Positions 1 to 34,055 of a stretch of DNA of 34,055 bases are shown piece by piece. Made by a program: the position numbers and the translations under genes. The stretch comes from Eubacteriales bacterium (GTDB lineage Bacteria; Bacillota; Clostridia; Lachnospirales; Lachnospiraceae), in NCBI GenBank assembly GCA_030536565.1, contig JAUNPT010000003.1, forward strand, positions 1-34,055, read 5' to 3'. Numbering within the stretch: the stretch's first letter is position 1; the number at the start of each line of letters is the position of its first letter. The notes under the pieces are model-generated. The model was not told where the DNA came from, did no database searches, and saw only the letters and a program-made list of their open reading frames with translations.

Positions 1-77
1 CTTATCAGATTATTTGTACTTGAACTGCATACATTACAGTTCCCTAAATAATATTATACGCTTCTTGTCAATCCCAC

Positions 78-1031
78 CTATAAATCTTTTCTTTCAGCCC
101 TTAACTCCTCCGCAATTTCGCTAATCCTGCGTAATCTGTGATTAACTCCGGATTTTCCAACCTCCGGCTCCAGCATTTTTCCAATATCTTTAAGATTCAT
201 ATCCGGATTTTCCAACCGTATATATGCCACTTCCCTTAAGTTATCCTTAAGCTCATCAAGCCCAATTGTATCTCTGATATATTCAATATCCTTAATCTGC
301 TTTACCGCCGCCTCAATTGTCTTGTTTAGATTCGCCGTCTCGCAGTTTACCTTGCGGTTTACATCATTCCTCATGCCCTTTAGAATCATTACATTATACA
401 GATTCATCTGAGCCACAAACGCTCCCATAATATTTAACACATCTGTTATGTTGCTTCCTTCCTTCATGTAAACCACATAGCTTCTTTTTCTTCCAATAAC
501 CTTAGCATCGAGCTTGAAAAAACAAAGCATGTCTTTCATAATCTGGGCATCTTCTTCATATTCACATACAATTTCATAATGATAAAATTTGTTTGGGTCA
601 CTAATTGAGCCGGCTGCTAAAAAGGCGCCCCTGATAAATGCTCTCTTGCAGCATTCTTTCTGTATCAGTCTGGCGTCCACAAATACCGGCTGCACATGGT
701 TGAACTGCTCATCACACCATTTCAGTGTCATAAGAATTTTTGCCACATACTCCGGCTTTTTTATTATTATATTGTAAATACGGTTTGTCCTGCCTTCAAT
801 ATCCAGCAAAATCTCCTGTTCTTTAATTCCAAACACCTTAAGAAGCATCTCCTGGTATACTCTTGACACCAGTTCGTTTTCTGTAGAAAACTCCACCTGC
901 ATATTCTTGCCTGAATTTCTTCTTATCCTGCCGCCAAAAGCCATCAAAGCGGCAAATTCCGCTATCTGACAGTGTCTTGCTGTATCAGTCTTTGACTCTA
1001 ATTCTTCTTTCACCTCTGATGAAAATGACAT
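78..1031 (-). CDS. whiA: DNA-binding protein WhiA (LAGLIDADG-like + HTH)
   Basis: N-term MSFSSEVKEEL; AFIRGAFLAAGSISDP; RNDVNRKVNCETANLNKT; C-term HTH KSGVNHRLRRI; follows rapZ. Confidence 0.95.
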   Translation of the reverse strand: MSFSSEVKEELESKTDTARHCQIAEFAALMAFGGRIRRNSGKNMQVEFSTENELVSRVYQEMLLKVFGIKEQEILLDIEGRTNRIYNIIIKKPEYVAKILMTLKWCDEQFNHVQPVFVDARLIQKECCKRAFIRGAFLAAGSISDPNKFYHYEIVCEYEEDAQIMKDMLCFFKLDAKVIGRKRSYVVYMKEGSNITDVLNIMGAFVAQMNLYNVMILKGMRNDVNRKVNCETANLNKTIEAAVKQIKDIEYIRDTIGLDELKDNLREVAYIRLENPDMNLKDIGKMLEPEVGKSGVNHRLRRISEIAEELRAERKDL

Positions 1032-1060
1032 TTTTCACCTCATTCTTAAAACTATTATAT

Positions 1061-1939
1061 CTATTTCCCGGATGTTTTTTTCGCATCCTTATCTATGTCT
1101 CTGTGTTCCACCTTACAGCCATATTCCGTAGCTGCAATTTTCTCTGCAATTGCGTTAGCCAGTGTAACTGAGCGATGCTTTCCACCTGTACAGCCAATAG
1201 CAATGACTAAACTGTTCTTGCCCTCCTTCACATAATTAGGCAGAAGAAATTTAATCAAATCCTCAATTTTATCCAGAAATGCCTGTGTCTCCTTACAATT
1301 CATCACATAATCCCTGATAGGCTTATCATTTCCTGTTAATGGCCTTAACTGCTCAATATAATAAGGATTTGGTAAAAATCTTACATCCAGCACTATATCT
1401 GCGTCAACTGGAATCCCGTATTTAAATCCAAAGGATAATACTGTTACATATAGATTATTATATTCCTTCTCTCCAACAAAAATCTTAGACAGCTCAGCCT
1501 TTAATTCTCTTGTAAGCAGCTGGCTGGTATCTACAATAAAGTCTGCCCTCTTTTTTAAAAACTCAAGCTGTTTTCTTTCCATATTAATACCCTGATCGAC
1601 ACGGCTGCCTTTTGAAAGCGGATGTGTTCTTCTTGTTTCCTTATACCGTTTAACCAACGTATCATCACTTGCGTCCAGATACAGAATCTGATAATTAACT
1701 CCTCTCTGTGCCATCTTATCCAACACATTTGAAAATTCGCTTAATGCCTCACCATTTCTGATATCAATTCCCAATGCAATTTTAGAATATCCCTGCTTCT
1801 GCCTCTGCGCCAAATCCGCAAAATTCATAACCAGGGAAATCGGCATATTATCTACGCAGTAATAGCCATCATCTTCCAAAACATTCAATGCTGTTGATTT
1901 TCCTGCTCCTGACATTCCTGTCACAATTACCATCTTCAT
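1061..1939 (-). CDS. rapZ: RNase adapter / P-loop nucleotide-binding protein RapZ (YvcJ)
   Basis: VTGMSGAGKS Walker A, CVDNMP, SFGFKYGIP, DVRFLPNPY, IGCTGGKHRSV. Confidence 0.95.
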   Translation of the reverse strand: MKMVIVTGMSGAGKSTALNVLEDDGYYCVDNMPISLVMNFADLAQRQKQGYSKIALGIDIRNGEALSEFSNVLDKMAQRGVNYQILYLDASDDTLVKRYKETRRTHPLSKGSRVDQGINMERKQLEFLKKRADFIVDTSQLLTRELKAELSKIFVGEKEYNNLYVTVLSFGFKYGIPVDADIVLDVRFLPNPYYIEQLRPLTGNDKPIRDYVMNCKETQAFLDKIEDLIKFLLPNYVKEGKNSLVIAIGCTGGKHRSVTLANAIAEKIAATEYGCKVEHRDIDKDAKKTSGK

Positions 1940-1957
1940 ATAATCTCACCCAGCTTT

Positions 1958-2899
1958 CTAAAAACCAAGCTTCCTCACTTCCAATTCCAGTTCCACACCA
2001 TATAGCTCTTTTACCTTATCTTTTACATAGTCAGTCAATGCAATTACATCTGCTGCAGTTGCACCGCCTCTATTAATAACAAAGCCCGCATGTTTTTCAG
2101 ATACCTGTGCTTTGCCCACCGAAAAACCTTTAAGCCCAGCATCAGAAATAAGCTTTCCTGCAAAGTATCCCTCCGGTCTTTTAAACGTACTTCCAGCACT
2201 TGGGTACTCCAATGGCTGTTTATCTCTGCGTCTGTATGCGAAATCTGCTATTCTTTCTTCAATTTCTGTCTGACTGCCGGGTGTTAAGGCAATTACTGCT
2301 TCCAGCACAATATATCCTGCCTTATCAATAATGCTTGTTCTGTATCCCAGCTTTAACTGTTCATTACTAAGCGTCTTTATACTGCCCTGACTGTCCATTA
2401 CCGTTGCATTAATTAAAACATCTTTCATCTCACCGCCATAGGCTCCGGCATTCATCATGACCGCCCCGCCTATAGTTCCCGGAATCCCTGTAGCAAACTC
2501 AAAACCTGAAAGACTGTTTTTAGCCATATCCTTTCCAAATCTTGAAAGCATTATTCCTGACTGTGCAGACACATAAACCCTGTTATTCTTATCTGCTGCA
2601 CAATTGCATGCATCATGCAGGAAGCTGTAGCTGTTAAAATGGCGTGACATATCAAATATCACTCCGTCAAACCCCTTATCAGACACGAGAAGATTACTTC
2701 CATTACCTATTATCTCAAAAACCACTCCCGTTTCCTTTAACCATACAACCGCTTGTGCTAACTGCTCCTTTGTCTTAGGTGTAACATAAATATCAGCAGG
2801 CCCTCCAATGCGAAATGTTGTGTGCTTACTCATTAACTCACCCGCACTTACATTTTCCTGCCCAAATATTTCAACAAGCTTTTTTTGTATATCCTGCAT
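1958..2899 (-). CDS. murB: UDP-N-acetylenolpyruvoylglucosamine reductase
   Basis: HTTFRIGGPAD, GNGSNLL, GIPGTIGGAVMMNAGAYG, QPLEYPSAGSTFKRP, HAGFVIN. Confidence 0.96.
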   Translation of the reverse strand: MQDIQKKLVEIFGQENVSAGELMSKHTTFRIGGPADIYVTPKTKEQLAQAVVWLKETGVVFEIIGNGSNLLVSDKGFDGVIFDMSRHFNSYSFLHDACNCAADKNNRVYVSAQSGIMLSRFGKDMAKNSLSGFEFATGIPGTIGGAVMMNAGAYGGEMKDVLINATVMDSQGSIKTLSNEQLKLGYRTSIIDKAGYIVLEAVIALTPGSQTEIEERIADFAYRRRDKQPLEYPSAGSTFKRPEGYFAGKLISDAGLKGFSVGKAQVSEKHAGFVINRGGATAADVIALTDYVKDKVKELYGVELELEVRKLGF

Positions 2900-2915
2900 T
2901 CTAAACTCCTATCTA

Positions 2916-3851
2916 TTACAGCATTAGTCTGGCAGCTCCGCACATACCTGCATCATTTCCAAGTGCTGCCTTTAATATCTTAGTATCCCTGCTTGGGTGG
3001 AATACAAGCTCCCTGTAATTTTTTTCAATAAGATTAATAAAATAATCTCCAGCCGCCGAAACGCCGCCTCCAATTAAAAAGCATTCCGGGTCTATAATTC
3101 CTGCCGCACATGCAAGTCCCTTGGCAAGCATTCGTGAAACATACTCTGCCACCTTTACTGACAGCATATCACCTGATTTTGCCGCATCAAATATATCCTT
3201 GGCAGTAAACTTTTCAATTTTTCTAAGCACAGAAGCCATAGTTTCCTCCTGCAGCATTTTTTGTGCAACCCGCACAATCCCTGTCGCTGACGCATACTGC
3301 TCAAGACAGCCGCTCTTTCCACAATTGCATTTTTCTGTCTCATTGTCCTCAACTGGGATATGTCCTATTTCCGCAGCCGCACCATTAAAGCCCACCAGCG
3401 GTTTTCCATCTATAATTATTCCACCGCCGACACCAGTACCTACCGTAATCATCATCATACTTGAATATCCCTTTGCACCTCCCAGCCAAAATTCTCCAAG
3501 AGCCGCCATATTAGCATCATTCCCCGCTTTAGCTGATATTCCCATTCTTCTTTCAATTTCTGCTGCTGCATTAAAAACTCCCCAGCCCAGATTAACACAT
3601 TTATTAACAACACCATCTTTATTAACTGAGCCTGGAACTCCCATTCCAATACCAATGATATTTTCTTTTAAAATATTCCTGTCACTGCATATCTGCCGGA
3701 TTTGTGCACATATATCATCTATTATGCGGGCTCCCCCATCTTCTTTACGTGTTGGAATCTCGCATTTCTCTACAAGTGTTCCGTCTGTATAAAACAATCC
3801 ACATTTAACTGTCGTACCGCCAATATCTATGCCAAATACCACCTTTTTCAA
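2916..3851 (-). CDS. ROK-family glucokinase
   Basis: GIDIGGT, NDANMAALGE, GTGVGGG, EIGH..CNCGKSGCLE Zn motif; TTG start abuts the hprK stop. Confidence 0.9.
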   Translation of the reverse strand: MKKVVFGIDIGGTTVKCGLFYTDGTLVEKCEIPTRKEDGGARIIDDICAQIRQICSDRNILKENIIGIGMGVPGSVNKDGVVNKCVNLGWGVFNAAAEIERRMGISAKAGNDANMAALGEFWLGGAKGYSSMMMITVGTGVGGGIIIDGKPLVGFNGAAAEIGHIPVEDNETEKCNCGKSGCLEQYASATGIVRVAQKMLQEETMASVLRKIEKFTAKDIFDAAKSGDMLSVKVAEYVSRMLAKGLACAAGIIDPECFLIGGGVSAAGDYFINLIEKNYRELVFHPSRDTKILKAALGNDAGMCGAARLML

Positions 3852-4799
3852 TTATTCATCCTCCTCATCGCCCTTCATAAGATTTTCCTGTACTCTCCTG
3901 TATAACTCCTTAGCGGCATTATATCCCATCATCTTCTGTCTGTGGTTAACTGCTGCTGCCTCAACTATTACCGCAAGATTTCGCCCCGGTCTGATTGGCA
4001 GTGAATGGCACACCACCTTATTGCCCAGATATTCTGTATACTCCTCCTCAAGACCAAGTCTGTCATACTCCTTGTCTTTATTCCAGTCCTCGAGCTTTAT
4101 AACCATATTGATTTCCTGCTGTTCCTTTACACTCTCTACACCAAAAAGCGTCTTAACATCAATAATACCTATGCCGCGAAGCTCAATGAAATACTTCGTA
4201 ACCCCCGGTGCAGTGCCAATAAGTGACTCGTCACTTACCTTACGTATTTCTACAGCGTCATCTGTAACAAGACGATGCCCCCTCTTAATCAGCTCAAGAG
4301 CCGCCTCACTTTTACCTATGCCGCTCTCTCCTGTAATCAGCACGCCTTCACCATATACATCTACTAATACTCCATGAATAACAATACATGGCGCAAGCTG
4401 CACCTTAAGCCATCTTATTACCTCTGCCATAAATGAAGACGTTGACTGCTTTGAACGCAGTATTGGAATCTGGTATTTCTGTGCCAAAACAATAATCTCA
4501 TTCTCTGGCTTTAAATCCCTGCAGAACACCAGACATGGAATATTACTTGACAAAAGCTGCACATAACGCTCATATCTGTCCTGCTGTGAAAGACTGTTTA
4601 AATATGAAAATTCCACATTTCCAATTATCTGGATACGGTCATTATCAAACTGCTCATAAAAGCCTGTCAGCTGCAATGCCGGTCTGTTTACCTCAGGTAT
4701 ATGAAGCCAGATTCCTGAAGCGTCTATTTGCGGTGTCAGGTTCTCTAACTGCATCTTGTCTATTACCTTGGATAATTTTACTCTTTCATTCTCATTCAT
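3852..4799 (-). CDS. hprK: HPr(Ser) kinase/phosphorylase
   Basis: NRPALQLTG, HGVLVDVYGEGVLITGESGIGKSE, ELRGIGIIDV, PIRPGRN; start moved to ATG 4799 behind GGAGAAG (ORF track starts 4832). Confidence 0.96.
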   Translation of the reverse strand: MNENERVKLSKVIDKMQLENLTPQIDASGIWLHIPEVNRPALQLTGFYEQFDNDRIQIIGNVEFSYLNSLSQQDRYERYVQLLSSNIPCLVFCRDLKPENEIIVLAQKYQIPILRSKQSTSSFMAEVIRWLKVQLAPCIVIHGVLVDVYGEGVLITGESGIGKSEAALELIKRGHRLVTDDAVEIRKVSDESLIGTAPGVTKYFIELRGIGIIDVKTLFGVESVKEQQEINMVIKLEDWNKDKEYDRLGLEEEYTEYLGNKVVCHSLPIRPGRNLAVIVEAAAVNHRQKMMGYNAAKELYRRVQENLMKGDEEDE

Positions 4800-4893
4800 A
4801 ATCTTCTCCATTCCCACATATCCTGTATGCATTTAAGAAAGTCAATAGCCCGTTTATTCTTGTAACCTGTATTTGTTTACATTCTAGCAAAAT

Positions 4894-6714
4894 TCAATGG
4901 AAAAATCTATATATATTATTGGCAACTGTTTCCGTAATTCCCTCTGCCTCCATCAGCTCGTCCACATCTGCTGCCCTTATTTTATCAATATCAAGAAAAT
5001 GCTTCATAAGTGCTTTTCTTCTCGCCGGGCCGATTCCCTCAATTCCATCAAGCACCGAGCTTACCTGTGCTTTGCTCCTTAGGCTCCTATGGTAGGTAAT
5101 CGCAAATCTGTGGGCTTCATCCTGTATTCTCGTAATCAGCTTAAAGCCTTCACTATGCCGGTCAATAGGAATCTCCACATTATTATAATAAAGTCCCCTT
5201 GTATTATGATGGTCGTCCTTTACCATTCCGCACACCGGAATATCAAGTCCAAGCTGCCCTAAAACCTCCAGTGCAATATTTACCTGTCCCCGGCCACCGT
5301 CCATCATAATAATGTCAGGATAAACCTCAAAACCTGTAAAGCCCTCTATACCTCTTTTAAATCTTCGCGTAAGCACCTCCCTCATGCTATTATAATCATC
5401 AGGCCCCTTCACGGTTTTAATCTTAAACTTCCTGTAATCATTTTTCCTTGGCCTGCCATCTTCAAAAACCACCATCGAACCAACCGATTCAACACCATTA
5501 GTATTAGATATATCAAATGCTTCAACTCTCTTTACTTCAGGCAGTGACAGCCAGCTGGCAATTTCCTTCACTGCTCCTATAGTCCGTTTAAGCTCTCTTT
5601 TTATTTTTTCACCGTCCTGTATAAGAACCATCTGTGCATTTTTATACGCAAGCTCTACCAGCTTTTCCTTATCACCCTTCTTCGGTGTGATAATAGAAAC
5701 CTTTCTTTTTTTCATCTTGCCAAGCCAGCTTGCTATAAGCTCATTATCCTCTATCTCCTCCTGCAGCATTACCACATTCGGAATATACGGCGTTCCGCCA
5801 TAATACTGCTTCATAAACTCTGATAAAATATCGCTTCTTGTATCTCCCTGTGCCACGCTCATATGGAAATGTTCCCGTCCCAGAAGCTTTCCATTCCTGA
5901 TGAAAAACACCTGAACTACCGCATCTGTACCATCAGAAGCACAGGCAATAACGTCCCTGTCTGTTCCATCGTCATTTGTTATCTTCTGTTTCTGTGCAAC
6001 CTGCTTCACGCTATTAATCAAATCTCTGCATCTGGCAGCCTCCTCATACTCAAGCCTGTCTGATGCTTCCTGCATCTGATTTGTCAGCTGGTTTAATACT
6101 ACACTATAATTGCCATTTAAAAACTCAATTACGCTGCGGACTGACTTCCCATACTCCTCTTTGGAAATGTAACCCTGACATGGTGCAAAACACTGCCCTA
6201 TGTGGTAATTAAGACAAGGCCTTTCCTTCCCCTCGTCCTTAGGAAGATTTCTGCTGCAGGTCCGTATCTTATAAAGTCTGCAGAGAAGCTCAATAGTATC
6301 CTTGACTGCACCTGCACTGGTATAAGGCCCAAAATACCGGCCCGCCTTATGCTTCATATCTCTTGCGAACATAACCCTCGGATATGCCTCATGAACAGTC
6401 ACCTTAATAAACGGATATGTCTTGTCATCCTTTAACATTGTATTGTACTTAGGCCTGTGCTCCTTAATAAGATTACATTCAAGCACTAACGCCTCCAGCT
6501 CTGAATCCGTAATTATATATTCAAAATATGCAATATGAGAAACCATACTCTGTATTTTTGATGTATGGTTCCTGCTGCTCTGAAAATACTGCCTGACACG
6601 GTTCTTTAAGCTCACTGCCTTACCTACATATATAATAGTATCCTTACTGTCATGCATTATATATACACCGGGCTTTGCCGGAAGCTTTTTTAATTCATCT
6701 TCTAAATCAAACAT
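4894..6714 (-). CDS. uvrC: Excinuclease ABC subunit C
   Basis: GIY-YIG ([22 protein letters not shown]), [23 protein letters not shown], HhH GIGPARR; probable start ATG 6714 after GGAGA (6726 alternative). Confidence 0.96.
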
Positions 6715-6786
6715 ATTTTTCTCCATTTACTCTATACCTGCAATCTAACTCCTGCCTTTATAAAATTATAACACGATTATATTCCA

Positions 6787-6815
6787 TTGTAATCCCACGA
6801 AAAAAAAAGTATAAT
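6787..6815 (+). promoter_or_regulatory. Sigma-A-type promoter for plsC (TTGTAA-17-TATAAT) with an A9 tract in the spacer
   Basis: TTGTAA 6787-6792, TATAAT 6810-6815, 17-nt spacer; an opposite-strand TATAAT at 6765-6770 could serve uvrC. Confidence 0.7.
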
Positions 6816-6863
6816 ACAACTGCTGACATAAATTATCAGCCTATAACTGAAATGGAGATTGTT

Positions 6864-7568
6864 ATGAAACGAATTATACTTATGTTCCTGCTAAACTTTT
6901 TTTATGCCCCTGTTACGCTTATAAAATTATCATATTATTCCCACCACCGCGACAAATATTCGAGAGAATTTTTATACAACTTTCTACAAGACATTACATT
7001 TCACGCATTAAAAGGTGGTAAAGTCACAGTAATTACTGAGGGCGCACAAAACATTCCCACAGATTCAAATTTTATATTTTTTCCAAACCATCAGGGCTTC
7101 TTCGATGTTCTTGCAATTATTGCAGGCTGTAACATTCCTTTTTCCGTGGTGTACAAAAAGGAAGTTAAAAATATTCCCTTTTTAAAAGATGTTTTCAAAT
7201 GCTTATATGCCCTTGACATAGACCGAAAAGATGTACGCCAGTCACTCACTGTAATTAATAAAATGGCAGACGAGGTGAAAATGGGACATAATTTTCTGAT
7301 ATTTGCCGAAGGAACAAGAAGCCGTCAGGGTAACACGCTTTTAGATTTTAAAGGCGGTTCCTTTAAATCAGCGTATAAAGCCAAATGTCCTGTAGTGCCG
7401 GTTGCCTTAATTGATACCTATAAACCATTTGACATTGGTGATATTAAACCCGTATCAGTCACTGTAAAGTATCTTCCACCGATTCCTTATGAAGAATACA
7501 GTTCCCTGAAAACTCACGAACTTGCAGCTTTGGTAAAATCCAAAATACAGGGTGCAATTGACGTCTGA
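6864..7568 (+). CDS. plsC: 1-acyl-sn-glycerol-3-phosphate acyltransferase
   Basis: NHQGFFD (HX4D) and FAEGTRS motifs; start set at ATG 6864 after GGAGA because the longer ORF overlaps uvrC. Confidence 0.88.
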   Translation: MKRIILMFLLNFFYAPVTLIKLSYYSHHRDKYSREFLYNFLQDITFHALKGGKVTVITEGAQNIPTDSNFIFFPNHQGFFDVLAIIAGCNIPFSVVYKKEVKNIPFLKDVFKCLYALDIDRKDVRQSLTVINKMADEVKMGHNFLIFAEGTRSRQGNTLLDFKGGSFKSAYKAKCPVVPVALIDTYKPFDIGDIKPVSVTVKYLPPIPYEEYSSLKTHELAALVKSKIQGAIDV

Positions 7569-7589
7569 TACGTCTGCACCCTGCATTTT
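7542..7589. terminator. Bidirectional intrinsic terminator between convergent plsC and transglutaminase genes
   Basis: AAAAT-A-CAGGGTGCA ... TGCACCCTG-C-ATTTT inverted repeat. Confidence 0.7.
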
Positions 7590-9951
7590 ACAGCACATCT
7601 ATATACTTTATCTTAAGCTTCTTTGCTCCGCTTACCCTTAAGTAAACCAAAAGCTCCATCTGTTTAAGTGCCTTTGTAATTTCTTCAAACTCATAATCCT
7701 CAAGCACTGTTCCCTGTGAAAACCTGATTCTTAAAAGCAGCTCCATCACTCTGGAAATACCGCATTTTCTAAGCTGTTCATCTCTTGTCTCAAGCATATT
7801 AACATATTCCTCATAATCCATTCCCTCTGGTTTATTGTAGCCCAGTACTTTCAGCATTCTAATAAAATAATCATACAGACTGGCAGCCTGTTCGTATATA
7901 CGTTCTTCATCTTTTTCTTTCAGGAGTTTCTCTCTTGCCTTCTTTTTATGATGCATTCTAAGCAGTAACATAAGCCAAACAAATATCAACAGTAACAATA
8001 TTCCTGCTATTATAATTAATACTTTATATATTTTTTTTGGTGTTACTTCTTGTCCGGCGTCCCCCATATCGTCCAAAACAGTAATGTCCTCAGTTTCTGC
8101 AGTATATGTTTCTTCTTCAGTATCATTTGCTGTCTCTTTTGTTGTCTCCTCTGCTGTCTGGCTTTCTTCCTGTCTTGGAACCGTCGTACCCTGTTCTTTG
8201 TCATCTCCGGACAGCCCGGCTTCAGCCATATAATCGCTTCTGGAATTTCCTGGTGTCGCCTCAATCGGAATCCAGCCATATCCGTCCATATACACTTCAA
8301 CCCATGCATGTGCATTGCGGTCTGTAAGTTCAATAGTATATGCCGCTTCGCTGACATTTTCTCTGGTTCCATCAGTAGTATAACGCTCCATCTCAAGATT
8401 GGATACTGTTCCACTAATGACTTTATCATTAGTCAGCACATATCCCTCACAGTATCTCGCAGGAATCCCTGCATACCTGAACATCATGGCTGCTGCTGTT
8501 GCAAAATAAGTGCAATACCCTTTTTTACTGTCCTTTAAAAAATACTCCAGAAAATCCCTGCCATCTGGGACCCTGCCTGGTGTTACAGTATATGTATAAT
8601 TTTCCTGAAGAAATTTTTTGACAAATTCTATGTACTCTCTTTTTTTATCATAAGTGTTAACTTCAACTTCGCCGATAATCTCTTTCATAAGAGCCCTTAC
8701 TGAATCAGGCATCATGTCTTCCCCATAATCTCTCTGAACAGTCTCTCTGTAAATACCCTCCTTAGCAGAAAATTGAATCGTCCCAAGCAGGGTATCCGGC
8801 TTCCTCTCATAACTTGTCTTTATTACTGTCCTTCGGTCTGCAAGTAATTTAAATTTTGAATATTCGCCATTCCCTACACTAAACCCATTATATGTCTTTT
8901 TTTCCCCGTTTGGATTTTCCTGCAATATATAAGAAAAATACTTATTATTCCTGTAATATTCATCACCAGTTTCACCTGTAAGAAACCTCTGCAGCTCCTC
9001 GCTTGCGTCCATCATATTGAATACATATTCCGTTATCCTATCCTGCCCCACATTACTTGCACTCCACTGGTCTGATTTGTATTCTGCCCCTGTAAATGTT
9101 TTAAAATACTGGTTTCTTCCAGTCTCTATTGTAGTCACAGTGGCAAGCTTTGCGTCACTGAACTTAACCTCATGGATTTTTCCCAGCTGCCCGTAATTAA
9201 TTCCCCCTGGAGCATCTATGCCAAAAAATGATTCTGATATGGAACTAATCAGATATTCCGCTTTATTATACAAAGAACTGAATATTTTTTTCCTTTCATA
9301 GCTTTTCTGAGGAACAAATAATACAATCCCCAGATATACTATAATCCCTGCTGCCAGTATTATGTATCCTGAGGTTATTTTACTGCTTTCTCTGCTTCGC
9401 GCAGAGGAAACAAAAATGTATAATGTACAGCATAGAAATGAAACCACGTGTGGTATTACTGAAAATAAAATAAATACTGCTAAAAACGGAATAACTGTTA
9501 TAATTGCAGCCGCCATGCTTCTGAAAAAAACAACCTCAGCTGCAAGTATCATTGCGGCAAGCATAACCAGCAAAAACAAAAGAGAAGCATCAAACTCTGC
9601 TTTTGCCTTTCCCAAAGAATCTCCAATTGCAAGAACAGTCCCGCTTTCACGCCTTACCTCTTCAACAAATCTTTGAATACAGTATATAACACTGCTGCTT
9701 ATGCCTGATATATTAACTAAACCATAAAAAATGATTAATACAAAAACACCTGCTGCGCCCGCCAGCCTGTATCCGCCGCTCATATTTAAAATACTGCACC
9801 ACAGTATTGCACCGATAATACTTAAAAATGCGGCCAGCCATAATGATACTTCTGGTAATATACAGGTTAATGGCACGCTGACTATCCCAAATACGCCAAT
9901 ACATGTCAGTATAATTTCATATATAACTGATGACACTTTCTTCCTATCCAT
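7588..9951 (-). CDS. Multi-pass membrane transglutaminase-like (TgpA-type) protein
   Basis: About 6-7 N-terminal hydrophobic segments; triad motifs GYCTYFAT (Cys), HAWVEVY (His), GWIPIEATP (acid); acidic linker, second TM region, C-terminal cytoplasmic domain. Confidence 0.88.
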   Translation of the reverse strand: MDRKKVSSVIYEIILTCIGVFGIVSVPLTCILPEVSLWLAAFLSIIGAILWCSILNMSGGYRLAGAAGVFVLIIFYGLVNISGISSSVIYCIQRFVEEVRRESGTVLAIGDSLGKAKAEFDASLLFLLVMLAAMILAAEVVFFRSMAAAIITVIPFLAVFILFSVIPHVVSFLCCTLYIFVSSARSRESSKITSGYIILAAGIIVYLGIVLFVPQKSYERKKIFSSLYNKAEYLISSISESFFGIDAPGGINYGQLGKIHEVKFSDAKLATVTTIETGRNQYFKTFTGAEYKSDQWSASNVGQDRITEYVFNMMDASEELQRFLTGETGDEYYRNNKYFSYILQENPNGEKKTYNGFSVGNGEYSKFKLLADRRTVIKTSYERKPDTLLGTIQFSAKEGIYRETVQRDYGEDMMPDSVRALMKEIIGEVEVNTYDKKREYIEFVKKFLQENYTYTVTPGRVPDGRDFLEYFLKDSKKGYCTYFATAAAMMFRYAGIPARYCEGYVLTNDKVISGTVSNLEMERYTTDGTRENVSEAAYTIELTDRNAHAWVEVYMDGYGWIPIEATPGNSRSDYMAEAGLSGDDKEQGTTVPRQEESQTAEETTKETANDTEEETYTAETEDITVLDDMGDAGQEVTPKKIYKVLIIIAGILLLLIFVWLMLLLRMHHKKKAREKLLKEKDEERIYEQAASLYDYFIRMLKVLGYNKPEGMDYEEYVNMLETRDEQLRKCGISRVMELLLRIRFSQGTVLEDYEFEEITKALKQMELLVYLRVSGAKKLKIKYIDVL

Positions 9952-10004
9952 CTAAACCCTCTATTCCATAAGCTTATCCGTAAATCATTTATAATACTTC
10001 TTTT

Positions 10005-11096
10005 CTAGTACTGATACAGCGCTTCTATTATCTGCTCAAGGTTATCCTCTGACACATTAATAATCTGATAATCCCTGCTGTCATATTCCCCAGTGGTAAT
10101 CAGGTATGGTTTATCTGGCATCCTTATTCCACTTTCTTCAAATGCAGCCGCCATTTTCCATAACACATTAATACTGCACTTCTGGCTCATTAGATATATC
10201 ATTGCCCGCTCTAGCTCTGCATCAGTACTAAACATATGTTCAACAAGCTTATCTGCCTTAAAATCCCATATAATAAAGCTTGCCTTTACATCATTCCTTA
10301 CATAATAATGGCCCACTGAATATGCCATTTGGTATATTTTATCAAGCTGATACCTGAATCCTTCGGTATCCTGGTAAGTTAAATCCACCAGAATCCGTAT
10401 ACATATATCATCAATATCTCCGAATTTCTTAACAATCAATTCTTCATTCTTAACACTTAACTTCCAATGAACCTTATTCATGCTGTCACCATCTTTATAT
10501 TCACAGAAATCAATAACCTCATCACTGTCTCCGCTAAGCATCTGCCATTGGTCATTATTAAAGTCAATGCCTTCCATATGCTCGTAATTATCTCTTTCAC
10601 TGGCTGGCAGCAGCTTAGGAAAAACCGGAATCCACAGACTGCCCTTAAACTGTCTTACATTACTAAAAATATGCAGATAATCCTGCATAACAGCTTTGTC
10701 TGCCTGCACTGTTATTATTCCGCTGTGTGCAGTATTCATTGTAACCTTTTGTGTATATACATCAAAAAATGTATTTATATTAACTCTCTTGTTTTCTTTT
10801 TTTTCATCATTAGAACAGCTTATAATAAAATAAACACTGCTGTCGGCAAGAGGCACTGGAAAATTATTCTGAAGTTTTACCAAAAGCTGCAGCTTCTTCC
10901 CCTGAACGGATTTTGTATCCGGCACACAAAAATACAGTGCCAGCCCAAGCCTTGACAACAAAAACATACATAAACTCAGGAATGGAATCAGAATAACCAT
11001 CAGTAACAATACGTAAAATTGGTAATTTACATAAAACACATTTAAAATGAACACACCAAGAAGTCCTATTGCATATATTATCTTCCGTCTTTTCAT
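10005..11096 (-). CDS. DUF58 family protein (MoxR partner)
   Basis: Two N-terminal TMs; EYKDGDSMNKVHWKLS matches the DUF58 'REYxxGDxxxxIHWKxS' motif; 4-nt overlap with moxR. Confidence 0.85.
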   Translation of the reverse strand: MKRRKIIYAIGLLGVFILNVFYVNYQFYVLLLMVILIPFLSLCMFLLSRLGLALYFCVPDTKSVQGKKLQLLVKLQNNFPVPLADSSVYFIISCSNDEKKENKRVNINTFFDVYTQKVTMNTAHSGIITVQADKAVMQDYLHIFSNVRQFKGSLWIPVFPKLLPASERDNYEHMEGIDFNNDQWQMLSGDSDEVIDFCEYKDGDSMNKVHWKLSVKNEELIVKKFGDIDDICIRILVDLTYQDTEGFRYQLDKIYQMAYSVGHYYVRNDVKASFIIWDFKADKLVEHMFSTDAELERAMIYLMSQKCSINVLWKMAAAFEESGIRMPDKPYLITTGEYDSRDYQIINVSEDNLEQIIEALYQY

Positions 11097-12064
11097 ACAG
11101 CCTTTTCCTTCTTAGCTATCTGTGGCACAGGCACCTTTCTTACAATTCCTGCAATAACCTTTTCCTCTGAAAGGCTGCTCTTTCTCAGGCTATGGTCAAA
11201 AACCATTCTATGTGCAATTGTATCCTTTAACACATACTGAATATCCGCAGGAAGAACATAGCTGTTTCCCCTTAAGAAAGCTTCTGCCTTAGCCATAGCA
11301 ATAACGGCAATGCTTCCCCTTGGACTGATTCCCTGCAGAATATCCTCTGATTCTCTGGTTGCTTTAGCAATTCTTGCCACATACTCGAATATACTGTCAT
11401 CTACATACACATCTGATACAGTCCGCCTCATCTTTTCAAGCTCACCTGGCATCAAAACCTTCTTTGATAAAATCCTCTTATTATTATTTAACTGTTTTCC
11501 TCTTAATATAGCAATCTCATCTTCAATAGTCGGATAGCCTAATGAAAGACACACCATAAATCTGTCCATCTGAGATTCCGGAAGCCTCTGTGTTCCAACT
11601 GAACCAAAAGGGTTCTGCGTTGCCATGACAATAAAAGGATCTGGAAGCTCATAGGTAGCGCCGTCAACTGTGACACACCTCTCCTCCATAACCTGTAAAA
11701 GAGCAGACTGTGTCTTTGGCGAAGTTCTATTAATCTCATCCGCCAGCATAATATTACACATCACTGCTCCTGGTTTATATTCAAATTTATTAGTCATTTT
11801 ATTGTACATATTAAAGCCAGTTACATCTGATGGCATAACATCTGGTGTAAACTGTACCCTGTTGCAGTTAAGCCCCAATGCGTTGGCAAAGGACAGCGCC
11901 ATCGTCGTTTTCCCGACTCCCGGTATGTCCTCCACCAGCACATGTCCATTAGCAAGTATTGCCATTAATATCTTTAAAACAATTTCATCTTTGCCAACTA
12001 CCGTTTTACACACTTCCTGAAAAACCAGCTTTGCCTTCTGCATACTATTATCTTCGATATCCAT
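11093..12064 (-). CDS. MoxR-family AAA+ ATPase
   Basis: GHVLVEDIPGVGKTT, RVQFTPDVMPSD, LADEINRTSPKTQSALL, ATQNP, SPRGS; start ATG 12064 behind a G-rich SD (track start 12103). Confidence 0.93.
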   Translation of the reverse strand: MDIEDNSMQKAKLVFQEVCKTVVGKDEIVLKILMAILANGHVLVEDIPGVGKTTMALSFANALGLNCNRVQFTPDVMPSDVTGFNMYNKMTNKFEYKPGAVMCNIMLADEINRTSPKTQSALLQVMEERCVTVDGATYELPDPFIVMATQNPFGSVGTQRLPESQMDRFMVCLSLGYPTIEDEIAILRGKQLNNNKRILSKKVLMPGELEKMRRTVSDVYVDDSIFEYVARIAKATRESEDILQGISPRGSIAVIAMAKAEAFLRGNSYVLPADIQYVLKDTIAHRMVFDHSLRKSSLSEEKVIAGIVRKVPVPQIAKKEKAV

Positions 12065-12162
12065 AGTTCCCCCCTGCCCAAATCCGTACTCCGGGCTTTG
12101 CAAGTAATTTTTTTACAGCTATTTCTGATACAAAATGCTATAACCTTATTATAGTATATATT

Positions 12163-13143
12163 TTATCGATAGTCATCAACTAAATATGTTAAAGCAGACT
12201 TTGGAATGCTGAATATCTCAAAGTTTTCTGACCTTACCCCCTCATTCACTACCTTAAAATAGTCATTTACAATTACATTCATATAATCACCCTCAAGATA
12301 CCACTGGCCATCTTCTACAGCTTCTTTGACAAAGCCTTCCATCTCACTATCCATAGATGCGTTACTGACATTTCCTATCTCTTTTTCCAGCAGCTGCTTA
12401 AGCTGCTCTTTTCCTGCATTTACGTCCTTAAATATTATATCAAATTTAAGCACTTGATTTGTAGATGCATCAATATTATAAGCACTCTGTCTGTTATATA
12501 CTCTTGGATTTTCTATACTATTCAGCTCAATCTGTGTACTGCCTTTAACTGCCAGAATCTTATCATCAACCAAATTGGCATCTTTAACCTGCTGACTATA
12601 GTTAATTAATACTCCCGATTCTGCATTGTCATAATACTGCCCATATAATTCATCAGCCATATTACTAATATTAAATACCGATTTGTCAGAAAACACCTGT
12701 GAGATACCCTTATATTTTATATCTGCAAAAGTATAAAATACAATTCCTGTACAATACTGGCCATTCAGACTTTTTAATTCTGACGCCTGCCTGTCATAAG
12801 TTACGCTGATATCTGAATTGCGGAATTTTTCTTCTGCCTCCTTAACTATAGTAGTATCTTCTGAAACTGCATTAAGCGGCTGCAGTCCAGACTGCTGTAC
12901 TGGTCTGTAATTGCCCACTGCTACTGCCAGCAGTATTGCTGCTGCCACCGCCAGTACACCGGACACTGCCTTAAATCCCATAACTGCTTTCTTTTCCTTA
13001 ACAGGCTCGCACTTTACGAAATTACCGTCCAAACCAAGTTCAAGATTATCATTGGATTTATTTTCAAAAATCCCGCTTCTGTCTAAAATCTGTGTAATCT
13101 GCTGATTTATAACACTCTGTTCTGGATATTTTATTCTACTCAA
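12163..13143 (-). CDS. Putative anti-sigma factor, single TM with RsiV/DUF3298-like extracellular domain
   Basis: 8-nt overlap with the ECF sigma gene; one TM (VSGVLAVAAAILLAVAVG); C-term YNIDASTNQVLKFDIIF...WYLEGDYMNVIVNDY...FSIP resembles DUF3298. Confidence 0.6.
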   Translation of the reverse strand: MSRIKYPEQSVINQQITQILDRSGIFENKSNDNLELGLDGNFVKCEPVKEKKAVMGFKAVSGVLAVAAAILLAVAVGNYRPVQQSGLQPLNAVSEDTTIVKEAEEKFRNSDISVTYDRQASELKSLNGQYCTGIVFYTFADIKYKGISQVFSDKSVFNISNMADELYGQYYDNAESGVLINYSQQVKDANLVDDKILAVKGSTQIELNSIENPRVYNRQSAYNIDASTNQVLKFDIIFKDVNAGKEQLKQLLEKEIGNVSNASMDSEMEGFVKEAVEDGQWYLEGDYMNVIVNDYFKVVNEGVRSENFEIFSIPKSALTYLVDDYR

Positions 13144-13687
13144 AATCGCTCAACTCCTTTCTCATTCTCTTTATAACGGAGTAATACCGGTTCTTTGCTA
13201 TCATTGACTTAATTCCCAATATTCCTGCTATTTCCTCAAATGTATATCCCTGTTCAGCCTTAAGCATAAATATCTGCTTATCTTCTTCTCTTTCGTATCT
13301 AAGGTGTTCTTTCAGCCTGGCGGCCGCCAGTCTGTTGCACACCTCCATCTCCACATTCTGCCCGTCTTCCCTGTCATAACCATCAATTGTCTGTGTTGCA
13401 GACCGTTCATGAGACTGTCTGCTCCTGCTATAGTCGATTACCTTATTGCCGGCGATTCTGGTTATCCATGTTTTAAAAGCGCTTTTACTTTCATCAAACT
13501 GATAAAGGTTCTTAAGGATGGTGATAAATGTCTCCTGCGTAAGATCCATAGCAAGCTCCTCATCTGTTATCCTTCTGTAGATTTCTTTATAAATATACTT
13601 ATAATACTTGCCAACCAGCATTTCAGCCGCCTCTCTGTCATTACGCTCCAATATGCCATCAATCATTTTCTTATCTGACTCAAACAC
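13136..13687 (-). CDS. ECF RNA polymerase sigma-70 factor
   Basis: Region 2 AMDLTQETFI...FKTWITRIAGNKVID, region 4 GYTFEEIAGILG; GTG start with AAGGAGG. Confidence 0.92.
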   Translation of the reverse strand: MFESDKKMIDGILERNDREAAEMLVGKYYKYIYKEIYRRITDEELAMDLTQETFITILKNLYQFDESKSAFKTWITRIAGNKVIDYSRSRQSHERSATQTIDGYDREDGQNVEMEVCNRLAAARLKEHLRYEREEDKQIFMLKAEQGYTFEEIAGILGIKSMIAKNRYYSVIKRMRKELSDFE

Positions 13688-13710
13688 TTACTCCACCTCC
13701 TTCATAATTA

Positions 13711-13740
13711 CATACGAAGAACTCTTTTAAAAAGTTTTCA
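13711..13740 (-). promoter_or_regulatory. ECF-type (SigV/SigW/SigM-like) promoter, probably autoregulatory
   Basis: Minus strand TGAAAAC-TTTTTAAAAGAGTTCTT-CGTATG (AAAC-17-CGTA with T-tract), just upstream of the sigma gene SD. Confidence 0.65.
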
Positions 13741-13757
13741 ATATTTACATAATAAAA

Positions 13758-13807
13758 ATTAATGTGTCAGGCTGAAAATTGTAAAAATCACCTTCTGACA
13801 CACTAAT
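13758..13807 (-). terminator. Second hairpin / terminator upstream of the ECF promoter
   Basis: ATTAGTGTGTCAG ... CTGACACATTAAT followed by TTTT on the minus strand. Confidence 0.5.
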
Positions 13808-13816
13808 CATAATAAC

Positions 13817-13863
13817 AAAAAAAGCCTCACAAAACCATCTATTTGATAATTCTGTGAGACTTT
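13817..13863 (-). terminator. Intrinsic terminator of the alcohol dehydrogenase gene
   Basis: AAAGTCTCACAGAA ... TTTTGTGAGGCTTTTTTT, about 30 nt after the stop. Confidence 0.8.
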
Positions 13864-13891
13864 ATGTATATCTTTATTTTGTTTTACTGAT

Positions 13892-15103
13892 TTAGAAATC
13901 TACCTCTGTATCATAGTAACAGCACTTAAGAAGCTTTTCCATCTCCTCCTGTGTAGGAATACGTGGATTAGAACCTGTACAGGCATCAAGAATTGCATTG
14001 GCAGCAATGTCAGGAAGCTTCTTTAAAAATTCTTCCTCTGATACGAAACCTGTCTCTGCTGGAAGACCTCCCTCTCCATAATTCTTAATGCAGTGAGGAA
14101 TGTTAAGGTCATCGTTCATCTTACGAAGCATTGCAATAAGTGCATCAATCTTCTCTGCCTCTGTATTTCCGCCAAGCTTTAAGTAATCAGCAATAAATGC
14201 ATATCTCTTAGCGGCAGCAGCATCTTTAGAATTATACTTAATTACCTTAGGAAGGTACATAGCATTAGCAGCTCCATGAATAATATGTCCTCCTTCAAAT
14301 GCAGCACCTGTCTTATGTGCCATTGAATGAACAATACCAAGAAGGGCATTCGAGAATGCCATACCTGCAAGACACTGAGCATCATGCATCGCATCTCTTG
14401 CTTCCATATCTTCGTTATATGACTTAACGAGATTATCCTGAATCATTGTCATTGCATGAAGTGCAAGTGGGTCTGTATAGTTGCAGTTAGCTGTTGAAAC
14501 ATAAGCTTCTACCGCATGTGTCATGGCATCCATACCTGTATGGGCTACTAACTTAACCGGCATTGTATGTGCAAGCTCTGGGTCTACAATAGCCACGTCC
14601 GGTGTGATTTCAAAGTCTGCAATTGGGTACTTAATTCCCTTTGCATAATCTGTAATAATTGAAAATGCCGTAACCTCCGTAGCTGTTCCTGATGTTGATG
14701 AAACTGCACAGAAATGAGCCTTAGTACGAAGCTTTGGTAAACCAAATACCTTACACATATCCTCAAATGTTGTATCAGGGTACTCATACTTAATCCACAT
14801 AGCCTTAGCCGCATCAATTGGTGAACCACCGCCAATAGCAACAATCCAGTCAGGCTCAAACTCCTGCATAACAGCAGCGCCCTTCATAACAGTCTCTACT
14901 GAAGGGTCTGATTCAATACCTTCAAAAAGCTTAACCTCCATTCCAGCTTCTTTCAAATAATCTTCTGCTCTCTGTAAGAATCCATTACGCTTCATTGAGC
15001 CGCCACCTACGCAGATGATAGCTTTCTTACCCTGTAATGTCTTCAAAGCCTCAAGTGAACCTTTTCCGTGATACAAGTCTCTTGGTAAAGTAAAACGCAT
15101 CAT
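13892..15103 (-). CDS. Iron-containing alcohol dehydrogenase (NADPH-dependent butanol dehydrogenase-like)
   Basis: GGGS motifs, AIGGGSPIDAAK, TSGTATEVT, DAMTHAVE, GIVHSMAH, HGAANA. Confidence 0.93.
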   Translation of the reverse strand: MMRFTLPRDLYHGKGSLEALKTLQGKKAIICVGGGSMKRNGFLQRAEDYLKEAGMEVKLFEGIESDPSVETVMKGAAVMQEFEPDWIVAIGGGSPIDAAKAMWIKYEYPDTTFEDMCKVFGLPKLRTKAHFCAVSSTSGTATEVTAFSIITDYAKGIKYPIADFEITPDVAIVDPELAHTMPVKLVAHTGMDAMTHAVEAYVSTANCNYTDPLALHAMTMIQDNLVKSYNEDMEARDAMHDAQCLAGMAFSNALLGIVHSMAHKTGAAFEGGHIIHGAANAMYLPKVIKYNSKDAAAAKRYAFIADYLKLGGNTEAEKIDALIAMLRKMNDDLNIPHCIKNYGEGGLPAETGFVSEEEFLKKLPDIAANAILDACTGSNPRIPTQEEMEKLLKCCYYDTEVDF

Positions 15104-15135
15104 AATACTAATCCTCCATTGATAAAATTATTCGA

Positions 15136-15153
15136 TTGTTAAAATCACGACAA
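15136..15153. promoter_or_regulatory. Putative Rex operator 1
   Basis: TTGTTAA-AATC-ACGACAA versus clostridial Rex consensus TTGTTAA-N4-TTAACAA; lies between the adh promoter and SD. Confidence 0.55.
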
Positions 15154-15164
15154 TCTATGGTTTT

Positions 15165-15193
15165 ATTATAATACTGCTTTTACAATATTGCAA
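15165..15193 (-). promoter_or_regulatory. Sigma-A promoter of the alcohol dehydrogenase gene
   Basis: TTGCAA (15193-15188), 17 nt, TATAAT (15170-15165). Confidence 0.75.
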
Positions 15194-15222
15194 GTGAATA
15201 ATCTTTCATTTTCATTAATTTT

Positions 15223-15240
15223 ACGTTAAATAATTAACCT
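15223..15240. promoter_or_regulatory. Putative Rex operator 2
   Basis: ACGTTAA-ATAA-TTAACCT, palindromic GTTAA-N4-TTAAC core. Confidence 0.55.
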
Positions 15241-15280
15241 TGTCATCCGGTTTTTATATATAATTGAATAATTTTATTTT

Positions 15281-16645
15281 TTACGTATCCTCCGGCAGCT
15301 TTCTTAAAAAACTCAATATAAATGGAACTGCAGTTAAAAATGACAACACATCTGCAATCGGCTGAGCAATTTCAATTCCTGTAAGCCCAAAGGCTGCTGT
15401 CATAATAAGAAGCACCGGTATAAAATAAAGTCCACTTCTTAGCATGGAAAGAAATGTAGCACCAAGCGCATGCCCTGTACTTTGAAGCGTCATATTGGAC
15501 AACACACAGATCGGTTGGAAAAATAGTGCTATACACTGAAATCTAAGTGCTGCTGTACCAATTCTTATAACCTCCGGGTCATCTCTGAATATTACAATAG
15601 CCTGACTTGAAAAAATCAGCATAATTACTGCAAGAACCCCCAGCATAATCTGTGATAAGGTCAATGTGAATTTAAATGCCTTTTTAACCCGTAGATATTT
15701 TCCTGCGCCATAATTAAAACCGCACACTGGCTGGAAGCCTTGTCCCACGCCTAAACCTACTGAGAATACAAACATACTTATTCTTCCAACAATACTCATC
15801 GCTGCCACTGCGGCATCGCCATATACTGCCGCCTGTCCGTTAAGAAGCATCGTCGATATACTTCCAAGCCCCTGACGCACCAGACTTGGAAAGCCTGTAG
15901 TAACAATCTCTAACAGCTCCGATGGCTTTCTTGTGACATTTTTAATGGACAGCTTACACTGCGTCTTGCCTGTAAGAAACATACTTAGTAATATGCTAAA
16001 ACTAATAATTTGTGACAACGCTGTCGACAGTCCCGCGCCTGCAATCCCCATATCAAACACGAACATAAATACCGGGTCACCTATCATATTAAGAATTGCA
16101 CCCGCAAGAAGACCTATCATAGCAAGAGACGCACGTCCCTCATATCTTAGAATATTGTTCAAGGTAAAGCAGCTTGTCATAAATGGTGCTGCAATAATAA
16201 TATAGGTTACGTAGGTTCTTGCATAGGGCAGAATGGTGTCAGTACTTCCCAAAAGATACATAAGCGGAGTAAGGGTTAATGCACTGATTACGCTAATAAG
16301 TACCCCTATAGAAAACACCGTAAAAAATGCGGTAGATGCAATTCTTGAAGCATCCTCCCTATTCTTCTTACCCAACATTCTGGAGATAATGCTTCCCGAG
16401 CCCTGTCCAAACATAAATCCAAATGCCTGAAGCACTGCCATATAACCAAACACAATTCCAACTGCTCCAGAAGCGCTGGTTCCCAGCTGTCCTACAAACA
16501 TGGTATCAACCATATTATATATATTCGTTACCAGCATACTTAGGGTTGTAGGAATCCCAAGCTTAATAACCAGCTCTGACACTGGTGCTTTTGTCATCTT
16601 GTCATACTGGCTGTCATAATGTTCTTTCATCTGTAATAATTTCAT
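15281..16645 (-). CDS. MATE family efflux transporter (MepA-like)
   Basis: LGIPTTLSMLVTNIYNMVDTMFVG, LNMIGDPVF..MGIAGAGLST, GFNYGAG; about 12 TMs; track start 16711 falls inside the tkt terminator, so start set at ATG 16645 (16630/16657 alternatives). Confidence 0.9.
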   Translation of the reverse strand: MKLLQMKEHYDSQYDKMTKAPVSELVIKLGIPTTLSMLVTNIYNMVDTMFVGQLGTSASGAVGIVFGYMAVLQAFGFMFGQGSGSIISRMLGKKNREDASRIASTAFFTVFSIGVLISVISALTLTPLMYLLGSTDTILPYARTYVTYIIIAAPFMTSCFTLNNILRYEGRASLAMIGLLAGAILNMIGDPVFMFVFDMGIAGAGLSTALSQIISFSILLSMFLTGKTQCKLSIKNVTRKPSELLEIVTTGFPSLVRQGLGSISTMLLNGQAAVYGDAAVAAMSIVGRISMFVFSVGLGVGQGFQPVCGFNYGAGKYLRVKKAFKFTLTLSQIMLGVLAVIMLIFSSQAIVIFRDDPEVIRIGTAALRFQCIALFFQPICVLSNMTLQSTGHALGATFLSMLRSGLYFIPVLLIMTAAFGLTGIEIAQPIADVLSFLTAVPFILSFLRKLPEDT

Positions 16646-16671
16646 ATTCTGCCTCATTTTACTTATTCTTA

Positions 16672-16724
16672 AGAAAACCGCCCATACAAATGTCATCAAA
16701 AAAACTAACATTTATATGGGCGGT
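16672..16724 (-). terminator. Intrinsic terminator of tkt
   Basis: ACCGCCCATATAAATGT ... ACATTTGTATGGGCGGT-TTTCT on the minus strand. Confidence 0.8.
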
Positions 16725-16748
16725 CTTAATTTACATGCTGCAATAAAT

Positions 16749-18737
16749 CTACATTATACTCTTAACTGTCTTAACAACATTGTCAACAGTAAATCCAAAA
16801 TGCTCAAACAGTGTTGCTGCCGGACCTGATGCACCAAAGCCCTTCATTGAAATAACCCTGCCGTCTAAGCCAACATATCTGTACCAGCCAAAGTCTGAAA
16901 GTGCTTCAACTGCAACCCTCTTTCTGCAGCTCTTTGGTAAGATACTTTCCTTATATTCCTCTGACTGCTGTTCAAAAATATCCATACATGGCATACTGAC
17001 AACTCTTACGTCGATACCTTCTTTTGCCAGTTCTTTCTTTGCATCAGCTGCAAGTGAAACCTCTGAACCGCTGGCAATAATAATAGCATCTGGCTCTGCC
17101 TTAGTTTCCTTTGCAATTACATATGCACCCTTAAGAGCTTCCTTAGATGAGCCCTCCATCTGCGGAAGATTCTGTCTTGTAAGAACCAGTGCTGTTGGGT
17201 GGTCTGTCGATGTAACTGCATGCATCCATGCTGCAGCTGTCTCTGTTCTGTCACATGGTCTGTACACTGCGAAGTTAGGCATTGAACGAAAAGCCGCAAG
17301 CTGCTCAATTGGCTCATGAGTAGGGCCATCTTCTCCCACACCGATACTATCGTGTGTGAAGATATATGTCAATGGAAGCTTCATAAGAGCTGAAAGCCTT
17401 GCCATTGGTTTTGTATAATCGCTGAATACAAAGAATGTTGCAACATAAGCCTTCAATCCTCCATGTAATGCAATACCATTTCCGATTGCAGTCATAGCCT
17501 GTTCTCTTACACCAAAGTGAAGATTAGCACCCGCCGGAGTTTCCTTTGAGAAATCTCCTGCGTCCTTCATGTTAGTTTTATTAGATGGAGCTAAATCTGC
17601 TGAACCTCCAAATAAATTAGGCATCGACTCTTTAATTACATTAAGGATTGCACCGCCTGTACTTCTTGTCGCCTCTGGCTTTTCTGCCTTAGCCCAGTAT
17701 TCATCAGAATTAAAAAGCTCTGATAAATCTGCGCCATTATAGTACTTATCCCAAAGCTCTGCCAGCTCAGGAAACTTTTCGCAGTACTGTGCAAACATAT
17801 CATTCCAAGCAGCTTCAGCCTCTGCCTTCCTGGCAGCTATTGACTTGTAATTATCATATACTTCCTGTGGAACTTCAAAATCACCCTTACATGGCCAGCC
17901 AATATTCTCCTTTAATGCAGCAACATTATCAACGCCTAAAGGTTCACCATGAGCGCTTGCCTTACCCTGCTTAGCTGGGCAGCCAAAGCCAATGAGTGTA
18001 TTAACCTTAATCATTGAAGGTCTGGCTGTATCGGCCTTAGCTTCCTCAATTGCCCTGCCAATTGCTTCAAGGTCATTTCCATCGCTAACCTCAAGACACT
18101 GGAAGCCAAACGCCTCAAATCTCTTTGTAACGTCCTCCGTAAATGCAATATCTGTGCTTCCTTCAATCGAAATATTGTTAGAATCATAGAATACAATCAG
18201 CTTAGAAAGACCAAGTGTGCCTGCAAGCGAAAAACATTCTGATGAAATTCCTTCCATCATGCAGCCGTCCCCGCCTAAAACATATGTATAGTGGTCAACT
18301 ACCGGATAGCCTTCCCTGTTAAATACAGCAGCCAAATGTTTCTCGGCCATTGCCATACCGACAGCCATTGCCATACCCTGTCCTAAAGGACCTGTTGTTG
18401 CCTCAATACCCACTGTATGGCCATATTCTGGATGGCCAGGTGTAAGTGAGCCAAACTGTCTGAAATTCTTAATATCCTCTATTGAAAGGCTGCCATATCC
18501 AAAAAGATGAAGCAGTGAATATAAAAGCATAGAGCCATGTCCACCTGAAAGAATAAATCTGTCCCTGTTCTCCCAATCCGGATCAGCCGGATTATGATTC
18601 ATATGGTTAGCCCACAGCTCATACGCCATTGGTGCTGCTCCCAGCGGCAGACCCGGATGCCCTGAATTAGCCTTCTGTATCGCATCTGCTGACAGCACTC
18701 TTATTGCATTTACTGACATTTCTTCAATATTAGTCAT
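16749..18737 (-). CDS. tkt: Transketolase
   Basis: [55 protein letters not shown]; ATG 18737 behind AGGAGG. Confidence 0.97.
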
Positions 18738-18820
18738 TATTAACCTCCTAGCCATTATAGCTCTTATAAATAATTTTGTTATAATCTTAAGCGTCCGCAC
18801 TTAAAGTATGCAAAGACCTG

Positions 18821-21412
18821 TCAATCCTTAAAATCTGCCTCTGAAAGGAATATAACGTCTCCATTCTCACCATGCTTTTTCTTTAATCCGCCGAAAAATC
18901 TCTTGGACGCCCTTTTTTCTGAACGGACAATTGCCTGATTAATAATATCCTTGATATCATCTAATCTGATATTATCACTGCTGTTATGCAGCTGGTCAAT
19001 CTTAAGATACAACTGTAACAACGCATCGTCATCAACCTCATACTGTCTCTTTCTTGCGAACTTTCTAGCCATTTCCACAAGCTCATTAACAGTATACTGC
19101 TTAAGGACAATTCTATGATTGAAGGTATCTGTTAACTGTGGATTAAAATTAAGCAGTACATTCATCTCCGCATCCGAATCCTCAAAGATTATAATCATTC
19201 TGTCTGTATCCTGTGAAAGGCAGCTCATGATTTCTGTAATACGCTTTGGCTGAATTGCTCCGGCGCCCTCAACAATAAGGACAGTCCCCTTAAGCTTACC
19301 CATAGCTTTCATAATGCCGCGATGATTAATACTGTCACCTGTTGTCTTGGCAATCTTCTTAGGCCTGTCTGGATAAATATGATTTAAGGCCCTTACAATT
19401 GTCCTTGCAAGATCAACCTTGTCTGAGCTTGAATTGCCTGAAATAAGAATATTTCCCTTAACAGAATTATTCATTTTCATCTCATCTTCAATAGAGTTAA
19501 AATAATCAACCAGCTGGTTTTCAAGCCCCGGCATCTCGCGGTACTTCCTAAAGAGCTTTGCAAGCTCCCCGGATAATTTTTTATCATCATCAACCTGAGT
19601 ATCAAGCTCATCAACCTTATTCATAGGTGCATGCTCTGTCTCGTCTTTTTTGAATCTTCGTGAACTTGCATTTATATCCACGTCATCTAATTCCCTAGGC
19701 ATTTCCAGCAATTCTTCTTTATTTTCCTCATCAACAATGCCCTGTGCTGACGACAGCAGTGCTTCAGAAATCTTAGGCAGCTCGGCTGTTTCCAATGTTA
19801 CATTAGTGCCAGCTTCACCATCTTGTGTGTTCCCGCTGACAGCTTCATTAACCTCAAGCCCGTCAGCCGCTGCCATTTTCTCCGTCTTAGAGACCGCAAT
19901 ATTAAGGGCCGCTGCCTGCTCCAGTCTTACAGTAGCTTTACCTGTCCGGATTGCAAGGTCTGTCTTGGCCGCATTAATCATCATCTGGGCTTTGGCCTTC
20001 TGCCTTGCTGCCTGCTCATCAAATTCTTCGCCCCTTGCATCTGCCTTAAGCTTCTGCTCCGCCATAAGCTTTTCGTATGCAGCACTCTTCTCGTCCTTCT
20101 CATCAAGCATTCTGTCTAACTCTGCCTTGGAAAATTCTCTTGTATTCTGCTTGCCATAGCGTTCCTCCTGAACTGATTCAAACCAGTCTGCAAGACTTAT
20201 CTGCCCTTCTATCTGGTCATCTTCAGGTAACTCCTCCTGTGTAAGCGTTTCTTCTCCTGTTGCATGATATGGCTTAAGAGAAGCCTCCTCCTCAGCAAAT
20301 AAATCGCTCATATTCTTAGCAAGCTGCTCCTGAATATTCTGCGTATTATATAAATTATTATAATCTGGAACTGCAACCTCTATATCCATAGCCTGTGCCT
20401 TAGCATCAATCTGCTTCTGTGCCTCAAGCCTGTTTTCCTGTTCAGCCTCCTGATTAATCTGGTCATAACTGTCTGCAAGCTTTCTCTTAGCATTCTCAAT
20501 TAATTCCCTTAAGGACATCGACGCCTTATCAATGCCGCTGTTAGCTGTCTGCTCAACTGGTTCAAAGGCTTCAATCTCTCCATCTTCCTCTGTGCTGTCC
20601 AGAGCATTTTTAAAAATTGTCTTTACGTTTTCATTCTGCTGATTCTGAACTAAATCAATAGATATTCCCTGCTGCTCATCATCTTCTGATGCCTCGTCTT
20701 CACGGAACGCCTCCTCAACATCATCCTGTCTGATTCGCGCCAGTTCCTTCTGCTCCTCAAATGCCAGCTCTTTTGTATTCTCAATATCCTGCTTCCTGCT
20801 CGTAATATTGTCAAATATCCTTCTTTGTGTATTAGTAAGATTAACATTCAGGTCTTTCTTAAGCTTTACAGCCCTCTCGACATAAACACCATCCTGAAAC
20901 CACAGTACAATATCATCGCAGATTTTTACACATTCGTCCTTACGGTTCGTCTTGTAATACAATTCTGCAAGCTCATACATGTATTTTTCATCAATCTCAT
21001 GTTCCTTATAATCTTCCAGAATTTCAATCAGTTCATTATTAGAAGCTTTTTCAGCCTTCCTTAAATCATAAAACAGGATAAATCTGTTTACATCATGCTG
21101 CGACGCTTTCTCGTACTCATCATAGAGCTGGTCTGCATTATCAAAATCCTGCAGCTTAATAAGAAACTCTGTCAGCTTATAAATCAGCTTTCTTCCGCCC
21201 AGATTACGGTTATATGCAAGGATTGCCATATCTCTGGCTTCTTCAAAATCTCCTGCCGCTTCATGAACATTAATGACTGTAGCCAGCGTTGACCAGTCCT
21301 TTACCTTTATCCAGTTCATATTTCTGGCAATAGCAGACGCTTCATTGTACTGCTTCTTTGCTGCCAGCTTACGAATCTGTTCTACCTTCAGATTAAATTC
21401 ATATTTATCCAC
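18821..21412 (-). CDS. TPR-like N-terminus + acidic linker + degenerate SpoVK/CbbX-like AAA domain protein
   Basis: Helical TPR-like repeats in the first ~190 aa; C-term NILISGNSSSDKV (broken Walker A), VLIVEGAG (broken Walker B), NPQLTDTFNHRIVLKQYTVNELVEM (CbbX-like lid); GTG start 21412 behind AAAGGTGG. Confidence 0.7.
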   Translation of the reverse strand: MDKYEFNLKVEQIRKLAAKKQYNEASAIARNMNWIKVKDWSTLATVINVHEAAGDFEEARDMAILAYNRNLGGRKLIYKLTEFLIKLQDFDNADQLYDEYEKASQHDVNRFILFYDLRKAEKASNNELIEILEDYKEHEIDEKYMYELAELYYKTNRKDECVKICDDIVLWFQDGVYVERAVKLKKDLNVNLTNTQRRIFDNITSRKQDIENTKELAFEEQKELARIRQDDVEEAFREDEASEDDEQQGISIDLVQNQQNENVKTIFKNALDSTEEDGEIEAFEPVEQTANSGIDKASMSLRELIENAKRKLADSYDQINQEAEQENRLEAQKQIDAKAQAMDIEVAVPDYNNLYNTQNIQEQLAKNMSDLFAEEEASLKPYHATGEETLTQEELPEDDQIEGQISLADWFESVQEERYGKQNTREFSKAELDRMLDEKDEKSAAYEKLMAEQKLKADARGEEFDEQAARQKAKAQMMINAAKTDLAIRTGKATVRLEQAAALNIAVSKTEKMAAADGLEVNEAVSGNTQDGEAGTNVTLETAELPKISEALLSSAQGIVDEENKEELLEMPRELDDVDINASSRRFKKDETEHAPMNKVDELDTQVDDDKKLSGELAKLFRKYREMPGLENQLVDYFNSIEDEMKMNNSVKGNILISGNSSSDKVDLARTIVRALNHIYPDRPKKIAKTTGDSINHRGIMKAMGKLKGTVLIVEGAGAIQPKRITEIMSCLSQDTDRMIIIFEDSDAEMNVLLNFNPQLTDTFNHRIVLKQYTVNELVEMARKFARKRQYEVDDDALLQLYLKIDQLHNSSDNIRLDDIKDIINQAIVRSEKRASKRFFGGLKKKHGENGDVIFLSEADFKD

Positions 21413-21529
21413 TTTCAGATGCCACCTTTTCAATAAATTTATATAAACTCAGTTAAATCTTTCGTATTAAAAATGTAATTATATACGCCATAAGTTTATC
21501 ACAGCCAGTCTGGGTTGTAAACCTTTGCA

Positions 21530-24500
21530 CTACAGGAAATCAAAGGAGGCCTGCTGGTAATCCATTCTTGTGTATTCCAGCTGCGTCTCATTAGTCTGAC
21601 TGTAATAATCTACAACTACTGTCTGCTGCCTTTTATCAACAAGCTTCTGCCCCAGAATATAATTCACCGGAAATCTTCCAGTAATTGCTGGTGTTGCACC
21701 TCTGGCAGGTACAATCAGCTGTACATGATTTGTGGCTAACATCTTAAAAATTGGCTCCCATATGTATATATCCTTCGCCGCGCCAAATGGATTATCAATG
21801 AAAATCGTCTTGCCAACAAGGGTTGTTTCCTTTGATGCCGCATTCATATTAGAAATATAATTAATTATTGCTATAAGGAACTGAATATAGATACCCTGCG
21901 ACTGTCCCGTTGACCCCACAGCCTCCTCATACCTTAGATATCTGCTTTGCTCTTTTATGCGTTCTCTCTTATACAGATTAATGCGTACAAAATTCATATC
22001 TGTAACAATAACTGAAAACAGTCTTTTCCAGGTAAGCCTGCTGCGAATATATTTAAGCCTTTCCTCCGGAGTTTTAAAGCTCTCTGCCACAACAATAGTC
22101 TCATCAATATACGCAGACATTCTCTCCTTATACATATCCTCTTTCACGTAAGGAATCATAAGGCTTATAATAGAAATCTGTTTTCCATCAAGAGTTATAT
22201 TAGACAGCTTTGGAAGTCTGTCAAGCTCCGTCTTAATATTACAGCAGGTCTGGATACAACGGTTTTCAAAATTATCCTTTATCCGCTCCATATCATCTAT
22301 TCCCTTAGTGACACGTTCCTTTTCCAGCTGTATAAATGTATTGGTTTCATTAAGATTGTCTGCAAGCTGCCCTGTCTGTGTAATATTTTCCGGCAGCCTT
22401 ACCGAAATCCTGACCTCCGAAGCAAGCTCCTGCCCATTAAAGCTCTCAAGTGCAGCAATAAGCTTCTGCTTATGCTTTCCAAACTCATCAGCCTTCTTAA
22501 GCTCCAGCTTCTGAATTGCCGCATACTCCTTCTGGATTTCCGCATATTTATTAATCTCCACATCAATATCCTTAATTTCCTGCGGATTTATGTTAACAGG
22601 AAGCTTCATTCCGGCATTTTCCACTATGCGCTCCAAGTCCAGCATGATAACCTGCGTATTCTTATTCTCTGCTGCCAGCTTCTTTATTGCCGCCTCCTGA
22701 TTTTTAAGGCTGTCTTCCAGCTTCTTTACAAGCTCCTTATGCTGTTTTACAAAGCTTTCCGGATTATCACATGGAAACGGTTCATAACTTCCATACCTTT
22801 GCTCCAGCTGATTAATTCCATGAGCAATACTCCCCTCAAGCCTGTTCAGCAGTGCATTCTGAGCCTCCAGTTCACCATCTGTTTCGTTTAACTGGCTCCT
22901 AAGCCTTTTAATCTGCCCCTTGAGCTTCATGCACTGTGCGCCATCAAACTGCGGCACTTCACCATTTTTAACCTTCTGCCTGACCTCGTCAAATACAGTA
23001 CCCCTGTATTCCATTGACTGCACACATTTATGCATTGACAGCCGGTAATGGTTCATAAGCTTTTCCTTATCACCAAAATCCGAATTTTCTTGTGTAAGCA
23101 CAGCCTTTAATCCCAAAAACCTGCTTTCAATCTCCTCCATTGACAGAGCCAGTGCTTCGCCAGATGCGCTGGTTTTTTCATCATAATACTCTGCAAACGT
23201 AAGCTGCCATGTATGCTTAAGCTTCTCAAGCTCATTTCTTTTTGCAGTTATTCCTGCTGCCGCCTGACTGCAATCCTTTTCCAGCTTTGCAGCCCTCTTT
23301 GCTGCCAGTTCAAGCTTTTCTCTGTTTTGCCTTACTGTATCCTCAAGCTGTGAGAGCTTTTCATATTCCTCTGTAATCTGAGCATACATATCAGCTATTT
23401 TCTGAAGGGCTGCAAACTCTCCAGTAAGCTCCTCTACACTCCTGCTGCTGCTTTCCACCTGCTGCTTTACGCGTTCGAGCCGGTTATTGGCTGCTTCATG
23501 TATATTCTTTAGCTTTTCAAGCTCTCTTTTCTGTCCGGCAATTTTATCTGTCAATTCCTTAATAGACTGCTCCAACGTATCATCAGCTGAATTTGCACTC
23601 TGTACAAGAACAAATGTATAATCCTCCCACACCATCTGCTGACGGTCTGCGTTTTTATTAATGCCTGCCTCAAGATTTTTTACTTCCTCCATTGCAGCCC
23701 TTATTTCTGCCTCACATCGTGCATCATCTCTTAAAAATGACATATCCTTCATTGCAAAAACAATCAAATCCTTATTGATTTCAAGCTTAGTATCAATAAG
23801 CACCTGCTCACTGATTACCGGATAAACGCATGCACCTCTTTCAAAATTAGACAGAACCGCATCATTTTTAATTCTCTCAAAATCCCCCTTTATTACAAAG
23901 CTGTATTCAACAAACGGAGTCCTTTTAATAACATCTCTTTTCTGCCCCGGTGTAAGCATCTTAAACCAGTCATGTCCTTCAACAACATCTTCCCCGTACT
24001 GTGACTCAAGATATTGTTTAAGCTTGTCCCTTCTGGTGTCCTTACAGGAATATGTCCCCTCTCCGGCATTATTTATAAACGTCTTAAGCTCCTTTATCCT
24101 GTCAGTCAGTTCTCCTGACTGTGCCTCCATTCTTCTGTAAGTATCAAGCGTTATGTGAATAAGCTGTTCCAATGTTTCAGCACCATATATACTGAACAGC
24201 TTCTCCAGCTTAGTTTTAGACATATCAGACCGGGTCTTTGTTCCACTCAAAAGCTCCAGCTCTTTTTCATACATCTGCAAAGCTGCCTCTGCTTCCATAA
24301 GCCTGCTGCTGCATTTATCAAAATCATTTCTGGCTGCTTCCAGTTCCGCCTCTGCCTTCTGACTGCCAGCTCTTTGCATATCAAGACTGCGTCCTGCCTT
24401 ATCAGCTTCCGCCTGTGCGTTTTCAGCAACAAGCATTCCCCTTTCAGACAGCTTGTCCGCCATATCAGCTTCATACTGCTTTATCAGCTTCTGTGTATAT

Positions 24501-25951
24501 TCTTTAAGACCCAGCCCCCTCTCAACTGCCAAATCTGCCTCCCTGTACAGCTGCTTTTCCTTTTCCAGTTCCGCCTCTGTACTGGCATAGTCTGATTCCA
24601 TTGACTTAAGGCTCTCTTTATTACTTTCCAGAGCAGCCTGATAACTTTTATAAAATGCTGCTGCCAGCTCATTCAGTTCGTTTACTATATCCGAATGTTC
24701 ACGCAGCCTGTTCTTCATAGTTTCTTCTAATTCCTTTAAGGCTTTTTCATACTGCCTGTAATCAGCATAATCAGCTGCGGACTCAGTAATTCTGAGTTCT
24801 TCCTCAAGAAGTTTTAATTCCTTGTGCCGGCTGTCATAACCTGCTTTAGTCTCACCAATAAGCTCCTTCATACCCTCAAGCGAATTTTGCTGGCTCATAA
24901 TATCTGCAGCAGCAATATGACAGTTCTCCTCTGCCATTTCACTTTTCATTTTTTCTAGCAGAAGCTCCCCCTGTGAAAGCCTTTCCTCCTGCTGTGCTGC
25001 TATACACTTGACCGCCAAAAGCATGTTAAAAAGCATTTTTGCAGTCTTATCCTTTCTTGCATAAAGGTCTTCAAATGACTTGACGTACTCAGCGAACTGG
25101 GCTAATGCCGACATCTGGCTGTCATAATCACTCATCTGTGCATGCTTTTTAGACAGCTCCACCAGCTTATCCTTAATATCCATAAGCGTCTGCGCCATTC
25201 TGCCTTCATCATTATCTACTGCGAGCCTGTTATTAAAAGATTTCTGAATTATCTCCTCAATAAGCAGATCCTCAACAACCTTTCTGCTGGTGCGGTAATT
25301 AGTTTCAAAATAAGTACGCACATGCCCCTCTGTCTTGTTAATCCCCCTGACAATCTCCCATGCACTTTCAAATATTCCATACTGGCTGATAAAGCTCTGA
25401 TAGTCTCCCTTTCTGTCAAAAATACAGACAGAAACATTAAAATCATTCTTTTCTAGCTCCCTTAAATATGTCTTTAATCCGTTATATGTAATTCTTTCCC
25501 CATCACTTGCCAGTGGAAGATTTTTAATGTCATTGTCACCAAATTCCCTATAAAAAATGCAGTAATTAAAATATTCCACACTGGCTGACGACAGATTATC
25601 ATGCTGCCCCTCATCATCAGTGCTTCTTCCCTTCCTTGCACAAAACCCGGTTGTCATATACTTATAATTATCCTTCTGATAGCAGGAATCAAGCTTCCAC
25701 TCTACCAATGAATGAATTACAGTATTGCCTCCTCCTGCTCTGAAAAGTTTCTCGATTGGCTGCTTATCATCTAATGTGCAGTTAGGAAGCATGTTCTGAA
25801 GTAAAAGGAGCATCAAAAGGCTTTTTCCACCGCCGTTAGCCAAATCGTATATGGCGTTTTTACCATTAAATCTCATAATGAAATCATCATAAAACTGCGT
25901 TCCAAAATTGTACTTTACATTATTTACACGAACCCTGTTTATCTGTGGCAT
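21530..25951 (-). CDS. SMC-like ATPase, Wadjet JetC / MksB / MukB-like
   Basis: 1473 aa; N-terminal Walker A LANGGGKS, two long coiled-coil arms around a central non-coiled hinge, C-terminal signature STGQ and Walker B/D-loop IFIDNPFG. Confidence 0.85.
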   Translation of the reverse strand: MPQINRVRVNNVKYNFGTQFYDDFIMRFNGKNAIYDLANGGGKSLLMLLLLQNMLPNCTLDDKQPIEKLFRAGGGNTVIHSLVEWKLDSCYQKDNYKYMTTGFCARKGRSTDDEGQHDNLSSASVEYFNYCIFYREFGDNDIKNLPLASDGERITYNGLKTYLRELEKNDFNVSVCIFDRKGDYQSFISQYGIFESAWEIVRGINKTEGHVRTYFETNYRTSRKVVEDLLIEEIIQKSFNNRLAVDNDEGRMAQTLMDIKDKLVELSKKHAQMSDYDSQMSALAQFAEYVKSFEDLYARKDKTAKMLFNMLLAVKCIAAQQEERLSQGELLLEKMKSEMAEENCHIAAADIMSQQNSLEGMKELIGETKAGYDSRHKELKLLEEELRITESAADYADYRQYEKALKELEETMKNRLREHSDIVNELNELAAAFYKSYQAALESNKESLKSMESDYASTEAELEKEKQLYREADLAVERGLGLKEYTQKLIKQYEADMADKLSERGMLVAENAQAEADKAGRSLDMQRAGSQKAEAELEAARNDFDKCSSRLMEAEAALQMYEKELELLSGTKTRSDMSKTKLEKLFSIYGAETLEQLIHITLDTYRRMEAQSGELTDRIKELKTFINNAGEGTYSCKDTRRDKLKQYLESQYGEDVVEGHDWFKMLTPGQKRDVIKRTPFVEYSFVIKGDFERIKNDAVLSNFERGACVYPVISEQVLIDTKLEINKDLIVFAMKDMSFLRDDARCEAEIRAAMEEVKNLEAGINKNADRQQMVWEDYTFVLVQSANSADDTLEQSIKELTDKIAGQKRELEKLKNIHEAANNRLERVKQQVESSSRSVEELTGEFAALQKIADMYAQITEEYEKLSQLEDTVRQNREKLELAAKRAAKLEKDCSQAAAGITAKRNELEKLKHTWQLTFAEYYDEKTSASGEALALSMEEIESRFLGLKAVLTQENSDFGDKEKLMNHYRLSMHKCVQSMEYRGTVFDEVRQKVKNGEVPQFDGAQCMKLKGQIKRLRSQLNETDGELEAQNALLNRLEGSIAHGINQLEQRYGSYEPFPCDNPESFVKQHKELVKKLEDSLKNQEAAIKKLAAENKNTQVIMLDLERIVENAGMKLPVNINPQEIKDIDVEINKYAEIQKEYAAIQKLELKKADEFGKHKQKLIAALESFNGQELASEVRISVRLPENITQTGQLADNLNETNTFIQLEKERVTKGIDDMERIKDNFENRCIQTCCNIKTELDRLPKLSNITLDGKQISIISLMIPYVKEDMYKERMSAYIDETIVVAESFKTPEERLKYIRSRLTWKRLFSVIVTDMNFVRINLYKRERIKEQSRYLRYEEAVGSTGQSQGIYIQFLIAIINYISNMNAASKETTLVGKTIFIDNPFGAAKDIYIWEPIFKMLATNHVQLIVPARGATPAITGRFPVNYILGQKLVDKRQQTVVVDYYSQTNETQLEYTRMDYQQASFDFL

Positions 25952-26679
25952 GTTCCCTCCTGCTCTTTATCAGCATCAGCTTCTTCACCAAGAAGCTGTG
26001 CAAAACGTCCCTTATAATCATCAAAATAATTCTCAATCAAAGCTCTGAAGCGGTCTGTTGGATAAAACCTGTCACTTACGTCCACGAGCAGCTCCTGTGA
26101 TACCAAAAAATTGAATACCATTTTAACAAAGCCTGATTTGGAATTTCTTGCAGCTCTAAGCCCTGACTGTTCTTCCGCTGTTGTAACCGGAAGCTCGTCC
26201 CAGCTTAAAGCAATCTGCTTAAAACTGTTCTCACAAACTTCATCAATAACAAGCCCCTGCTTGTCACTTATAACAATCCTGCTTGTCTTATCAACATTTG
26301 CAATAACGTCCTCTACCCTTATAAATTCAGCAAATGTAGAGCTTACTGTATCACTGTAAAATTCTGTAATTGTATTGTATATAACAAAATATGCCAGATA
26401 CAAATCCTTATTGACCTTAAGCCCCATAGCTTTTCTTAATTCTTCATTTGTGTACCCGAAAACCTGATTATTCTCACCGGGACTGATGTAGAGTCCATTA
26501 TTATACTCATATAAATTAAGGTTCATCTTTTTTAATGACATATGAACAATATCATATACCTCGGCATTTGTGTTATATTCCTGATAAAGTGCTCCATTAT
26601 TCCCCTTTTCAGAAACATTTTCTCCCATAATAAGACGTGACACAATATCTAATGCCCTGTCCAGATTTCTATTTTCCAC
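25939..26679 (-). CDS. JetB/MksE-like KITE subunit (DUF6063-like)
   Basis: About 246 aa just upstream of and overlapping the SMC gene; resembles DUF6063 (N.vFGytNeeL, C-terminal winged-helix-like FL..q.L....YPTdRF); GTG start 26679 behind GGAGGT. Confidence 0.65.
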   Translation of the reverse strand: MENRNLDRALDIVSRLIMGENVSEKGNNGALYQEYNTNAEVYDIVHMSLKKMNLNLYEYNNGLYISPGENNQVFGYTNEELRKAMGLKVNKDLYLAYFVIYNTITEFYSDTVSSTFAEFIRVEDVIANVDKTSRIVISDKQGLVIDEVCENSFKQIALSWDELPVTTAEEQSGLRAARNSKSGFVKMVFNFLVSQELLVDVSDRFYPTDRFRALIENYFDDYKGRFAQLLGEEADADKEQEGTCHR

Positions 26680-26704
26680 GCTTATCTCTACCTCCCAAAA
26701 ATGT

Positions 26705-28231
26705 TCATATACCACTGTTTATCTGTGGTTTAACAATTTCAAAAATCAGGTTTGTAATCTCTGTATCCTCACATATGTGAAGCAATTCCTCCTGCCTGTC
26801 TATCTCAAAGGAAACTTCATCTTTGCCTTCATAATGCTCTTTTAGGATTTCATCTATAAAGTCCTGGCTTTCCATCTTTAAGCCGCCTATTACATAATTA
26901 TTCTTATGGCACAGATTCACAAAAAAACCATAGTAATCACCATTTTTTAATATACCATCACCATATGCCTTAGCCATTGCTTCATTAAATTCCTTTAATG
27001 ATATTCTTTTCCTCTTATTAAGACATGCAACAAGGTTATCCATAATAAAGATATAGTTATCCCTGATTCTTAAATTAGCCAGCTCGTCCTCAAAAATAAT
27101 ATCCTCGGGCGTATCAAGGCTGACACGCTCGGCCTTTTCATATTTTGCAGGTTTAACAAGCAAAGCATTATCAATGGAGTTAACCGGAAACCGTTTCTTA
27201 ATATTAGGCTTAAACAGTGGTCTTAAAAATTGCTCAAGAAGCTGTGCCCTGTCTGTTTTAATCATATCGTTTAAAGCTGTGGAAAAATCCATATGGCTTC
27301 TCAAACGTCCCAGTTTTGCCCTCCTTACAGCATCATCTGTCAGCTTCTGCATATCCGTACAGGCACGCAGCAGATCTCCATGCTTATTCATAGCAACCTT
27401 TAACTGGTTTTCCAGGTTATATATATCACTTATAGAATTATAATAGCCTTCACCTGCACCTCCTGTGCTTTCCATTTTCTTTAGTGCAGCTTCGATAAGC
27501 TCCTTATTTTTCTTAAAGAGCTTTTCTTCATCTGCAAACCAGCGCATTCCAGTGTCCACAAATTCCTCATAGGCTTCAATTCCGGCAAACACGTCACAAG
27601 ACAGTGTGGACAGCACCTCATTTTTCTTTAACTGGAGTCTGTTTACTTCCTCATTTATACGCTCAATAACCTCTGTCCCGCCCTTAAAATTCTGTGTCTT
27701 AATCATTTTTTCAAGCAGCAGCTGCTGTACACTTATTTTACTTTCGTCCTTAATCTCCTTCGTATCCAGATAAAACTCTACAGCCTCCGGACTTATTGAA
27801 TACCACACTGTGGAATCTGTAATCTGGCTTTCAATTATCTTCTGTCTGGATACTCTCTTTTTCTTATCAACCGGGTCAAAATATGTAAATTCAAAGGGCT
27901 TCCCATCATTTTTCACCTTATCGAATATATAATCTGCAAGCCCCTTATACTCCTCATTTGTAAGCTCCAGACCGAAATCACCTTTTACCACTTTTGTAAT
28001 AAATTCCAGATACTCAGGATAAGTAACATCTTTTTCCTTAAAATTATTTTCCTCAATAAAGAAACGAAGAATTGCCATGAGAATATAACCCATATCCAGA
28101 ATCTCATATTTTCCCTCCTTGTACTGGGAAAATGAAATGTCTATGAGCTTAAAAAATGGATAGTATTTCTTCAGATTAAGCATCCTCTCCCTATGGTCTG
28201 AGATTATCTCATTATGCATATTTAACGCCAT
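26705..28231 (-). CDS. JetA/MksF-like kleisin subunit
   Basis: 508 aa, first gene of the trio; helical and coiled-coil rich; FYLDTKEI...ISVQQLLLEKMIK.QNF segment recalls type III JetA; assigned largely by position and size. Confidence 0.6.
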   Translation of the reverse strand: MALNMHNEIISDHRERMLNLKKYYPFFKLIDISFSQYKEGKYEILDMGYILMAILRFFIEENNFKEKDVTYPEYLEFITKVVKGDFGLELTNEEYKGLADYIFDKVKNDGKPFEFTYFDPVDKKKRVSRQKIIESQITDSTVWYSISPEAVEFYLDTKEIKDESKISVQQLLLEKMIKTQNFKGGTEVIERINEEVNRLQLKKNEVLSTLSCDVFAGIEAYEEFVDTGMRWFADEEKLFKKNKELIEAALKKMESTGGAGEGYYNSISDIYNLENQLKVAMNKHGDLLRACTDMQKLTDDAVRRAKLGRLRSHMDFSTALNDMIKTDRAQLLEQFLRPLFKPNIKKRFPVNSIDNALLVKPAKYEKAERVSLDTPEDIIFEDELANLRIRDNYIFIMDNLVACLNKRKRISLKEFNEAMAKAYGDGILKNGDYYGFFVNLCHKNNYVIGGLKMESQDFIDEILKEHYEGKDEVSFEIDRQEELLHICEDTEITNLIFEIVKPQINSGI

Positions 28232-28276
28232 TGCAATCCACTCTACTTTCTACATTCCTTTTTATACAGTCTTTTA

Positions 28277-28873
28277 TTAAAGCTGCGTCCTTCCATCAAG
28301 CGCACGAAGAAGCGTTACCTCGTCAATATACTCTAAATCTCCGCCTACCGGTACTCCACTGGCAATCCTGGTCACCTTAATTCCTGTTGGCTTTACAAGC
28401 CTGCCAATATACATAGCTGTCGTTTCACCCTCCAGACTTGAATTTGTGGCGATTATAACCTCTCCCACATCACCCTCAAGCCTTTTCATAAGCTCTTTAA
28501 GCTTTATATCCCCCGGGCCGATTCCAAGCATTGGGCTGATTGCGCCATGCAGCACATGATAAACACCCTCATACTTGCCAGTCTTTTCATATGCCGCCAT
28601 ATCCCTGGTATGTTCAACTACCATAATAGTCCTGTGATCGCGGTTAACATTAGCACATATAGGGCACAGCTCCTTATCTGTCAGGGTAAAGCACTCTTTA
28701 CAATAATGTATGTTTGCTTTAGCTTCGGTAATTGCTGACGACAGACCTTCCACTTCTTCCTTTGGCATGTTTATAATGTGAAATGCCAGGCGCTGGGCGC
28801 TCTTTGCCCCAACCCCTGGTAATCTCGACAGCTGTTCTATTAATTTATTAATATGTTCACTGTATATGTCCAT
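28277..28873 (-). CDS. recR: Recombination mediator RecR
   Basis: [13 protein letters not shown] HhH, C4 Zn finger, [33 protein letters not shown]. Confidence 0.97.
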
Positions 28874-29223
28874 TAAAACAGGCCTCCGCCTAATCCGCCC
28901 AGACCTCCTGTAATCTTAGACATCTGTGCCTGAGACTCCTCCTCACACTTACGAAGGGCTTCATTAGCTGCTGCTACAATTAAATCTTCCAACATCTCAA
29001 CATCATCTGGATCTACTGCCTCCGGGTCAATCTTAACCTTAGTTATCTCTCTTTTACCAGTCACAGTAACCTCTACAACTCCACCACCTGCTGCAGCTGT
29101 AAATTCTTTTGATTCAAGGGCTGCCTGCTGCTCCTCCATCTGTCTTTGCATTCTCTGGGCCTGCTTCATTAAATTATTCATATTACCAGGCATACCGCCT
29201 GGAAAACCACCTCTTTTAGCCAT
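28873..29223 (-). CDS. ybaB: YbaB/EbfC nucleoid-associated protein
   Basis: [38 protein letters not shown]; TAATG coupling to both neighbours. Confidence 0.96.
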
Positions 29224-30866
29224 TAGATAAATTCCTCCTTATCATCTACTTCAATTTCTTTATTTATCAACTCACGGATATCTATATACCTTGAATGAAA
29301 ATCATCATTTTCCTCAAGCATAGTACATATTATATTAACCCGTATGCCTGTGCGTTCCTCGATTAATTCGACAAGCTTTTCTATATTTTCTTCTCTGCTT
29401 ATTACGCCGTAAGCACTTCTTGATTTTAACATAATCTCAAGACTTTTTCTATCCTCTGACAACGTAACATTTGCCTGCATCAAAATATTTACCTGCATAG
29501 GGTCATCATAAGAACGTATTATTGTATCCCACTGGGCGGCAATCTGTGCTATGTCCTCTGGAAGTGCATCTATTATACGCCTTTCTGCAGGCTTTAGGAC
29601 TGCTGCCTCATTTTCCTGTAAAACAGCCTCATCTGTCCCCATATTACGGGCTGTGTATACACCCGCTGGAATTACTCCATTTTTTATATTTTCAAGTGCC
29701 TCCTGCATCTGCTTTTCCAGCACTGATATTCTGCTTACAAGCGTTGCTGTGTCGGCTGTCCTGTCCATAGCCGGGCGCATAAGCTTAATGAGCGTAACCT
29801 CTATCTTTATTCTTTTCTGCGTTGAAAACTTTAAATCTGCTGACAGCTCTGACAGCACCCTTATATAACGCATCAGTGTCTCTACATCAATAGTACCCGC
29901 ATCTTCTCTGAGCGTTTCCATATTCTCCGCAGAAACCTCTATAACATCTGCAATTTTTTCCTGATTGTCAGAAGACTGGATAAGCAGAAGATTCCTAAGA
30001 TACCATATGAAGTCATTTACAAACTGCGCCAAATCTCTGCCCTGCATGATTATTTCTTCCAAAAGCTCCATACAGCCTGATGTATCTCCAGAAAGAATTA
30101 TCTTAAGTGCTCTTGAAAATACATCTGTATCAACTGCCCCAAGCACCTCTAACACATTTTCGTACTTTAAATCCCTGCCGAGGTAGAAGGCAATACACTG
30201 ATCCAATAGACTTAGTGCATCTCGCATGGAACCATCGGCAGCCTTCGCCACATATCTTACAGCCTTATCCTCTACATTAATCTTTTCAGCCTCCATAAGC
30301 TGTGAAAGCCTGCCTGCAATTGTATCTATGGAAATCCTATGAAAATCGTATCTCTGACATCTTGAGAGTATTGTTATTGGTATCTTGTGCGCCTCTGTTG
30401 TCGCAAGAATAAATATAACATAAGACGGTGGTTCCTCCAATGTCTTTAAAAGCGCATTAAAGGCTCCTATTGACAGCATATGAACCTCATCTATAATGTA
30501 GACCTTATAACGTCCTTCAGTTGGAGAATACAAAACCTCATCGCGAATCTCCCTGATATTATCCACACCATTATTAGATGCCGCATCAATTTCAATTACA
30601 TTCATTGATGTTCCTGCTGCAATTGCCCTGCAGGAAGGGCACTCGCCGCACGGATTTCCATCCTGCGGATTTTCGCAGTTAACTGCCTTGGCTAATATTT
30701 TGGCTACCGTTGTCTTACCAGTTCCCCTCGTTCCGCAGAACAAATAAGCATGACCTATCCTATCCGCCTTAATCTGATTCTGCAATGTTGTTACTATATG
30801 ATCCTGCCCCTTTACTTCTTTGAAATCCAAAGGGCGCCATTTTCTGTACAGTGCCTGATATGACAT
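29223..30866 (-). CDS. dnaX: DNA polymerase III subunit gamma/tau
   Basis: MSYQALYRKWRP, GTRGTGKTT, EIDAASN, IIDEVHML, TILSRCQ, GSMRDALS; start ATG 30866. Confidence 0.97.
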   Translation of the reverse strand: MSYQALYRKWRPLDFKEVKGQDHIVTTLQNQIKADRIGHAYLFCGTRGTGKTTVAKILAKAVNCENPQDGNPCGECPSCRAIAAGTSMNVIEIDAASNNGVDNIREIRDEVLYSPTEGRYKVYIIDEVHMLSIGAFNALLKTLEEPPSYVIFILATTEAHKIPITILSRCQRYDFHRISIDTIAGRLSQLMEAEKINVEDKAVRYVAKAADGSMRDALSLLDQCIAFYLGRDLKYENVLEVLGAVDTDVFSRALKIILSGDTSGCMELLEEIIMQGRDLAQFVNDFIWYLRNLLLIQSSDNQEKIADVIEVSAENMETLREDAGTIDVETLMRYIRVLSELSADLKFSTQKRIKIEVTLIKLMRPAMDRTADTATLVSRISVLEKQMQEALENIKNGVIPAGVYTARNMGTDEAVLQENEAAVLKPAERRIIDALPEDIAQIAAQWDTIIRSYDDPMQVNILMQANVTLSEDRKSLEIMLKSRSAYGVISREENIEKLVELIEERTGIRVNIICTMLEENDDFHSRYIDIRELINKEIEVDDKEEFI

Positions 30867-30981
30867 ATGCACACCTGACCTTTCTACAACTGCAACATTC
30901 ACTTTCAGAGCTTTGCGTGCCTGCACGCACGTCTGAGATGATTATTTATATGGATGTTGTACTTCATTGTTCACGCAAAAT

Positions 30982-31246
30982 ACCGCGCGTTCTGCTTCGA
31001 GCAACGCTCCACAGACGTTACCGATACAGTTAGCTCGATTCAGGCACCCTTCCGGCACACAGGAGGTTTCACTTAAGGCTGCTTCATTCCTGACCTGACC
31101 TGATTCATGAACTCTTGTTGCGAAAGACCCAAATGTCAACACCACTTTTATCGGGCAGCTCCATAAATAATTGCCCTCGGCCGAACATCACCCCAGCTAT
31201 AGCGGATTGCTGGTACAGGGTGCCGCTGACTCCCCGGCTGCGCGGT
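30982..31246 (-). ncRNA. ffs: Large bacterial SRP RNA (scRNA) with Alu domain
   Basis: Helix 8 motif TCAGGTCAGGAATGAAGCAGC; 5' Alu-like GGGGAGTCAGCGGCACCCTGTACCAGCAATCCGCT; complementary ends ACCGCGC/GCGCGGT; about 265 nt upstream of dnaX, as in Bacillus. Confidence 0.95.
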
Positions 31247-31253
31247 AAACTTT

Positions 31254-31282
31254 ATTATACTTATAACCTTAGTATTTGTCAA
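31254..31282 (-). promoter_or_regulatory. Perfect sigma-A promoter of ffs
   Basis: TTGACA (31282-31277), 17 nt, TATAAT (31259-31254); predicted start about 31247, matching the SRP 5' end. Confidence 0.9.
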
Positions 31283-31396
31283 GATTTCCTACCGTTTTTA
31301 CAAGAGGTTTTCCCTCCCTTTATCCTTGTGCTAAAATGTGTTATTATACAGAAAATCATAATCAGCACTGGTTACTTGACCGAAATGGAGAGCTTT

Positions 31397-31909
31397 ATGG
31401 ACGCTGTCAAAGAAACTAACACCGAAAATATAAATTCAGAAGATATAAAATATATGAAAAAAGCTATTGCTCAGGCAAAAAAGGCTGCCAGACTTATGGA
31501 GGTTCCAATTGGATGTATAATCGTTCATGAAGGAAAAATAATCGGACGCGGCTATAACCGTAGAAACACTGATAAAACTACCCTTGGCCATGCCGAAATA
31601 ACTGCCATCAAAAAAGCAAGCAAGGCTTTAAATGACTGGCGGCTGGAAGACTGCACAATGTATGTTACTCTTGAGCCCTGTCAGATGTGTGCCGGAGCTA
31701 TTATTCAGGCCCGTATTCCACGTGTAGTCATCGGCTCAATGAATCCCAAGGCGGGCTGTGCAGGCTCTGTATTAAATATCCTTAAAATGCCTTCGTTCAA
31801 CCATCAGGCAGACATAACCAAAGATGTTCTAAAAGAAGAATGTTCTACGCTGTTAACGACATTTTTTAAAAATCTGCGTGAACAAAAAAAGGCTCAAAAG
31901 GAGGGGTAA
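31397..31909 (+). CDS. tadA: tRNA-specific adenosine(34) deaminase
   Basis: EVPIGCIIV, HAE, TLEPCQMCAGA, FNH; start ATG 31397 behind GGAGAG (longer ORF overlaps ffs). Confidence 0.93.
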   Translation: MDAVKETNTENINSEDIKYMKKAIAQAKKAARLMEVPIGCIIVHEGKIIGRGYNRRNTDKTTLGHAEITAIKKASKALNDWRLEDCTMYVTLEPCQMCAGAIIQARIPRVVIGSMNPKAGCAGSVLNILKMPSFNHQADITKDVLKEECSTLLTTFFKNLREQKKAQKEG

Positions 31910-31920
31910 CACTATAAATC

Positions 31921-32463
31921 ATGAAGACTGAATATATTATCAGCACGCTTAAGCTTAAGGTCTGCACAGAAGTTAATGTTTTTGAAGTTTTGGAATTTTA
32001 TCAGGACAACCGGGAATATTTCGACCTGTACGAACCAGACAAGCCTTCTGATTTCTACACAAAGGAATACATCGTAAAGCTTCTGCGGGCAGAGTACAAT
32101 GCATTTTTAAACGGCAGCTTTGTGCGCTTTTTCCTGTATGATACTGCCATTTCAAACAGGATTATTGGCACAGTCTCTTTCTCCCACATTTTAAATGGCT
32201 CTGTCAAATCCTGCACTATTGGCTACAAGATTGACCACGAACACTGGAGACTGGGGTACTGCCGTCAAATGTTAAATGCCGCAGTCAGAATCATATGTAC
32301 TGAAAAAGGAATGCACCGGATTGAAGCATACATTCATCCAGATAACATTCCTTCTATCAAAACTGCCCAGGCACTCAATTTCACCAGTGAGGGATTGGCA
32401 TATTCCTATATTAAATTACATGGAAGCTGGCAGGATATGCTGCGCTTCGTTTACATTTCCTGA
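31921..32463 (+). CDS. RimJ/RimL-family GNAT acetyltransferase
   Basis: IIGTVSF, IGYKID..HWRLGY, MHRIEAYIHPDNIPS, F..EG....Y....G.W.D. Confidence 0.88.
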   Translation: MKTEYIISTLKLKVCTEVNVFEVLEFYQDNREYFDLYEPDKPSDFYTKEYIVKLLRAEYNAFLNGSFVRFFLYDTAISNRIIGTVSFSHILNGSVKSCTIGYKIDHEHWRLGYCRQMLNAAVRIICTEKGMHRIEAYIHPDNIPSIKTAQALNFTSEGLAYSYIKLHGSWQDMLRFVYIS

Positions 32464-33446
32464 TACCAATACCCAAAGTAGGGATTTGTGTAATCACTTC
32501 TGTGGCTTTTCTTGAAATTCCCAAAACCAAACACTGATGCCATATAACGCTCACGATTACAGTATATTCCAGGAATCCCTATGAAATACTTAGTGTTGTT
32601 GTCATTTTCACAAACCCTGCCAATCAGCAGATGATGAAACCTGTAATATCCATGCATCATAAAACTATTGCCATCTATCACACCAGCTCCACCCAACGCC
32701 TTCTTTAGCTGCTCAGGTGAAACCTCAACACAGTCATACATATCATCATCATCAAAAGCATCTATTAAATCCCCCTGATTAATTAACCACTGCAATGTAT
32801 TTTCCTTTACCTGCACCGTTTCAAGGCCGATTACGTCAGTATCATTTGCTTCAATATCTTTTATATCAGTATCCTTTACTTCCGCCGCTTCCACTTCTGC
32901 TGCAGCGTCCGAAGCTTCATCTTTTATCTCCTCTGTCAGGTTTTTTTCATCTTCAGCCGCATTCTCTGTCTTGGCCTTTTCCGGTTCAATCCCTGCATCT
33001 TTTTGAATATCCTGCGTATCTTTTGGCTTCTCCTGCTGGACATAATGTACATTTTCTGGTTTAAACACATCATCATTCCACAATGAAAACATTCTATAAT
33101 AAGAATCTTCTTTATCTGCCACTGCAATACCGATTCCATCTGATAATGTATATCCGCTTCCATTCATATTGTCAGGATTTAATATATCCCTGTATTTGCC
33201 CTGACCACCTCTCACAAGAATTTCACCAAGTGAAACGAGCAGACATTCCCCATCAGCCCTTACCATAAGATATACGCCATAGAGCTTTGAGGCGTCCATA
33301 TAAACACCATTTAATGTCATATCAAGCCTGCATTGTCCATTCCTTAATTCCACCTTGGCAAACCCCACATTCTTATCCTTAACATTTCCCGGATAAGCGT
33401 AAATGTATGAGACAAACCTCCTATATTCGCTCGTATTAACCTCCAT
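32451..33446 (-). CDS. DUF6128-like conserved protein, probably sporulation-associated
   Basis: N-term YRRFVSYIYAY..KNVGFAKVE, acidic linker, C-term NSFMMHGYY.FHHL...GIPG.Y..RE..MA..FGF..F...GYWY; start uncertain (ATG 33446 or ACG 33434). Confidence 0.7.
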   Translation of the reverse strand: MEVNTSEYRRFVSYIYAYPGNVKDKNVGFAKVELRNGQCRLDMTLNGVYMDASKLYGVYLMVRADGECLLVSLGEILVRGGQGKYRDILNPDNMNGSGYTLSDGIGIAVADKEDSYYRMFSLWNDDVFKPENVHYVQQEKPKDTQDIQKDAGIEPEKAKTENAAEDEKNLTEEIKDEASDAAAEVEAAEVKDTDIKDIEANDTDVIGLETVQVKENTLQWLINQGDLIDAFDDDDMYDCVEVSPEQLKKALGGAGVIDGNSFMMHGYYRFHHLLIGRVCENDNNTKYFIGIPGIYCNRERYMASVFGFGNFKKSHRSDYTNPYFGYWYQEM

Positions 33447-33490
33447 TCCTGCTTTAATACCGCAAATCAAAGTTAACTTTTGTTTATGGA

Positions 33491-33519
33491 ATTGTATGCA
33501 TACTAACACCAATATATGA
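33491..33519 (-). promoter_or_regulatory. Sigma-E (mother-cell sporulation) promoter
   Basis: TCATATA, 14 nt, CATACAAT; matches the B. subtilis sigma-E consensus in both elements and spacing. Confidence 0.75.
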
Positions 33520-33541
33520 CTTAAAAATTATATTCTTAATT

Positions 33542-34055
33542 TCACTGCCCCTGTCTAAGCTCAGTAATTGTGTTGGACAGACTGGCAAACTGCCCAAGGG
33601 AAAGGGCTTCCCCTCTTATAGTTAAAGGAAGTCCATTTCTTTCCAGTGCCGCTGTAAGCTCTTCTTTGCTCACACCAATTCCTGAATTGCCGACACTATT
33701 AGTCATTGTCTTTCTTCTCTGATTAAAAGAAGCCCGTATTAAACCAAACATCAAATGTTCATCTGACACATCAACCGGCGGCTCTGCGTATCTTGTAAGC
33801 TTAATAACAGCGGAATCTACATTTGGACGCGGCATAAAACAGCTGGCCGGCACCTGAACCACAATACTTGGCTTCGCATAATACTGAACTGCAAGCGACA
33901 GGGCTCCATAATCCTTAGTTCCCGGGCCGACCTGCATACGATCCGCCACTTCCTTCTGCACCATAATTGTTATACTGTCCAGAGGCACATGACTTTCAAA
34001 CAGTCCCATAATGATAGGCGTTGTAATATAATATGGCAGATTTGCAACTACCTTG
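33542..34055 (-). CDS. rsmA: 16S rRNA m6,2A dimethyltransferase, 5'-truncated by the window edge
   Basis: Frame is open to the window end: KVVANLPYYITTPI, MVQKEVADR, YGALS, FMPRPNVDSAV, FNQRRKT, RGEAL. Confidence 0.95.
   Translation of the reverse strand, partial: KVVANLPYYITTPIIMGLFESHVPLDSITIMVQKEVADRMQVGPGTKDYGALSLAVQYYAKPSIVVQVPASCFMPRPNVDSAVIKLTRYAEPPVDVSDEHLMFGLIRASFNQRRKTMTNSVGNSGIGVSKEELTAALERNGLPLTIRGEALSLGQFASLSNTITELRQGQ

Follow-up and report, generated by a model that had tools for sequence, protein, structure and literature searches.

Three adjacent genes on the minus strand of a 34,055-nt stretch of a Lachnospiraceae contig (the window) code for type III Wadjet proteins, namely a kleisin, a KITE protein and an ATPase of the SMC type, and the jetD nuclease gene that belongs with them is missing; the trio, jetABC, is probably an accessory MksBEF-like condensin domesticated from a type III Wadjet. 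Absence of the cognate jetD extends over the whole clade to which the three genes belong; they are under purifying selection, their descent is mostly vertical, and their carriers also possess Smc-ScpAB. The features of the locus are:

18821..21433, minus strand: TPR gene (context), with an acidic linker and a SpoVK-like AAA remnant; a core gene of the family, no dedicated subunit
21530..25951, minus strand: jetC, 1473 aa; ATPase of the SMC type, its head split and its arms coiled coils; PADLOC JetC3
25939..26679, minus strand: jetB, KITE subunit, about 246 aa; PADLOC JetB3 and Pfam DUF6063
26705..28231, minus strand: jetA, kleisin subunit, 508 aa; PADLOC JetA3
28232..28276, minus strand: recR-jetA spacer, 45 nt; the position of jetD in intact type III operons
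28277..28873, minus strand: recR (context); Pfam RecR domains and Toprim_4
28873..30926, minus strand: dnaX and ybaB (context); Pfam
30983..31282, minus strand: SRP RNA gene (Rfam RF01854 at 30983-31245) and promoter match

The jetA/jetB and jetB/jetC pairs overlap or abut; the longest ORF of jetB (25939-26715) gives 258 aa from the first GTG, and the start found in relatives, the GTG at 26679, gives 246 aa. A preliminary description of this DNA had reported these three ORFs, the 45-nt gap after recR without a terminator and the absence of nearby integrase, transposase or defence genes, all of which is confirmed: no terminator-like site was found in the spacer, which folds no better than its shuffled versions (z 0.27), Pfam revealed no integrase or transposase among the 26 ORFs of the window, and PADLOC, run on seven ORFs around the locus, matched the three jet genes only. 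The GC content of the locus (36-44%) is in line with the window and a repeat search around it returned chance-like matches only. A sigma-70-type promoter match (12/12, at 31282-31254) lies ahead of the SRP RNA gene and is possibly the start of a single transcript reaching jetC. The same description placed recR upstream and the TPR gene downstream, which is correct, but its statement that neither flank codes for a TOPRIM protein does not hold, since RecR contains a Toprim domain (PF13662, E 4e-23); RecR is nevertheless not a JetD.

All three products match the type III Wadjet profiles of PADLOC end to end, in agreement with the origin proposed earlier: JetA matches JetA3 (PDLC00560, E 6.8e-223, residues 4-499), JetB matches JetB3 (PDLC00571, E 2e-107) and Pfam DUF6063 (E 2e-48), and JetC matches JetC3 over its entire length (PDLC00581, E 0, 1-1473 of 1473), its matches to the type I and II profiles being weak (E 2e-4 and 0.016). 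The JetA3/B3/C3/D3 models of PADLOC are reported to derive from the loci of Doron et al. (PMC8565338). The predicted models also display the anticipated kleisin and KITE folds, with MukF and MukE among their closest counterparts. The JetA model (pLDDT 86) has its best fold matches in the Wadjet-II entry 9qe0_E (E 1.5e-5) and in MukF entries, and superposes on MukF 3rpu_A with Z 13.3 and rmsd 10.4 over 231 aligned residues; for the JetB model (pLDDT 82.5) the top-ranked folds are 8dk1_E/F, 8as8_C, MukE and Nse1-Nse3 (best E 2e-3), with Z 8.8 and rmsd 4.7 over 165 aligned residues in the fold comparison. The split head motifs and the coiled-coil arms attributed to JetC were likewise recovered, with Walker A at residue 39, the signature at about 1347, Walker B at about 1383 and heptad periodicity at 281-350, 771-910 and 1191-1260 (z 3.6-7.5), other windows being weaker or devoid of it. 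Towards its C-terminus JetC is similar to SbcC/MukB Walker B clusters (score 0.96); head profiles compared with the sequences of solved structures retrieved no SMC, the best ABC-type match having E 1.3e-4. All 70 jetD-less copies retain Walker A, and 69 of them retain both the signature and Walker B. The Walker B glutamate of ABC ATPases is replaced by asparagine in type III JetC, both canonical (20/20) and jetD-less (69/70), so that any type III complex is credited with ATP turnover and loop extrusion by extrapolation.

Ordinary type III loci carry jetD alongside jetB in 32/32 cases, and in the 20 canonical loci drawn it always lies immediately ahead of jetA. In the genome studied here, which is Lachnospira-like and 87% complete, no jetD was found at the locus or elsewhere; a 28-sequence profile retrieved none (best E 0.055), and one weak JetD-like hit of this genome is a glycosidase-like ORF. 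The five Toprim matches of this genome presumably correspond to topA, gyrB, dnaG, topB and recR. A strong type III JetD (JetD3) is absent from 44 of the 48 family carriers (present in four) and from 41 of the 43 genus genomes (present in two). The same JetD3 model detects the JetD of the sister lineage with E 3e-51 and 9e-46, which indicates that it could have detected a cognate JetD. JetD_C matches occur in 13/64 carriers, and 12 of these 13 were examined: five belong to type I Wadjets and lie behind a type I JetC of their own, two are type I fragments, and five are type III, three of which lie in separate canonical operons and one in the sister operon, the fifth being unassigned. In one carrier (G143) an unlinked jetD is found on a 2.2-kb contig, and no second jetB was found there. 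A jetD displaced beyond dnaX-ybaB-recR was also considered and discarded, since the 357-aa gene that is repeatedly found ahead of dnaX is a phosphofructokinase. A JetD encoded in trans, which the preliminary description had left as an alternative, is thus not supported by the profile searches of the genome itself or by the JetD_C matches across carriers. A comparison with five near jetD-bearing sequences revealed no patch in JetA, JetB or JetC at which a surface for docking of JetD had eroded.

In trees built without MksBEF sequences, the 70 jetD-less copies form one clade with moderate support (FastTree 0.84-0.88, SH-aLRT 85), its sister being two jetD-bearing operons and the outgroups also carrying jetD; the JetD tree, which comes with a long-branch warning, mirrors this arrangement. 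Distances of JetABC follow those of RpoB (rho 0.73, n 47) more closely than in canonical type III (rho 0.40, n 12), and inheritance is largely vertical, although RpoB disagrees with 5 of the 29 splits that are well supported for JetABC. Values of dN/dS for jetA and jetC are 0.02-0.12 in four close pairs, similar to dnaX, and full-length frames, with a median JetC of 1484 aa, extend across about 47 genera. If the trio were the remnant of a Wadjet in decay and no longer had a function, this would account for the frequent loss of the genes and for a locus (L025) in which jetA is split into two ORFs; however, the tracking of RpoB, the full-length frames, the low dN/dS and the nearly invariant ATPase motifs speak against decay, and the last two largely refute it, leaving it hardly any probability. 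Absence of jetD is accordingly an old, clade-wide state, as the preliminary description implied, and not a recent decay.

Carriers in culture include [Clostridium] fimetarium DSM 9179 and Lachnospira hominis NSJ-43. The same jetABC lineage is present in 37/43 genus genomes and 48/350 Lachnospiraceae genomes, and on a 77-tip RpoB tree it was lost repeatedly, 9-13 times; this is unlike what is expected of a needed condensin. No close relatives were found on 72,556 plasmids and 50,697 phages; a Bacillus plasmid, H1, contains a partial DUF6063 gene only. A 60-kb contig of one carrier, G351, has no bearing as a coexisting plasmid, its first 20 kb being phage tail genes. The preliminary description had the trio built into the dnaX-ybaB-recR core operon, which is true for Lachnospira and for 19 of the 48 family carriers but not for the other 29, among them the earliest-branching jetD-less groups; moreover, clean recR-TPR junctions without jetABC in four related genomes indicate that the trio is dispensable.

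This distribution bears on an unlikely alternative, in which jetABC forms a DNA clamp coupled to replication or repair, linked with DnaX and RecR and co-expressed with them for work at forks or gaps. RecR contains a Toprim domain, its gene occupies the jetD position and adjoins jetA in 27 of 30 close loci, and MksB of Mycobacterium smegmatis is reported to follow replisomes (PMC11329512); but most family carriers have jetABC elsewhere, at least four loci have other genes inserted between recR and jetA, and recR-TPR is an ordinary junction where jetABC is missing. That the type III motor, once without JetD, recruited RecR as a new partner, given its Toprim fold and the location of its gene, appears very improbable; if it were true, loop extrusion would serve to survey the chromosome and to bring in recombination repair in place of a nuclease, and an SMC-guided repair system would have been made from a defence machine. 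Quite unlikely, too, is the replacement of JetD by a different unlinked effector, either an unrecognised nuclease or another host protein: all three subunits are strongly conserved and the effector searches covered JetD-like proteins only, yet the neighbourhoods of the trio in the 48 loci share no recurrent accessory gene other than recR and that for the TPR protein, and the Toprim and JetD searches of the genome itself produced no candidate. The TPR/pseudo-AAA gene was rejected as effector or dedicated partner, since it is nearly universal (324/350 family genomes) and lies directly after recR where jetABC is absent.

ScpA is present in 64/64 carriers and full Smc in 5/5 of those tested, while the genome studied here has scpA and an smc split across two contig ends; jetABC is therefore an addition to Smc-ScpAB and not the replacement condensin that had been suggested as an option. 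The locus is a kleisin-KITE-SMC operon of the Muk/Jet class that is without a nuclease and stands alongside Smc-ScpAB. As to the accessory condensin, the trees suggest that an operon of four genes, jetD-jetA-jetB-jetC, was acquired by an early lineage of Lachnospiraceae, became established close to the recR-TPR junction and then lost jetD once. Kleisin, KITE and ATPase would likely form an SMC motor together; if type I Wadjet and MukBEF are a guide, a motor dimer of composition JetA2B4C4 may bind ATP and reel in DNA from both directions, leaving it uncut. Type I JetABC is reported to extrude loops in the absence of JetD (PMC10889018). With the chromosome of its own cell as substrate for loop extrusion, such a motor would assist Smc-ScpAB while being dispensable, and it may contribute to the compaction or separation of chromosomal DNA, a role that MksBEF has in Pseudomonas aeruginosa.

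Alternatively, the complex might still act against extrachromosomal circles without cutting, the motor trapping small circles once fully extruded and hindering their replication or segregation. Wadjet ancestry and a repeated loss that is typical of accessory defence genes agree with this, and type I JetABC is reported to gather on plasmids without JetD in vitro (PMC10889018); however, restriction of plasmids is reported to need all four subunits (PMC10586767), the fixed site and vertical descent are unlike those of canonical type III, and carriers still acquire intact Wadjets (type I in 5/64, type III in three more), which makes trapping possible but rather doubtful.

With type III Wadjet jetABC shares, besides the end-to-end profiles, the gene order, the sizes (about 510/240/1470 aa), Walker A and the DN-type Walker B, and its position in the tree is nested among jetD-bearing type III operons; it differs in that most carriers have no jetD, be it next to jetABC or in another part of the genome, in its fixed chromosomal neighbourhood among housekeeping genes and in tracking the species tree, which canonical type III of the same family does weakly. 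MukB has a length similar to that of JetC, and the predicted folds of JetA and JetB are closest and close to MukF and MukE, respectively; unlike jetABC, which is often lost and whose tested carriers all keep Smc-ScpAB, the MukBEF of enterobacteria replaced Smc-ScpAB. MksBEF of P. aeruginosa, a backup condensin, is described as a nuclease-less kleisin-KITE-SMC operon beside Smc-ScpAB, for which an origin by JetD loss is proposed (PMC10586767; bioRxiv 10.1101/2025.03.10.642339); it was compared by description, and it has a reported chromosome role, whereas jetABC is a type III lineage of Firmicutes known from sequence and predicted folds. M. smegmatis, a Gram-positive species of a different phylum, has in MksB an Mks-type condensin additional to SMC and tied to replisome positioning (PMC11329512).

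Domestication of Wadjet into MukBEF/MksBEF via nuclease loss is a published hypothesis, the former source regarding MksBEF as having likely arisen in this way (PMC10586767; bioRxiv 10.1101/2025.03.10.642339). A mostly open-access literature search retrieved no work on the jetD-less clade, whose loci may be listed in the supplementary tables of Doron et al. 2018. Defence-finder profiles match jetABC perfectly, and relaxed rules would therefore likely count it as an anti-plasmid system in common gut bacteria. The MukBEF/MksBEF transitions are old and their intermediates obscure; here, a single family offers three states for comparison, namely sister operons with jetD, a large clade without it and close relatives whose site is cleanly empty, so that the domestication hypothesis can be tested directly in an independent type III lineage whose structure is uncharacterised.

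The three genes at 21530..28231 (the trio) agree in their open frames and sizes with what was first described, as does the 45-nt gap between recR and jetA, in which a terminator-like site was looked for and none found. Profile searches with the PADLOC type III Wadjet models identified the products as JetA (JetA3, E 6.8e-223), JetB (JetB3, E 2e-107) and JetC (JetC3, E 0, full profile). The predicted JetA model (pLDDT 86) had the Wadjet-II kleisin and MukF as first-ranked fold matches. For the JetB model (pLDDT 82.5) these were chains from type I JetABC, MukE and Nse1-Nse3, although the scores were modest (best E 2e-3; Z 8.8). Both results are consistent with the proposed kleisin and KITE folds; the chains that we take to be KITE proteins were told apart by length. 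The PADLOC profiles of Doron systems go back to lists of loci in print, each cluster having five or more sequences (PMC8565338); therefore members of this lineage are probably already catalogued as Wadjet III, though the library used here is a later version. Since JetD is missing, the trio falls outside Wadjet in the strict sense.

Features of the locus (window coordinates)
Upstream of the trio: SRP RNA gene, dnaX, ybaB and recR, with a 12-of-12 promoter match at the SRP RNA gene
30470-30497, forward strand: 12-of-12 sigma-70 consensus promoter match within dnaX, antisense
28479-28452: promoter-like site inside recR, 10-of-12 sequence match
21530-28231, reverse strand: jetA, jetB and jetC
18821-21433, reverse strand: downstream TPR/acidic/SpoVK-like gene (870 aa)

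A single transcript running from the SRP promoter through the trio is plausible from these matches, and the site inside recR could be an alternative candidate promoter. The preliminary description saw no TOPRIM protein in the flanks; this needs correction, as RecR, the upstream neighbour, has a Toprim domain.

The source genome (2.19 Mb in 226 contigs, 86.9% complete; nearest named relatives, Lachnospira) gave no match with PF09983, PDLC00592, a relative's JetD or a 28-sequence JetD profile. A weak PDLC00591 match was rejected as JetD, being a glycosidase-like ORF. Among 350 Lachnospiraceae genomes, about one per genus, JetB3 occurred in 78: 48 carried this lineage (JetB3-search match E < 1e-50), two of them together with a distant type III system, and 30 the distant system only. 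In the distant loci jetD lay about 2.5 kb upstream of jetB (32/32), while strong JetD3 matches were found in only four of the 48 carriers: in two, jetD is inside a second, canonical operon; in genome G014 it lies two genes upstream of its own jetA; G143 has the match on a 2.2-kb contig. Within the Lachnospira-like genus the lineage is present in 37/43 genomes and JetD3 in 2/43, both adjoining a separate canonical operon. An any-type JetD profile had no match in 51 of 64 carriers, and the full-length extra JetDs examined in carriers were part of type I operons; for the loci of the named close relatives, the absence of jetD refers to the fetched flanks. Partnership with an effector of some type other than JetD appears very doubtful.

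Outside the family, 6 genomes among 399 Clostridia scored matched at E 1e-35 or better, with jetD directly preceding jetA in all six. Nine loci that were duplicates or incomplete, and two genomes without one subunit in the fetched stretch, were excluded from the concatenated trees. In these trees, of 92 and 78 rows, one clade holds 70 jetD-less copies (support 0.84 and 0.88; SH-aLRT 85 in a 27-row subset); its sister is a jetD-bearing pair, G014 and locus L030. The JetDs of this pair retain the acidic Toprim motifs, and in the JetD tree they group with the same near outgroups (support 90, with a long-branch warning). On these trees, the simplest reading is that jetD was lost once. In G014 (L057:10967-14006) a GH2 glycosidase and an ArsR-type regulator separate jetD from jetA, a possible early step toward uncoupling.

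Congruence of the gene tree with the species tree, raised in the preliminary description, was largely borne out: JetABC distances track those of RpoB, the only species reference and a weak marker (47 carriers; Spearman 0.73, permutation p 0.002), with 10/14 well-supported RpoB splits recovered and 5/29 JetABC splits conflicting. Twelve canonical type III systems gave Spearman 0.40 (1/6 recovered, 5/7 conflicting), and 12-genome subsamples of the jetD-less clade a median of 0.76. A single gain on the 77-tip RpoB tree requires 9-13 losses. A plasmid collection yielded one partial distant match only, and a phage collection none. Separately, L234:1-20000 (G351 contig C2, 60,455 bases) is phage-like, with contractile-tail genes and a serine recombinase; the reverse transcriptase that adjoins its tail-fibre gene hints at a diversity-generating retroelement.

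The proposed integration beside recR holds for close loci (adjoining in 27/30) but not for the family, where only 19/48 carriers show it; the trio stands just before the TPR gene in 29/48 and contacts one or the other in 32/48. A fork- or repair-coupled clamp is distinctly unlikely. In four Lachnospira genomes without the trio, recR is directly joined to the TPR gene and transketolase; probably this is one loss, because the three present in the RpoB tree are nearly identical there. The TPR gene (TPR, long acidic linker, SpoVK-like AAA remnant; no curated family) is present in 324/350 family genomes, with open frames of about 470 to 1420 aa, and is thus a near-universal Lachnospiraceae gene and no specific jetABC partner; the trio sits at a resident recR-TPR junction, and remains conserved where moved off it. 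In one early-branching subclade (L041, L042, L047, L055) jetABC occupies a second stable site, ahead of a gene for malic enzyme and of a cluster that includes a transglutaminase; moxR is there in three of the four loci. The site downstream of recR is stable, whereas that upstream of dnaX holds variable cargo in L004, L005, L012 and L013; in the last (L013:3562-5563) a type II restriction-modification pair is part of it. In L040:7063-7974 (G222) jetA and jetB are separated by an inserted 303-aa ORF that has no Pfam match.

The dN/dS ratio was estimated from four close pairs, of which two share a genome: it was 0.024-0.074 for jetA, 0.061-0.117 for jetC and 0.009-0.094 for jetB, where one pair, with a dS of only 0.017, stood apart at 0.35; dnaX, the comparison gene, gave 0.038-0.082, and four further pairs were largely saturated. 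JetC keeps Walker A in 70/70 copies and the signature and Walker B in 69/70, the exception being a truncated contig; decay is barely credible. Asn replaces the usual Walker B Glu in the clade and in 20/20 canonical type III JetCs, and is therefore no sign, either way, of whether the clade is functional. This Asn follows the Walker B Asp (JetC residues about 1383-1420; gene 21530-25951) in all type III JetCs examined, none of which, canonical jetD-bearing systems included, has an obvious switch His. In L007/L008 and L022/L021 jetABC synonymous divergence exceeds that of dnaX and recR by a factor of about 1.3-2.4 (mixed in two other pairs), perhaps through weaker codon bias or allele exchange. 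L025:8434-9986 has two ORFs (409 and 126 aa) in place of one jetA, from either a frameshift or an assembly error.

The idea of a replacement condensin fails, ScpA being found in 64/64 carriers and full Smc in 5/5 tested. Type I JetABC without JetD extrudes loops symmetrically (PMC10889018), plasmid restriction requires all four Jet subunits, and Pseudomonas aeruginosa MksBEF, which probably originated when JetD was lost, helps to organise the chromosome (PMC10586767); therefore an accessory condensin, in which the trio would act as a loop-extruding motor without nuclease, is favoured, at somewhat better than even chances. The intact Bacillus thuringiensis operon blocks plasmids (10.1101/2022.10.04.510915) and represents type III, there termed largely uncharacterised, in a type II structure paper that sees nuclease loss as possibly locking Wadjet into a segregation role (10.1101/2025.03.10.642339); hindrance of plasmids without a nuclease is rather unlikely for the trio. 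The Wadjet-to-condensin concept is already in print; an open-access literature search found no publication on the jetD-less lineage itself. In these Lachnospiraceae the trio most likely works as MksBEF does.
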